DNA of 64,000 nt from a virus (taxonomy: Duplodnaviria > Caudoviricetes): positions 18,064 through 82,063 of the IMG/VR virus record IMGVR_UViG_2888055400_000002; one strand, written 5' to 3'. This document shows, in pieces, positions 1 to 64,000 of this stretch; the first letter of the stretch is position 1, and each line of letters opens with the position of its first letter. Position numbers and translations under genes: made by a program. Under the pieces are notes generated by a model. That model saw nothing but the letters and a program-made list of their open reading frames with translations. It was not told the DNA's origin and did no database searches.

Positions 1-115
1 CATCAAAATCTCTTAAAGCTTTAATGCGATAAAGGGTACGATTACCAAAGACACGCGTTTCATTTGTGAGTTCATATTTTTTGGATACAATTTTAGATGC
101 AGTTATAGTGGTCAT
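1..115 (-). CDS. Beta-helix (hexapeptide-repeat) phage-type protein, 5' part only (runs off window)
   Basis: Manual translation MTTITASKIVSKKYELTNETRVFGNRTLYRIKALRDFD, the same N-terminus as the paralogs. Confidence 0.85.
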   Translation of the reverse strand, partial: MTTITASKIVSKKYELTNETRVFGNRTLYRIKALRDFD

Positions 116-168
116 AGGTTTTATCCCTAATTTAAATAATGATTAAATTTTAATGAAAGTTAGAGGGG

Positions 169-185
169 GGCGCCCCCGCCGCGCC
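169..185 (-). repeat. GC-rich intergenic hairpin of the beta-helix array
   Basis: Minus strand GGCGC-GGCGGGG-GCGCC after the 205..714 gene. Confidence 0.8.
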
Positions 186-204
186 TTTCATTTACGTTGC
201 TTTT

Positions 205-714
205 TTACAGATGGCACATCACAAATGAAATTTCACCATAAGGAGAGAGACGCTCTGTATAAACATTTTCTCTTGTATTGCCATAAGCATTTTTAGTAAC
301 AACAGCCATGCCATAGGCACTTGCATTTTCATAAATATGAACATTACTTATGATTTTTGCACTATCAAAAACCCGCGCGTTATCATAAACATGCGCATTG
401 GCAAAAACCTTGGCAAAATCATAAACCTTGGCATTTCCATAAACAAAGCCACCCACAGAGGCATTGCCATAAACCCTAGCGTTTTCAAAAACACGACCAG
501 GTTTTAAAACAGTAGCATCATCACCAACCCAGCAATCACCATCATGAGAGAGGTTGCTTTCATCTTCAATAAAGCCACCAAGGTCACCAGCTTTAATATC
601 ACCAAAGTCTTTTAATGCTTTAATACGATAAAGTGTGTGATCACCCAATACACGGGTTTCATTTGTGATTTCATATTTTTTGGATACAATTTTGGATGCA
701 GTTATAGCGGTCAT
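205..714 (-). CDS. Left-handed beta-helix/hexapeptide-repeat phage-type protein
   Basis: KKYE..LYRIKALKDFGDIKAGDLGGFIE..NLSHDGDCWV head followed by V-Y-[GD]-N-A-x hexapeptides. Confidence 0.85.
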   Translation of the reverse strand: MTAITASKIVSKKYEITNETRVLGDHTLYRIKALKDFGDIKAGDLGGFIEDESNLSHDGDCWVGDDATVLKPGRVFENARVYGNASVGGFVYGNAKVYDFAKVFANAHVYDNARVFDSAKIISNVHIYENASAYGMAVVTKNAYGNTRENVYTERLSPYGEISFVMCHL

Positions 715-770
715 AGGTTTACTCCTATTCTAAATAATTAATAAATTTTGAATGAAAGGGTTTGGAAAGC

Positions 771-789
771 AGGCGCCCCCGCCGCGCCC
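771..789 (-). repeat. GC-rich intergenic hairpin of the beta-helix array
   Basis: Minus strand GGGCGC-GGCGGGG-GCGCCT just after the stop of 800..1591. Confidence 0.8.
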
Positions 790-799
790 GCGCGTTTAT

Positions 800-1591
800 T
801 TACGCAGCGTCTTTTATGGATTGATCATCACCACAAATATCATCACGAATTTTTATATGGCTATTAACCACGGCGTTGCCATAAATTTTTACATGATGAT
901 CGATATTTGATTTTCCATAAACCTTTGCATTATCATAAATTCTTGAGAAGCAACCAACGCGCGCCGAGCCAGAGACCTTTGCATTTCCATAGACGCTTGC
1001 ATAATCCTTAATCCATGCATTGCAAAAAACATGCGCATTGTCATAAACAGAAGCATAGACATGAATACGTGATTTACCATAGATTTGTGCATTGCCATAA
1101 ACATAGCCACAAACATGGGCATTATCATAGACCCTAGCATTGTCATAAATTTTTGCACCATCAGTAATAATAGCTTTATTGCAAACCACGGCATTACCAA
1201 AAACTTGCCCAGCGATTTTCGTATCATCATAGATTTTAGCATTCTCATAAATGCAAGCATCATTACCAAAAACCCATGCCTTTCCATTTATAGTAGCATT
1301 TCCATAAACCTTGGCTTGTCTAAAAACTTTAGATTCTTGATAAATTTTAGCATTCTCATAAAGCTTGGCATTCAAAAAAACCGCAGCATTGTCATAAACC
1401 CAGCAATTGCCATCATGAGAAAGGTTCTCTTCATTTTCAATAAAGCCCCCAAGGTCACCCGCCTTTACATCATCGAAATCCCTTAAAGCCCGAATGCGGT
1501 GCAAAGTAATTCCTTCAAAAGTGAAGTTTTCAGTTGTTAATTCATATTTTTTTGCAGAGATAACGGGGGTATTTTTTACTGTAGATTTCAT
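800..1591 (-). CDS. Left-handed beta-helix/hexapeptide-repeat phage-type protein (first gene of array A)
   Basis: Same conserved head and YDNA/YGNA repeats; SD AAAGGA at 1598-1603. Confidence 0.88.
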   Translation of the reverse strand: MKSTVKNTPVISAKKYELTTENFTFEGITLHRIRALRDFDDVKAGDLGGFIENEENLSHDGNCWVYDNAAVFLNAKLYENAKIYQESKVFRQAKVYGNATINGKAWVFGNDACIYENAKIYDDTKIAGQVFGNAVVCNKAIITDGAKIYDNARVYDNAHVCGYVYGNAQIYGKSRIHVYASVYDNAHVFCNAWIKDYASVYGNAKVSGSARVGCFSRIYDNAKVYGKSNIDHHVKIYGNAVVNSHIKIRDDICGDDQSIKDAA

Positions 1592-1638
1592 TTGAAATCC
1601 TTTCTAATCAAAAAGTTTTGAATTGACACCTATAAAGG

Positions 1639-1721
1639 CGCCGGGTGTTCAAAACACGGTGATTAGTCCGTTGCTTACACTTTTCCCATAAGGGTATTGT
1701 ATGGTGTAAGCACACCCGACA
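1639..1721 (-). ncRNA. C4-like antisense RNA, island A allele
   Basis: Folds by eye into a cloverleaf: closing stem TGTCGGGTGT/ACACCCGGCG, GCTTACAC/GTGTAAGC, CCC-TTAT-GGG, ACGG-ACTAATCA-CCGT. Segments CTAATCA and GTGTTTTGA are complementary to boxes at 1801-1819 and 1604-1622. Confidence 0.75.
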
Positions 1722-1832
1722 AAATCTTCATATACTAACAAGAGTATAAAAGATAGCCAGTTTTAAAAGGTTTTGGAAAGGTTGTTACGTAACCTATCCG
1801 CTAATCATAAGTGTTTTGATCACTTGATTATT

Positions 1833-1861
1833 TATATACAAAAATACGTATTTATTGTCAA
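1833..1861 (-). promoter_or_regulatory. sigma70-type promoter of the leader/ncRNA/beta-helix operon
   Basis: TTGAC-N17-GTATAT on the minus strand, conserved at 55984-56011. Confidence 0.65.
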
Positions 1862-2474
1862 TTATATTTTGCTATTTTTTGTATTTTTTTATGATTATTT
1901 TTTATCATATTGTGTATAAATATGCGTCATATGCCTATGAATATTTTCTATTTTATTGCGTTTATTTGACTCTATATTACGCAATGGCGTTATTTTTCTC
2001 TTTTAAACTTCATAACAACTAAAAACGCTTCTTATGATGATTATTTTTATCTTTATAAAGCATGGTTATTTTATTGAATGCCTTGTGAATATTTTTGTGA
2101 ATTTTGTTATCATTTATAAGAGCTTTGTAACTTAAGAAGCTTTAATAGAGATCGCATTTTTATAACCAACCCTTTTGATTCATTCTCTATAGCCACCGCA
2201 TCATTTTTATATCAAAGGATAATAAGATAATGCGGTTTTTATCTGTTATAAGAAGATATATAGATACCTATTGAATTCTTATATCCTTATCAAAATACCT
2301 TTTAAGGGGCTTTTGTCTCTTTTGTTAGTTTTGTCTGTAAATCTTAACAAACAATTCTTATGATTTTAGTGAGTGTTTAAACCCATATCTTATGAGAAGG
2401 CATATGGCTCTTTAAAGCCTTTCAAAAGAGAGTGTGTAATTATGAAAGGTGCTATCAAGATTATTATCGTTATT

Positions 2475-2672
2475 AGTTTTAAGGATTTTGGAGGTTTTGG
2501 GGGTTTTGGGGGTGCCTGTCTCATTTTTCTTTTAATTTTTTTCAATAAAAAATAAAAATCATTATATTTCAATATGTTATTTTTTACCAATTTTCAAAAA
2601 CAACCTATTTCCATAATACAACCTATAAATACAATCAATAATATATGTTTTGTAGGGGTTTTGGGGGTATAG
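2475..2672 (-). repeat. Iteron-like module (CAAAACC repeats around an AT-rich IHF-like site)
   Basis: Near-identical to 55025-55220; TAACATATTGAAA at 2567-2579 on the minus strand. Confidence 0.55.
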
Positions 2673-3038
2673 GGGGTGTTTTTTTGCTTTTTTAAAAATG
2701 AAGGAATTAAAAGCGTAAAGTGATATCAACATTCACTGTTTTCTTTAAAGAGAGCGTTTGAAAGATATGATGGCATCATCTTAAATTGCGCGTTAATCTT
2801 TTAAAGGCAATGTAAACAAATCTCATTCTGTTTAAGATGGGATTTCTTAAAAGCCTTAAAGCAATCCAAATGAGAGTGTTTAAAAGTGCAAGGCTTCTCT
2901 TTTTAGAAGATCGCATGATAAATCGTTCCTTTAAGATTGTACATAATCATCTTTAACAAGAGAGTATAGATATAAACTCTATACCCCTTGTAAGATGTGC
3001 ATACCCATCATGTAAAATGTGAGCATGCTTTCTTAAGT

Positions 3039-6000
3039 CTATTCAGTTTCTCTTAATTCCAATTTGGGGAGGTTCTTAACAATCTTCATTGTTTCTAAAC
3101 TTACCGTAATAACCCTTTGAAACAATTCCAATGGATAAGCAGGGTTGCCAATGGTTTCAACCGCATAGCAATTGGCATCATTAACAATGCCACTCTTTTT
3201 ATCAGTCTTTACGCATTGCCGACCCATAACCCATTCAAGAGCGGGCTTGCCATTTACGATATACTCATAAGCTTCAAGAGGGATATCTGTTATTGTGATA
3301 TTATTGTTATAAAAAACAGTAGTTTTATCTTTTTCCTTACTATTGCCAGCAAATTTCATTTCTGTAACATAATAGAATTTCTCAGGGTTCTTGATATCTG
3401 TAAGTTTTGGATTGCCTTTTTTAAAGGTCACAGGATAAGGTTCTACAGTTTCATAATTGACGTGCAAATTGCCTAATTCACGCCCTGCTGTAACAAACAT
3501 CCAAAAATCTTTAGCACTCTTTACGCAAGGGATGCGAGGGAGCTCTTTAGAGAGGTTATCAGCATAGCGAGCACGGTAATCTTCCGAGTGTAAAATCCCG
3601 TAAACATAATAGAAGATATCATCCTTAGTTATGGTTTCATTAGGATAAGCAGCTTTAAAATGTGCTAATCCTTCATCAGTGATGGCATCACGGCGTTGTA
3701 AACCAGAGGTTTTGATTTCTTCTGTAGAATTTGTAAATAAATGAGATTGGCTATTACTTCTATTTTTTGAAAGTATAGTATCTTCGTAAAGGTACAATGA
3801 AAAACATTGGCTACCACATCTATCATATTCAAATCAGGTAAATTTTTACTCATCAAAGCAGAAAAACCACTTCGTGCTCCTGTTCCTGTAATTTGTATTA
3901 CTCTATTATCAACCACTTTTCCCATAGGGAATATACGAGGCATTTGATAAACCATTTCATTGAAAGTACGATTGTAATAGAGCCATTGTCGTGTAAAAGG
4001 ACGGTAAAGCTTTGAACTAAGCAATTGTTTTCAAAATTCAAAAACTTTTCCTTTAACTAATTGCTGTTTAAGTGCACGACTCCAACTAATTTTTTGTGCA
4101 TCTGAATTGACAAAAATTATTTACAGCATTTGCACGTGTTTTATGTTCAGAATGTAAATAGGTATTATTAAAGCGTTCTACTTCGTTATTATAGAAGGCA
4201 ATCATGTTAGTCATGTTTTTCACTAAAGATTCACGGCTTGAGTTATATACCCAAACATCACGATTTGTTACCAGCCCAAGAGAGAAAGTTCAAAGAGCTT
4301 TTATCATGACCTTTCTTAATACCCATAGCTAGGAATGTTTCAAAACTGTCATCACGTTGATTTACCAATCACCATGTTTGTCTGGTGTAATAGTTCCAAC
4401 TTGATTTAGCCGCATACCATCAACACTACTAAGGTAATCAGAACGGTGAGTTTTTCTTTTGTTGTAAGATTATTGCCGATATCATGGTAGTAAATTTTAC
4501 AAGGTTTAGAAACATTAGGATTTTTGATAAATAATGTTACAGCAATACCGGTCATACTACCATTACCAAAAATATTTTCACCTTCTTGAGCCTTCCCATT
4601 GCTTAACATATTTTTGCGAATATCCCCCCGCAAATTAAGCACATAAATGCTCGTAAATTCTTTGGCTAAAGATTTTCGCAAGCCATCCATTGCTGGTTTT
4701 TCTATATAACCAGAACCAGAAACAAAGCCGATAATCCCAGCATTACTAATACGATCACTTGCCCAACGAATAGCACGAATGTAACTATCATACAAAGCTT
4801 GCATATTGGTTGCTTTCGATTGAGCAGCATAAGTCTCACGAATACGGTCATCTAAAAGTGGATAAGGAGTGTTTTTTGCGTTGTCATTTTCACTTTTTTG
4901 TCTCAAAGAATAAGGAGGATTACCAAAGATAACTTCTATATTCAGCTTTTTTTGAAGTTCCAAATAGGCGCTGTTTTCTTCTAGTAACCCTTTCATCAGA
5001 TCTTGCTTTTCAACCCTCTGAAACGTATCGGTTAATCCAATATGCTTAAAGGGAATATAATCTCCTTTCATAAGACCATGATAGGTTGCTTCAATATTTA
5101 TGGCTGCTATGTAATAGGCAAGGCAAAACAATCTCATTGGCATGGATGTCATGACGGAATTTATACTCCATATCTTCCGGTTTTATCAGATCTGATTGTA
5201 AAAGCCGTGTGATAAAGGTACCTGTTCCCGTAAAGGGATCAAGAATAGAAACACCACGGGAGCCCAAACTCTTGCAAATTCTTTGCGTAAAACATCATCA
5301 ACGGAATGAATGATAAAATCCACAACCTCAACAGGGGTATAAACAATCCCAAGTCTATCTGTTGTCGTTTTAAATGCCTTGGCAAAAAAGCTTTCATAAA
5401 GCGTAATAATGAGATTTTGTCTTGCTTGCGGGGTCGTAATACCAGAGGCACGTAATTTTACACTGTCATAAAACTCTCTAAGATCCTTTGACTCTTCTTC
5501 AATATTTGTCTTGTCTAATTCCTTTAAAATCTTATCCATTGCTTGCGAGATGGTATTGTTTTGAACAAATTCATTGCCATCAAACAAACTTCAAACACAG
5601 GGCGCGTTACAAGATGCTGTGCTAACATCTCAACTGCTTCTTCTTGGTTTAATATCACTGTTTAAATTGTTCTTTAATTCAAGATGAAAGCTCTCAAAGG
5701 CATGAGAGGCTTCACTCTTTTCATCAGAGAGCATGTTTTGAAGACGGTTGATATGGTTTTGAGCAATCTCAGCAACATTGCCAGCCCAGTTTTCCCAATA
5801 ATCCGCAATAGCAAATTTCTTCGTTAGAAGGGTTATGAGAGCATTACGGAACTCCTTAAAAAAGGGTAATCTTCCTTGTACTCCAATACTCTTAGAAGGT
5901 TCATAGGCTGGTTTTCCAATTTTTAATCCCACACTTTCTGATTTCTCATGGATTGAGATTTTATCTTCAACAGCCGTCATACTGTCTAAGGCAAGAATCT

Positions 6001-8011
6001 CTAGGGTATGACTTACATCTTGCCCTAAAATCATCTGGTTAAGGATAACTTCAAAATTCTCATCATGAGCAAGCAAAGCATTGATCACTTGCCAAACAAC
6101 CTTGTATCTCTTGTTGTGTCTTAAAGCTTGCTCAGCAGAAATCCCCGCAGGAACTCCAACGGGTAGAATGATATAACCTCTCTTTTTTCCTTTGGCACGA
6201 CGCATGATACGTCCCACCGCCTGTATGACATCAACATGACTTTTGCGGGGATGGAGAAACATGACCGCATCAAGAGCAGGGACATCCACACCTTCAGAGA
6301 GACAACGAACATTGGTTAAGACACGGCAGGTATTTTCCCCCGCATCTTCTTTAAGCCAGTCAAGAGCTTGATTACGTTTTTTTGCACTTTGTTTTCCGTC
6401 AATATGTTCAAATCTACAATGAAGAGGGGAGGTCTTTTTATAGCTTTCATAAAGAGTCCGTAATTCATCCTGAATTTCATCAGAATTAAAGGTATCACGA
6501 ATGCGTTCAGAGGTTTTAATATCTTTACAAAAAGCCAAAGCACGGCGCATGGGATTAGGGTCATCACTGAGATCAACCTTCAGATCGATTTTACTCAGAG
6601 CTTGATAACAGCCCACAATCTTTGTCTTATCATCAAGAATAAGTTCATAATTATCATCGGTCATAAGATGTTGAATGGATTGGGCTACTGCTTCTTCATT
6701 CACACCCAAAACAATAATCTTATAAGGTGCTAAAAGGTTATTCTGAACGGCTTTTGAAAAGGTATAAGTATAAAGGTTTTTGCCATAGAGCTCTTCATCA
6801 TCCATAGAAGCCAGAACAGCATTAATCTCATTGGCTTGTTTCTTGGCATTATCGGTAAAGATCTTTGGAGTTGCCGTCATATAGAGACGTTTTTTGCCTT
6901 GTATAATGCTGTTGTCATGAACCTTGACAAATTCAGATTCACTGTTGTCTGTACCCAACACAGCACCCGTGGTTCTATGGGCTTCATCACAAATGATCAG
7001 ATCAAATTCAGGTAAATGATATTTCTTTTGAGCATCCGATATCACTTGGATTGAATGATAAGTTGAAAAGATAACAGTCATGACATCAGCAGAAGTCTTA
7101 TTGGCTTTGCTAGCAAGCTGTTTTGCATCTGTTGTAGCAGGCAGGGCAAGATCAGAAGTATCAAGACCAGCATCATCATCTTGGTTTTTACGCCGCTTGC
7201 CAACTTGTGTATCAGAACATACAGCAAAGGAACGCAAGGGTACCTCTGTATCACTTGTCCATTCTCTTATCGTTTGAGACATGAGAGCAAGAGAAGGCAC
7301 TAAAAACAAAACACGCTTACCTTTTCCGGCTATTTGTTCTGCTATCTTGAGACTGGTGAAGGTTTTTCCCGTTCCACACGCCATAATCAGCTTGCCACGG
7401 TCTGCTTCTTGTAAACCCTCACAAACAGCTTCAAGGGCTTCTTTCTGATGATCTAAAAGCTTTTTCTTCGTTTGCTCTTTAAGGACAACCGTTTCTTTTC
7501 CTTCAAAACGACTCCAATCGATTTGACTGTTTTCTAAATCAAACAAATTAATCTGTTGAATGCGAACTTCTTGACCTTCACAGGTGTGAGAAGCATTATC
7601 ACTCCAATCACTTTCCGTGCTATCGATAAGAAGTCGACGGGTGAAGATCTTTTTGCCAGAGGCAGCAATAAAACTATCAATATCTTCTTTTTTAATGCAA
7701 TGGGAAGCATTATAGCATTTACATTGAATAGCAACATAGCCTCCTTCATCACGAATTTTAGCGACTAGATCAATGCCAATATCCCGTCCATCTTCTCCAC
7801 GCTCTTTAGCCCATTCACAATAAGTTTGAACCTGTTCATATTCTTGGCATTGCAGAGGATCTTGCGTCAAATAAGCCATGACAAGGTTTTCAAAGAGAGT
7901 TCCCAATTCACGGGGTGATTTTGCTTTTTGACGGTAGGATTGTAAGAGAGAGCGTAAAGAAGATTGTTTGTAATCAGACTTGAGGGTTTGAAGCATTATG
8001 AGAAACTCCAT
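3039..8011 (-). pseudogene. Type ISP restriction-modification enzyme (nuclease-SF2 helicase-N6 MTase-TRD), multiply frameshifted
   Basis: Fragments 5630-8011, 5186-5587, 4406-5152, 3665-4024 and 3039-3797 are collinear with the intact 49791-54755. Motifs IQCKC, GTGKT, DEAH and NPPY are present. Confidence 0.88.
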
Positions 8012-8297
8012 AGTCTTATGACATTAATTTATTACCTTCGAAAGAATCGAAATGGAGTTTATTAAATACATTTAGAACAAATATCGAGTCTGAAATGGGC
8101 GAAAACCGCCAAAAAAGCTATAAAATGCGTCAAAAAAATTTAACAAGATGCAATCAAGATGCATTTATAAACAGCCTATAAAAAGTAAACTACTGAAATT
8201 TGCTATTCATTTTACGTCAATCAAGACGACTCCAATATGTGCCTTTAAAAGTTCAAATATGCAATTTTGAAGAGTTTTATGATCACTCTAACCATAA

Positions 8298-8515
8298 AGA
8301 ATTGTCAGTTAAGATTTACCGACAAAAATTGACAAAAGCAGACAAAACTCAAGTCACTGATTGTCTATTTTACTCACATGGCTTTTATGCATGAGATTGC
8401 AAAAAATTGTATAATGCTAACCTATTGAAATAAAATGTTTTTATTTTTTCTCATTAAAAAAATAAAAGTACGACCAGAAGGGACCGACAAAACTGTCAAA
8501 AGATACAAAACTTTT
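8298..8515 (+). repeat. Iteron-like module (GACAAAA repeats around an IHF-like site)
   Basis: Homologous to 55340-55545; several GACAAAA units; TAACCTATTGAAA at 8418-8430. Confidence 0.5.
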
Positions 8516-8825
8516 TTTACAAAAGAACTCTGATTATTTTCTTTGGAGAAAGGCTAGTTGATGAGCATGCCATTGAATAAAGAGTTTTGCAGGATTAGGA
8601 TTATTGTTTAAGGGTGGAAAGGGTTTTAATTTTTGCTTTATGGGGGTGGGATAAGCGTTTAGTGGCATAGAATAAATATGGGGAAAAGATTTTTTACACT
8701 TGAGTGAGAACAAGATATTGTGCTATTCGCAGCTGTCTTTGAATAGTCATTGCGTTTTGATCAAGTATTTTAGTTGCTTTTAAAGCAATGCTTACAGAAA
8801 AAGCAAAAGTGGGGGGCAATCTGTA

Positions 8826-10592
8826 TTGTTTTTGGGATTTTTACGCCAAAGTTCTCTTTTGAGAATTTTTCGTGCCATTTTTGTTTTATTGGGCATGTTT
8901 ACAGGTGTAAGTGTTTATGCGCGCTCCTTAGCTTTTTTACACTCCCCTACAGATAATTTTTCTCGCCAACAATCTGAGAAGCAACGATTAGAAAGAATTG
9001 AGAATTTACGCGCTTTAACGCCTAAAAGGATCAAGACGCCTTCAGAGCAAAATCCAGAAACGCTTTTGGGTGGGAAACAATGTTTTCCAATTCATGCTAT
9101 TGTTGTTGAGGGAGTGCATCATGTCAAAAAGCGCTCTATATCAGCCGTAACAGAGCCTTATGTTGGAAGATGTATCGGTCTTGTCGATATTCAGCTCTTA
9201 ATCAAGCAGTTAACCAAAGTTTATTTGGATCAAGGCTATGTGACGGCGCGTTTTTATATTCCTGATCAAGATATCAAAAATAGCAAGACACTCAAATTTG
9301 TTGTTGTTGAGGGAAAGCTTTCAGATATTTATTATAATGGTTTACCGGCATCTCGTTATAACACTGTTGTGTGGAGCGCTTTTCCTGGGCTTAAAGGTCA
9401 TGTTCTGAACATGCGCGATATTGAACAGGGGCTTGATCAGATCAACAGACTTCAGTCAGCGCATGCCAAAAGTGAACTTCTACCGGGGCGTGAAGATGGT
9501 GGTACCATTGTTAATATTAGCAATCACCCTGAGAAAGCTTTTAAGGTTACTGTTTCTCATGACAATATGGGGCAATCCTCCACCGGTTATGCGCGTTATA
9601 GTGCAGGCTTAAAGGGTGAAAATATTTTAGGGATGAATGATGCGTGGGATTTTGGTTATCAACGCAGTGAGACAGATTATTGGGGTGGGAGCAAGCAAGA
9701 AGGACATAGCAATAATTTTTCAGCGAGTGTGAGTATTCCTTACGGTTATTGGACTTTTGGATTGAATGGCACTGTTTATAATTACCAAAGCATTATCCCT
9801 GGCAATTTTACCGATATTGAGACGACGGGGGATTCCAGTGAGTTACACGCCAGTACAAGCAGGGTTCTTCACCGCGATAGTGTTTCGCTTACAACCTTGA
9901 ATTTAGGTCTTTCTTATAAAAGAACCAACAATTACCTTCTTGGCAATAAGATAGAGGTTGGTAGCCGTCAATATAGCGTCGCTAATTTTGGGATTTCGCA
10001 TTCGCGCCAGATGTTGGGTGGGACATGGACCTTTGATGTGAGTTATTTGCAAGGGCTCCCCTTGTTTCATTCAGTAAAGAAACATGCTCCAGGGGCAGGG
10101 GATGGCGAGCCACAATTTTCTAAATTTACCGGCACACTTAGTGTCATGACGCCTTTTAAGGTAGGGGGCTTGGATTTTATACTGAGCAATCTTTTGAGTG
10201 GTCAATATTCCCCGCATAATTTATTGGGTGCGGAACAGATTTCGTTGGGTGGCGCTTCCAATGTTCGTGGAACGCGTGAGAGTTTGCTTTTTGGCAATAA
10301 TGGTTTTTTTAGCCGTAATGATTTGTCTTTGCGCACCATTCCGTGGAGCAACAGCGCTTCTCTGAAAAAGGTTTTGGGGGAACTTCGTCCCTTTGTTGGT
10401 TTGGACTATGGGCGTGTGTTTTCGCAAGCCTTGTATGGAATGACCGGTGAACAGCTTGCCGGTTGGACAGCAGGTGTCAAGCTTGCGGGGGGCATGGTCT
10501 CTCTTGATGCCAGTTATTCCAGTATTTTTTGGAGCACAGTTAAGCACAAAAAATCAGGAACATTTTTTATGACATTAACAATGGAACTTTAA
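8826..10592 (+). CDS. fhaC: TpsB/ShlB/FhaC/CdiB outer-membrane transporter
   Basis: POTRA-like region (CFPIHAIVVEG...YLDQGYVTAR), EQGLDQINRL motif, loop motif LGGASNVRG, beta-barrel C-terminus; directly upstream of a TpsA. Confidence 0.92.
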   Translation: MFLGFLRQSSLLRIFRAIFVLLGMFTGVSVYARSLAFLHSPTDNFSRQQSEKQRLERIENLRALTPKRIKTPSEQNPETLLGGKQCFPIHAIVVEGVHHVKKRSISAVTEPYVGRCIGLVDIQLLIKQLTKVYLDQGYVTARFYIPDQDIKNSKTLKFVVVEGKLSDIYYNGLPASRYNTVVWSAFPGLKGHVLNMRDIEQGLDQINRLQSAHAKSELLPGREDGGTIVNISNHPEKAFKVTVSHDNMGQSSTGYARYSAGLKGENILGMNDAWDFGYQRSETDYWGGSKQEGHSNNFSASVSIPYGYWTFGLNGTVYNYQSIIPGNFTDIETTGDSSELHASTSRVLHRDSVSLTTLNLGLSYKRTNNYLLGNKIEVGSRQYSVANFGISHSRQMLGGTWTFDVSYLQGLPLFHSVKKHAPGAGDGEPQFSKFTGTLSVMTPFKVGGLDFILSNLLSGQYSPHNLLGAEQISLGGASNVRGTRESLLFGNNGFFSRNDLSLRTIPWSNSASLKKVLGELRPFVGLDYGRVFSQALYGMTGEQLAGWTAGVKLAGGMVSLDASYSSIFWSTVKHKKSGTFFMTLTMEL

Positions 10593-10617
10593 GCGTTTTT
10601 TATTGGGGAGTTAACGT

Positions 10618-13600
10618 ATGAGATATGAGAAGAGAGCAAACAGAGCAGCTTTATTAGGTGTTTTAGTCTCCAGTACGATGCTCAAAAAGGTTTTTCTAGG
10701 TGGGATAGGTTTTTCTTGTTTGTTAGCACCTTCAGTGGTTCAGGCGCAAATTACTTCTGATCCTAACGCAGGTAGCGCATATCGTCCGGATATAGTGGCA
10801 GCGCCCAATGGGGTTCCCTCGATTGATATTGTCACACCCAACGGCAAGGGCTTATCGCACAATAAATATTACGATTTTAATATTGGCAATCTAGGTGTTA
10901 TTTTCAACAATCATGCGCAAGAAGTAGGGCAATCGCAGTTGGGGGGCATTATGCCGGGCAATCCGCATTTGCGTTTCACGGGTTCAGCGAAAGTGATTTT
11001 AAATGAAGTGACCAGCGGTAAACGCAGCGCGCTTAATGGTCCAGCGGAAGTTTTTGGGCGCCAAGCTGATGTGATTATAGCCAATCCCAATGGCATAAGT
11101 TGTGATGGTTGTGGTTTTATCAATACGCCCCATGCGACCTTAACCACGGGTGTCCCCGAAATTGATGCGAGTGGTTTTTTGAAAGGCTTTGAGGTGCGAG
11201 GTGGGGACATCACCTTTGGAGCAAAGGGAGCCAATTTTTTCTCTGGCAAGGGGGCTGTTGATATTGTTGATATTGTTTCACGCACGGTGCATTTTGAAGG
11301 AGCTGTTGCGGGCAAGGATATTGGGGTGAGTGCTGGGACGGGGCATTTTGATTATGCTTCTCGTCAAATGAAGGAGCTCACCGATATTACCGGCAAACCG
11401 GAATATGCGATAGATGGGTCAGCTTTAGGGGCTCTACAGGCGGATCAGATTAAACTTGTAGCGACAGAACAAGGCGTTGGCGTTCGGATGCGTCATGATA
11501 TGGCGGCGAATGCGGGGCAGTTGCAGCTTTCTGCTGATGGAAAAATTTCCTTAAAAAATGTTTTTGGTCATGGGGGTGTTGTTCTTCAATCAAAGAGCAA
11601 GAGCGTGTTGGCAAAAAGCGTCACATCGAAAAAACATATTGAGATTGCAGCCAAAAAAGATGTCACATTAGAGATGGTTGGCGCCGATGGTGATTTGAAA
11701 GTAGAGGCGCAGGGGGGGCTTTTATCGATTGCAGGCAAGGCAACATCTGGAGGCAATATGGAGTTGTTTTCGCTTGATGCTATGAAAGTTTCTGGTCTTG
11801 GTTCTGGTGCTGATATAGCTCTTGAAGCGGGTGGAGATTTGAAGCTTGAGGGGGTCGTGTTAGCTGAAGGAAACCTTAAGGCACATGCTGGTGGTGATAT
11901 CCAAGCTGGTCTTTTAGCTGGTGGGGTTGATATGGCAGCAACGGGTGCTGCTGGTGTTGTTGTTCTTGGTGCCCAAGGAGATGTTGATCTTCAAAGTGTG
12001 GGAGGGAGAATTAACGCCGCAAACATTTATGGGGCAGGAGATGTGACCCTAGTTTCGTATGATGGGCTTTTTGTTTCCCAATCGATATTGTCTCACCAAA
12101 ATGTAGCAATCCATGCACAACTAAACACAAATGCCCCTGTTCATTTTGGACAAGTTTTAGCCTATGGCAAGGCCAATATTGAGGGTGGGGCGGTTGATTT
12201 TGCTTCGCTGATGACGGGCGGTGATGCCGTTTTAACGGTAGGCAGCCTTGATGCAGGCACACTGATGACAGGTTTAGATTTTGTTAGCTCTCAAGTGAGC
12301 CCTTCGAATCCTTCCGGTGCTCTTGTTTTTTATGACAAAGGTTCCCTTTCTATCACGGCACAAAGGGGCATAAAGGTTGAACATATTATCAGTGGTGGCA
12401 ATATTGATCTTTTTGCTGGCGACGACATTTATTACGATCAGGTCATTGGCTATGGCACAGCAACATTGACATCGGTATCAGGAGGGATCAGTGTTGAGAA
12501 TGTGCTGTCTGCTAAGGGGGATGTGAGATTGACAGCAAATACTCTCGATTTAAGCAATGATCGTTCTCATATTTACACGCCGCAAACGTTATTTTTAAAT
12601 GCGGATCATATTTATGTTTCGGGCAGCACGCTGATTTATGGCGGTTTAGATTTTAACAGCACCAATGTTCTTGATATTCACCATGCACGGCTACAAGCCA
12701 TTACCACTGAGGGGGGAACAGGAGATATTCTCTTTGTTGCTCCAGGCGTTATGGTGGATGAGACTACATCGGTTTTAGCGGCACGAGATTTTGTGATCAA
12801 AACGGGCCGTTTAGAGAATAGCGGTCAATTAGCAGCAGGGCAGGATTTAGCCTTTAGCGTGACGGGGGATGTGACCAACAGCAAAACGGGCTTAATTTAT
12901 GTGAAGGGCAATGGTGCTCTCAAAGTTGATGGCACTGTGTTGAATGATTTTGGCGCCATAATAGCAGAGGGTGATTTGTTTTTTACCAATGCAGATGGCA
13001 CAGGAAAGAGCCTTTCCCTTGTCAATAAAGCAGGCTTTATTCAAGCCGGTGGCAACTTAAATATCCAAACCAACACCCTCAAAAACGAAGCCGATAGCAC
13101 GCCTGTTATCACGGAAAAAACGGAATATAGCGATATTTCATTCGAAAGATCAAAGGGTTCTGATCAGCTCAGTGATGGGATGTTATATCATGATACGAGA
13201 TTGAATAGCTGGGGCAAAGGAAAGCTTTCTAAGTGGCCGGTATTGAGTGACACGAAGAACTTTATATTTAAACAGCAGATTTGGGCGAGCAAAGAAGAAA
13301 CCTATGGCAAAACAACATTGAAAGACGGAACAGTTTATAAGGCATTTACTTGGGAATATAATGATAACAGAAAAGGCATAGAACAGTATTCCTGGAATGG
13401 TGATAGATGGAGAGAAGGATTCTTGGGGCTCTCGTTCCTAAACGAAAACTGGTCACACATGACAGAAGAAACTGTCACGCAAGAGTTTTCGCATAAACCC
13501 ACTGTTTCGGGGATGATAGAGTCTCACGGCAATCTGATCATTAACGCTGATAGCATTGACAACCATTATAGCATTATAAGAGCGGAAGGAAATGCCGATA

Positions 13601-16600
13601 TTCACGCCAATGTGCTCACCAATTTAGGGGCAACAGCTTATAAAAACACCTATATGCATTGTAATGCAAACACAGATGCTTATTGTTATGGCTATCAAGC
13701 TGATGGAAGCCGCGATGTTTCTTTAGATATAGCCAATGGCAAGTATCGCCAAACTGGCTCAGAAGCTTTGGAGAGCGTTCCTGGTCTTGTCCAAGCGGGT
13801 GGCACGTTGAATTTGGTGGTCGATCAACTCCACAACACGGCAGCGGAAGGTTCGATTACAGGGGATGCGCATTTTGAGGCAAAAGCCGTTGGGGGTGATC
13901 CACTAGGGGCGCTGAGCGGTTTGACTGGGGCTGGTGCTTTGTTTACGCCAAATATCGCCTTAGATGGTACAGCTGGTGTTTCGGATGGGAGTTCATTGCC
14001 TTTACCAAAACCCCAATCGGGTGGAATTGGGGGCACGCTACCCAACCAGAATTTCCTTTATGAAACGCGGGCAGAATTCCTTGATGTTGGCAAGTTTTAT
14101 GGCTCAGCCTATTATTTGAACAGAATTGGCTACAAACCTGATCGGGAGATTTTTTTCTTAGGCGATGCTTATTTTGAAAAGCAATTGATTGAGAAACAAA
14201 TGCGTGATCTGGTTGGTCAGGGTTTGGGAAAAGGTTCCTTTATTCCTGGAAGTGATGCTATTGAACAAGTCAAAACCTTGCTTGATGTCGGGGCGGAATA
14301 TGCAAAAGCACACAATCTCCCTTTTGGTGAGGCTTTGAGTAAAGAACAATTGGCGTCCCTAGAAGCCCCGATGGTGATTTATGTGCGCCAACAGATCAAG
14401 GGCATGGATGTTTATGCACCGGTGCTTTACATCCCTGAAAAAGACAGAGCCTCCTTTGTTTCTGCTGGTGCTTTGATTATGGGGGATGATGTCAATATCA
14501 CCAGCCAGAATACAAGCAATTCAATGATAACCAATTCTGGGCGGATAAATGCAAACCACCAATTGCATGTGCATGGTGGGGATCTCCTCAGTCAAGGGGG
14601 GCATTTTGCTGCTGGTGGTGATGCTGTTTTACTTGCGGAGAAGAATATTCGTTTTGAAGCAGGGCGAACAACGGTTGACGGCGTGGAGACCGTTTTAAAC
14701 ACCGAGGCGCTTTCTACAGGGGGCAATGCGAGCGTGATCGCCAAACAAGATCTCACAGCCTCAGGGGTTAAGATCAGCACAGGGGGCGATCTTGCCATGG
14801 CCACAGAACAAGGCAACTTGACGATAGGTTCAGCAGAAACCCACTACCATGATGAACAGGGTGATGCCACCATGCATCATAAATCTGCGTTAAACTCTGG
14901 AGGATCGACGACACTTGTCTCTGGAAAAGATTTGAATATCTTAGGCTCTGATGTTCAAGCAACGGATAATCTTTCCTTACAAGCAAAAGGCAACGTTTCG
15001 ATTGATGCCACGCGCAACAGTGCCAATAGCCATCACGGGGATCAAACCTCTCATGTTGCCTTACACAATGGCTCTCATTTAAGTTCTGGAAAAGAGACCA
15101 CGGTTCTCTCTGGAAAAGATATTCATATGGCTGCTTCCGATATAGATGCCAAGGGCAATGTTGTTCTTGGTGCACAAGGGGAAATAGCGATAGGGGTGAG
15201 AGAAGATGAAATGGAGTATCATCTTCGCGCCAACAACACCAAAGTCGATATGCAAGCCTTGATTTCCCAGGGATCAACAATAAAATCTGGAGGCGATACC
15301 ACTGTCGTTGCAGGGCAGGATGGAAAGAAGCATGATCTCACCATCACAGGCAGTTCTGTTGCGGCTGATGGCAAGGTGGGGCTAAAAGCCAGCAATGATA
15401 TTGTGATCACCAATGCAGAGGATAGCTTACATTATGAGATGTCGTACCATAAAGACGGGGGAACATTCAGCAGCAGCAAATCCGTGCATAACAAGGTGGA
15501 TGCTGTCCAAGTTTCCGGTTCACTCATATCTGGGGGCAAAGGCGTTGCCATTGACTCAGGAAACAACACGGAAGTTGTAGCCTCGACGCTCATAGCCGGT
15601 AAGGCAGGGGAAACGTCAGGAGAGAAAACACCAGAAGATCAGGCAAAAGCGGATATTACCATTCACTCTGGTGGAAATATTGTTATCAAAGGTGCCCAAG
15701 AACATTTTGATCAGCAACAGCAATCCTCGTCAAGTAGCCTTTTGCACGAGGAATCTTCAGATAAATCTGAATCGCACACCACAACGGTTTCCTCTGTTCT
15801 AGGTGCGACGGGCAACATTGATATGGAAGCGCAAGGGGATGCCAAGATTACTGCTTCTCATCTGCTTTCTGGTCAAGACATCAATGTGAGTGCAGAAGAT
15901 GTGATGATTGATGGCATGACAGACCACCATAGCAGCCATTCAGAGGAGCATGAAACGGGTTTTGGCGTGGGATCAGGCAAGGGCTTTGTATCGATATATG
16001 GAAGTGAAGGCAAAACGCAAAATGAAGAGAGTTTTGAACATCAAGGCTCTTCTTTGAATGCGGATGGCACTCTCAACATCACCGCCAAGAAAAAAGATGT
16101 GACAATTGTGGGCTCTGATGTTGAAGGGGAAAATGTTCATCTTACCGCAGCGCATGATGTTAATGTGCTTGTTGGCCATAATAGCCATAAGTCAAGCTCA
16201 AAAGAAGAGCGGGAAGGTTTTGGCATTCAGTTTGAAAAGAGCAGCAGCAGTGCCTCTGTCGGTGTTGGGGTTGCCAGTGCGAAGGATACGGGTGATGAGT
16301 GGGAAACGACCTCTGTTCAATCGCACATCACGGCGAAGAAAGATGTACAGATCACTGCCGGCAATGATGTGACCATGCAAGCGGCAGATGTTTTGGCGGA
16401 TCGTGATCTAAATATCGATGCCGGCAATAATGTCACACTATCAGAAAGCCATGATATCTCCAATACACAGGAAACCCATGAAAAATCCTTTGCCGGTGTT
16501 ACAACCACTGTCAATGTGGGTGTTCTTGATACTGTACAAGGCTTAAAAGATTCAGCGGACCACATGAATAATAAGGATGGAAATAACACAGTTATTAATG

Positions 16601-18750
16601 GCGTACTGACTGGCATGAAAATCAATAACCTCTTTAACAAAGGTAGGAATTTTGTGAGTTGGCTGAGTGGCAATACAGGGGAAAGGGGCAATATCAGCAA
16701 AGGACTGAGTAGCCCATTAGGAGGGGTGGGGGGCTCCACCAAGGATGCTCTTGCCAATATGGCTGATGTTTCTGCTAGCGTAACCGTGGGCTTTAAGACA
16801 GAGAAAGCAGAAGCCTCTTTTCAAACCTCCACGGCGGTGACAGGAACAATGGAAGCAGGGCGTTCTGTTAACATGCAAGCCCACAAAGGCAGCATCCATG
16901 ATATTGGAGGTGACATTATCGCCGGTACCAATCCTGTTTATGCAAATGATGAGCAGAGTGGAAATATCAACTTAGAAGCAGGGAAAGATATCACCTTTGA
17001 AAGTGCACAAACCACGCAAAGCACACAAAACCACAATGAAAGCGCCTCGGTAAATGTTGGGTATAGCTATGGTACCGGTGGTGCTGGGGGAACAGGCAAT
17101 GCTTCCTTTAGTCAAGGGGAAGGCTCCAGTGAGGAAGTTCAACACAAAAACAGCCATCTTAGTGGCACCGGTACTGTTCACACCAACAGTGGAGGAAACA
17201 CCACATTTGCGGGGGCCGTGGTTTTGGGAGACCATGTAGAGATGAATGTTGGTGGTGATTTGACCATTACCAGCCGCAGTGATACGGGTCAAACCTCTAA
17301 CAAGCAGAAATCTGCTTCTGTTGGGTTTGGTGGCAGCAAAAGTTTTGATGCAGGCTCAACAAGCTTCTCCTTACAAAAGGATCAATCCTCCAGCGATTAT
17401 CACAGTGTTGTGGAGCAATCAGGCATCAAAGCGGGTGATGGCGGTTTTAAGATCAACGTTAAAGATAAAACAACCCTGACTGGGGGGCTGATTGCCAGCA
17501 CCGCGTCGCCAGACAAAAACAGCCTGACCACAGGAAGCATCAGTACCAGTGACATCACCAACAGTGCGAGTGCACAAGCCAGCAGCCATGGTTTTAGCCT
17601 TTCTGGGAACGACACGATAAAAAACATTGCCAAAAATGCTTTAAGTCATGGGAAAGCCAAGGATGCGGCGGACGGGGAAACCAAATCCGCCATCAGTGAT
17701 GGCACCATCATCTTAACCGATGCAACCAACCAGAGGGCGATGGGGCAAGATGCTGGACAAATCATTGATGCCCTCAACCGCAACACCGCAGCAGCCCACC
17801 AAGCGGTAGTGCCGCTGGATACCACATCGCTTGAGGGAGCAGTGCATAATCGCCTCGATATGATCAATGATTTATCAGATGAAGGATTTGGATACCTTGG
17901 TAAAATTTATAAAATCTCATATGTCAAAGAGCATTTTGAGGGTGAGGTTTTGCATGATGAAAATGGCAATGTCATCTATGCAACAGATAAAAATGGGATC
18001 CCTATAAGAGATAGCTATGGAAGAAAAATACCTCTGTATCATTATTTAACGCCAGAGGAAGAGAAGCATTTACAAAAAGGCTCTGATGGCAACCGGCATA
18101 TGTTCTACAATGGAATTCGCACCTCACCAGATGACGCTGCGCGCTATGCTGTCCAGTTTGCTGATAATGATCATGATCCCCTTTATTTTACAGTTTTTCC
18201 ACAAGCTGAAGACAAGCTCGTAGAGTTAGGGGTAGCGGTTTTTCAGAAGTTCCTAGAAGGTAGAGTTTTTTTTGGATTAACCAATTCAACAAAGAAGTTC
18301 CAGAATTTTCTATCTCTCTATGGCAATGATGGAGCGATTGTTGATGCGCATAGCCGTGGTAGCTTGACAGTAGGCAATGGAATGCGTGACTTTAAAAAAC
18401 GTGGCGTCCACGATATAGCAGAAAACACAAGTGTTAATCTTTTTGGTCCAGCTTTTAACGCTCAAGACATGGCAAATACGTTATATATCTTAAGTAATGG
18501 CAAGCAAACCTATGTGAACTTGGAAAACCATAAATATGACTTTGTTGGCGGATGGTTAGCTGGTCACAATCCTTATACCTTTGACAAAGTACCCGCTGGT
18601 AATGGTCCTTGGAAAGAGGGGGGGAAAATAATATTTAGTTATCCCAGTCCCCATGCTTGTTATGGGCATGCGGATAAATCATGTACATCGCGCTATGGTT
18701 CACCTCATCGTATAAAAGTTCATTCAACTTCTACAGGGAGGAAAAAATGA
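10618..18750 (+). CDS. fhaB: Filamentous haemagglutinin-family TpsA / CdiA-like exoprotein with a lipase-like C-terminal domain
   Basis: TPS domain (GLSHNKY, ILNEV, NPNGISCDGCGFIN), long Gly/Ser/Thr haemagglutinin repeats, C-terminus with AHSRG motif, stop overlaps a lipoprotein start (ATGA). Confidence 0.92.
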   Translation: MRYEKRANRAALLGVLVSSTMLKKVFLGGIGFSCLLAPSVVQAQITSDPNAGSAYRPDIVAAPNGVPSIDIVTPNGKGLSHNKYYDFNIGNLGVIFNNHAQEVGQSQLGGIMPGNPHLRFTGSAKVILNEVTSGKRSALNGPAEVFGRQADVIIANPNGISCDGCGFINTPHATLTTGVPEIDASGFLKGFEVRGGDITFGAKGANFFSGKGAVDIVDIVSRTVHFEGAVAGKDIGVSAGTGHFDYASRQMKELTDITGKPEYAIDGSALGALQADQIKLVATEQGVGVRMRHDMAANAGQLQLSADGKISLKNVFGHGGVVLQSKSKSVLAKSVTSKKHIEIAAKKDVTLEMVGADGDLKVEAQGGLLSIAGKATSGGNMELFSLDAMKVSGLGSGADIALEAGGDLKLEGVVLAEGNLKAHAGGDIQAGLLAGGVDMAATGAAGVVVLGAQGDVDLQSVGGRINAANIYGAGDVTLVSYDGLFVSQSILSHQNVAIHAQLNTNAPVHFGQVLAYGKANIEGGAVDFASLMTGGDAVLTVGSLDAGTLMTGLDFVSSQVSPSNPSGALVFYDKGSLSITAQRGIKVEHIISGGNIDLFAGDDIYYDQVIGYGTATLTSVSGGISVENVLSAKGDVRLTANTLDLSNDRSHIYTPQTLFLNADHIYVSGSTLIYGGLDFNSTNVLDIHHARLQAITTEGGTGDILFVAPGVMVDETTSVLAARDFVIKTGRLENSGQLAAGQDLAFSVTGDVTNSKTGLIYVKGNGALKVDGTVLNDFGAIIAEGDLFFTNADGTGKSLSLVNKAGFIQAGGNLNIQTNTLKNEADSTPVITEKTEYSDISFERSKGSDQLSDGMLYHDTRLNSWGKGKLSKWPVLSDTKNFIFKQQIWASKEETYGKTTLKDGTVYKAFTWEYNDNRKGIEQYSWNGDRWREGFLGLSFLNENWSHMTEETVTQEFSHKPTVSGMIESHGNLIINADSIDNHYSIIRAEGNADIHANVLTNLGATAYKNTYMHCNANTDAYCYGYQADGSRDVSLDIANGKYRQTGSEALESVPGLVQAGGTLNLVVDQLHNTAAEGSITGDAHFEAKAVGGDPLGALSGLTGAGALFTPNIALDGTAGVSDGSSLPLPKPQSGGIGGTLPNQNFLYETRAEFLDVGKFYGSAYYLNRIGYKPDREIFFLGDAYFEKQLIEKQMRDLVGQGLGKGSFIPGSDAIEQVKTLLDVGAEYAKAHNLPFGEALSKEQLASLEAPMVIYVRQQIKGMDVYAPVLYIPEKDRASFVSAGALIMGDDVNITSQNTSNSMITNSGRINANHQLHVHGGDLLSQGGHFAAGGDAVLLAEKNIRFEAGRTTVDGVETVLNTEALSTGGNASVIAKQDLTASGVKISTGGDLAMATEQGNLTIGSAETHYHDEQGDATMHHKSALNSGGSTTLVSGKDLNILGSDVQATDNLSLQAKGNVSIDATRNSANSHHGDQTSHVALHNGSHLSSGKETTVLSGKDIHMAASDIDAKGNVVLGAQGEIAIGVREDEMEYHLRANNTKVDMQALISQGSTIKSGGDTTVVAGQDGKKHDLTITGSSVAADGKVGLKASNDIVITNAEDSLHYEMSYHKDGGTFSSSKSVHNKVDAVQVSGSLISGGKGVAIDSGNNTEVVASTLIAGKAGETSGEKTPEDQAKADITIHSGGNIVIKGAQEHFDQQQQSSSSSLLHEESSDKSESHTTTVSSVLGATGNIDMEAQGDAKITASHLLSGQDINVSAEDVMIDGMTDHHSSHSEEHETGFGVGSGKGFVSIYGSEGKTQNEESFEHQGSSLNADGTLNITAKKKDVTIVGSDVEGENVHLTAAHDVNVLVGHNSHKSSSKEEREGFGIQFEKSSSSASVGVGVASAKDTGDEWETTSVQSHITAKKDVQITAGNDVTMQAADVLADRDLNIDAGNNVTLSESHDISNTQETHEKSFAGVTTTVNVGVLDTVQGLKDSADHMNNKDGNNTVINGVLTGMKINNLFNKGRNFVSWLSGNTGERGNISKGLSSPLGGVGGSTKDALANMADVSASVTVGFKTEKAEASFQTSTAVTGTMEAGRSVNMQAHKGSIHDIGGDIIAGTNPVYANDEQSGNINLEAGKDITFESAQTTQSTQNHNESASVNVGYSYGTGGAGGTGNASFSQGEGSSEEVQHKNSHLSGTGTVHTNSGGNTTFAGAVVLGDHVEMNVGGDLTITSRSDTGQTSNKQKSASVGFGGSKSFDAGSTSFSLQKDQSSSDYHSVVEQSGIKAGDGGFKINVKDKTTLTGGLIASTASPDKNSLTTGSISTSDITNSASAQASSHGFSLSGNDTIKNIAKNALSHGKAKDAADGETKSAISDGTIILTDATNQRAMGQDAGQIIDALNRNTAAAHQAVVPLDTTSLEGAVHNRLDMINDLSDEGFGYLGKIYKISYVKEHFEGEVLHDENGNVIYATDKNGIPIRDSYGRKIPLYHYLTPEEEKHLQKGSDGNRHMFYNGIRTSPDDAARYAVQFADNDHDPLYFTVFPQAEDKLVELGVAVFQKFLEGRVFFGLTNSTKKFQNFLSLYGNDGAIVDAHSRGSLTVGNGMRDFKKRGVHDIAENTSVNLFGPAFNAQDMANTLYILSNGKQTYVNLENHKYDFVGGWLAGHNPYTFDKVPAGNGPWKEGGKIIFSYPSPHACYGHADKSCTSRYGSPHRIKVHSTSTGRKK

Positions 18751-19160
18751 AAAAAGCCTTTAAATTATCCAGTGCGATAGTTCTGTTTATTATAGCTGGG
18801 TGTAATTTTTTTAAGCCTTCTCCAGGTTACTTATATATGTGGGAGAAACCGGGGGCAGATTTTACTGAAGTAGGAAAAGCTTTGTTGGAATGCGGAATGC
18901 CAACACCTTATGATGTCGATCCAGAAAATAGAAAGCTTAGTGTTAATGAGGATGCAACAATTTATGCTTGCATGATCCAAGCAGGATTCCGCTATAAAGA
19001 TGAAGAGGTGTCGAGGGCTGGAGGATGGTGTTATACATTTAAAGAGGAAAACCTACCCATTTGTCGTCCAGGGGCTATCATTCCGCAACGAAGTGTCAAG
19101 AAGCGCTTAAATAGCCCTTTTTGTAAAAAATATAAAAATGCACCTGAATGCCAACCTTAA
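18747..19160 (+). CDS. Lipoprotein, putative cognate immunity protein
   Basis: MKKAFKLSSAIVLFIIAG-C lipobox; translationally coupled to the TpsA; Cys pattern LLECG..ACMIQAG..WC..PICRPG..SPFC..PEC. Confidence 0.8.
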   Translation: MKKAFKLSSAIVLFIIAGCNFFKPSPGYLYMWEKPGADFTEVGKALLECGMPTPYDVDPENRKLSVNEDATIYACMIQAGFRYKDEEVSRAGGWCYTFKEENLPICRPGAIIPQRSVKKRLNSPFCKKYKNAPECQP

Positions 19161-19180
19161 GTCTTGCTTGTGATGATCAA

Positions 19181-19227
19181 CAATCCGCCATCCTTGCCTT
19201 CGCTTGGACTGGCGGGATTGTTTTCTT
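19181..19227 (+). terminator. Stem-loop after the immunity gene (copies at 21849-21888 and 27070-27109)
   Basis: CAATCCGCCA...TGGCGGGATTG followed by a T-rich tract; three copies. Confidence 0.55.
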
Positions 19228-19338
19228 AATCCACCATCTCAATTTAGTCCTACCTGTCTTAAACACAGTATAGATAGAAAATATCAACAGGCTTTTGAGC
19301 TTTTTTATCGTAAATAAATCCATTGAAAGAGGGGAAAA

Positions 19339-19698
19339 ATGAAGAAAACTTTAAAACTATTGAGTTGCATGGCTCTGTTAAGTATCGCTGGATGTGTTAA
19401 CTCAATTCCCTCACTTTCTCCAGCAATATGGAGAAAGAAAATACTTTTAGAATGTGGAGTACCGGATTTTGATAAGGTTGTGGCGCTAGATTTGAATCAA
19501 TTTGCTAGTATTGAAATGTGTATGGCGCAATCAGGTTTTCGCCCTAGCTTTCCAATACAAGGTTGGTGTGAAAATCATAAATCCGAAAAGCTTCCCATTT
19601 GTCGTCCTGGTGCTGTCATGCCTCAACGAAGTGTTGAGAGACGTTTAAAGAGCCCTTATTGTAAAAAGCATCCAGAACAATATGAATGTAAACCTTAA
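19339..19698 (+). CDS. Lipoprotein, orphan immunity paralog
   Basis: Lipobox SIAG-C; same Cys framework as 18747..19160. Confidence 0.8.
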   Translation: MKKTLKLLSCMALLSIAGCVNSIPSLSPAIWRKKILLECGVPDFDKVVALDLNQFASIEMCMAQSGFRPSFPIQGWCENHKSEKLPICRPGAVMPQRSVERRLKSPYCKKHPEQYECKP

Positions 19699-21418
19699 CC
19701 ACAATGAAAGCGCCTCGGTAAATGTTGGGTATAGCTATGGTACCGGTGGTGCTGGGGGAACAGGCAATGCTTCCTTTAGTCAAGGGGAAGGCTCCAGTGA
19801 AGAAGTTCACCAGAAAAACGCCCATATTAGTGGCACGGGTACTGTTCACACCAACAGTGGAGGAAACACGACACTTGCAGGGGCCGTGGTTTCTGGAGAC
19901 CATGTAGAAATGGAGGTTGGGGGTGATTTGACCATTACCAGCCGCAGTGATACGGGTCAAACCTCTAACAAGCAGAAATCAGCTTCTGTTGGTTTTGGTG
20001 GCAGCAAAAGTTTTGATGCAGGCTCAACAAGCTTCTCCTTACAAAAGGATCAATCCTCTAGTGATTATCACAGTGTTGTGGAGCAATCAGGCATCAAAGC
20101 GGGTGATGGCGGTTTTAAGATCAACGTTAAAGATAAAACAACCCTGACCGGAGGACTGATTGCGAGCACCGCGTCGCCAGAAAAAAACAGCCTGACCACA
20201 GGAAGCATCAGTACCAGTGACATCACCAACAGTGCGAGTGCACAAGCCAGCAGCCATGGGGTTAGCGTTTCTGGGAACGACACGATAAAAAACATTGCCA
20301 AAAATGCTTTAAGTCATGGGAAAGCCAAGGATGCGGCGGACGGGGAAACCAAATCCGCCATCAGTGATGGCACCATCATCCTGACAGGTGCAACCAACCA
20401 GAGGGCGATGGGGCAAGATGCTGGACAAATCATTGATGCCCTCAACCGCAACACCGCAGCAGCCCATCAGGCAGTAGTGCCGCTGGATGCCACATCACTT
20501 GAGGGGGTGATACATAATCGCCTCAATATGATCAATGATTTATCAGATGAAGGATTTGGATACCTTGGTAAAATTTATAAAATCTCATATGTCAAAGAGC
20601 ATTTTGAGGGTGAGGTTTTGCATGATGAAAATGGCAATGTCATCTATGCAACAGATAAAAATGGGATCCCTATAAGAGATAGCTATGGAAGAAAAATACC
20701 TCTGTATCATTATTTAACGCCAGAGGAAGAGAAGCATTTACAAAAAGGCTCTGATGGCAACCGGCATATGTTCTACAATGGAATTCGCACCTCACCAGAT
20801 GACGCTGCGCGCTATGCTGTCCAGTTTGCTGATAATGATCATGATCCCCTTTATTTTACAGTTTTTCCACAAGCTGAAGACAAGCTCGTAGAGTTAGGGG
20901 TAGCGGTTTTTCAGAAGTTCCTAGAAGGTAGAGTTTTTTTTGGATTAACCAATTCAACAAAGAAGTTCCAGAATTTTCTATCTCTCTATGGCAATGATGG
21001 AGCGATTGTTGATGCGCATAGCCGTGGTAGCTTGACAGTAGGCAATGGAATGCGTGACTTTAAAAAACGTGGCGTCCACGATATAGCAGAAAACACAAGT
21101 GTTAATCTTTTTGGTCCAGCTTTTAACGCTCAAGACATGGCAAATACGTTATATATCTTAAGTAATGGCAAGCAAACCTATGTGAACTTGGAAAACCATA
21201 AATATGACTTTGTTGGCGGATGGTTAGCTGGTCACAATCCTTATACCTTTGACAAAGTACCCGCTGGTAATGGTCCTTGGAAAGAGGGGGGGAAAATAAT
21301 ATTTAGTTATCCCAGTCCCCATGCTTGTTATGGGCATGCAGATGAAAGGTGTCGACAAGCTTACGGAGCCTCTCATCGTATAAAAGTTCATTCAACTTAT
21401 ACAGGGAGGAAAAAATGA
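19697..21418 (+). pseudogene. Orphan cdiA 3' module 1 (5'-truncated)
   Basis: Near-identical to cdiA 17029-18750 except the last ~20 codons; no signal peptide or TPS domain. Confidence 0.85.
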
Positions 21419-21825
21419 AAAAAGCCTTTAAATTATTAACTGTAATAGTTTTGTTAATTATTGCTGGATGTGAGGATTTTTTCAAGCCTCCTCTAGGTAA
21501 CGTATATGGGTGGGAGAAGCCAGGTGCAGATTTTACTGAAGTAGGAAAGGCATTGTTAGAATGCGGAATGCCGAGTCCTGAATATCTTGATAGAGAAAAT
21601 AGGCGCTTGAGCTATAATGATAGTGCAACAATTTATGCTTGCATGATCCAAGCAGGATTCCGTGATAAACTTAAAAAAGAGGTGGGAACTTGGTGTGAGA
21701 ATTTTAAAGCCGAAAATCTCCCCATATGTCGACCAGGCGCTGTCATCCCAAAACGAAGTGTCAAAAAGCGCTTGAATAGCCCGTTTTGTAAAAGAAGTCC
21801 TGTGCAGCCTGAATGCCAACCTTAA
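21415..21825 (+). CDS. Lipoprotein, putative immunity protein of orphan module 1
   Basis: ATGA overlap; lipobox IIAG-C; family Cys pattern. Confidence 0.8.
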   Translation: MKKAFKLLTVIVLLIIAGCEDFFKPPLGNVYGWEKPGADFTEVGKALLECGMPSPEYLDRENRRLSYNDSATIYACMIQAGFRDKLKKEVGTWCENFKAENLPICRPGAVIPKRSVKKRLNSPFCKRSPVQPECQP

Positions 21826-22007
21826 GTCTTGCTGCTGATCACAATCAACAATCCGCCATCCTTGCCTTTGCTTGGACTGGCGGAATTGTTTCCTTAATTC
21901 ACCATCTCAATTTAGTCCTAACCTGTCTTAAACACAGTATAGACAGAAAATATCAACAGGCTTTTGAGCTTTTTTATCGTAAATAAATCCATTGAAAGAG
22001 GGGAAAA

Positions 22008-22487
22008 ATGAAGAAAACTTTAAAACTATTGAGTTGCATGGCTCTGTTAAGTACAGCTGGATGTCAGTTGGGAACTCCTCCCCCATCAACGTTGGCTTTA
22101 TGGGAAAAGTCTGGAACAGATCGGGCTGTAATCGAACAATCACTTTTAAAATGTGGCTGGAAACCAGTTTATGCTTCTTCTAGTGATATGAATGCCTATG
22201 CAAGTGAATTTGCCTCAGTTTATGAGTGCATGAAAAAAGCAGGTTATCGATATAAATTGCAGGATTCAAAGGGGATTTATTTTACACAACCTCCGAAAAG
22301 TGACTCGTTCCTAACCGATCTCATGATAGCTGGATATCAGAAATTTATGGACAATGATACTTTTGGTGTCAGCAATACGACCAGAAAAGAACGGGCTATG
22401 ATAGCGCATTTTGAAAATGAAAGAAAACGTCAACAAACGAAAAAATCTTTGCAAAAGCGATCATCAAAGCGTCCTACTCATTCTTAA
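22008..22487 (+). CDS. Lipoprotein, divergent immunity-family member
   Basis: Signal peptide nearly identical to 19339 (MKKTLKLLSCMALLS.AGC); WEK.G.D..LLKCG..ECMKKAGYRYK retained, C-terminal half unrelated. Confidence 0.7.
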   Translation: MKKTLKLLSCMALLSTAGCQLGTPPPSTLALWEKSGTDRAVIEQSLLKCGWKPVYASSSDMNAYASEFASVYECMKKAGYRYKLQDSKGIYFTQPPKSDSFLTDLMIAGYQKFMDNDTFGVSNTTRKERAMIAHFENERKRQQTKKSLQKRSSKRPTHS

Positions 22488-22541
22488 AGAGAGAGTTGGA
22501 CAAAAAGCACGAATGATGAAGGGAGTCAAAATAGTGCCCTT

Positions 22542-25500
22542 CTTATTCAAGCGGGTGGCACGTTGAATTTGGTGGTCGATCAACTCCGTAACACGGCAGC
22601 GGAAGGTTCGATTACAGGAGATGCGCATTTTGAGGCAAAAGCCGTTGGGGGGATCAGCACCGGGGGTGATCTTGCCATGGCCACAGAACAAGGTGATTTG
22701 ACGATAGGATCAGCAGAAACCCATTACCATGATGAACAGGGTGATGCCACCATGCATCATAAATCTGCGTTAAACTCTGGAGGATCGACGACACTTCTTT
22801 CTGGAAAAGATTTGAATATCTTAGGCTCTGATGTTCAATCCCATGATGATTTGAACTTAAAAGCTGAGAGGAATATTTCGATTGATGCCACGCGCAACAG
22901 TGCCAATAGCCATCACGGGGATCAAACCTCTCATGTTGCCTTACACAATGGCTCTCATTTAAGTTCTGGAAAAGAGACCACGGTTCTCTCTGGAAAAGAT
23001 ATTCATATGGCTGCTTCCGATATAGATGCCAAGGGCAATGTTGTTCTTGGTGCACAAGGGGAGATAGCGATAGGGGTGAGAGAAGATGAAATGGAGTATC
23101 ATCTTCGCGCCAACAACACCAAAGTCGATATGCAAGCCTCGATTTCCTAGGGATCAACAATAAAATCTGGAGGCGATACCACTGTCGTTGCAGGGCAGGA
23201 TGGAAAGAAGCATGATCTTACCATCACAGGTAGTTCTGTTGCGGCTGATGGCAAGGTGGGGCTGAAAGCCAGCAATGATATTGTGATCACCAATGCAGAG
23301 GATAGCTTACATTATGAGATGTCGTACCATAAAGACGGGGGAACATTTAGTAGCAGCAAATCTGAGCATAACAAGATTGATGCTACCCAAGTTTCCGGTT
23401 CACTCATATCTGGGGGCAAAGGCGTTGCCATTGACTCAGGAAACAACACGGAAGTTGTAGCCTCGACGCTCATAGCCGGTAAGGCAGAGGAAGCATCAGG
23501 AGAGAAAACACCAGAAGATCAGAAACAAGCGGATATTACCATTCACTCTGGTGGAAATATTGTTATCAAAGGCGCCCAAGAACATTTTGATCAGCAACAG
23601 CAATCCTCGTCAAGTAGCCTTTTGCACGAGGAATCTTCAGATAAATCTGAATCGCACACCACAACGGTTTCCTCTGTTCTGGGGGCAACGGGCAACATTA
23701 TCACACAATCAGACAAAGAGACCACAATCACTGCTTCTCATATGTTTGCAAATGAAGATATTCATGTGACGGGAGAAAATGTGACGATTGATGGCATGAC
23801 GGACCACCATAGCAGCCATTCACAGACCCATGAAACAGGTTTTGGTGTGGGATCAGGCAAGGACTTTGTATCGATCTACGGGAGTGAGGGAAAGACAGAA
23901 AATGAAGAAAGTTTTGAGCATCAAGGCTCTTCTCTCAATGGAAAAAATATCACCATCACGGCCACCAAAAAAGATGTGAATGTGGTGGGCTCTGATTTTA
24001 CTGCGCAAGAAAATATTCATGTTTCGGCAGCCCATGATATCAATGTTTCACCTGGTCACAATAGCCATAAGTCAAACAGCCAAGAAGAGCGGGAAGGTTT
24101 TGGCTTTCAGTTTGAAAAGAGCAAAAGTGGTGCCTCTGTCGGTGTCGGGATTGCCAGCGCGAAAGACACAGGGGACCAATGGGAAAATACCAATACACCA
24201 TCTAATTTTAAAGCGGGCAAAGATGTACAGTTTAGTGCCGATCATGATGTGAATTTACAAGCGACAAATGTTTTGGCAAATCGTGATGTCAACATTGATG
24301 CTGGCAATACTATCACACTATCAGAAAGCTATGATACCTCTAACGCAAAAGAAAAGCACGAAAAGTCTTTTGCTGGTGTGACAGGCTCTGTCAATGTTGG
24401 GGCTCTTGGTACCGTACAGGGCATTAAAGATGCAGTAAAGCAAGCTAAAAATAAGGATGACAAACACCATATTGCCAATGGTCTTATTGCTGGTCTAAAA
24501 GGCTATAATCTCTTTACCAAAGGCAAAAGTTTTTTCAATTTTCTGACTGGTAACACAGGAGAAAGGGGCAACACCGCAAGAGCTCAGGGCAATGTAGCAG
24601 GAAATTTGGCTGGCTCTACCAAGGATGCTCTTGCCAATATGGCTGATGCTTCTGCGAGTGTGACTGTGGGCTTTAAGACAGAGAAAGCGGAAGCCTCTTC
24701 TCAAACCTCCACGGCGGTAACAGGAACAATGGAAGCAGGGCGTTCTGTTAACATGCAAGCCCACAAAGGCAGTATTCATGGTGTTGGAGCTGACATTATC
24801 GCCGGTACCAATCCAGTCTACGCATTAAACAATGATGAGCAGAGTGGAAATATCACCTTGGAAGCAGGAAAAGATATTACCTTTGAAAGTGCACAAAACA
24901 CGCAAAGCACACAAAACCACAATGAAAGCGCCTCGGTAAATGTTGGGTATAGCTATGGTACCGGTGGTGCTGGGGGAACAGGCAATGCTTCCTTTAGTCA
25001 AGGGGAAGGCTCCAGTGAGGAAGTTCAACACAAAAACAGCCATCTTATTGGCACAGGCACTGTTCACACCAACAGTGGAGGAAACACCACACTTGCGGGG
25101 GCAGAGGTTTCTGGAGACCATGTAGAGATGAATGTTGGGGGAGATTTGACCATTACCAGCCGCAGTGATACGGGTCAAACCTCTAACAAGCAGAAATCTG
25201 CTTCTGTTGGGTTTGGTGAGAGCAAAAGTTTTGATGCAGGCTCAACAAGCTTCTCCTTACAAAAGGATCAATCCTCTAGTGATTATCACAGTGTTGTGGA
25301 GCAATCAGGCATCAAAGCGGGTGATGGCGGTTTTAAGATCAACGTTAAAGATAAAACAACACTGACTGGGGGGCTGATTGCGAGCACCGCGTCGCCAGAC
25401 AAAAACAGCCTGACCACAGGAAGCATCAGTACCAGTGACATCACCAACAGTGCCCATGCTAAAGCCAGTAGCCATGGGGTTAATGTTTCTGGTGGCGGTG

Positions 25501-26654
25501 TTTTGCAACAGGGGAAATATGGCGTCATAAAAAACGTGGCTAAAAATGCTTTAAGTCATGGAAAAGCCAAGGATGCAGCGGAAGGGGAAACCAAATCTGC
25601 TATCAGTGATGGGACTATCATCCTTACTGATACAACTGGACAGAGGGCGATGGGGCAAGATGCTGGACAAATCATTGATGCCCTCAACCGCAACACCGCA
25701 GCAGCCCACCAGGCTGTAGCACCGCTGGATGTAGCACTGCTTGAGGGAGCCGTGCATAATCGCTTAGACATGATCAATGATTTATCGGATGAAGGATTTG
25801 AAATCGCTGGTCAGGGCTTTGTAAACATGTTTATCAAAGAGCATTATCTGGCTACCGTTGAGCACGATGAAAATGGCAATGTGATCTATGCAAAAGATGA
25901 AAATGGGAAATATATAAAAGACAGCCATGGAAACCCACAGCCACAATATCATTATTTAACGCCTGAGGAACAGCAGAATTTACAAAAAGGTTCTGATGGC
26001 AAGGTTCATGTTTTCCTCAATGGTATTCTTACAACACCCGATGAAGCAGCCCATAATGCGGTTCAGTTGGTTGATAACAAGAATGATCCACACTATTTTC
26101 TGATGTTTCCCCATAGCGATTCGCTCTTGGTAGAAGGGGTTATTGCAGGGTATCAGTATTTTTTAGAAGGTAATTTGGGTGGTCTGACCAATTCGGCAAA
26201 GAAGTACCAGAATCTGTTGTATAGCTTTGGCAATAAAGGATTGCATGTTGATGCCCATAGCCGCGGCAGTATGACAGCGGGTAATGGATCGTATAATTTA
26301 GCAAAGCAGGGTGTTCACGGTATAGCAAAGGAAACAACGATTAATTTTTTTGGACCAGCTTTTAATACTCAAGACATGGCAGATACGTTATATATCTTAA
26401 GTGATGGCAAGCAGGATTATGTTAATTTGGAAAATCATAAATATGACTTTGTTGGTGTAAAGATTGGCAAAAATCCTTATACCTTTGAACAAATACCCCC
26501 TGGAAGTGGTCCCTGGAAAGAAGCAGGGCAAATATTTAAGGGCTACCCCAGTGTCCATGCTTGTTATGGTCATCCGAGTGATGCTTGTACAAAGTTCTAT
26601 GGTTTGCCTAATCGTACGCCAATTTATTCAAAATATTCAGGGAGGAAAAAATGA
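22542..26654 (+). pseudogene. Orphan cdiA 3' module 2 with an internal deletion, a nonsense codon and a divergent lipase-like C-terminus
   Basis: Starts with homology to cdiA ~13786, jumps to ~14772 at 22652, CAG>TAG at 23148-23150, then open to 26654; AHSRG motif retained. Confidence 0.85.
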
Positions 26655-27049
26655 AGAAAATTTTGAAATTATTAAGTGGTCTCATTCTGTTAACTATCGC
26701 TGGATGTAATATCGATAAGCCTTCTCCAGGGGCTCTGAGTATGTGGGAGAAGCCTGGTGCAGACTTTACTGAGATAGGAAAAGCATTGCTAGAATGTGGC
26801 ATGCCAACGCCTTACGATATTTTTCCAGAAAACCAACAACAGAGCATTAATGCAAAAGCAACAATTGATGCATGCATGGTTCAAGCAGGATTTCGCTATA
26901 AAGGAAGAGGTGACTGGTGTTATACTTTTAAAGAGAAAAATCTTCCCATTTGTCGTCCAGGGGCTATCATTCCGCAACGAAGTGTCAAGAAGCGCTTAAA
27001 TAGCCCTTTTTGTAAAAAATATAAAAATGCACCTGAATGCAAGTCTTAA
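26651..27049 (+). CDS. Lipoprotein, putative immunity protein of orphan module 2
   Basis: ATGA overlap; lipobox TIAG-C; 3' end nearly identical to 18747..19160. Confidence 0.8.
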   Translation: MKKILKLLSGLILLTIAGCNIDKPSPGALSMWEKPGADFTEIGKALLECGMPTPYDIFPENQQQSINAKATIDACMVQAGFRYKGRGDWCYTFKEKNLPICRPGAIIPQRSVKKRLNSPFCKKYKNAPECKS

Positions 27050-27215
27050 GTCTTACTTGTGATGACCGACAATCCGCCATCCTTGCCTTTGTTTGGAATG
27101 GCGGAATTGTTTCCTTAATCCACCATCCATAACATTGCGTCACAGGATGGATTTTGCTATATTCTTATCGGTTTATAAGAGAAAGCCTTGTCCATCCTTA
27201 TGTGACAAGGTTTTT

Positions 27216-27422
27216 TTATGCCACATCACTGAGATGTTGACGTTGCGTTTTGGCTTTTTCAATCACATCCATCAGATCCGATTGTAACCAACGCGATAAA
27301 GAACCAAATTTTAAAGGCTTTGGTAAAGATCCATTGGTGACATGCCGACGGAATGTTGAAACGCTTATATGCAATAATTTTGCACTTTCGCGATCTGTAA
27401 GAAGAACATCATTTTCAGTCAT
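27216..27422 (-). CDS. alpA: AlpA-family HTH regulator/excisionase
   Basis: LLTDRESAKLLHISVSTFRRHVTNGSLPKPLKFGSLSRW pattern; next to an integrase. Confidence 0.85.
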   Translation of the reverse strand: MTENDVLLTDRESAKLLHISVSTFRRHVTNGSLPKPLKFGSLSRWLQSDLMDVIEKAKTQRQHLSDVA

Positions 27423-27595
27423 AACTTATCCTTTCAATCTAAAAAAATATTAACAAATCATAAGTATTTATTAACCATATTTTGTTGAACTTGGAAAGTA
27501 AGTTTATTCATAAAAAACAGTACTTTATGATGTATTTTCTCATTTGATAATTTATGAGTCTTATTGAAACGAAATGAGAGAACAAAGAGAGAAAG

Positions 27596-27604
27596 TTATC
27601 CACA
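27596..27604 (+). promoter_or_regulatory. Perfect DnaA box
   Basis: TTATCCACA; conserved in island B at 46167-46175. Confidence 0.4.
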
Positions 27605-27641
27605 GATAATGGAATAAAAATGGGGTACAAGACCCCATCTA

Positions 27642-28808
27642 TTAAGATTGCCCCGTGACATAAGCCGCCCATTTATCCATATAAACACGGCGCTGTTCTA
27701 AATAGTCAGTACGACGGTAGGCACGTTCTACTTGTCCACCGACCACATGACCTAGAATGGTTTCTGCTACCTCATAGGGAGCATCGGTTGTTTCTGCTAG
27801 CCAATCCCTTAAACTAGACCGAAATCCATGCGGGCAGGCATTAAGTCCAGTTTTTTGCATGTAGATTGACATGCTCCTCTCAGCAAAGGGACCATGACTT
27901 TTAAGAGAAAAAAAGAAATCATTACGAGAAAGCAGGCGCGCTTGTTTCAAAATTTCTAATGCCTCTGATGATAAAGGCACGCGAAACTCTGTTGTAGCAT
28001 CACGCCTTCCTTTCATATTCTCAGCAGGGATGGTCCATATATCACCATCAACTTGATCTTTATGGATATGACGCAAAGGATTTGTACGAACACCTGTCAG
28101 AATAAGCAGACGCAAAGCCAATTGTGTCATAGTTGGTGTTTTGCAGAGTGTTTGATAAAAAGCCGGTATCTCTTTCCAATCCATAGCAGGCATATTTTTA
28201 ACTTTATGGCGTTGTTTTCCCAAGAGTGCGCGTGCTTTTTCTGTTGCTTGTAAATCAACATCTAAACCCAAGGCAGCAGCATATTTGAGACATATATTAA
28301 GACGATTAAGAGCTCTATAAGCTGTTGCAGCTTTTGCATGCCAGATAGGAGCAAGTGTATTGCGTATATCGGTTTGTGTAATCTCTGAAACCGGCATACA
28401 ACCTAATTTAGGGAGAATATAAAGTTTTAAAGGTAAAAACCACTCACTATTTTTACCATCTCCTTTTAATTCTGCTTTACGACTTTCAAAAGCATCCACG
28501 GCAATATCTTTTAAATAATGAAGATTACGCATTGCCTCACGCTTTTGTTTGTCACGTTCTTTAATGGGGTCACGACCCTCATGCAAAACAGAACGCCATT
28601 GGGTTGCCAATTCACGGGCTTTTTTTAAAGAGACATTTCTTAAGGCACCCAAGCCCATTTCACGACGCCGCCCGTGGATGGTATAGCGATAAAGCCATTG
28701 AGCACCCCCATCTTTACGCTTATGAAGTAACAAGCCGGCACCATCATTATATTTGCCAGCCCCCAATGTTGCGACAGCCCTTGCATTAAGACGATTCATA
28801 AGAGGCAT
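27642..28808 (-). CDS. P4-family tyrosine integrase
   Basis: Arm-binding N-terminus (GKYNDGAGLLL...RRREMGLG...VSLKKARE); catalytic R (GVRT), K (MKG), HGFRS, LGH and AY. Confidence 0.95.
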   Translation of the reverse strand: MPLMNRLNARAVATLGAGKYNDGAGLLLHKRKDGGAQWLYRYTIHGRRREMGLGALRNVSLKKARELATQWRSVLHEGRDPIKERDKQKREAMRNLHYLKDIAVDAFESRKAELKGDGKNSEWFLPLKLYILPKLGCMPVSEITQTDIRNTLAPIWHAKAATAYRALNRLNICLKYAAALGLDVDLQATEKARALLGKQRHKVKNMPAMDWKEIPAFYQTLCKTPTMTQLALRLLILTGVRTNPLRHIHKDQVDGDIWTIPAENMKGRRDATTEFRVPLSSEALEILKQARLLSRNDFFFSLKSHGPFAERSMSIYMQKTGLNACPHGFRSSLRDWLAETTDAPYEVAETILGHVVGGQVERAYRRTDYLEQRRVYMDKWAAYVTGQS

Positions 28809-28969
28809 TTTTGCTCCTTTCTAAACGGTTTTTTACCCACACGATAACCCCGCTTGTGATGTGCAAGTAAGTGACTTTAATTGATTGAACATAAGATGAT
28901 TTGAGATGAGAGAATCTTACAATATTCGGGGGTCTAATTCAATATGCAAAACAGTAAATTATCATTACA

Positions 28970-28982
28970 AATCAATGCCTTG
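28970..28982 (+). promoter_or_regulatory. IHF consensus site at the end of island A
   Basis: AATCAA-TGCC-TTG matches WATCAANNNNTTR. Confidence 0.55.
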
Positions 28983-28984
28983 TC

Positions 28985-29071
28985 TTAGAGCGTCAACGCA
29001 TTCTGAATGAACAAATGCACAATCAGATTATGCGTTCACGAGCAGATACATATAGAGCACGAAGCATTTAG
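28985..29071 (+). pseudogene. 3' remnant of a phage gene interrupted by island A (portal by position, unproven)
   Basis: Open frame LERQRILNEQMHNQIMRSRADTYRARSI* from the island boundary to a TAG 12 nt before the next ATG. Confidence 0.5.
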
Positions 29072-29083
29072 AAAGGTGAAAGA

Positions 29084-29977
29084 ATGAATGCACAAATGAG
29101 TGAAGAAATGGAAGGTATGAATGAAGAGTACACAGCAGAACAGCAGGTATTTGATGATGATGGGTATTTTGATGGCGGCAGTGACAGTGAAACCGTTACC
29201 AGTGATGATATAAGTTCTCAAGAGCCGGTCTCACAGCCTGTTCATGAAGCTTCGGACATATCTACGGTAGAAGAGCAGCGTGCAAAAGAACGAGTCCATA
29301 AATCACGTGAAGCTCTTATGAAGTTTTATGATCCGAAATCTCAGGAAACTTCTGTTGACGGTGAAAATATGCCTCCTGATATGAGTCAAGACATCGTTGG
29401 CTATATGGCTTGGATGGGAAAGAAGCTTCAAGAGCAAGATGCATTTATTAAATCGCAACAGGAAGTGCAAAGGCAGGCTTTTGAACAGCAACAATATGAT
29501 ACGCATTTAAATGAGTTTTTAGAAAATTCTGTTACAGCGGTTAAAAAGAAGTACAGTGATTTTGATGCAGCGGCGGATTATCTTTATGAGGTTCGTGCTA
29601 AGGAGTTGAGTGCTTGGTCAAGTCTTTATCCAGAATATTCGCAAAAAGGCACGATAGATGCAGTTATCGGTCAACAATTACGGGCGGTTGTTGCTACCTG
29701 CGCGGAAAAAGGAATTAATCCGGCAGAAGCGATTTATACGATAGCACAAAACCTTGGCTATCAGAGCAAAGCAGTACAAGCGAATAATCAGGTTGCAGCG
29801 CTTCAAAGCCGGCAGAATTCAGCGAAAACTTTAACGGCATCAGGAGGAGGGGGCAGTGTTGGACCAATGACCAAACAAACTCTTTCCGATATGTCAGAGA
29901 AGGAATTTGATGCGTGGATATCCAATCCGAAAAATGAAGCCCGTTTTTATGAAATTATGGGTGCAGACCCCGATTAA
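29084..29977 (+). CDS. Putative phage scaffolding protein
   Basis: Acidic N-terminus, coiled-coil character, immediately before the major capsid gene. Confidence 0.65.
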   Translation: MNAQMSEEMEGMNEEYTAEQQVFDDDGYFDGGSDSETVTSDDISSQEPVSQPVHEASDISTVEEQRAKERVHKSREALMKFYDPKSQETSVDGENMPPDMSQDIVGYMAWMGKKLQEQDAFIKSQQEVQRQAFEQQQYDTHLNEFLENSVTAVKKKYSDFDAAADYLYEVRAKELSAWSSLYPEYSQKGTIDAVIGQQLRAVVATCAEKGINPAEAIYTIAQNLGYQSKAVQANNQVAALQSRQNSAKTLTASGGGGSVGPMTKQTLSDMSEKEFDAWISNPKNEARFYEIMGADPD

Positions 29978-30022
29978 GCAACAAGTTTTACAGCATAATC
30001 CGCCTTTGATGCGGGTTTTCCT

Positions 30023-30046
30023 CCGGCTTTTAAGCCGGTTTTTTTT
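30023..30046 (+). terminator. Intrinsic terminator upstream of the capsid gene
   Basis: CCGGCTT-TT-AAGCCGG followed by T8. Confidence 0.6.
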
Positions 30047-30068
30047 ACAGCAAAGAAAGGTGAAATAA

Positions 30069-31196
30069 ATGGCAACAACACATATAGGGACTCATGATCC
30101 GCAAGCGGTGAAACTTTGGTCACAAAAATTAAGCAATGAAGTTTTGAAAGCAACGAAAATTGCTCCACTCATTGGCAAAAGTTCGAACAGTATCATCCAG
30201 CTTTATAACGAAACCCATAAAAGTGCAGGGGATAGCGTTACGTTTAGTTTGTTGGTGAATCTGTTTGGGGATGGTGTCACTCAAGGTGAAACTTTAGAGG
30301 GCAATGAAGAAGCCCTTCAATTTATGAATGATAGGTTGGTTATTAACGAGCTTTTACATGCAGCGCGTGTAGCGAATGATGACTCGATTGATCAACAGAG
30401 AATTCTCCCCAATTTACGGAAAAAAGCCAAAGAAGGTTTAGTTCGTTGGTATGCAAATCGTTTAAGCATCATGTTTTTTCTTCAGGTATGTGGTTATACA
30501 GCCCGTACTATCAATGTTGATGGTCGAGAAGTGTATATTAAACCGGTTCATTACGGCTTTAATGAAATCATGGCACCAAGCAGTGAACGTATTATCCGTC
30601 CCGATGGTAAAACCAAGGATGAAGACCTCAATGATAAAGCCAAACATAGCTTTAGTCTTAAATTGATTGATGAAGCGGTTAAACAAGCAAAACTTGCCAA
30701 TCCGCAAATTTCTCCAGTCCATGTCAATGGTGATGATGTTTATGTTTTGTATTTGCATCCAACACAAGTCATGCAATTGCGAACCAATACAGCAGTTGGT
30801 GAGTGGTTAGATATTCAAAAATCCGTTTATGCAACCTCCCGTGCGAAGAACCCAATCTTTGATGGTTCTCTAGGCATGTATAATGGCGTTATTTTACGTG
30901 AAGCGATTCATGTCACCCATGGTGTTAATTCGACAAATAATACAGCGGTAAAGAGTGTTCGTCGTGCGGTTTTCTTAGGAGCTCAGAGTGCGATTATAGG
31001 TTTTGGCAAAAATCACAGTGCAACACATTACACACTTAAAGAAGAATATTTTGATTATGAACGTGAATTTGGTGTTGCAGCCAAGACCTTGATAGGCATG
31101 AAGAAAACACGTTTCCAAATGCCAAATAGTGCACAAACAGCACAAGATTTTGGAACGATTGTTATCCCCACTTACAGTGGTGAAGTAGCAGCGTAA
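30069..31196 (+). CDS. Major capsid protein (N4-gp56/DUF4043-like)
   Basis: AVKLWS, AGDSVTF, LEGNEEAL, YVLYLHPTQ, KNPIFDGSLGMYNGVILRE, RAVFLGAQ and EEYFDY motifs. Confidence 0.88.
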   Translation: MATTHIGTHDPQAVKLWSQKLSNEVLKATKIAPLIGKSSNSIIQLYNETHKSAGDSVTFSLLVNLFGDGVTQGETLEGNEEALQFMNDRLVINELLHAARVANDDSIDQQRILPNLRKKAKEGLVRWYANRLSIMFFLQVCGYTARTINVDGREVYIKPVHYGFNEIMAPSSERIIRPDGKTKDEDLNDKAKHSFSLKLIDEAVKQAKLANPQISPVHVNGDDVYVLYLHPTQVMQLRTNTAVGEWLDIQKSVYATSRAKNPIFDGSLGMYNGVILREAIHVTHGVNSTNNTAVKSVRRAVFLGAQSAIIGFGKNHSATHYTLKEEYFDYEREFGVAAKTLIGMKKTRFQMPNSAQTAQDFGTIVIPTYSGEVAA

Positions 31197-31216
31197 TTAT
31201 AGGAGGGAAAAAAGAC

Positions 31217-31597
31217 ATGGCAGATCAATTACCACCTCCATTACAAGGCAGAAATCTTCACACCCAACAGGTAAGTTTTTTACGGTTGAATATTTTGCAT
31301 AAAGATAATCATCTCACGGAGAAAATTGGGATATTACCACGTGGTGCTTTGATCACTTCGATTAAAGCGTTTGTTAAGACAGCGTTTTCTGAGGCAAAGT
31401 TGAAGATAGGGAGTACCTATGGAGGCAATGAGTTCGGGGAAAAGGACATCAAAACCCAAGGCACGCAAGATTTTACGCCAACAGATCAAAAGTCTTTTGT
31501 TGCAGATGATAAGGAGATGACCCTTTATGCAACGCGAGACAAAACAACAGCTGCTGGTGAATGTGTTGTGGTCGTACAATTCGTGACAAATCATTGA
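31217..31597 (+). CDS. Phage virion protein (putative capsid decoration), paralog 1
   Basis: IGILPRGALITSIKAFVKTAF motif; follows the capsid gene. Confidence 0.65.
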   Translation: MADQLPPPLQGRNLHTQQVSFLRLNILHKDNHLTEKIGILPRGALITSIKAFVKTAFSEAKLKIGSTYGGNEFGEKDIKTQGTQDFTPTDQKSFVADDKEMTLYATRDKTTAAGECVVVVQFVTNH

Positions 31598-31608
31598 GGG
31601 GATAGGAC

Positions 31609-31989
31609 ATGGCAGATTATTTACCAGAACCCTTGCAAGGGAGAAATCTTCATACCCAGCAGGTAAGCTTTTTACGTCTTAATTTTAGCTATGAAGATAA
31701 AGAAAACGCTTTGAAAATAGGTACGCTACCTCGAGGTGCTTTGATCACTTCGATTAAAGTGTATGTCAAGACAGCGTTTTCGGACACAAAGGTCAAAATA
31801 GGCAGCACTGCTGGTGGCAATGAGTTTGGTGAAGCGGAAATCAAACAACAGGCAGTCAAAGAAGTTAAGCCTACCAATCAGAAGGAATTTGTTCCTTATG
31901 ATAAAGAACTTACTCTCTATGCCAAAGCCAACAAGACAGTACAAGCTGGTCAAGCAAGTATAGTCGTTGAATTCGTGACTAATCACTGA
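31609..31989 (+). CDS. Phage virion protein (putative capsid decoration), paralog 2
   Basis: Tandem paralog of 31217..31597, same length (126 aa). Confidence 0.65.
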   Translation: MADYLPEPLQGRNLHTQQVSFLRLNFSYEDKENALKIGTLPRGALITSIKVYVKTAFSDTKVKIGSTAGGNEFGEAEIKQQAVKEVKPTNQKEFVPYDKELTLYAKANKTVQAGQASIVVEFVTNH

Positions 31990-32026
31990 GGTTGAGGGGA
32001 GAGATGTATGAACTCTCCTCACGGAT

Positions 32027-32311
32027 TCATGAAGTAGATTCTACGCTTAATTGCAAATTAAGGGCAGAGAGCACAGCAACTAAAGTAGAAAGTTTAGGGT
32101 CACCTGTTTTACTTAAGGAGCGATATAAACCACTACGTTCGCGATTGGTTTCTTTTGCTAAAGTACTCATATTTTGGGCTCTAGCAACGATACCAAGGGC
32201 ATCCGCTATATGTGCAGCATCACCAGTTTTGAAGGCTTCATTGAGAAATATTTGTTGTTCCTCAGTGGTTTCAAGATATTCCTCTGGTTTAAATGGTGTA
32301 GTTTTCATCAC
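32027..32311 (-). CDS. Addiction-module antidote protein (HTH antitoxin, HigA-like)
   Basis: PFKPEEYL...ADALGIVARAQNMSTLAKETNRERSGLYRSLSKTGDPKLSTL. Confidence 0.88.
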   Translation of the reverse strand: MMKTTPFKPEEYLETTEEQQIFLNEAFKTGDAAHIADALGIVARAQNMSTLAKETNRERSGLYRSLSKTGDPKLSTLVAVLSALNLQLSVESTS

Positions 32312-32597
32312 TGTACTCCTCTTTTAACTTTAACGCTTGTTCAATATCTTTTTTCTGCGTTGATTTATCTCCACCGCATAACAAAAGGATAAACTCAGAG
32401 CCTTTTTGGGTAAAATAAACTCTGTAACCAGCACCATAGTGAATACGTAATTCACCTATGCCATGAAAAAATTTAACATCACCTAAAAGACCTTGTTTCA
32501 ATCGTACAACACGTTGAAGAATAATAGCTTTAGCGCTTTTATCTTTGAGTTTCTTAAGCCAAGTATCAAATTCTATAGTTTTATGAATAACTACCAT
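32289..32597 (-). CDS. RelE/ParE-superfamily addiction-module killer toxin (HigB-like)
   Basis: EFDTWLKKLKD...GLLGDVK...GIGELRIHYGAGYRVYF...LLLCGGDKSTQKKDI; toxin-first gene order. Confidence 0.88.
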   Translation of the reverse strand: MVVIHKTIEFDTWLKKLKDKSAKAIILQRVVRLKQGLLGDVKFFHGIGELRIHYGAGYRVYFTQKGSEFILLLCGGDKSTQKKDIEQALKLKEEYSDENYTI

Positions 32598-32657
32598 CTG
32601 AGTACTATAGTGCACAGATGATGGTACGTCAAGAGTAAATTTCTACGGAAAGGTTTC

Positions 32658-33365
32658 ATGATGTCGCGCCATTATATCACGATAAGAACTGGTGGACCGA
32701 TACAGGATCGGCAAGATGTCTTTCGTCACAGAGGAACATTTGCAAGATTGATATCGGTCCTTCAGGATGAGATTGATGATATCGCGGATGAGTATGTTCC
32801 TCAAATACAAGAAAGTATTTTTGCAGCCATTCGGTTTTGTGAACGAGAAACATTTTACTTTAATGAGAGCCGTGATGTCATCTTCACCACACAGGCGGGC
32901 AAGGGGGGCTATGATGCATCTGATACCCGCCATATTGAAACGGCTGTCAAAATTCAGAATGTTTTCCTTAACTCAGGGTATAATAAGTCTGAATTGGAGC
33001 GGAGAAACCATCTTTCCTTAGAGCCTTCGTTGCTCTCAGGACAGCAAGGAACGCCGGTTTGTTACAGTTATTTTGATAGGAAACTGTATCTCTATCCAAT
33101 ACCAGATAGAGCCTATCAGGTACAACTCATCCTTTCACCCATGCGTTTGGAAGAGCTTACGGATGTTCATCAGGAACACCCATGGTTTGTACATGGTTTT
33201 GATCTCATCAAAGCACGGGCAAAATATGAATTGTACAAGAATATCTTGAAAGAACCCGATTGTGCAGCCGCTGCTTACAGTGACTTTGAGGAACATTTGC
33301 GGGAATTGCGTGCAGAGACATCCAAACGTCATAACGTAACAAGAATTGTTCCAACGGATTTCTAA
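32658..33365 (+). CDS. Phage head-tail adaptor-like protein
   Basis: GTPVCYS...LYLYPIPDRAY motif and operon position. Confidence 0.6.
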   Translation: MMSRHYITIRTGGPIQDRQDVFRHRGTFARLISVLQDEIDDIADEYVPQIQESIFAAIRFCERETFYFNESRDVIFTTQAGKGGYDASDTRHIETAVKIQNVFLNSGYNKSELERRNHLSLEPSLLSGQQGTPVCYSYFDRKLYLYPIPDRAYQVQLILSPMRLEELTDVHQEHPWFVHGFDLIKARAKYELYKNILKEPDCAAAAYSDFEEHLRELRAETSKRHNVTRIVPTDF

Positions 33366-33366
33366 C

Positions 33367-34824
33367 ATGGTTTATTTCCCCATAGCCGATTACAGACCGG
33401 ATGTTGCGGTTGTTAACAGCAGTTTTACCGATACGCTTGTGAATGTTTTACCGGCAGACGGTTCTTACATACCCATGCCAAGTGCAACGGTTATTTCTGC
33501 TCCTTTGGAAGAGAAGCCATTAGGTTCGATAGCTTTTAGATCAGGTGACGTGGTTAAGATCATCGTAGGAGGAGCTAAAAAGCTCTATGCTTACGATAAT
33601 CAAACGCGCGGTTGGAAAGACATCAGTCAAACTGGTGTCACGTATAATGCACATGAAGAAAACAAATGGTCCTTTGCTATTTTTGGTGAGAGAATTATTG
33701 CTGTAAATAAAAATGATAAACCACAAGTTTTTAATACCCATAGTTCTGAACGATTTGAAGATTTAGGAGGCAATCCGCCGAAAGCAGGCTTGGTGAAGGT
33801 TTGGGGACCTTTTGTTTGTTTGATGCAATTGACCGATCATCCTAATCGCATCCATTGGTCTGGTTTGGATGATGCAACTCATTGGACAGTTAAGCAGAAG
33901 GATTGCGATTTTCAGGATTTTCCGGATGGAGAATATGTTCAAGGGTCTACGGAATCCGCCAATCCCTTTGTTTTCTTACGTTCTGCTGTTTATGCTGGAG
34001 CCTTTGTTCCGGGTTCTAAGATTGTATTTACGTTTCAAAAGATACAAGACAAGCGTGGAGCAAGGAGTGCACAAGCTATTGCTTGTTGTGGCAATAATGC
34101 TTTTTTTGCTGGAGATGGTGGCTTTTATCAGGTTGTTCCTGATGGACAGCTTTTACCAATAGGTTTTGAAAAGGTCGATCGAACTGTGTTCACGACTTTT
34201 GATAAGCTTGCTCTTGATGGGATGCAGGGAGTTGTAGACCCTGTTCATAATCGTGTTTACTGGTCTTTGAAGAGTGGAAATAACCAGCAAACCACCTTTG
34301 TTTATGATTGGGGCTTGCAGAAATGGTCAACAATCCAAGGAGAGCTTTTAAGTTTGTTTCCTGTTTTTACGACAGGCTACACTTTAGAGCAATTGGATGA
34401 GGTTTCAACAAGCCTTGAAAGCTTACCCGCTTCTCTTGACAGTTCAATATGGCAAAGTGGAGCACCGGTTCTTGGTGGTTTTGATGGTCAAAACAGGCTT
34501 GTTGTGTTTACAGGCGCTCCAATGGAGGCGGTTGTTATATCGCAAGAGATGGGATCACCAGATGGGAGCTTTAGTTTTTTCACCAAAATGTTTGCAGAGG
34601 TTGATACTCTAGAAGGGCTCTTGAGTATAGGGGAGCGTGGAGTTCGCAATAATCAGACGCCTATTACATGGCACAAGGAGAGGATCTGTTCTTTTGTCAC
34701 GGGCGCTTATCATGGGCGTTCACGCAATCGTTATCACCGTTTTAAATTACGTATTCCAAAGGGTGTGCACTGGAACCATATCACGGGCTTTAACGTGGAT
34801 TTACGACCTTTAGGCAGACGTTAA
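33367..34824 (+). CDS. Phage tail nozzle/DNA-stabilisation protein
   Basis: Beta-rich ~485 aa with RIHWSGLDDATHW..DFQDFPDG; position after the adaptor. Confidence 0.6.
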   Translation: MVYFPIADYRPDVAVVNSSFTDTLVNVLPADGSYIPMPSATVISAPLEEKPLGSIAFRSGDVVKIIVGGAKKLYAYDNQTRGWKDISQTGVTYNAHEENKWSFAIFGERIIAVNKNDKPQVFNTHSSERFEDLGGNPPKAGLVKVWGPFVCLMQLTDHPNRIHWSGLDDATHWTVKQKDCDFQDFPDGEYVQGSTESANPFVFLRSAVYAGAFVPGSKIVFTFQKIQDKRGARSAQAIACCGNNAFFAGDGGFYQVVPDGQLLPIGFEKVDRTVFTTFDKLALDGMQGVVDPVHNRVYWSLKSGNNQQTTFVYDWGLQKWSTIQGELLSLFPVFTTGYTLEQLDEVSTSLESLPASLDSSIWQSGAPVLGGFDGQNRLVVFTGAPMEAVVISQEMGSPDGSFSFFTKMFAEVDTLEGLLSIGERGVRNNQTPITWHKERICSFVTGAYHGRSRNRYHRFKLRIPKGVHWNHITGFNVDLRPLGRR

Positions 34825-35249
34825 TGGCAAAAGTGTTTCTTACGACTAGTTGGGATAAGGAGCGCATAGCCCCTTATTTTGAGGAGATTTTTGCGGCTTT
34901 TCGTGCGTATGTGGAGCGTTTCAAGCACGAGCTTACTTTGCAACAGCTTATCGAAGAGATTTGCACTGGCAAGAAGCAGTTATGGCTGGTGCTTGATGAT
35001 GATGATCGTTTTTTATTGGCAGTCACGACGCAAATCCAAACAACGGTTTTAGGGAAGAAGCGTGCTCTCATTTGTGATTGTTGCGGTCATGGCGGGTTAG
35101 AGCTTATCGACAATCTGAAGTTTGCAGAGGATTGGGCGCGTGAGAATGGTGCTTGTGAAATGGAGATCTTGGGTCGTTTAGGATGGCGACGGGCATTAAA
35201 CAAGCAAGGTTACGGGATAGACATGCTTTATTACAGAAAGGAATTGTGA
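34824..35249 (+). CDS. Phage GNAT-fold-like protein
   Basis: QLWLV...AEDWARENGACEMEILGRLGWRRAL pattern, typical of podoviral tail operons. Confidence 0.55.
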   Translation: MAKVFLTTSWDKERIAPYFEEIFAAFRAYVERFKHELTLQQLIEEICTGKKQLWLVLDDDDRFLLAVTTQIQTTVLGKKRALICDCCGHGGLELIDNLKFAEDWARENGACEMEILGRLGWRRALNKQGYGIDMLYYRKEL

Positions 35250-35250
35250 A

Positions 35251-36090
35251 ATGGGGAGCAAGACACCAGCAACAACAGAACAAAAGCAGGTACAGACAAG
35301 CGCCCCTCCTGCTTGGATGGAGAATGTTTTTAAACGGGGCGGTGCAGATGCGTACAATCTTTATAATTCAGGTGCTGGTGGTAATGTTTATATGGGACCA
35401 CGCGTTGCACCTTTGAGTGCTCAAACGCGCTATGGAATTAGTGGTCTTGGCAGTATCCCTCATCATTATCAAAATCGCTCTTTGATGAATACAATCTACA
35501 ATCCAACGTCGTCAGCCATGAATCTTAGACATATGGCTTCAGGTGGTATGATTGGACAGAATCCCTCTTTTAATGCCGCCCTTCAAAATAGCTTAGACCG
35601 TGTAAGAGATACGATTAATAGCTCTTTTGCAGGCGCAGGTCGTTATGGGTCCGGTGCACATCAAGATGTATTGGCAAATGAACTTGGTGCTTTGTCCACA
35701 AGAGCTACAGCAGATCAGTATAATCGTGATGCGGACCGCATGATGCAGGCGAATTCACTGATAGACCAAGCCAATCAAAATCAGTTGGGAGCATCAAATA
35801 ACTTCTTACAGGGTTATGGCAATGCCTATTTCAATGCCATACAGGGGGGAGGGGTGCTTGATGCGTATAATCAAAGACTTGTTGATGCTAATCGCGAGCG
35901 GTGGATGGAGCAAGACAATAGCGGTTGGAATAGGTTGAACATGTTGATGAATGCAGGGCATGGCTTTGCAAGAAACTACGGCACGACAACAAACAGCAAT
36001 ACAGCTTCTATGATGCAAGGTAACGACCCTCGGAAAAACATTATAGGACTTTTAGCTGGTGCTGCTCGATTTGCTACACCTTATTTGTGA
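35251..36090 (+). CDS. Putative internal virion/ejection protein
   Basis: MGSK start, Gly/Asn/Gln-rich, FAGAGRYGSGAH motif. Confidence 0.55.
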   Translation: MGSKTPATTEQKQVQTSAPPAWMENVFKRGGADAYNLYNSGAGGNVYMGPRVAPLSAQTRYGISGLGSIPHHYQNRSLMNTIYNPTSSAMNLRHMASGGMIGQNPSFNAALQNSLDRVRDTINSSFAGAGRYGSGAHQDVLANELGALSTRATADQYNRDADRMMQANSLIDQANQNQLGASNNFLQGYGNAYFNAIQGGGVLDAYNQRLVDANRERWMEQDNSGWNRLNMLMNAGHGFARNYGTTTNSNTASMMQGNDPRKNIIGLLAGAARFATPYL

Positions 36091-37445
36091 ATGAAAAAGT
36101 AAGAGAGGCAGTGATGATAAATAATAGCGATAACATTTTATCAAGGCTTATTAATTCTATGTATGCAATGAGCCCTTATGCGTCTCGTGTAATGCAGATG
36201 CACAATCAAAGTATGGCGCAAAAGAAAGCACAACAGCAGGCGAATATGTTGCCTTATCTAGTACCTTCAGTACCGGTTGGCACAGTTGGTTCACAACCTC
36301 ATCCCTTAGGTTTGGCTAAGGATATAGAACCTTTACCTAATGCACTTTCGGATTTGACGTCATTGCAACCACAACAGAACCCGCTAGCAGAATCCCCTAT
36401 TCCAATAGCACAATCAGAGCCAACCCAATCTGTACCGCAAGTACAACCACGACAAGATACTACTTCTTCAAAGAGTTTTTGGGATCAATTGCGTAGTCCT
36501 GAATTGTTAGAAAGATTATCAGACTATGCCCTTGGTTATGCCATGTCTGATGGAACAATGGCACAAGATTTGGCTAATGCAGCTATGAATCTTCGTCGTG
36601 GTGATATGGCAAGAGAACAGAGAAACCAAGTTAACCAAACAGTCGAGTATCTGAAATCCAAAGGTTACAGTGATGAAGAAGCTACTATCATGGCGCGTAA
36701 TCCTCAAATGCTTAGTGCATTGTTCACAGGCGGTACAGATAGCATAAAACATTACAATGATGGGAGTTCGTTAGTACCGGATTCAACTTCTCCAACGGGA
36801 TGGAGAGTGGTTAATCACCCTGGTGGGAAAGCATATATGGACAAAGAACGAGAAGCTGCTTTACGTCAACATAAAAACGTATATGCAAAGGTTTTGCTAG
36901 ACGATATTGATTATTTGCAGGGATACCTTGAGCAATTTAAGGATAAGGCAACAGGTAATATAGCTTTAGCTGCTAGCTATGCGTTCTCAACGTCCGAACA
37001 ATCGGATGCACGACAGGTTTTGGAATCAATACAATCTCGTATAGGGCTTGATCGTATAGATCAAATGAAAATGCTATCGCAAAGAGGGGCGCTAGGACTT
37101 GGAAATGTTAGCGATAAAGACATTGAAATGTTAAAAGAGTCTCTCGGGAAATTAAATTTACGTATGTCTACACGAGAGCTTAAACGGCGGTTGTCAACAA
37201 TAAAAGATGTTTTATCAAGACTGAACCCTGAAGTACAAGGTATTGTATTAGGTAAGATTGAGGATACAGAAGATAATATGAGAAATGCCGTTATGGCAGG
37301 AAATAGCGAAAATTCTACCAGTCAGGCGGTGTCACAAGTGAATGTTGCAAACCTACCGACTGTAAATAGCAGAGAGGAAGCTAATAGAATGCCTATTGGG
37401 AGTACGGTTATTTACAATGGTCAAGTTTACAAGAGGGATCGATGA
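36087..37445 (+). CDS. Putative ejection/DNA-transfer protein
   Basis: Gln/Pro-rich N-half, GLGNVSDKDIEML motif, position. Confidence 0.5.
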   Translation: MNEKVREAVMINNSDNILSRLINSMYAMSPYASRVMQMHNQSMAQKKAQQQANMLPYLVPSVPVGTVGSQPHPLGLAKDIEPLPNALSDLTSLQPQQNPLAESPIPIAQSEPTQSVPQVQPRQDTTSSKSFWDQLRSPELLERLSDYALGYAMSDGTMAQDLANAAMNLRRGDMAREQRNQVNQTVEYLKSKGYSDEEATIMARNPQMLSALFTGGTDSIKHYNDGSSLVPDSTSPTGWRVVNHPGGKAYMDKEREAALRQHKNVYAKVLLDDIDYLQGYLEQFKDKATGNIALAASYAFSTSEQSDARQVLESIQSRIGLDRIDQMKMLSQRGALGLGNVSDKDIEMLKESLGKLNLRMSTRELKRRLSTIKDVLSRLNPEVQGIVLGKIEDTEDNMRNAVMAGNSENSTSQAVSQVNVANLPTVNSREEANRMPIGSTVIYNGQVYKRDR

Positions 37446-39715
37446 TTAACAATAATAATTCTCTTGTAGTTGGTCGTGCATTAGGTGCTACGAGCAATCA
37501 AGTTAAAAAAATATCAGAACTTGGTCCAAACTTTACCCATCTTGGCTCTGTTTCAGAATATGCGGCTAATCGAGAGCGCCTATCAGAACTTGGTCCAAAT
37601 TTTACCTACCTTGGTTCTGTTTCAGAATACGCCAATCCTTCTTATGAAGATACACCACAGCCTCCAGAAATCACGCAAAGTGAAGCTTTTTGGAATTCTT
37701 TAAAGCATGGTCTCAGTTTTAATTTAGATGACGAAGTTGAAGCAATTACAGCGTTAGGACGCGATCCTGATGATGGGTTGACACCGTTTGCTTTTCTCAA
37801 TGAGTTGGCACCGATTGCTTTTGTCAATGGGATGAAAAAATATTGGTTATCTGGTGATAAGAAATATGAAGATAAGTATGACAAAGAAGTCAAGAAACGG
37901 CGTGATTATCAACGTAGGATGAGCGATACGCATTATTGGACGTCTTTGGGTGGAAATATATTAGGGTCTGCTTTGCCTTCACTTGCAACTTTAGGAGCAG
38001 GGGCGGGAGCATCACTAGCGGGGCGAGTAGCGCCTCATGCTACTTCAAAATTAGGTCAACTATTCTCGAGAGCCGTTCCAACATCGGTGGGCAGAGTAGG
38101 GAAATATGTAGGTGAGAAAGCAAGCCCATTTTTAGGTATTACGAACAAAACAACATTTCCGCATTTGCTTAAAGTAGGAGCGTTATCTGGTGCGTTACAT
38201 GGGGCAGGTGAAGGTGAAGGGGCAGGAAATACGCTTATAAATACAGCACTTGGTGCAGGTTTTGGAGTGGGAGGGGCAGCGGTTGGAAGTGTTGTTGGTT
38301 CTGGGCTTGGTTCAATTGGGGGATTGGCAGCAAGAGCTGTTTCACCCTCTCATGTAAATGGTGTTCCAAAAGAAACATTAAGAGAAATTACTAAGCATTT
38401 AAGCAATGATACTGCTGAAGCACTTGGGAAGTCTTTTCATAAGGCAGCAAGCCCTGATGATTATGTTGTAGATCACAGCCCTATCTTACAGGATCTTGTT
38501 TTTGAAATTTCAAGAAAAAATCCGGATGCTTCTCTTGATTTAATCCAAAGAGCTGGCGCGAGAGCGAAGGGAGGAGGAGAACGTATTCATCAGGCTGCTG
38601 ATGAACATTTTGTTCCTCGTCAAGATGTTGTAAGTTTAAAAGATGATCTTATTGCAAGCAAGAAAGCAGCATCAGAATCCCTTTATGAAATAGCAAAAAA
38701 GACACCGATAGGGGAAAAATATTATGGTGCTCTTAATGAATTGATGGAGCGCCCCTATTTCAAAAGAGCTTATTATCAAGCGTTAACGAAATTCAAAAAT
38801 GATGGGAACAAAATTGTTCCGTTTTCTTCTCAAAAGTTTAGTCTTCTCAAAGATAAACCGAACATGGCGGTTCTCCATAATACTAAGGAGAAAATCGATG
38901 ACATGATACAGTTAGAACGAAACCAAGGGAAAAAAAGCAACATTCGTACCTTATACGGTATCCAGAAAAAATTATTAGAGATTATGGATGATGTATCGTC
39001 TGAATATACGAAGGGACGGGCGATCTATCATCGATACAGTTCACATGTAGATGCTATGTCTGAGGGGGAAAAAATTGTTAGCAAGAAGATTAATAAAGAT
39101 AAATTCAGTAAAATTTTGGGTGGATTATCAGAAGGCGAACAAGAATACTTAAAAAAAGGAGCAAGAGCAGAACTTCTCGAAAGTATGACGCAAACAACAG
39201 ATCACGTTTCGAATGCGAAGCAAATTTTTGATACAGATGATCTTTATGAGAGATTTGCAAAGACTTTTGGGTCCGATAAAGCTGCTGCTGTTAAGAAAGC
39301 TGTCGATAGAGAAGCGAATTATGCTGATCTTTATAACAGAATACCAAATCGTGTAGCGGATAAAGAGATAGGTTTTTCGCATAATGTAACCCCGCCTACA
39401 AGTGTAGCAGATGCAGCTATGCAAGCAGGAAAAGCTACTCTGAAAGCGTCGTACATTCCCTTTAAAACAGCAGCTTTGAAAGAGCGTCAACGCATAGAAA
39501 AGGACGTCGTCAAGTTGTTAACAGGGGGAACAAATTTTTCCAATGATGAAATCGTCAATATCCTTCAAAGAATGGTGCAGGCACAACATAAAGGATATGT
39601 GACTAAAGAGTGGGTGAAACAAGTTTCTGCTGCTTTATTTGGAGGGGGAGGAAAAGCATTTGCGGGACAATTTAATATGCTGAGTACACCAAGTCAGAAG
39701 AGGGTATATAACTAA
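37442..39715 (+). CDS. Putative large ejection/DNA-transfer protein
   Basis: Gly/Ala-rich hydrophobic segments, coupled to both neighbours; 23-aa tandem repeat near the N-terminus. Confidence 0.55.
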   Translation: MINNNNSLVVGRALGATSNQVKKISELGPNFTHLGSVSEYAANRERLSELGPNFTYLGSVSEYANPSYEDTPQPPEITQSEAFWNSLKHGLSFNLDDEVEAITALGRDPDDGLTPFAFLNELAPIAFVNGMKKYWLSGDKKYEDKYDKEVKKRRDYQRRMSDTHYWTSLGGNILGSALPSLATLGAGAGASLAGRVAPHATSKLGQLFSRAVPTSVGRVGKYVGEKASPFLGITNKTTFPHLLKVGALSGALHGAGEGEGAGNTLINTALGAGFGVGGAAVGSVVGSGLGSIGGLAARAVSPSHVNGVPKETLREITKHLSNDTAEALGKSFHKAASPDDYVVDHSPILQDLVFEISRKNPDASLDLIQRAGARAKGGGERIHQAADEHFVPRQDVVSLKDDLIASKKAASESLYEIAKKTPIGEKYYGALNELMERPYFKRAYYQALTKFKNDGNKIVPFSSQKFSLLKDKPNMAVLHNTKEKIDDMIQLERNQGKKSNIRTLYGIQKKLLEIMDDVSSEYTKGRAIYHRYSSHVDAMSEGEKIVSKKINKDKFSKILGGLSEGEQEYLKKGARAELLESMTQTTDHVSNAKQIFDTDDLYERFAKTFGSDKAAAVKKAVDREANYADLYNRIPNRVADKEIGFSHNVTPPTSVADAAMQAGKATLKASYIPFKTAALKERQRIEKDVVKLLTGGTNFSNDEIVNILQRMVQAQHKGYVTKEWVKQVSAALFGGGGKAFAGQFNMLSTPSQKRVYN

Positions 39716-40377
39716 TGACCCGTTATAGTCTTTCGATAGAACAAGCGATACGTGAAGCGGCATCACGCTATGGCTTGCCTGAAAGTTATTTGTACCGTGT
39801 TGCACAGATTGAAAGTGGTGGTAATCCGAATGCAAGAAACCCGCGTTCCTCTGCTGGTGGACTGTATCAGTTTATAGACAGCACAGCCAAGCAATATGGC
39901 TTGCAGGATAGGTTTGATCCTATACAAGCAGCGGATGCGATGGGGCGGCTCACACGGGATAATCGCAATCATTTAAGCCGTGTTTTGGGAAGAGCACCTA
40001 GCGAAGCAGAATTATATTTAGCCCATCAGCAAGGAGCAGGGGGAGCAGCGCGTCTTCTTCAAAACCCGCAAGCCCATGCAGCACAAATTGTTGGCAGCAA
40101 TGCCGTAGGTTTGAATGGGGGCAATGCTGGTATGCGGGCTGGTGATTTTGTTAATCATGTCTTGCAAATGTACGGAGGAAAGCAGCCTTATCGTGCAAAC
40201 CCTGTTGGTAGAGGGAGTGTACCTCCACAGGGTAACAGGGATAACGTGCTTGCCTTTTTAAGAGCTTTGCTTTCTTCACAACAGCAAGAAGCCTCAGAAG
40301 AAGACCAGAGTGAAGAAGACAATCCTCTTCTGTCACAATTTATGAGAGCCTTTTACGGACCCTTTTATAGGATTTAG
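39715..40377 (+). CDS. Lytic transglycosylase (SLT domain)
   Basis: VAQIESGGNPNA...SAGGLYQFIDST...LYLAHQQGAG. Confidence 0.88.
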   Translation: MTRYSLSIEQAIREAASRYGLPESYLYRVAQIESGGNPNARNPRSSAGGLYQFIDSTAKQYGLQDRFDPIQAADAMGRLTRDNRNHLSRVLGRAPSEAELYLAHQQGAGGAARLLQNPQAHAAQIVGSNAVGLNGGNAGMRAGDFVNHVLQMYGGKQPYRANPVGRGSVPPQGNRDNVLAFLRALLSSQQQEASEEDQSEEDNPLLSQFMRAFYGPFYRI

Positions 40378-40388
40378 GATTCACGAAC

Positions 40389-41414
40389 ATGTCGACGATT
40401 TATGATTGGTCGCTTAGAGCGTCTGAAAACACGCATGCCGATAATTTGGTTAATTGGTCAGAGGGGCAATTGCCAAGTACGATCAATAACAGTGCGCGTG
40501 GAATGATGCAGCGCATACGGGAGTGTCTATCGGATAGGGGCGGTTCGATAGAAAGCACGTTTCATATTGATCACAACCAACAAACAACGGTTATTACGCT
40601 TCAAACCAAATCACAATTTACAGAATACAAGAATGATATAGTGGTGCGCTTTAAAGCGAAGGGTAAGAATGTTGGTGCAACCACGGTTGCTTTCAACAGC
40701 TTGCCTCAGAAGCAAGTTTACAAAGCAAAAGATGGTGGCGGCGCGGTTTTGTTAGAGGGGGGAGAGATACAAAATGGCTGTATTTATACGCTTGCTTATG
40801 ATGAGGTTCTTTCAGGATGGCAGCTTCTCAATCCAACACCTACACAGTCACAATTAGGTTTGGCAAATAATCCTTATCCCTCAGGCTTTATAGGGACGTT
40901 TGCGATGCAGGCATTGCCTTATGGTTGGTTGGTTTGCGATGGGAGTGCTTATTCCCGAAGCCTTTATAGTGATTTGTTTGCGGCGATAGGAACGGTTTGG
41001 GGGAGCGGTGATGGCTATCGAACATTTAATGTACCGGATTTGCGAGGGATGTTTTTACGGGGGCTTGATGATGGTCGCAATATTGATACTGGGCGTCACT
41101 TTGCAAGTGTGCAAGAGGATTTTATACAGTCGCATAAGCACGGAGGACATATGATTTCCGTTTCTCATATGGATGAAACCCAAGAGAATTTTTGGCATGG
41201 TAATGCAACGATCTTATGGGGGCATTCGCTTAATGACGCGCAAAAAACGAACGTTAGTGGCAGTTCAGGGATAAGAGAAGAGGACATTCGGAGCTATGAT
41301 ATCTTGGCATTGCCTTCTGAGCAATCTCAAGGACATCGTTTGACGGAATTAAGAGATGGTGAAAATGAAACGCGCCCGATCAATGTCTCTGTTGTTTTTG
41401 CGATAAAGACCTGA
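40389..41414 (+). CDS. Phage tail-collar domain protein 1
   Basis: PYGWLVCDGSAYSRSLYSDLFAAIGT..GDG..TFNVPDLRGMFLRG; C-terminal ETRPINV. Confidence 0.88.
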   Translation: MSTIYDWSLRASENTHADNLVNWSEGQLPSTINNSARGMMQRIRECLSDRGGSIESTFHIDHNQQTTVITLQTKSQFTEYKNDIVVRFKAKGKNVGATTVAFNSLPQKQVYKAKDGGGAVLLEGGEIQNGCIYTLAYDEVLSGWQLLNPTPTQSQLGLANNPYPSGFIGTFAMQALPYGWLVCDGSAYSRSLYSDLFAAIGTVWGSGDGYRTFNVPDLRGMFLRGLDDGRNIDTGRHFASVQEDFIQSHKHGGHMISVSHMDETQENFWHGNATILWGHSLNDAQKTNVSGSSGIREEDIRSYDILALPSEQSQGHRLTELRDGENETRPINVSVVFAIKT

Positions 41415-41421
41415 GGGGAAC

Positions 41422-42732
41422 ATGTCGACGATTTATGATTGGTCTTTGACGGCGTCTGAGAATGCGGGCGCCGATAGCGTTATTAATTGGTCAGAGGGTC
41501 AAGCGCCCCATACAGTAAATAACAGTGCACGTGGCATGATGCAGCGTTATCGGGAGTATTTATCAGAGAGTGGAGGAGCGATTGAGAGTGTTGTTGTTCA
41601 TTTGGAGCATGAACAGACAACCATTCGCTTAACAAGCAAAACAGAATTTAGAGAGTACAAGAATGATAGAGTTGTACGCTTTAGATCAAATGGCTGGAAC
41701 ATTGGAGCAACCACGGTTTCGGTTAATTTATTAGAAGGTAAACCCGTTTACAAGGCGACGCAAACAGGTCTTGTCCCCCTTACAGGATCGGAAATCCAAC
41801 CCAACTGTATTTATACGCTCGTGTATGATGAAGCGGTTTCAGGTTGGCAGTTGCTCAATCCAACGATCAAAACCGTTCCCTTTAGGCGTTTGCCTACGGG
41901 TTTTATAGGCAGCTTTGCCATGGAGATATTACCGGATGGGTGGTTGTTGTGTGATGGGCGTGCGTATTCACGGGACAGTTACCGTGATCTGTTTGCAACG
42001 ATAGGAACTTTATGGGGGGAAGGAGATGGGGCAACAACGTTTCAGGTTCCTGATCTGAGAGGGATGTTTTTACGGGGCTATGATTATTTAGGGAATGTGG
42101 ATAGAGAGCGAAGTTTTGCAAGCACGCAACAATGTAGCTTGAGGGATCATGAACATAACCTTGGGATTACGGCTTCAACCGGAAATTCTTCGAGACGTAG
42201 GCGTGATCTTTCATCTGTTGAAATTTCACATAGACAACGTCGAAGTGTGGATCCAACGAGTGAGTGTTTACGGAAGCATTCCAAATGGGATGATGTTGAG
42301 GAGTGTATCCTCTCATTAGAGAGTGAGGAAGAGAAACAAGCGCGTAAGGCAGAAAATTTACGGCGTAGAAATAAAATGAAAGGCTGTTTTGCTCCCAATT
42401 TGTGGGGGTATGAGGATCCTGATTGTTGGGGAGGGTCTTCTTCTGTTTATGATGAGGAATGTGTTGGCTTAACAGGGGATGCCTTAGAGAGATGTAATAG
42501 GGGCTTTGACGAAGCAACACAAACACCTCCATCAACTCCTACTAGAAGAAAAACACCCCACACCTCTCATCCTTTTTTTATCGCACATGATCAAAGATTT
42601 GTTCCTTATCTTATTTCCCAAGGCTTTGGAGAAGATCTAGGGGAGCATGATCATATTCTCATGACGGATAGTTATGGTGGGGCAGAAACGCGTCCACGCA
42701 ATGTGTCAGTAGTGTTTGGAATTAAGACGTGA
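41422..42732 (+). CDS. Phage tail-collar domain protein 2 with an Arg/Cys-rich insertion
   Basis: Paralog of 40389..41414 (MSTIYDWSL start, collar motif, ETRPRNV) with extra basic and Cys-rich sequence. Confidence 0.88.
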   Translation: MSTIYDWSLTASENAGADSVINWSEGQAPHTVNNSARGMMQRYREYLSESGGAIESVVVHLEHEQTTIRLTSKTEFREYKNDRVVRFRSNGWNIGATTVSVNLLEGKPVYKATQTGLVPLTGSEIQPNCIYTLVYDEAVSGWQLLNPTIKTVPFRRLPTGFIGSFAMEILPDGWLLCDGRAYSRDSYRDLFATIGTLWGEGDGATTFQVPDLRGMFLRGYDYLGNVDRERSFASTQQCSLRDHEHNLGITASTGNSSRRRRDLSSVEISHRQRRSVDPTSECLRKHSKWDDVEECILSLESEEEKQARKAENLRRRNKMKGCFAPNLWGYEDPDCWGGSSSVYDEECVGLTGDALERCNRGFDEATQTPPSTPTRRKTPHTSHPFFIAHDQRFVPYLISQGFGEDLGEHDHILMTDSYGGAETRPRNVSVVFGIKT

Positions 42733-42741
42733 GGTTATGAA

Positions 42742-42963
42742 ATGTTATCGAAGCCCTTTGCGATATCAGAAATAAGCGACCCGTCTCAAGTACGGGTTGT
42801 TTTGTATTCTGGCGAGCGTTTTGTGCATGCCCCGCTTAATGGAATTTTAGAATTACTCAAGGCGGATTTGAAGAGAGAATTTGAAAATAGGATCCGCTCT
42901 CTAGAGGAGCGCATACAAGTTTTAAGCACAGAGTTAGAAGAACTGAAAGAGTGTGGATTTTAA
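42742..42963 (+). CDS. Small coiled-coil phage protein
   Basis: SD GAGG, in operon, heptad-like C-terminus. Confidence 0.55.
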   Translation: MLSKPFAISEISDPSQVRVVLYSGERFVHAPLNGILELLKADLKREFENRIRSLEERIQVLSTELEELKECGF

Positions 42964-42992
42964 AGATCAGTTGAAATTGAGGGAGCAAGACC

Positions 42993-44786
42993 ATGGCGAT
43001 ACCCTATCATACGCATGAGTATCAAGTACCAGCAGCAACGAAAGAAGAGATCATAGAGGGGACCTCTATGGATACGGTTGTTGTTCCTAAGTTGTTAGGG
43101 ACGGCATCTCTTTATGCCTATGAAGCCTTTGCAACGGCAGAGCAGGGTGTCCATGCACAGCAAGCCTCGGAACGTGCAACGGCATTAGCTACGACAGCCA
43201 AGCAAACAGCAGATACAGCGAAAAGAGTTGCGGATGAGGCGAAGGAGTTGGTTGATGCATCTGCGGTCACGGCAGGGCAAGCCGTTCAAACAGTGAATGC
43301 GGTTGTTACAACAGCTAACGAGGCAAAGGCAACAGCAGAGCAGGCATTGGCAGCAGGACGTGATGCAAAAAGCAGTGCAGAGACAGCGGTTAACAACTCT
43401 CAGAGTGCGAATGAAGCAGCTTCCAGAGCAGAGACAGAGGCAACAGCAGCGAAGACCACAGCAGAAGAAGCAAAGCAGTTATCAGGAGAAGCGAAGAGCC
43501 AATCAGAGAATGCAGAGGCGTTAGCACAAGCAGCTAAAAGCGCATCAGACGAAGCGAAGCAAGGAATAGAAACAGCCAAGGCAGAAGTTTCAGGAGCAGT
43601 CTCTATTGCAAGGGAAGCCAAACAAGCGTCTGAAGGAGCAGAGAGAGGTGCCAATGAAGCAAAGCAGATGGCGACAGATGCTAAGGGGACAGCGGATGAG
43701 GTAAAATCAACGGCAGAAGCAGTTAAGAGCTTAGTAGATAAAGCAGTCTCTGATGTGCAAGATGTGAAGAATTCTGTTGCAACAGCGGTAGAAAGTTCCA
43801 ATGAAGCGAAGGCAACGGCAGAAGAGGCAAAGGATGTAGCAGAGAAGGGTAAAGGAACTTCAGAAACAGCGATTTCTACAGCTAATGCAGCAAAGGTTAC
43901 ATCTGAAGATGCCAAACAAAAGGCAGAAGCAGCAGTTTCTAAAGCGGATCAGGCGCAACAGGTTGCGGATGAAGCGAGGCGAGTAGCCAATGAAATGAAA
44001 GCAGTAGCAGAGCAGGCGGTGAGTGTTGAGAGACAAGCAGTGCATGCACTTGATGAGTCTGTTAAGGGATTGGTCGAAGATGCCAAACAGAAGGCAGAAA
44101 CAGCACAGACGTTAGCGCAAGAAGCGAAAGCAACAGCCGGTGAGGCAAAAGAAGTTGCAGATCAGGCTAAGAGTTCATCCGAAACAGCAACAGCGAGCAG
44201 TACGGAAGCTCTCACAACAGCGAATGGTGCAAAAAGCATAGCAGAGACAGCGTCTAGAACAGCTGGTGAGGCAAAGGAAACAGCGTCTAGTGCGCTCTCT
44301 GTAGCCAATGATCTTAAGCAATCGGTTGATCATGTCAAGAATACAGCGGAAGCAGCAAAAAGGACGGCAGAAGGGGCAGAACAGAAGGCATTAACAGTAG
44401 AAACGCTAGCTTCTGAAGCGAAGATGAAATCTGTCGAAGCCAAACAATCTGTAGAAGAAGTGAAGAGCACGGCAGATTTGGCAAAGAATATAGCTGATGA
44501 AGCGAAGCAATCCGGTGATGCAGCGCTCAGTGCAGCAAATGATGCGAAGAGTGCGTCAACGGCAGCTTCAAGCTTGATTGATACTGTAAAGCAAACAGCA
44601 GATGAAGCAAAGGCAGTAGCAGAGCAGGCAAAGGGTGCATCAGAAACGGCGACAGTTACAGCAAATGCATCACAAGAGACGGCATCAACGGCAAAAGCCT
44701 TGGCAACTGAAGCGAAACAAACCGCCGATGATGCCAAGCAAGCCGTTGGCGATGTGAAAGTTATAGCAGAAACAGCGGTAACCACG
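42993..44786 (+). pseudogene. Tail-fibre gene, 5' part (Ala-rich coiled-coil stalk), interrupted by island B
   Basis: Ala/Glu/Lys/Thr repeats stop abruptly at ...ETAVTT; the last 16 residues of the called ORF are read from island sequence. Confidence 0.88.
44776..44786 (+). repeat. attL core / target duplication
   Basis: CGGTAACCACG, identical to 60676-60686. Confidence 0.9.
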
Positions 44787-44788
44787 TA

Positions 44789-44801
44789 CAACACATTGAT
44801 T
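44789..44801 (-). promoter_or_regulatory. IHF consensus site at attL
   Basis: CAA-CACA-TTGATT, the reverse complement of WATCAANNNNTTR. Confidence 0.55.
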
Positions 44802-44962
44802 TATAATGATAATTTGCTGTTTTGCATGTTGAATTAAACCCCCGAATATTGTAAGATTTTCTCATCTCAAATCATCTTATGTTCAATCAATTAAAGTCAC
44901 TTACTTGCACGTCATAAGTGGGGTTATCGTGTGGGTAAAAAACCGTTTAGAAAGGAGTAAAA

Positions 44963-46129
44963 ATGCCTCTTATGAATCGTCTTAATGCAAGGGCTGTCGC
45001 AACATTGGGGGCTGGCAAATATAATGATGGTGCCGGCTTGTTACTTCATAAGCGTAAAGATGGGGGTGCTCAATGGCTTTATCGTTACACCATTCATGGG
45101 CGGCGTCGTGAAATGGGCTTGGGTGCCTTAAGAAATGTCTCTTTAAAAAAAGCCCGTGAATTGGCAACCCAATGGCGTTCTGTTTTACACGAGGGTCGTG
45201 ACCCCATTAAAGAACGTGAGAAGCAAAAACGTGAGGCAATGCGTAATCTGCATTATTTAAAAGATATTGCTTTAGATGCTTTTGAAACGCGTAAAGCTGA
45301 ATTAAAAAATGATGGTAAAGATGGAGATTGGTTTTTACCTTTAAAACTTCATATTCTCCCCCAATTAGGCTGTCTCCCTATTTCAGAGATTACACAAACA
45401 GATATACGCAATACACTTGCTCCCATCTGGCATACAAAAGCTAAAACAGCAGAGAGAGCACTAATTCGCCTTAATATTTGTTTCAAACATGCTGCTGCAA
45501 TGGGTTTGGATGTTGATTTACAGGCAACAGAAAAAGCAAAAGCCTTGTTAGGAAAACAACGCCATAAAGTTAAAAACATGCCTGCTATGGATTGGAAAGA
45601 GATACCGGCTTTTTATCAAACACTTTGCCAAACAACAACCATGACACAATTGGCTTTGCGTCTGCTTATTCTTACGGGGGTTCGTACGAGCCCTTTGCGT
45701 CATATCCATAAAGATCAAATTGAAGGTGATATATGGACCATCCCTGCTGAGAATATGAAAGGAAAACGTGATGCTACAACAGAATTTCGCGTGCCTTTAT
45801 CAACCGAAGCATTAGAAATTTTAAAACAAGCGCGCTTGTTGTCGCGTAATGATTTCTTTTTCTCTGCAACCGGTCGGGGTCCCCTTGGTGAAACTTGTAT
45901 GTCACAATACATGAAAAAAACAGGTCTTGAAGCCTGCCCGCATGGTTTTCGTTCTAGTTTACGCGATTGGCTAGCAGAAACAACCGATGCTCCCTATGAG
46001 GTAGCCGAAACCATTCTAAGTCATGTGGTCGGTGGACAAGTAGAACGTGCCTACCGTCGTACTGATTATCTAGAACAGCGTCGTGTTTATATGGATAAAT
46101 GGGCGGCTTATGTCACGGGGCAATCTTAA
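44963..46129 (+). CDS. P4-family tyrosine integrase
   Basis: Close paralog of 27642..28808 with intact R-K-H-R-H-Y residues; SD AAAGGAG. Confidence 0.95.
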   Translation: MPLMNRLNARAVATLGAGKYNDGAGLLLHKRKDGGAQWLYRYTIHGRRREMGLGALRNVSLKKARELATQWRSVLHEGRDPIKEREKQKREAMRNLHYLKDIALDAFETRKAELKNDGKDGDWFLPLKLHILPQLGCLPISEITQTDIRNTLAPIWHTKAKTAERALIRLNICFKHAAAMGLDVDLQATEKAKALLGKQRHKVKNMPAMDWKEIPAFYQTLCQTTTMTQLALRLLILTGVRTSPLRHIHKDQIEGDIWTIPAENMKGKRDATTEFRVPLSTEALEILKQARLLSRNDFFFSATGRGPLGETCMSQYMKKTGLEACPHGFRSSLRDWLAETTDAPYEVAETILSHVVGGQVERAYRRTDYLEQRRVYMDKWAAYVTGQS

Positions 46130-46132
46130 TAG

Positions 46133-46155
46133 ATGGGGTCTTGTACCCCATTTTT
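46133..46155 (+). terminator. Intrinsic terminator after the integrase gene
   Basis: ATGGGGT-CTTGT-ACCCCAT-TTTT; conserved in island A near 27616-27638. Confidence 0.6.
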
Positions 46156-46349
46156 ATTCCATTATCTGTGGATAACTTTCTCTCTTTGTTCTCTCATTTC
46201 GTTTCAATAAGACTCATAAATTATCAAATGAGAAAATACATCATAAAGTACTGTTTTTTATGAATAAACTTACTTTCCAATTTCAACAAAATATGGTTAA
46301 TAAATGGTTATTGATTTGTTTCCATTTTTTTAGATTGAAAGGATAAGTT

Positions 46350-46550
46350 ATGACTGAAAATGATGTTCTTCTTACAGATCGCGAAAGTGCAAAATTATTG
46401 CATATCAGCGTTTCAACATTCCGCCGTCATGTCACCAATGGATCTTTACCAAAGCCTTTAAAATTTGGTTCTTTATCGCGTTGGTTACAATCGGATTTGA
46501 TGGATGTGATTGAAAAAGCAAAAACGCAACGTCAAAGTGACGCTGCATAA
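46350..46550 (+). CDS. alpA: AlpA-family HTH regulator/excisionase
   Basis: Nearly identical to 27216..27422. Confidence 0.85.
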   Translation: MTENDVLLTDRESAKLLHISVSTFRRHVTNGSLPKPLKFGSLSRWLQSDLMDVIEKAKTQRQSDAA

Positions 46551-46641
46551 AAAAAACCTTGTCACATAAGGATGGACAAGGCTTTCTCTTATAAACCAAT
46601 AAGAATATAGCAAAATCCATCCTGTGACGCAACGTTATAGG

Positions 46642-47545
46642 ATGAAAAAAATGTATAATTCTATAAATGCTCGGGGCATTACAAATGCCTTGCGTGGTGT
46701 CTGGTATGGGGCTTATGGACTAGCCCATTGCCCTGCTCATGATGATAGGTCGCCTAGTTTAGCCATTTCTAATGGAAATGATGGGCGTCTCTTACTTCAT
46801 TGTTATGCTGGCTGCTCTTTTAAAGAGATCATACAAGCTCTCAAAAATATCGGGTTGATTAAAAAACAGGCATGTTTTGATCACAAAACTTCTTGTTACA
46901 ATCTCTCTTTCTCAAAACAGTTTTGTTGTGAAGATAACAAGGCAAAACAGAAAGTAGAGAGAGCACAAAAGATTTGGAAGCAAAGTCAACCGATTAAAGA
47001 GACCTTAGCAGAGCTTTATTTACGCAAGCGGGGCATCACTTGTAACTTGCCTCCCTAGTTTACGCTTTCATAGCAAATGTCCCCATCCCTCTGGAAAAAC
47101 CATCCCCGCGTTGGTTGCTCTTGTTGAGGGTGGTGGCTCCTTTGCAATCCATAGAACCTTTTTACAAGACAATGGCTGCAAAACAGAGCAGTTACCAGCA
47201 AAAGCCATGCTGGGCTCTGTTAAGGGCGGTGCTGTGCCTTTAAGCCAAGCCAATCACCAGCATCTGGTCATTTGTGAGGGAATTGAAACAGGTCTTTCTC
47301 TGCTGTCTGGTCTGTTATCAGAGCCTGTGACTTTATGGGCGTCCCTTTCAACCAGTGGCATGATGCATGTGAATTTATCCCAATGCCAAGCCCATCTCAC
47401 TGTAGCGATGGATGGCGATGATGCGGGTCGTAAAGCAGGTTTTGCCCTTGCTGCCCGTTCTTATAGCCAAGGCTTTAAAGTCTTTATCATGCAAGCTCCC
47501 GAAGGAGCGGATTACAATAATTTCTTATTAAATTATGAAAGGTAA
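46642..47545 (+). pseudogene. Zn-finger + Toprim primase split by a +1 frameshift
   Basis: AHCPAHDDRSPSL...HCYAGC in the first frame; ICEGIETGLS...AMDGDDAG Toprim in the second; the frames join at CCC-TAG 47053-47058. Confidence 0.8.
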
Positions 47546-47550
47546 AAAAG

Positions 47551-49161
47551 ATGAAACAAGATGTGCAAAATAACAATGAAAATATTCCATTAAATGATAA
47601 TGATCACAATAACGACAATGTCTCTTTAAAGAACCATGCTTGTTTACAAGCCATTCCTTATGAAGTGGCATTGCAACAAATTGGTTGGGGCGAATTAAAA
47701 CCAATTAGCAGCGCTCTTTTACCGGTTGTGCCTTTTCAGGCTACACAAGTTCCAACAGCATTGGGAAATTATATTTATGATATTGCTGACCGTCAACAAT
47801 CCCCTGTCGATTTCGTTGCCGTTTCTGCCTTGTGTGGGTTAGCAGCTCTTATTGGTAATGGAATTCGCATAGCTCCAAAACAGCATAGTAATGATTGGAA
47901 GATTGTCCCTAATCTGTGGGGTGCCATTATTGGTAATCCTTCTGCCCTGAAAACACCTGCCATGCAAGCGGCTTTAACACCTATCGCTCACCTGCAAAAG
48001 GAATGGTATCAAGAATGGAAAAAACAAAAAAAACGAGCAAAAATTGAAGAAATTCTTGAGGAGCTCAATCAGAAAGAAAAGAAAAAACAAGCTTCTAAAG
48101 CTCTTAAAAAAGGAGATTCTGAAGCTGCCCGTGCTCTTTTGTCGGAAACCCTTTCTAAAGACAATCAACAAGATGATTGCATCTCTCGTTTTATTGTCAA
48201 TGATACGACGGTAGAAAAGCTTGGGGAATTACTCAATGAAAATCCCCGTGGATTATTGATGATACGCGATGAACTCTCTGGCTTTTTAACAAATATGGAA
48301 CGTAAGGAATATCAAACAGACCGTGCTTTTTATTTAGAAGCTTTTAATGGGGATGGTTATTTTTTCTATGACCGTATTGGGCGTGGAACAATCTACATTT
48401 CCAATGCAACGCTCTCTATAATCGGAACAATCCAACCTACGCGTATTCTCCATTTTATCCGTCATGCTTTATATGGAAAAGGAGATGATGGTTTCTTGCA
48501 ACGGTTTCAAATGATTGTGTGGCCCGATGAAAACCAAGAGTGGAAATGGAAAGATAGACCTCCCTTAAAAGATGCCTATAAAGACTATGAAGAGGTTTTT
48601 CGCTCTTTTCGGGATAAACCTTTGGGATCATCGGAACACCCGATTGTGATGCGTTTTTCTCCCGATGCACAAGAACTCTTTCGTGAATGGTGGGAAAAGC
48701 TTCATAGAGAAATCAGAAGGAATGATCTCTCTGAACCCTTACAAGCATATCTTTTAAAAATGCCCAAAACCATACCAACCCTTGCTTTGATTTTTGAACT
48801 TGTCGAAGGAGGACGTTTTGAAATCACTCTCCCTTCTCTCAAAACAGCATTGCGTTGGGAAAACTATTTGTTGAGTCATGTAAAAAGACTTTATGCTGCC
48901 GGCAATGCATCTGTGCAAGGGTGTGCAAAATTGATTGTAAAGCGTTGTGACTGCTTACCTGATATTTTTACCTTACGTGATATTCACCAACGTCATTGGA
49001 CAGATTTAACAGAGCATAGCATTATTCAAAAAGCTTTGGAGTTGTTATGCCGTTCAAACCACATTCGTGAAATCTCTGGAACGAAAAACCCAACAGGTGG
49101 GCGTCCTACCATACGCTATGAATGGCATCCTTTGATAAAAAACAAGAATACAAGACAATGA
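47551..49161 (+). CDS. DUF3987/YfjI-family replication-associated P-loop protein
   Basis: PNLWGAIIGNPSALKTP, DTTVEKLGELL.ENPRGLL..RDELSG, DRIGRG, GTIQP, DDGFLQRF, C-terminal GGRP. Confidence 0.85.
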   Translation: MKQDVQNNNENIPLNDNDHNNDNVSLKNHACLQAIPYEVALQQIGWGELKPISSALLPVVPFQATQVPTALGNYIYDIADRQQSPVDFVAVSALCGLAALIGNGIRIAPKQHSNDWKIVPNLWGAIIGNPSALKTPAMQAALTPIAHLQKEWYQEWKKQKKRAKIEEILEELNQKEKKKQASKALKKGDSEAARALLSETLSKDNQQDDCISRFIVNDTTVEKLGELLNENPRGLLMIRDELSGFLTNMERKEYQTDRAFYLEAFNGDGYFFYDRIGRGTIYISNATLSIIGTIQPTRILHFIRHALYGKGDDGFLQRFQMIVWPDENQEWKWKDRPPLKDAYKDYEEVFRSFRDKPLGSSEHPIVMRFSPDAQELFREWWEKLHREIRRNDLSEPLQAYLLKMPKTIPTLALIFELVEGGRFEITLPSLKTALRWENYLLSHVKRLYAAGNASVQGCAKLIVKRCDCLPDIFTLRDIHQRHWTDLTEHSIIQKALELLCRSNHIREISGTKNPTGGRPTIRYEWHPLIKNKNTRQ

Positions 49162-49299
49162 AACGATAAGAATTTTCTTTCTTTGATCTTTCAAACCCTC
49201 AAAATCTTAGAGTACCAAGAACAATGGTTCATAAGTTATCTTTGAGGGTTTTGTTTTCTGAACACTCTCACTTTTAAAAACAGAAATACAGTTATTGCC

Positions 49300-49470
49300 A
49301 TAGGTTTTGAGTTTTGAAACTTTGTGTTTAAAGAAAAAAACATTAAAAAATAAAAATATTACTTTTCAATATGTTAAGATTTTTAAAACCCTTAAAAAAC
49401 AACCTATTTCCATAATACAACCTGTAAATACAATTAATGATATATGTTTTGAGGAGGTTTTGAAGTTTTA
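49300..49470 (-). repeat. Iteron-like module (CAAAACC type), inverted relative to 55025-55220
   Basis: Minus strand shares TTGTATTTA.AGGTTGTATTATGGAAATAGGTTGTTTTTT and TAACATATTGAAA (49364-49376) with 55025-55220. Confidence 0.55.
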
Positions 49471-49790
49471 TACCCCCCTTCATACCGTCAAGTGAAATGT
49501 ATCATAAAACTCTTCAAAATTGCATATTTGATCTCTTAAAAGCACATATTGGAGTTATTTCAATTTCCCATAAAATGAATAGCAAATTTCAGTAGTTTAC
49601 TTTTTATAGGCTGTTTATAAACTGCATCTTGATTGCATCTTGTTAAATTTTTTTGACGCATTTTGTAGCTTTTTGGGCGGTTTTCGCCCATTTCAGACTC
49701 GATATTTGTTCTAAATGTATTTAATAAACTCCATTTCGATTCTTTCGAAGTCAATTGATTAATGTCATAAGACTATGGAGTTTCTCTATA

Positions 49791-52700
49791 ATGCTTCAAT
49801 CCCTCAAGTCTGATAACAAACAATCTTCTTTACGCGCTCTTTTACAGTCTTATCGTCAACAGGCAAAATCAAATGCACTAAAAGGAAAAATCTTTGAAAG
49901 TTTTGTGACGAAATATCTTATGTATGACCCTCTTCATTATGGACGATATGAAAAGGTTCAAACCTATTATGAATGGGCTAAAGAGCGTGAGGGTTGGAAT
50001 AAAAATGATATCGGCATTGATTTGGTTGCGAAACTTCGTAATCAAGATGGGTATGTTGCCATTCAATGTAAGTTTTATGAAGCAGACCATCAGATCAGTA
50101 AAAAGGATATTGATAGCTTTATCGCCGCATCTGGAAAAGACATCTTTAAATATCGTCTTCTGGTTGATAGCACGGAAGTAGACTTAAGTGACAATGTGAA
50201 TGCCATGATTAAAGGACAAGCGATACCCGTTTATCGCATTGACCTTCGTCATATGGAAAACAGTCGTATAGACTGGCAAATCTTTGCAACAAAAAAAGAA
50301 GTCGTTCTTAAATCGACAAAAGAACCACGCCCCCATCAAGAAGAAGCAATCAAGAAAGTCTGTGAGGGTTTACAAGAAGCAGACCGTGGCAAGCTGATCA
50401 TGGCGTGTGGAACGGGCAAAACCTTTACCAGTCTTAAGATAGCAGAACAACTAGCCGGAAAAGGCAAGCGTGTTTTGTTTTTGGTGCCTTCTCTTGCCTT
50501 GGTATCACAAACAATACGTGAATGGACAGCGGATGCACAAATCCCATTACGCTCCTTTGCTGTTTGTTCGGATACGAAAGTAGGCAAGCGTCGTAAAAGC
50601 CAAGATGATATTGTTGGTATGGAAACATCAGATCTTGTGCTACCAGCAACAACGGATGCACAAGCACTTGCCAAAGAAGCTTGTGAGAACCTAGCAGATG
50701 CAATGACTGTGGTGTTTTCGACTTATCATTCCATCCAAGTGATTTCGGATGCACAAAAAGATCATGATTTACCAGAGTTTGATCTGATCATCTGTGATGA
50801 AGCTCATAGAACCACTGGGACATCATTAGGAAGTGACGACAATGAATCCGAATTTATCAAGGTTCACGATAACAGCATTATTCGGGGCAAAAAACGTCTG
50901 TACATGACGGCAACGCCGCGCATTTTTAGTGACACTGCCAAAAGGCGTGCGGATGAGATTAATGCCGTTCTAGCTTCTATGGATGATGAAACGCTTTATG
51001 GCAAACAACTGCATCATTATACCTTTTCGGAAGCTGTCGATAATGAACTTTTAACCCCTTACAAAATTGTGGTCTTAGGCATTGATGAAACCTATATTAC
51101 ACCAGCCATACAGGATATTATTGCCAATGAAAACCGTGAAATTGATTTAGATGATGCTGCAAAAATTATTGGCTGTTATAGAGCCCTGACCAAAATAGAT
51201 AAGGAAGCTACTGTTGATGAGAATGATACAGAACCCATGCATAGTGCTTTGGCTTTTTGCAAAGATATCAATACCTCTCAATATATTACAAAGCTCTTCA
51301 ATAAAATTATCAAATCTCATATCAATGATTTCCTTCAAACAGTTCCCTTTCTGAACTGTGAAGTAAGACATATTGACGGAAAGCAAAGTGTCAAAAAACG
51401 CAATGAAGAACTGGATTGGCTTAAAGAAGACACTGGTAAAAATGTTTGTCGGATTTTAAGCAATGTTCGGTGTCTTTCAGAAGGAATTGATGTTCCTGCT
51501 CTTGATGCGATCATGTTTTTACACCCGCGCAATAGCCAAGTGGATGTGATACAGGCGGTGGGGCGTGTGATGCGTCGTGCTCCAAATAAGAAAACAGGCT
51601 ATATCATTTTACCGATTATCATTCCCTCACACTTAGAAGCTAAAAAAGCTTTACGAAACAATAAGAGATATCGTGTTGTTTGGCAAGTTTTGCATGCTTT
51701 ACATTCCCATGATGAAAGGTTTGCTAGGACGATTAATCAAATGTCTTTAGGACAAGATAGCAGTCATACGATTGAGATTATAGAGATTAAGCGTGCCAAT
51801 GAATTACAAGAGCTCACCACAACTGTTGATGAGATCTCGATACAGGCAAAAGCAGAAAGTTCTGGACGTACCATAGGAACAGCAGAAAGCAAATCTCAAA
51901 CGTGGTATAAAGAGCAACAAGACTTATTCCGCCATTCTAATTTTTTTGATTTTGTCAAAGCCATTTTTCTGGATAGTTTTAAAATCACGGATTATTGGGG
52001 CATTTGGGCGAACAATGTTGCTGAGATTGCTCAAAACCATATCGTTCGTCTTCAAAACATGCTCTCTGATGAAACAAGTGAAGCCTATCATGCCTTTAAG
52101 AGCTTTTATCTCGAATTAAAGAGCAACATAAACAGTGATATCAAACAAGATGAAGCTGTTGAGATGCTTGCTCAACATCTTGTGACGCGCCCTGTGTTTG
52201 AAGCTTTGTTTGATGGCAATGAATTTGTCCAAAACAATACCATTTCACAAGCAATGGACAAAATACTCATTGAACTCGATAAAACGAATATCGAAGAAGA
52301 GTTGAAAGATCTTGATAAATTTTACAAAAGTATCACGTTCTGTACAGCAGGGATTACCGAACCCCATGCAAAACAGAACCTTATTATCAAGCTTTATGAA
52401 AGTTTTTTTACCAAGGCATTTAAAAAGACAACAGATAGGCTTGGCATTGTTTATACCCCTGTTGAGGTTGTGGATTTTATTATTCATTCCGTTGATGATA
52501 TTTTACGCAAAGAATTTGGCAAGAGTTTAGGATCACGTGGTGTTTCTATTCTTGACCCCTTTACGGGAACAGGTACCTTTATCACACGGCTTTTACACTC
52601 TAATCTCATAAAACCGGAAGATATGGAGTATAAGTTCCGTTATGACATCCATGCCAATGAGATTGTCTTGCTCGCTTATTACATAGCAGCGATTAACATT

Positions 52701-54755
52701 GAATCAACCTATCATGGTCTTATGAAAGGAGATTATATCCCCTTCAAACATATTGGATTAACGGATACGTTTCAGATGCTTGAAGAGAAAAACCTTCTGC
52801 AAGAATTATTTAAAGAAAACAGTGAGTATTTAGAACATCAGAAAAAGCTGAATATCGAAGTTATCTTTGGTAACCCTCCTTATTCGGTAGGACAAAAAAG
52901 TGAAAACGACAATGCAAAAAATATTTCTTATCCGCTCTTAGATAAACGTATCAGTGAGACTTATACTGCCCAATCAAAAGCAATCAACATGCGCAATCTT
53001 TATGATAGCTATATTCGTGCCATCCGTTGGGCAAGTGACCGTATAAAAGACCGTGGTATTATTGGTTTTGTCACAAATGCGGGTTTTGTAGATACTAAAT
53101 CTATGGATGGCTTACGCAAGTGTTTAGTTGAAGAATTTAGCAGCCTTTATATTTTCCATTTACGGGGTAATCAACGAACCTCTGGAGAGCTTTCTCGAAA
53201 AGAAGGTGGAAAGATTTTTGGTTCCGGATCACGAGCCCCTATTGCTATCTCTATTCTTGTAAAAAATCCAGAATCCAAACAGCGTGGTAAAATATATTTT
53301 CATGATTTTGAAGATTATCTCACAAGAGAAGAAAAGCTTAAGTCAATTAAGGACTTTGGTAGTATTGATGGCATTACACGGAGTAATCGCGGTTGGAAAA
53401 TCATTACACCAGACAAACATGGTGATTGGATTAATCAACGTGATGAAAGTTTTAAAACATTCCTAGCCATAGGTAATAAAAAAGGACACGATAAAAAGCT
53501 CTTTGAGACTTTTTCATGTGGTATTTCAACCAATCGCGATGCTTGGGCATATAACTCAAGCCGTGAATCTTTAGCAAAAAACATGAAGAATATGATTGCT
53601 TTCTATAATAGTGAAGTAGAACGTTTTAATGATGCCTATCTACACTCTGACCGTAGAACATGCGTAAATGCTGTAAACAACTTCATAAATTCGGATGAGA
53701 AGAAGATAAGTTGGAGTCGTGCACTTAAACAAGAATTGGTAAAAGGAAAAGTTTTTGAATTTGAAGATACATGCCTTATTCAAAGCTTGTATCGTCCTTT
53801 TACACAACAGTGGCTCTATTATAATCGTACCTTTAATGAAATGGTTTACCAAATGCCTCGTATCTTCCCGATAGAACAAACAATTGAGAATAGAGTAATA
53901 CAAGTTACAGGGACAGGAGCAATGGCTGGCTTTTCTGTCTTGATGAGTAATGCTTTGCCTAATCTTGATTCAATAGAGAAAAGCCAATGTTTTCCAAGGT
54001 ATTTCTATGAAGATGTTGCGCCTTCAAAAAGTAAAAATGAAAAACAATCCCATTTATTTACAAATTCTACAGAAGAAACCAAAGCTGCTGGTTTACAACG
54101 CCGTGATGCCATCACTGATGAAGGATTAGCACATTTTAAAGCTGCTTATCCGAATGAAACCATAACTAAAGATGATATTTTCTATTATGTTTACGGGATC
54201 TTGCATTCAAAAGATTATCGTGCTCGTTATGCTGATAATCTCTCTAAAGAACTCCCTCGCATCCCTTGCGTAAAGAGTGCTGAAGATTTTTGGATGTTTG
54301 TTACAGCAGGGCGTGAATTAGGCAATTTGCACATCAATTATGAAAGCGTAGAATCTTATCCTGTGACCTTCAAAAAAGGTGACCCTAAACTTACAGATAT
54401 ATCTAATCCTGAGAAATTCTATTATGTTACAGAAATGAAATTTGCTGGGAATAGTAAGGAAAAAGATAAAACCACTGTTTTTTATAACAATAATATCACA
54501 ATAACAGATATCCCTCTTGAAGCTTATGAGTATATCGTAAATGGCAAGCCCGCTCTTGAATGGGTTATGGGGCGTCAATGTGTAAAGACCGATAAAAAGA
54601 GTGGCATTGTTAATGATGCCAATTGCTATGCGGTTGAAACCATTGGCAACCCTGCTTATCCATTGGAATTGTTTCAAAGGGTTATTACGGTAAGTTTAGA
54701 AACAATGAAGATTGTTAAGAACCTACCAAATTTGGAATTAAGAGAAACTGAATAG
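49791..54755 (+). CDS. Type ISP single-polypeptide restriction-modification enzyme (LlaGI/LlaBIII-like)
   Basis: Mrr-like DIGIDLV..AIQCKFY, SF2 helicase (GTGKT, DEAH, MTATP, QAVGRVMR), MTase (LDPFTGTG, GNPPY), C-terminal TRD (LYRPF, YVYGILHS..YR..YA..L.KELPRIP). Confidence 0.92.
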   Translation: MLQSLKSDNKQSSLRALLQSYRQQAKSNALKGKIFESFVTKYLMYDPLHYGRYEKVQTYYEWAKEREGWNKNDIGIDLVAKLRNQDGYVAIQCKFYEADHQISKKDIDSFIAASGKDIFKYRLLVDSTEVDLSDNVNAMIKGQAIPVYRIDLRHMENSRIDWQIFATKKEVVLKSTKEPRPHQEEAIKKVCEGLQEADRGKLIMACGTGKTFTSLKIAEQLAGKGKRVLFLVPSLALVSQTIREWTADAQIPLRSFAVCSDTKVGKRRKSQDDIVGMETSDLVLPATTDAQALAKEACENLADAMTVVFSTYHSIQVISDAQKDHDLPEFDLIICDEAHRTTGTSLGSDDNESEFIKVHDNSIIRGKKRLYMTATPRIFSDTAKRRADEINAVLASMDDETLYGKQLHHYTFSEAVDNELLTPYKIVVLGIDETYITPAIQDIIANENREIDLDDAAKIIGCYRALTKIDKEATVDENDTEPMHSALAFCKDINTSQYITKLFNKIIKSHINDFLQTVPFLNCEVRHIDGKQSVKKRNEELDWLKEDTGKNVCRILSNVRCLSEGIDVPALDAIMFLHPRNSQVDVIQAVGRVMRRAPNKKTGYIILPIIIPSHLEAKKALRNNKRYRVVWQVLHALHSHDERFARTINQMSLGQDSSHTIEIIEIKRANELQELTTTVDEISIQAKAESSGRTIGTAESKSQTWYKEQQDLFRHSNFFDFVKAIFLDSFKITDYWGIWANNVAEIAQNHIVRLQNMLSDETSEAYHAFKSFYLELKSNINSDIKQDEAVEMLAQHLVTRPVFEALFDGNEFVQNNTISQAMDKILIELDKTNIEEELKDLDKFYKSITFCTAGITEPHAKQNLIIKLYESFFTKAFKKTTDRLGIVYTPVEVVDFIIHSVDDILRKEFGKSLGSRGVSILDPFTGTGTFITRLLHSNLIKPEDMEYKFRYDIHANEIVLLAYYIAAINIESTYHGLMKGDYIPFKHIGLTDTFQMLEEKNLLQELFKENSEYLEHQKKLNIEVIFGNPPYSVGQKSENDNAKNISYPLLDKRISETYTAQSKAINMRNLYDSYIRAIRWASDRIKDRGIIGFVTNAGFVDTKSMDGLRKCLVEEFSSLYIFHLRGNQRTSGELSRKEGGKIFGSGSRAPIAISILVKNPESKQRGKIYFHDFEDYLTREEKLKSIKDFGSIDGITRSNRGWKIITPDKHGDWINQRDESFKTFLAIGNKKGHDKKLFETFSCGISTNRDAWAYNSSRESLAKNMKNMIAFYNSEVERFNDAYLHSDRRTCVNAVNNFINSDEKKISWSRALKQELVKGKVFEFEDTCLIQSLYRPFTQQWLYYNRTFNEMVYQMPRIFPIEQTIENRVIQVTGTGAMAGFSVLMSNALPNLDSIEKSQCFPRYFYEDVAPSKSKNEKQSHLFTNSTEETKAAGLQRRDAITDEGLAHFKAAYPNETITKDDIFYYVYGILHSKDYRARYADNLSKELPRIPCVKSAEDFWMFVTAGRELGNLHINYESVESYPVTFKKGDPKLTDISNPEKFYYVTEMKFAGNSKEKDKTTVFYNNNITITDIPLEAYEYIVNGKPALEWVMGRQCVKTDKKSGIVNDANCYAVETIGNPAYPLELFQRVITVSLETMKIVKNLPNLELRETE

Positions 54756-55024
54756 ACTTAAGAAAGCATGCTCACATTTCACATGATGGGTATGCACATC
54801 TTACAAGGGGTATAGAGTTTATATCTATACTCTCTTGTTAAAGATGATTATGTACACTCTTAAAAGGAATGATTTACCATGTAATGCCTTTAAAAGATTA
54901 ACTCGCAATTTAAGATGATGCCATCATATCTTTCAAACGCTCTCTTTAAAGAAAACAGTGAATGTTGATATCACTTTACGCTTTTAATTCCTTCATTTTA
55001 AAAAAAGCAAAAAAACACCCCCTA

Positions 55025-55220
55025 TACCCCCAAAACCCCTACAAAACATATGTTATTGGTTGTATTTATAGGTTGTATTATGGAAATAGGTTGTTTTTTG
55101 AAAAATTGGTAAAAATTAACATATTGAAATATAATGATTTTTATTTTTTATTGAAAAAAATTAAAAGAAAAATGAGACAGGCACCTCCAAAACCCCCAAA
55201 ACCTCCAAAATCCTTAAAAC
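55025..55220 (+). repeat. Iteron-like module (CAAAACC type)
   Basis: CCAAAACCC/CCAAAACCT repeats on both sides of TAACATATTGAAA (55117-55129). Confidence 0.55.
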
Positions 55221-55339
55221 TAATAACGATAATAATCTTGATAGCACCTTTCATAATTACACACTCTCTTTTGAAAGGCTTTAAAGAGCCATATGCCCTC
55301 TCATAAAACATGGGTTTAAACACTCAGTAAAATCATAAG

Positions 55340-55545
55340 AATTGTCTGTTAAATTTACTGACAAAAACAGACAAAATGCGTGTCATTAATTGTCTATATT
55401 ACTCACATGACTTTTATACCTGATGTTTTAAAATTTTAAAAAACACTAACATATTGAAATATAATGTTTTTATTTTTATCTCAATTTTTTTAAATGGAAG
55501 GGGGGGTAAATCAACAGACAAAACTAACAAAAGAGACAAAAGCCC
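55340..55545 (+). repeat. Iteron-like module (GACAAAA type)
   Basis: GACAAAA repeats on both sides of TAACATATTGAAA (55447-55459). Confidence 0.5.
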
Positions 55546-55983
55546 ATAAAAAGGTATTTTGATAAGGATATAAGAATTCAATAGGTATATTTAGATCTAG
55601 CTTATAAAAGATAAAAACCGTATTATCTTTTTTATAAAAATGATGCGGTGGCTCTAAAGAATGAATCAAAAGCGTTGGTTATGAAGATGCGATCTCTATT
55701 AAAGCTGTTTAAATTACAAACCGTCTCATAAATGATAACAAAATTCACAAAAAATATTCACAAGGCATTCAATAAAAATAATCATGCTTTATAAAGTTTA
55801 AAATAGGCATTATGAGAGCGTTTTTAGTTATTATGAAGTTTAAAAGAGAAAATAACGCCATTGCGTAATATAGAGTCAAATAGACGCAATAAAACAGAAA
55901 ATATTGATAGGCATATGATGCATATTTATACACAATATGATAAAAAATAATCATAAAAAAATACAAAAAACAATAAAATATAA

Positions 55984-56011
55984 TTGACAATAAATACGTA
56001 TTTTGGTATAT
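55984..56011 (+). promoter_or_regulatory. sigma70-type promoter
   Basis: TTGAC-N17-GTATAT, matching the alphaproteobacterial CTTGAC-N17-CTATAT pattern; conserved in island A. Confidence 0.65.
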
Positions 56012-56025
56012 AAATAATCAAGTGA

Positions 56026-56046
56026 TTGAAAACACTAAACATCAAG
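56026..56046 (+). promoter_or_regulatory. Upstream antisense target (a1/b1-like)
   Basis: TTGAAAACAC and CATCAAG are complementary to 56188-56197 and 56179-56185. Confidence 0.75.
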
Positions 56047-56123
56047 CGGATAGATTACGAAACGATCTTTCCCATTTATAAAAACTGACTGTCTTTTATG
56101 CTGTTGTTAGTATATTAAGATTC

Positions 56124-56207
56124 TGTCGGGTGTGCTACACCATACAATACCCTTCTAGGGAAAAGTGTAAGCAACGGACTTGATGCCGTGTTTTCAAACA
56201 CCCGGCG
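56124..56207 (+). ncRNA. C4-like antisense RNA, island B allele
   Basis: Cloverleaf: TGTCGGGTGT/ACACCCGGCG, GCTACAC/GTGTAAGC, CCCT-TCT-AGGG, ACGG-ACTTGATG-CCGT, unpaired GTTTTCAA. Confidence 0.75.
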
Positions 56208-56231
56208 CTCTTATTTTTATAAGGGTATCAA

Positions 56232-56255
56232 TTGAAAACATTAAACATCAAGGAG
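56232..56255 (+). promoter_or_regulatory. Downstream antisense target (a2/b2-like) overlapping the RBS
   Basis: TTGAAAACA..CATCAAG with SD AGGAG at 56251-56255 and ATG at 56264. Confidence 0.75.
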
Positions 56256-56263
56256 ACACTAGC

Positions 56264-56992
56264 ATGGTTGCTACTGTTAATAAGAAAACATCATCCAAAA
56301 AATATGAGTTCACATATGATATGCAATGCGTCAATGGTCATTTATTGTACCGTATACGTGCTTTAAAAGACTTTGGTGATGTAAAAAAAGGTGATCTCGG
56401 TGGCTATATCGAAAAGCAAAGCAACCTATCTCATAAAGGGGATTGCTGGGTTTATGATCATGCTCGTGTTTTCCAAAATGCTCGTGTCTTTGGGAATGCA
56501 AAAGTAAAGGGTTATTTTGTTGATGTATATGGCAATGCAAAAATTTATGGAAATGCGATTTTCGAAGGTCGTACAATAAATGATTATTGTGAGGTTTATG
56601 GCAATGCGCATGTTAGCAACGCCGTGGTTATTGAAGGCAATGCAAAAATTTATGATAACGCCTCTGTAACGAATTATGCTCATATTTCTGATGATGCTGT
56701 GATTTGTGATGATGCCCATGTCGGGGGCAATGCAAAAATAAGCGGCGCTGCTCATATTTGTGATCATTCTCAAGTTTGTGATGATGCCGTGGTTTGTGGG
56801 GCTCTTATCTCAGGCAATTCTTATGTACATAGTGCCGCCTCTTTAACTTCTGATGATCATATTTGGGACGAGGCATATCCCGAATTTGGTAGTGAAGATG
56901 ATTACTATCGTCACGAATATTATGATGATTATGGTTATGATGATGATTACGAATATGATTGCAATTCTGAAGATGCCAATCAAGCTGCGTAA
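56264..56992 (+). CDS. Beta-helix/hexapeptide-repeat protein with an acidic Tyr-rich tail
   Basis: Conserved head plus hexapeptides; tail EDDYYRHEYYDDYGYDDDYEYD. Confidence 0.88.
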   Translation: MVATVNKKTSSKKYEFTYDMQCVNGHLLYRIRALKDFGDVKKGDLGGYIEKQSNLSHKGDCWVYDHARVFQNARVFGNAKVKGYFVDVYGNAKIYGNAIFEGRTINDYCEVYGNAHVSNAVVIEGNAKIYDNASVTNYAHISDDAVICDDAHVGGNAKISGAAHICDHSQVCDDAVVCGALISGNSYVHSAASLTSDDHIWDEAYPEFGSEDDYYRHEYYDDYGYDDDYEYDCNSEDANQAA

Positions 56993-57002
56993 ATAACACT
57001 GT

Positions 57003-57021
57003 GGGCGCGGCGGGGGCGCCC
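57003..57021 (+). repeat. GC-rich intergenic hairpin
   Basis: GGGCGC-GGCGGGG-GCGCCC. Confidence 0.8.
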
Positions 57022-57073
57022 CTCTCTAACTTTCATTTAAATTTAATCATTATTTAGATTGGGAATAAAACCT

Positions 57074-57745
57074 ATGTCCACTACAACTGTATCTAAAAAA
57101 TATGAAATCACAAATGAAACGCATGTCGTTGGTAATCGTACCCTTTATCGCATTAAAGCATTAAGAGACTTTTCTGATGTAAAAGCTGGTCAATTGGGTG
57201 GCTTTATTGAGAATGAAAATAATCTCTCTCATGATGGTAACTGCTGGGTTTATGATGATGCGTGGGTTGCTGACAAGGGCTTCGTGTCTGATAATGCGCA
57301 AATTTTCAATTATGCTAGCGTTTTCGATAATGCAACGGTTTGTGGTAATGCAAAGGTTTTTGATTGTGCAAAAATTTATGACAATGCAAAAATTGCTGAT
57401 AACGCTAGGGTTTTTGGAAAAACTTTTGTTTACAATCATGCCTGTGTTTTGAATAATTCTGAAGTCTCTGACAGGGCTGTTATAAAAGGCAATGCAAAAA
57501 TTTATGACAATGCTTTGCTAACTGGCTATGCACAAGCTTATGGGAATGCAAAGATTTTTGGCAATGCACAAATTTGGTTTTTTGCTGTGGTTTGTGGTGA
57601 TGTTTGTATTTATGACAATGCAAAAATTACAGGTGGTACATACATTTGCGATAAAGTGAGTGTTTTTGGTAATTCATATATAGATACAAAAAAATTGAAT
57701 GGTCATATCAAAATTTGTGATCAAACCATAAAAGACGTTGCGTAA
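57074..57745 (+). CDS. Beta-helix/hexapeptide-repeat protein
   Basis: Conserved head plus hexapeptides. Confidence 0.88.
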   Translation: MSTTTVSKKYEITNETHVVGNRTLYRIKALRDFSDVKAGQLGGFIENENNLSHDGNCWVYDDAWVADKGFVSDNAQIFNYASVFDNATVCGNAKVFDCAKIYDNAKIADNARVFGKTFVYNHACVLNNSEVSDRAVIKGNAKIYDNALLTGYAQAYGNAKIFGNAQIWFFAVVCGDVCIYDNAKITGGTYICDKVSVFGNSYIDTKKLNGHIKICDQTIKDVA

Positions 57746-57755
57746 ATAACACCGC

Positions 57756-57772
57756 GGGCGTGGGGGGCGCCC
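57756..57772 (+). repeat. GC-rich intergenic hairpin
   Basis: GGGCGT-GGGGG-GCGCCC. Confidence 0.8.
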
Positions 57773-57828
57773 TCTTTTAAAAGAACATTTCACTAAAATT
57801 TTCTAGATATTTAGATTAGGAGCTCCCT

Positions 57829-58545
57829 ATGACCACTATAACTGCATCTAAAATTGTATCCAAAAAATATGAACTTACAAATGAAACCCGTGTATTGGGT
57901 GATTACACACTTTATCGTATTAAAGCATTAAGAGACTTTGGTGATATCAAGGCGGGGCAATTAGGTGGCTTTATTGAAAAGGAAAGCAATCTCTCTCATG
58001 ATGGCAATTGCTGGGTTTATGATGATGCATGGGTTTATGGACAAGCCCGTGTTTATGAGAATGCAAAAATACGTCATAATGCTCAGGTGTGTGGTCATGT
58101 TTATGGTAATGCGCATGTCTGTGACAAAACCCGCGTTTATCCTCATGCCCATGTTTATGACAATGCTCATATTTCCAATAAAGCATGGGTTTATCATCAG
58201 GCGCGGGTTTATGGTAATGCAAAAATCTCAGGTTCTGCTCGTATTAAAGTAAAGGCAAAAGTTTATGATAATGCCGTTGTTAATGGAGCAGCAAAAATTT
58301 ATGGCTCTGTTTATGGAAATGCTAGCGTGGGAGGGCATACTGAGGTTTATGGTTCTGTTTATGGCAATGCAAAAGTGATTGGTTATCACATTATTAGAGG
58401 TTTGGTGCATGGCAATGCAAGATTAAAAAGAGATGGTTATTTATATACCAAACAAAACCCTTCCTATGCATATGGAATTCCTAGGGATTGTGAAATTTAT
58501 GAAGGCGATAACGTTGTAAAGATTAGTGAAAATAAAGCAACGTAA
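57829..58545 (+). CDS. Beta-helix/hexapeptide-repeat protein
   Basis: Conserved head plus hexapeptides; SD AGGAG. Confidence 0.88.
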   Translation: MTTITASKIVSKKYELTNETRVLGDYTLYRIKALRDFGDIKAGQLGGFIEKESNLSHDGNCWVYDDAWVYGQARVYENAKIRHNAQVCGHVYGNAHVCDKTRVYPHAHVYDNAHISNKAWVYHQARVYGNAKISGSARIKVKAKVYDNAVVNGAAKIYGSVYGNASVGGHTEVYGSVYGNAKVIGYHIIRGLVHGNARLKRDGYLYTKQNPSYAYGIPRDCEIYEGDNVVKISENKAT

Positions 58546-58555
58546 ATAACGGCGC

Positions 58556-58574
58556 GGGCGTGGCGGGGGCGCCT
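58556..58574 (+). repeat. GC-rich intergenic hairpin
   Basis: GGGCGT-GGCGGGG-GCGCCT. Confidence 0.8.
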
Positions 58575-58628
58575 GCTTTCCAAACTCTTTCATTTTAAAC
58601 GTGAATCTTCTTATAAAGGAATGGTGCT

Positions 58629-59126
58629 ATGCAAAAAAAATTTGCACTCACTAATGAAATACGTCTCTTTGCTAATCGTACCCTTTATCGCATTAAAGCT
58701 TTAAGAAACTTTTCTGATGTCAAGGCGGGTCAATTGGGTGGTTTTATCGAAAATGAAAATAACCTCTCTCATGATGGCAACTGCTGGGTTTATGATAATG
58801 CTCTGGTTTTAAACCCTGCTCATATTTCTCAAGATGCCAAGGTTTTTAATAACTCTGTTATCGCTGGTTTTGTTTATGGAAAGGCATGCGTTTTTGGCAA
58901 GGCTATCATTTTTGATCATGCTCATGTCTATGGCAATGCAAGAATTTATGATCATGCCCGTGTGATAAATCATCTCCATGTTTGTGAATATGCCAATCTT
59001 CACGGCATGGTTATGATTTTAGAAAAGACACGTGATGATATTGAAACAAGAGCTTATATTGAAAAATTTTCCCATAATGAATTAAGAATTTTCTGGCTGC
59101 GTAATAAAGCCCTTTTAAACATCTAG
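58629..59126 (+). CDS. Beta-helix/hexapeptide-repeat protein (short)
   Basis: Conserved head plus fewer hexapeptides. Confidence 0.85.
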   Translation: MQKKFALTNEIRLFANRTLYRIKALRNFSDVKAGQLGGFIENENNLSHDGNCWVYDNALVLNPAHISQDAKVFNNSVIAGFVYGKACVFGKAIIFDHAHVYGNARIYDHARVINHLHVCEYANLHGMVMILEKTRDDIETRAYIEKFSHNELRIFWLRNKALLNI

Positions 59127-59144
59127 GGTGCTGCGGGGGCGCCC
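59126..59144 (+). repeat. GC-rich intergenic hairpin
   Basis: GGGTGC-TGCGGGG-GCGCCC. Confidence 0.75.
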
Positions 59145-59202
59145 CTCTCTCTCAAATTTTCCGTTCAAATTTTAACACAATCGAAATTGTGAGGCGTTTG
59201 TT

Positions 59203-59991
59203 ATGTCTAAAAAATACCAATTAACAAATGAAATGAAACAATTGAAAGATAAAATGACACAAAAAATTACCAAGCTTTATCGCATTCGTGCTTTAAGAGA
59301 TTTTGATGATGTCAAGGCTGGTGACCTAGGGGGCTTTATTGAAAAGGAAATCAACCTCTCTCATGATGGCAATTGTTGGGTTTATGATGATGCATGGGTT
59401 TATGGACATGCTCGTGTTTTTGACAATGCAAAAATACGTCATCAGTCTCAAGTGTGTGGTCAAGTCTATGGTAATGCACAAATTTGTGATCAGGCGTTCA
59501 TTTCTCAATATGCACAAATATATGACAATGCATTTGTTTATAACAATGCCTCTGTATCTGGGTATGTTTATGGCAAGGCTCGTGTCTATGGCAATAGTCG
59601 CGTTTCAATTGAAGCCCATGTTTATGGCAATGCGCATCTTTCTCATAATAGTTGTGTTTTTGATTATGCAAGGCTCTATGGCAATGCGAGGGTTTCAGGT
59701 TCTGCCCGTCTTTTTAATTATGCGCATGTTTATGGTCATGCTGTTATTAACAACCGTGCAAAAATCTATGGCAAGGTTTATGGCTATGCAAAAGTGAGTG
59801 GCTGTGCTGAAATTTATGGCTCTGTTTATGAAAAAGCTCAGGTTTCTTACACTGTTAAGGTCTGGGGTCGTGTCCATGGGAGGGCACTTCTCAATAGACA
59901 AAGTAAGGTAAAGGTGGTTCCCCAAAATAAGGAAGTTTACAAAAGTGATATTCTTATGGAGCTTATTGAGAAAATTGAGACAGAAGAATAA
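59203..59991 (+). CDS. Beta-helix/hexapeptide-repeat protein (last gene of array B)
   Basis: Conserved head plus hexapeptides. Confidence 0.88.
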   Translation: MSKKYQLTNEMKQLKDKMTQKITKLYRIRALRDFDDVKAGDLGGFIEKEINLSHDGNCWVYDDAWVYGHARVFDNAKIRHQSQVCGQVYGNAQICDQAFISQYAQIYDNAFVYNNASVSGYVYGKARVYGNSRVSIEAHVYGNAHLSHNSCVFDYARLYGNARVSGSARLFNYAHVYGHAVINNRAKIYGKVYGYAKVSGCAEIYGSVYEKAQVSYTVKVWGRVHGRALLNRQSKVKVVPQNKEVYKSDILMELIEKIETEE

Positions 59992-60054
59992 ACAACAAAC
60001 GCGGGGGTGCTCTTTATGTTTAATACCATCTCAAAAGAAAAAAGTACAAAAAAG

Positions 60055-60086
60055 AAAGCCGTGCCAATTTATATGACGCGGCTTTT
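60055..60086 (+). terminator. Putative terminator closing the beta-helix operon
   Basis: AAAGCCGTG...CGCGGCTTTT. Confidence 0.5.
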
Positions 60087-60636
60087 AAATGGAGATATTA
60101 ACATGATTTAGTAAAAAAGAAGCTAATAGCAAATGCATATATACAGAACGTATCATATTACAAGCTCTCTATTCTCTTTATAAAAACTTATCCAAAATAA
60201 TATAAATGAATGCTTCTGAAAGCGCTCTTTTAGATCATCACATTTGAATGAAAAAACATATTAGCTCTGTGATGATTTCAAACTATCAATAACAATGCCC
60301 TCATATTTGAGGTGACTAAAATTAGCCAATCCAAATTTGGATTAATCCCTTTCAAAAGAAAACATTTCAAATCTTTGCATTTAAACAAGCTCTCATATTC
60401 AATTGCGTTTTAACAATGCGATTTATTATGATAAAAACCTCTTATAAAATTTATGAGATGTTATGAATGATAACTGCTTAGCATTTCATTTGAATGCTCC
60501 CATGCGTTATAATATTGGCATCATGATTTGCTTTTTATGCTCTGTTTATAGATGGCTATTGTTTATAAAAAATGTTCAATTGAATCGTGCATAAAAGTGT
60601 GGATTCTTAAGTGGATTCATATAAAATAAATACATT

Positions 60637-60649
60637 CAACATATTGATT
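60637..60649 (-). promoter_or_regulatory. IHF consensus site near attR
   Basis: CAA-CATA-TTGATT; GTGGATTC direct repeats (arm-type candidates) at about 60598-60618. Confidence 0.55.
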
Positions 60650-60675
60650 TTATTGTGTTTTTCTTCGCAATGCGC

Positions 60676-60686
60676 CGGTAACCACG
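60676..60686 (+). repeat. attR core / target duplication
   Basis: CGGTAACCACG, identical to 44776-44786. Confidence 0.9.
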
Positions 60687-62342
60687 GCCAATGCAGCAAA
60701 GAGTATAGCAGATGAAGCAAAAAGCGCGGCGGAAACAGCAACAGCGAAAGCAGAGCAGGCGCAACAAGATGTGAGTGAGGCGACGAGAGTAGCCAATGAA
60801 GCGAAAGCGGCAGCAGAACAAGCTGTACAAGCGGATAGGCAGGTGATAGCTTCTCAAGATGTATCGGTAAAGCAATTAGCACAAGAAGCCAAGAGCACAG
60901 CGGAAGAGGCAAAGAAGGTTGCAGAGGGGGTACAGAAGAAGGCAGAATCGTTAGCAACGGTAGTGGATGAAAGCCAAAAAACAGCAAAAGAAGCAAAAGA
61001 TACAGCTGGTTATGCGAAACATGATGCAGAGCAAGCGCGGTCTATGGCAGAAGCAGCTAAGAATGAAGCGTCTGGAGCAACGAGTAGAGTTATAGATATC
61101 AATCAAGTGGTTGATAATTTTAAAGCTCCCGTAAGTTTAGCACGGACATACTCAGAAGAAGCCAAGGAAAAAGCTGAGTCGGCAGCTTCACAAGCCTATC
61201 AAGCCAAGAGCGAAGCCGAAAAAGCCAAGGAAGTTGCCAATAGTGCGAAAAGGACAGCAGAAGAAGCCAAAAAAACAGCCGATACGACGAAGCAAGAGCT
61301 TGGAGGTATCAAGAGTTCCCTAGAAACGGCAACAACAGCCCATACAGTAGCCTCACAGGCAAAAGTGCTAGGGGAAGAGGTAAACAATTTACTGAAACAG
61401 TCCAATTTAACGGTTCTTTCAATTTCTACGCCGTTTCTTGTTGCGACGGGAAAAAGTGAATTAACGTTGAAAAAAGGAACACATATTACTTTGGCATTAG
61501 ACAATAATACTTTGGTTGCAAGTTATACGGCAGATACAAGAATAAGCGTTCCTTATCTTTCGGCAGGCAAGAATTATTATGTTTATTTGGTGTTTGAAGG
61601 AGAACAGTCTTCTCAAGTTGTAGTGTCAGAAAACTCTACGTATCCAAGTGATTACACAGTGAGCAATTCTCGTAAGATAGGAGGGTTTCATACACTTTGT
61701 GCGGATGTTGGGACGATTGATGGACATCCGTTATCAGGCTATAGTGCAGGGGATATTTTACCCAATTCAGTTTGGTGTTTGAATCACTGTCCCCATAGTT
61801 CTCCAGAAGGAATGGTCTATGATCTCTCACAAGATCTTTGGGTAGATATTTATCTTCAATCAGGGACAGGTGCAAATACGCGTTCGGCGCATGGTGTTGC
61901 TATCACGATCAATCGTAGTTATACGGATTTTGCAGATGACTTGAGGTGCGTGAAGAAGTTCTTATTGAATGATGAACAATTTGCTTCTGCGATGTATGGG
62001 AGCAATGACAGAACCAGCATTCAGGGGAAAAAGTCCCCTAGCCCCAAACATTCTGGAGGACATGTTGATACAGCGGATAGACGCATGATTTCGCACATCG
62101 GATGTGAGGATGGTTGCGGTTATATTTGGCAGTTTTTAGCCGGAACGTTTCCGATGCAGATAGCTTCTGTCGTAGCAGGAAGAAACGCTTTTAGGGTAAG
62201 TATGAATGTTTTGGTAGGCGGTGGGAGCTGGAGTCATGATCCCAATTGTGGAGCCTATATTAGAAGCGCCAACCATGGACGTACTTTAAAGAGTGATCAG
62301 GTAGGAGCCCGTGGTTGTAGCCGTCCACGCCGTTATGTTTAA
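60687..62342 (+). pseudogene. Tail-fibre gene, 3' part: Ala-rich stalk plus Mtd-like C-type-lectin receptor-binding domain
   Basis: Open from 60687 (ANAAKSIADEAK...) in frame with 60771..62342; GFH..NSVW..PEGMV..WVDIYL and GGSW...VGARG motifs recalled from Bordetella phage BPP-1 Mtd. Confidence 0.85.
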
Positions 62343-62355
62343 GGAGACGATAGGA

Positions 62356-62703
62356 ATGAGAGAATATCCAGAGCATTTAAATAGCAAAGAAGATTATTTG
62401 AACATGCTTGAATATGACAAGCTTGAAACGTTGAAAAGATTAGAACAGCTTTTAGAAATGCGTTTTGATTGGGTTTGTATAAAAGAACTTGGAGAAGGTG
62501 AAGAGGGATTAGAAGACGAGAAGCATAAGGTTTGTGTTGAGAAGGAAATGCCTTTAGATTTTGAGACCAGTTTTGTGGAAAAACGGTATCAATATGAATT
62601 ACAAGAGAGCGAATATTCCCCTCTTAATTCCCTTGGCTTTAGTGTTGAAGAAGTAGAGCAATTAATCAAAGAGAATAAAGACAATAGAGATGAAACCGTC
62701 TAG
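62356..62703 (+). CDS. Acidic phage protein downstream of the tail fibre
   Basis: SD AAGGAG; YPEHLNSKEDYLN start; function not identified. Confidence 0.6.
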   Translation: MREYPEHLNSKEDYLNMLEYDKLETLKRLEQLLEMRFDWVCIKELGEGEEGLEDEKHKVCVEKEMPLDFETSFVEKRYQYELQESEYSPLNSLGFSVEEVEQLIKENKDNRDETV

Positions 62704-62730
62704 TTCTCACTGAGATATCCCTTTTATGCC

Positions 62731-62754
62731 GCCCCCTTTTGTGGGGCTTTTTTT
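62731..62754 (+). terminator. Intrinsic terminator before the lysis genes
   Basis: GCCCC...GGGGC followed by T7. Confidence 0.5.
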
Positions 62755-62766
62755 ATGGAGCAAGCG

Positions 62767-63429
62767 ATGAGAAGAATATCGAAAGAAGGTTTAGCGCTAA
62801 TCAAGCAATGGGAGGGGTTACGCTTGAATGCATACCAAGATACGGCATGTGTTTGGACGATAGGTTATGGTCACACCAGCAATGCGGGCAAACCGATTGT
62901 TAAGAAGGGCATGTATATTACACAAGAGCAAGCAGAAGAAATTCTTTGTGAGGATTTAAAGCAATTTGAGAAAGCGGTTGAAGAAGCCGTTACGGTGAGG
63001 TTAACGGATGAACAGTTCGCGGCATTAGTATCCTTTTGCTACAATGTAGGAAGCAAAGCATTTTGCAAGTCTACCTTGTTAAAAAAGCTTAATCAGGGTG
63101 ATTATGAATCGGTTCCAGCAGAATTACAGAGATGGAATAAGATAGGGGGCAAGCCTCTGAAAGGATTAGCAAACCGTAGAGCGGCAGAAGCGGGGTTATG
63201 GGCGAAGGGATCTTATGTTTCTTCTAACTATCAACATGTAGAAACGAAACAGGCAACAGGACTTCTCAAAGCAGAAGCGCTAGCCCCGATTATAGGCTCG
63301 TGTTCAGGTCTTGGAGGGTTGTTAGCAGGCAATGGACCAATCCAATGGGCATTAGCAGGCATAATGGTTTTAGCGGCTGTAACAGGTATAGTGTTTGTGG
63401 CCAAGCGGTTTCGGGAGCAACGATTGTGA
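62767..63429 (+). CDS. Phage lysozyme (GH24) with a hydrophobic C-terminal tail
   Basis: IKQWEGLRLNAYQD...WTIGYGHT, ALVSFCYNVG, STLLKKLN, GLANRRAAE. Confidence 0.92.
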   Translation: MRRISKEGLALIKQWEGLRLNAYQDTACVWTIGYGHTSNAGKPIVKKGMYITQEQAEEILCEDLKQFEKAVEEAVTVRLTDEQFAALVSFCYNVGSKAFCKSTLLKKLNQGDYESVPAELQRWNKIGGKPLKGLANRRAAEAGLWAKGSYVSSNYQHVETKQATGLLKAEALAPIIGSCSGLGGLLAGNGPIQWALAGIMVLAAVTGIVFVAKRFREQRL

Positions 63430-63653
63430 TTTTCTGGCTCAAGAAATATTCCCTGATGATTACAGCGGCTTTAGCCGTTTTTTTTATGGCATTAGCGAAA
63501 GCCTTTCATTTGGGTAAAAGAAGTGAACAGCACAAGCAAACCAAGCATGCTTTGAAGACAGCAATGAGACGGTTTGAGGTTGAAAATGAAGTTAATCAGA
63601 AAAGTGATGGTGATGTTCGCACTGAACTTTCTCGTTGGGTGCGCGGGAAATAG
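63426..63653 (+). CDS. Putative inner-membrane spanin (Rz-like)
   Basis: GTGA overlap with the lysozyme stop; N-terminal TM segment followed by a helical domain. Confidence 0.55.
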   Translation: MIFWLKKYSLMITAALAVFFMALAKAFHLGKRSEQHKQTKHALKTAMRRFEVENEVNQKSDGDVRTELSRWVRGK

Positions 63654-63810
63654 GGTTGTTTCTTGTGTTGGCTGGTTGCCTATTTATTTGGATAAGCGGG
63701 ATGTTTCGGTCATCAGTCCCAACTTAGCAAGAGATATTTTAAAGCATAACAAGCAGGGAGCGCATTTATGCGGTTGGAAAGATGGTCGAGAAAGCAAGCA
63801 ACAAAGATAA
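63574..63810 (+). CDS. Putative outer-membrane spanin lipoprotein (Rz1-like)
   Basis: Lipobox LVG-C, extra Cys residues, overlaps the Rz-like gene in another frame. Confidence 0.6.
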   Translation: MRLKMKLIRKVMVMFALNFLVGCAGNRVVSCVGWLPIYLDKRDVSVISPNLARDILKHNKQGAHLCGWKDGRESKQQR

Positions 63811-64000
63811 AGAACTTACAGAAACCGAACGACAGCTGCTTTATGAGATGATCAATACCTATCAGGGATTAAAGATGATGTCTCGTTGCGTGAAGTGGGT
63901 GGCGTTCATTGTCTTTATGTTCATTATCGATTTTGCCCGCATTATGGATGCACTTGATAACATCCTCACACATTTCAAAAGATGGTTAACAAAGAGTTAA
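63782..64000 (+). CDS. Small membrane protein of the lysis region
   Basis: One hydrophobic segment (WVAFIVFMFII); coupled to the previous gene. Confidence 0.5.
   Translation: MVEKASNKDKELTETERQLLYEMINTYQGLKMMSRCVKWVAFIVFMFIIDFARIMDALDNILTHFKRWLTKS

Follow-up and report, generated by a model that had tools for sequence, protein, structure and literature searches.

Two described systems in which an antisense RNA lies between two copies of its target come closest to the locus analyzed here. The CI RNA has this target-RNA-target layout in P4, a satellite that encodes an integrase and a primase of the P4 type, and it terminates transcription of its own operon prematurely. RNase P releases the c4 RNA of phage P1 from a precursor. 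The mechanism of c4 and the heteroimmunity of P1 and P7 are described in the available text of PMC12197685. A further RNA, sRNA-Xcc1 of Xanthomonas campestris, is the type member of the Rfam family RF02221, to which Rfam assigns no clan; according to the available text of PMC2996969, it was verified by Northern blotting as an RNA of 88 nt with mapped ends and is treated as a trans-acting, virulence-linked regulator with predicted distant targets. It has also been placed upstream of symE in an integron cassette (bioRxiv 10.1101/2025.06.18.660453, available part). We found no description of flanking c4-like targets in the available parts of the sRNA-Xcc1 literature. Here, we describe two loci in which an RNA that matches this family precedes genes for proteins related to YdcK of Escherichia and Salmonella.

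Results

The window, i.e., the whole stretch of DNA that was analyzed, is 64,000 nt (64 kb) long. On its two strands, the bipartite target TTGAAAAC-N6-CATCAAG had two matches (56026-56046 and 56232-56252), against an expectation of 0.00 from 100 shuffles, and these sites bracket an 82-nt three-helix RNA at 56125-56206 (copy A). When the sequence was reread, the promoter, the target sites, and the RNA with its displayed CUUGAUG loop were each found at the position given in the preliminary description of the locus. The same description had spoken of an 84-nt cloverleaf; a folded RNA is present, with a core of 82 nt and a three-way junction instead of four arms. The regulatory features of copy A are as follows.

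55984..56012, plus strand: promoter P1, with TTGACA at 55984-55989 and GTATAT/TATATA 16 to 17 nt further 3'; identical in copy B
56026..56033, plus strand: upstream target a1 (TTGAAAAC), the complement of the RNA 3' junction, within the loop of a small AGUG/CACU hairpin
56040..56046, plus strand: upstream target b1 (CATCAAG), the complement of the hairpin 2 loop
56048..56072, plus strand: leader hairpin 3' of b1, from folding; kept in copy B
56111..56116, plus strand: possible -10 box (TATATT) of a putative promoter P2, placed for a start at the RNA 5' end
56125..56206, plus strand: c4-like antisense RNA of the RF02221 type, from Infernal and folding, 89% identical to copy B; address made up of the b' loop CUUGAUG (56179-56185) and the a' junction GUUUUCAA (56190-56197)
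56208..56225, plus strand: small hairpin immediately 3' of the RNA, without a U tract
56232..56239, plus strand: downstream target a2 (TTGAAAAC), from the match to the bipartite site
56246..56252, plus strand: downstream target b2 (CATCAAG), which runs into the AAGGAG Shine-Dalgarno sequence at 56250-56255

The end of b2 is 11 nt from the ATG at 56264. The heptamer CATCAAG by itself has 21 occurrences in the window and is not repeated ahead of genes 2 to 5 of the operon; the a2/b2 pair lies on gene 1 only. P1 was missing from the list of a strict sigma-70 scan because its -10 element, in the TATATA register, has no T at position 6; a TTGAC[AT] box stands at the P1 position in 49 of 50 related loci among the matches listed. 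The leader hairpin is preserved in copy B through a compensatory change from A-U to G-C, and a hairpin also follows the RNA in relatives, with varying sequence. No canonical terminator was found 3' of the RNA in copy A. A conserved ATCAAGT (56017-56023), common to the leaders of both copies, is also complementary to loop A, and some cross-talk at the upstream site is thus possible. A search of phage DNA with the 600-nt region returned no match.

The predicted fold of copy A (56125-56206) consisted of a closing stem and two hairpins; the hairpin 2 loop contained CUUGAUG, and GUUUUCAA was left unpaired at the 3' junction. The energy of this fold was -27.7 kcal/mol (z, -2.46), and 2 of 200 shuffled sequences were as stable. 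Copy B folded at -32.3 kcal/mol (z, -4.29). The closing stem, the AUACAAUACCC...GGG-core hairpin, and the second hairpin were present in the minimum free energy folds of both copies, and 38 of 53 relatives (among the matches listed) gave the three-helix fold when folded singly. MAFFT with RNAalifold on the 53 relatives yielded only 7 consensus pairs because the MAFFT alignment is not structure aware; the structural support is that of the Rfam model and the single-sequence folds. The Rfam check that had been proposed, against the C4, c4-2, and c4-a1b1 models, was negative: none of the three gave an Infernal match at an E value of 10 or less between 55900 and 56400, while P1, the positive control, scored 68.8 bits with C4 and 51 bits with c4-a1b1. 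RF02221 (sRNA-Xcc1) matched copy A over its full length (56125-56214) with 45.9 bits (E, 4.8e-7; gathering score, 53) and copy B with 54.6 bits, above the gathering score. The RNA of this locus thus probably belongs to the RF02221 family, although copy A scores below the family's gathering score.

The layout had been likened to that of P1 c4, and the P1 record bears this out: its annotation follows this order, with a1, b1, c4, a2, b2, and icd. The offset between a1 and b1 is 14 nt in both P1 and copy A, and the distance from b2 to the start codon is 10 nt in P1 compared with 11 nt here. In the Rfam C4 alignment, c4 likewise has three helices; its second hairpin carries b' in the loop, and its 3' junction carries a'. 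The variation of the address resembles that behind P1/P7 heteroimmunity. The RNA described here differs from the c4 RNAs of P1 and P7 (RF01695 and RF03163, clan CL00128), whose models it does not match with Infernal, in having a larger hairpin 1 with an invariant AUACAAUACCC motif, probably a promoter of its own, and five YdcK-like genes as cargo in place of icd-ant. With sRNA-Xcc1 it shares the covariance model (copy A under the gathering score), a length of ~85 to 88 nt, and a location in mobile DNA. The comparison of copy A with P4 CI was one of layout; P4 CI acts by premature termination, and the downstream target of copy A lies over a Shine-Dalgarno sequence. In the available text on the Brt RNAs of Bartonella (PMC5387305), no link to the RNA of this locus was found.

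A second copy of the module lies on the minus strand of the same provirus, with the following features.

1856..1861, minus strand: -35 box TTGACA of promoter P1
1801..1819, minus strand: upstream targets a1 (TCAAAAC, 1819-1813) and b1 (TGATTAG, 1807-1801)
1640..1720, minus strand: copy B RNA, with b' loop CUAAUCA (1666-1660) and a' junction GUUUUGA (1655-1649)
1604..1621, minus strand: downstream targets a2 (TCAAAAC, 1621-1615) and b2 (TGATTAG, 1610-1604), adjoining an AAAGGA Shine-Dalgarno sequence
800..1591, minus strand: YdcK-like gene 1 (263 aa); PF18836, E 4e-20; PDB 2f9c (YdcK), E 6e-20
205..714, minus strand: YdcK-like gene 2

Three more paralogs of this operon lie to the left of the window, which makes five in total. 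Copy B (RNA at 1720-1640) was 89% identical to copy A over ~550 nt and carried a different address. Loop, junction, and both targets are where the differences between the copies are concentrated, and the changes compensate one another: the pairs are CTTGATG/CATCAAG and GTTTTCAA/TTGAAAAC in copy A, and CTAATCA/TGATTAG and GTTTTGA/TCAAAAC in copy B. Duplex energies at a2/b2 ranged from -6.6 to -8.7 kcal/mol for cognate pairs compared with -2.2 to -4.2 kcal/mol for noncognate pairs, and all cognate duplexes, upstream as well as downstream, fell within the former range. By the same energies, the two copies are orthogonal at b2. Given their differing addresses, each copy should control its own operon only, as in P1/P7 heteroimmunity.

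Antisense recognition, as claimed in the preliminary description, is well supported, in that RNA and targets covary strongly across 50 distinct Bartonella-type loci among the matches listed. These relatives were gathered by exact matches to one conserved motif, and all counts of relatives given here describe a sample among the matches listed. In that sample, the 7 nt of a locus's own loop had their exact complement at b1 in 47 of the 50 loci and at b2 in 49, while a1 complemented the own junction in 46 and a2 in 44; all four targets were cognate in 39. Noncognate pairings of RNA and target matched in only 0.2 to 1.3% of cases (n = 2,166 to 2,396). At least 29 loops, at least 9 junctions, and at least 43 combinations occur in the 50 loci, and loop and junction variants assort independently (among the matches listed). 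Each address segment is short (7 to 8 nt), and the geometry relative to the RNA is constant, with a1 at ~-100, b1 at ~-86, a2 at ~+17, b2 at ~+32, and the start codon at ~+48. For members outside the Bartonella type, a test for segments of at least 7 nt replaced the loop-only fold test, which was uninformative because the folds cut the loops to 4 to 6 nt. By this test, 30 of 37 such members among the matches listed had a complement in their own leader (noncognate, 12.6%) and 28 of 37 had one in their own downstream region (noncognate, 9.3%).

A -10 hexamer with at least five of six matches ended 4 to 9 nt ahead of the RNA in 28 of the 50 related loci among the matches listed; many of these hexamers were a perfect TATAAT, and full -35/-10 pairs were present in many loci. 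The position of this box next to the RNA 5' end suggests a primary transcript rather than a processed RNA, and transcription of the RNA probably starts from a separate promoter, P2. Since a near-consensus promoter stands at the RNA 5' end in many relatives, RNase P processing from a long precursor is not implied. A tRNA-like NCCA 3' of the closing stem was considered as a sign of such processing and was dropped because it is inconsistent across the family: it is absent in copy A, and among the Bartonella-type members in the matches listed NCCA was found in none, NCC only in 10, and neither in 11.

The operon downstream of copy A consists of the following genes.

56264..56992, plus strand: YdcK-like gene 1; 242 aa, pI 4.7, acidic Tyr/Asp-rich tail; PF18836, E 9e-11; PHROG 5070, function unknown
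57059..57745, plus strand: YdcK-like gene 2; listed open reading frame, PF18836
57829..58545, plus strand: YdcK-like gene 3; PF18836
58629..59126, plus strand: YdcK-like gene 4, short (165 aa); PF18836, below the cutoff
59203..59991, plus strand: YdcK-like gene 5; PF18836

All five proteins match PF18836 (YdcK beta-solenoid repeat), four of them over the cutoff and that of gene 4 with 26.4 bits against a cutoff of 30. Like YdcK (PDB 2f9c and 2pig; PF18836; PHROG 5070 and 7964), they combine the conserved N-terminal domain with left-handed beta-helix repeats; unlike it, they are shorter and are encoded in tandem paralog sets on mobile elements. The four proteins scanned scored 79 to 123 bits with the NCBIfam model for YdcK (NF040481, YdcK_fam), compared with an equivalog cutoff of 350, and by these scores the cargo proteins would be relatives of YdcK and not equivalogs. 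No function for the YdcK-like proteins emerged from PADLOC, NCBIfam, PHROGs, or a protein atlas, and none was found for any member of the YdcK family in the literature or in PHROG. The hairpin at 57756-57772 is terminator-like, and cotranscription and operon-wide control are for that reason assumptions.

The PF18836 matches agree with the earlier claim that the cargo consists of beta-helix paralogs and not of an antirepressor, the class of gene that relatives of the RNA mostly gate. Among the first downstream open reading frames of 54 family members in the matches listed, 12 were Rha, 7 Bro-N, 4 AntA, 4 YdcK-like, 2 ORF6N, 2 of the SymE family, 1 P22_AR_N, and 1 KilA-N. The Rha, Bro-N, AntA, ORF6N, P22_AR_N, and KilA-N genes are classic c4 cargo. 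Across the RNA family, the gated gene is usually an antirepressor (Rha, Bro-N, or AntA); in plasmids and islands of Bartonella, a YdcK-like beta-solenoid gene often takes its place. The RNA preceded a YdcK gene in all six Bartonella plasmid loci examined, with a different address in each. Related modules on plasmids adjoin other toxin-antitoxin pairs; the upstream HTH regulator and the other neighbors found on the plasmids have no homologs in the 64-kb window. The YdcK/PHROG 5070 family is represented in 96 phage records, and YdcK-like homologs also occur in phages, both lytic and temperate, where they are part of ordinary early operons. The island with copy A carries an integrase, Toprim/DUF7146 fragments, and DUF3987, and the switch is at the end distant from the primase genes. 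Both five-gene sets are on mobile islands of a Bartonella-like prophage. The combination had been called undescribed, and a literature search found no paper on it; nor was a c4-like switch on YdcK-like genes reported in the article texts that this search covered; c4 relatives and their neighbors may be listed in Additional file 1 of PMC2864571.

Discussion

We consider it likely that a c4-type antisense-RNA immunity switch gates the YdcK-like operon, and the RNA most likely blocks translation of the YdcK-like genes. In the proposed mechanism, a stable RNA of ~82 nt, built from the closing stem and two hairpins, would show two addresses, one in the b' loop and one in the a' 3' junction. An mRNA started at promoter P1 and covering both the RNA gene and the YdcK operon would have the complementary pair twice, as a1/b1 in the leader and as a2/b2 just 5' of gene 1, where b2 lies over the Shine-Dalgarno sequence. 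Accumulated RNA would pair with a2 and b2 and block ribosome binding at gene 1, and the lost translation of gene 1 would silence the five-gene operon, with genes 2 to 5 presumably controlled via polarity. In a cell without the RNA, e.g., one in which the element has just arrived, the operon would be read until the RNA builds up. We infer the making of a discrete RNA, the block of translation by pairing, and the burst upon entry.

Another mechanism would need no trans-acting RNA at all: the leader domain could pair intramolecularly, either with a2/b2, which hides the Shine-Dalgarno sequence, or with a1/b1, which frees it. The RNA and its targets do lie on one strand within 240 nt, a2/b2 is just ~17 to 32 nt beyond the fold, a canonical terminator is lacking 3' of the RNA, and the duplicated target a1/b1 would be a natural competitor. 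Against such a purely cis-acting device stand the -10 box placed for a start at the RNA in 28 of 50 loci (among the matches listed; many with full -35/-10 pairs), the discrete 88-nt RNA of the Xanthomonas homolog in the available text, and P1 c4, which has the same layout and, in the text available, acts in trans and defines heteroimmunity. Additionally, the at least 43 address combinations are a prediction of trans specificity. We regard control in cis only as quite improbable, and the cis and trans modes are compatible with each other. It is very unlikely that the RNA mainly regulates host genes in trans, the role that the Xanthomonas and Xylella literature gives to sRNA-Xcc1, and that the flanking complementarity is incidental. 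The available texts on sRNA-Xcc1 predict many chromosomal or plant targets and report control of HrpG/HrpX (PMC2996969, PMC12189769), but the flanking sites follow the address at fixed distances in 44 to 49 of 50 loci (among the matches listed) compared with at most 1.3% for noncognate pairs, and so rapidly changing an address is incompatible with a conserved target in the host.

The same mechanism might also serve another purpose, with the RNA as the antitoxin of an addiction or abortive-infection system and the YdcK-like proteins as growth inhibitors. Both icd, which follows c4 in P1, and kil, which follows CI in P4, are toxic genes, and this speaks for the possibility, as do the SymE-family toxin genes that follow relatives of the RNA in 2 of 54 loci (among the matches listed) and the plasmid modules beside other toxin-antitoxin pairs. 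Relatives of the RNA also precede SymE in Xanthomonas integron cassettes, according to the available part of bioRxiv 10.1101/2025.06.18.660453. The YdcK-like proteins, however, had no PADLOC match and are not known to be toxic, homologs belong to ordinary early operons in both temperate and lytic phages, and the stability expected of a compact, tRNA-like RNA fits postsegregational killing poorly; we judge an addiction function to be unlikely. Chance similarity in AT-rich DNA could be suspected from the short segments and the 21 occurrences of CATCAAG alone in the window; with two bipartite sites against 0.00 expected and four-way covariation in 50 loci, it is refuted, and we give it hardly any weight.

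Under the antisense switch proposed above, the YdcK-like proteins of Bartonella mobile elements would be subject to a control that usually falls to antirepressors, and their synthesis is therefore probably confined to times when the element has newly entered a cell or is derepressed. The preliminary description had suggested that they may be early effectors with an anti-defense, anti-helper, or antirepressor-like action. As to their role, anti-defense or establishment is a guess that we hold at well below even confidence; an antirepressor-like role seems rather doubtful, and a toxic or addiction cargo more doubtful still. Our broader proposal is speculative: YdcK-type paralog sets may be entry-phase effectors (anti-defense or establishment) in the RNA-gated slot of the antirepressors, and the two-part address code (at least 29 loops by at least 9 junctions in Bartonella alone) may let related plasmids, islands, and prophages share a cell unsilenced. 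As a corollary of this proposal, the whole RF02221 family would be c4-like immunity RNAs that act on their own flanks and not trans-acting virulence sRNAs. If RF02221 is self-targeting, searches for targets in Xanthomonas and Xylella move to the RNA's own flanks and symE.

The c4-type switch itself is known, and what appears from the literature search to be new here is its combination with YdcK-like cargo. This provides a first regulatory handle on the YdcK/PHROG 5070 proteins, a family that is widespread in phages. The at least 43 orthogonal address pairs form a natural set that can serve as a test bed for the specificity of 7- to 8-nt kissing contacts.

Organization and predicted fold of the locus

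The preliminary description had placed a promoter, a bipartite target, a folded RNA and a second bipartite target at 55984-56266, and all of these elements were read where claimed. The features are as follows.

55984-55989 (+): -35 box TTGACA of the leader promoter (promoter P1), with GTATAT/TATATA 16 to 17 nt downstream
56026-56046 (+): upstream bipartite site TTGAAAAC-N6-CATCAAG
Between the two bipartite sites (+): GC-richer folded segment
56111-56116 (+): candidate -10 box TATATT of promoter P2, the proposed promoter of the RNA itself (copy A)
56232-56252 (+): downstream bipartite site TTGAAAAC-N6-CATCAAG, running into AAGGAG, with ATG at 56264

The motif TTGAAAAC-N6-CATCAAG matched only twice on both strands of the 64-kb window (0.00 expected from 100 shuffles); the CATCAAG heptamer by itself was frequent, with 21 matches. 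The RNA at 56125-56206 (copy A) was predicted to form two hairpins bounded by a closing stem (-27.7 kcal/mol; z, -2.46), with CUUGAUG as the loop of hairpin 2 (segment b') and GUUUUCAA as an unpaired 3' junction (segment a'). The loop and the unpaired junction seen earlier were thereby retained, but the cloverleaf gave way to a predicted three-way junction. Each bipartite site offers one target for each segment (a1 and b1 upstream, a2 and b2 downstream); a small conserved AGUG/CACU hairpin was predicted to hold a1 in its loop, and the stretch with a2 and b2 was predicted to be unstructured, these small folds being individually not significant.

A second locus (copy B, 1720-1640, minus strand) repeated the full layout before another YdcK-like gene and served as an internal control. 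The two copies were 89% identical over approximately 550 nt, and their differences fell into four clusters and were compensatory: copy A combines the loop CTTGATG and the junction GTTTTCAA with the targets TTGAAAAC..CATCAAG, twice, and copy B combines the loop CTAATCA and the junction GTTTTGA with the targets TCAAAAC..TGATTAG, also twice. Duplex energies were -6.6 to -8.7 kcal/mol for cognate pairs and -2.2 to -4.2 kcal/mol for non-cognate pairs at the downstream site. Just past the start region of promoter P1, both leaders carry a conserved ATCAAGT (56017-56023, and 1829-1823 on the minus strand) that is complementary to the copy A loop only, and therefore RNA A could make contact upstream in both leaders but not with operon B at its ribosome-binding site. 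The AT-rich, non-coding stretch of approximately 250 nt upstream of promoter P1 (55735-55983, and 2100-1862 on the minus strand) was nearly identical in the two copies and approximately 74% identical to that of the Bartonella plasmid pBT01; it showed no conserved ORF, and the search for the plasmids' HTH regulator yielded no homolog.

RNA family and comparison with phage P1 c4

A check of the C4-type reading against Rfam had also been proposed, and copy A gave no match to C4, c4-2 or c4-a1b1 at an E value of 10 or below (Infernal, Rfam 15). Instead, the sRNA-Xcc1 model (RF02221) matched copy A in full at 45.9 bits (E, 4.8e-7), below the gathering score of 53, and copy B matched the same model above the threshold in a whole-window scan (1720-1632, minus strand; 54.6 bits), these two being the only RF02221 matches in the 82-kb provirus record that contains the window. 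As judged by Rfam models, the family is RF02221 and not C4. RF02221 belongs to no Rfam clan, and P1 c4 and its a1b1 leader are in CL00128.

The RF02221 type member came from small-RNA cloning and gave a single Northern band of approximately 100 nt, with mapped ends 88 nt apart (PMC2996969). In the literature searched, sRNA-Xcc1 was handled as a trans-acting sRNA. An APSE phage paper placed it upstream of an ORF6N gene; a 2025 preprint placed it upstream of symE and suggested "a divergent regulatory mechanism" (bioRxiv 10.1101/2025.06.18.660453); and a Xylella paper reported C4, isrK and sRNA-Xcc1 matches side by side without linking them (PMC12189769).

The order of elements resembles that of phage P1, whose record annotates promoters, a1, b1, c4 (77 nt), a2, b2 and icd in succession. 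In both, a1 and b1 are offset by 14 nt, and the gap from b2 to the start codon is 10 nt in phage P1 and 11 nt in the window. The window RNA also shares the topology of the Rfam P1 c4 alignment, with a closing stem, hairpin 1, hairpin 2 carrying b' in its loop and a single-stranded 3' junction carrying a'. According to a review, c4 pairs around the ribosome-binding site and so keeps ant from being translated; c4 also underlies P1/P7 heteroimmunity (PMC12197685). On this order, topology and described action, the window element would work like c4, but the negative Infernal result places it outside RF01695.

The window-type RNA probably differs from c4 in having its own promoter. Among 50 distinct Bartonella-type loci, a -10 hexamer (at least a 5/6 match) ended 4 to 9 nt 5' of the RNA in 28, and antirepressor-linked loci had a TTGACT-N18-TATAAT pair positioned for a start at the first G; thus, the RNA may be a primary transcript of promoter P2. 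The TTGAC[AT] box of promoter P1, which would produce the leader carrying a1 and b1, was present in 49 of the 50. A tRNA-like NCCA 3' of the closing stem was inconsistent through the family and absent from copy A. We infer expression, RNA processing, translational block and polarity as steps of the switch. Among the operon A genes, targets occurred before gene 1 only, and a terminator-like hairpin followed gene 2 (57756-57772).

Covariation of the RNA with its targets

A DNA search found the module in seven Bartonella plasmids only and in no phage records. A scan for the conserved motif of hairpin 1 in species-representative genomes gave at least 120 loci; the closing-stem complement was present in 98 of the 120 listed, and 59 were retained as clear family members, coming from Bartonella, Pasteurellaceae, Neisseria, Arsenophonus, Desulfovibrio and others. 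The 50 Bartonella-type loci, drawn from the listed motif-scan loci, the plasmids and IMG/VR, were parsed by regular expression. The locus's own loop had its exact 7-nt complement at b1 in 47 loci and at b2 in 49; for the complement of the own junction the counts were 46 at a1 and 44 at a2, and 39 loci had all four. In the non-cognate control, in which each RNA was compared with the flanks of differently addressed loci, the corresponding values were 0.2 to 1.3% (n = 2166 to 2396).

These loci used at least 29 loops and at least 9 junctions in at least 43 combinations, with loop and junction assorting independently; one locus (L134) joins the copy A loop to the copy B junction, and its targets track both. 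Spacing relative to the RNA was constant (a1, ~-100; b1, ~-86; a2, ~+17; b2, ~+32; start codon, ~+48). For the 37 non-Bartonella-type members listed, a complementary run of 7 nt or more was present in the own leader in 30 (non-cognate, 12.6%) and in the own downstream region in 28 (non-cognate, 9.3%). With this covariation, a c4-like mechanism at the locus is well supported on comparative grounds.

Four Bartonella genome loci contained tandem or clustered modules, each with its own address (L083, L094, L097 and L099); L094 had modules at 2303 and 2873, and L099 had three on the minus strand, at 1371, 2049 and 2741. They resemble the five clustered sRNA-Xcc1 homologs described for Xylella (PMC12189769).

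Genes downstream of the RNA

All five genes following copy A and both in-window genes following copy B matched PF18836 (YdcK beta-solenoid repeat), and three further paralogs just left of the window bring operon B to five genes, as in operon A. The best of the proteins matched the solved YdcK structure 2f9c with an E value of 6e-20. The proteins fall into PHROG 5070 and 7964, both function-unknown groups, score below the NCBIfam YdcK cut-off and had no match in PADLOC. Gene 1 encodes an acidic protein (pI 4.7) and the remaining proteins range from neutral to basic, so the set is not uniformly DNA-mimic-like. Our literature search found no publication that links YdcK-like proteins with antisense RNA; YdcK-like cargo is new for a c4-like switch.

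By Pfam, the first downstream ORFs of 54 listed family members included Rha (12), Bro-N (7), AntA (4), YdcK (4), ANT (3), ORF6N (2), SymE (2), P22_AR_N (1) and KilA-N (1). The first ORF was YdcK-like in 26 of the 50 Bartonella-type loci: both window loci, all six plasmid loci, 11 of 14 IMG/VR loci (a biased sample, fetched with a YdcK query) and 7 of 28 listed motif-scan loci, the unbiased subset. The other 24 had AntA-like or Rha-like antirepressors or small unknown ORFs, and in two loci (L039 and L156) a Rha-type gene in first place was followed by a YdcK-like one. A single regulatory slot is thus common to YdcK-like genes and antirepressors.

YdcK-like genes were present in 79 IMG/VR loci, and the RNA was upstream in 15 of them, all 15 being of the Bartonella type. 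Forty of the other 64 were scanned with Rfam and had no C4-clan, isrK or sRNA-Xcc1 match within 1.5 kb. On the sequences compared, the link between the RNA and YdcK is lineage-specific.

In the two SymE loci (L022 and L062), an RF02221-type RNA lay directly upstream of a SymE-family toxin ORF, an arrangement matching the Xanthomonas integron cassette described in the preprint (bioRxiv 10.1101/2025.06.18.660453). The flanking targets suggest that the RNA is the antitoxin-like partner there.

Genomic context

Unrelated phages have YdcK-like genes in their early regions: in a Mannheimia phage they follow recT/exo, in Liberibacter SC1 they stand between a repressor and a Bro-N gene, and in Xanthomonas CP1 they adjoin the gene for RNA polymerase. 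In the window, copies A and B each stand at the end of an island that carries an Arm-type integrase, Toprim/DUF7146 fragments, DUF3987 and a Type ISP restriction-modification gene. In island B this last gene is whole (49755-54755), in island A it is broken into four ORFs (8011-3039, minus strand), and the adjoining RNA-YdcK module is intact in both; a Type ISP gene adjoins the module in pBT01 as well. Operon A is followed by genes for an Mtd-like fibre fragment and for a phage lysozyme. Island B appears to have a split primase-like gene (46624-47545): DUF7146 starts at the end of a 144-amino-acid ORF and resumes at the beginning of the following ORF, the one with the Toprim domain.

In the plasmids pBHa (L128), pTLV-1 (L131) and pOE11-1 (L132), the module lies approximately 1.5 to 2 kb from divergent traK/traJ, where oriT is expected, and so it may be within the leading region that enters the recipient first. 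In four large IMG/VR viral contigs (L162, L168, L180 and L186), YdcK-like genes adjoin tRNA arrays, accompanied in L162 by a tmRNA and a HEARO RNA and in L186 by a type II hammerhead.
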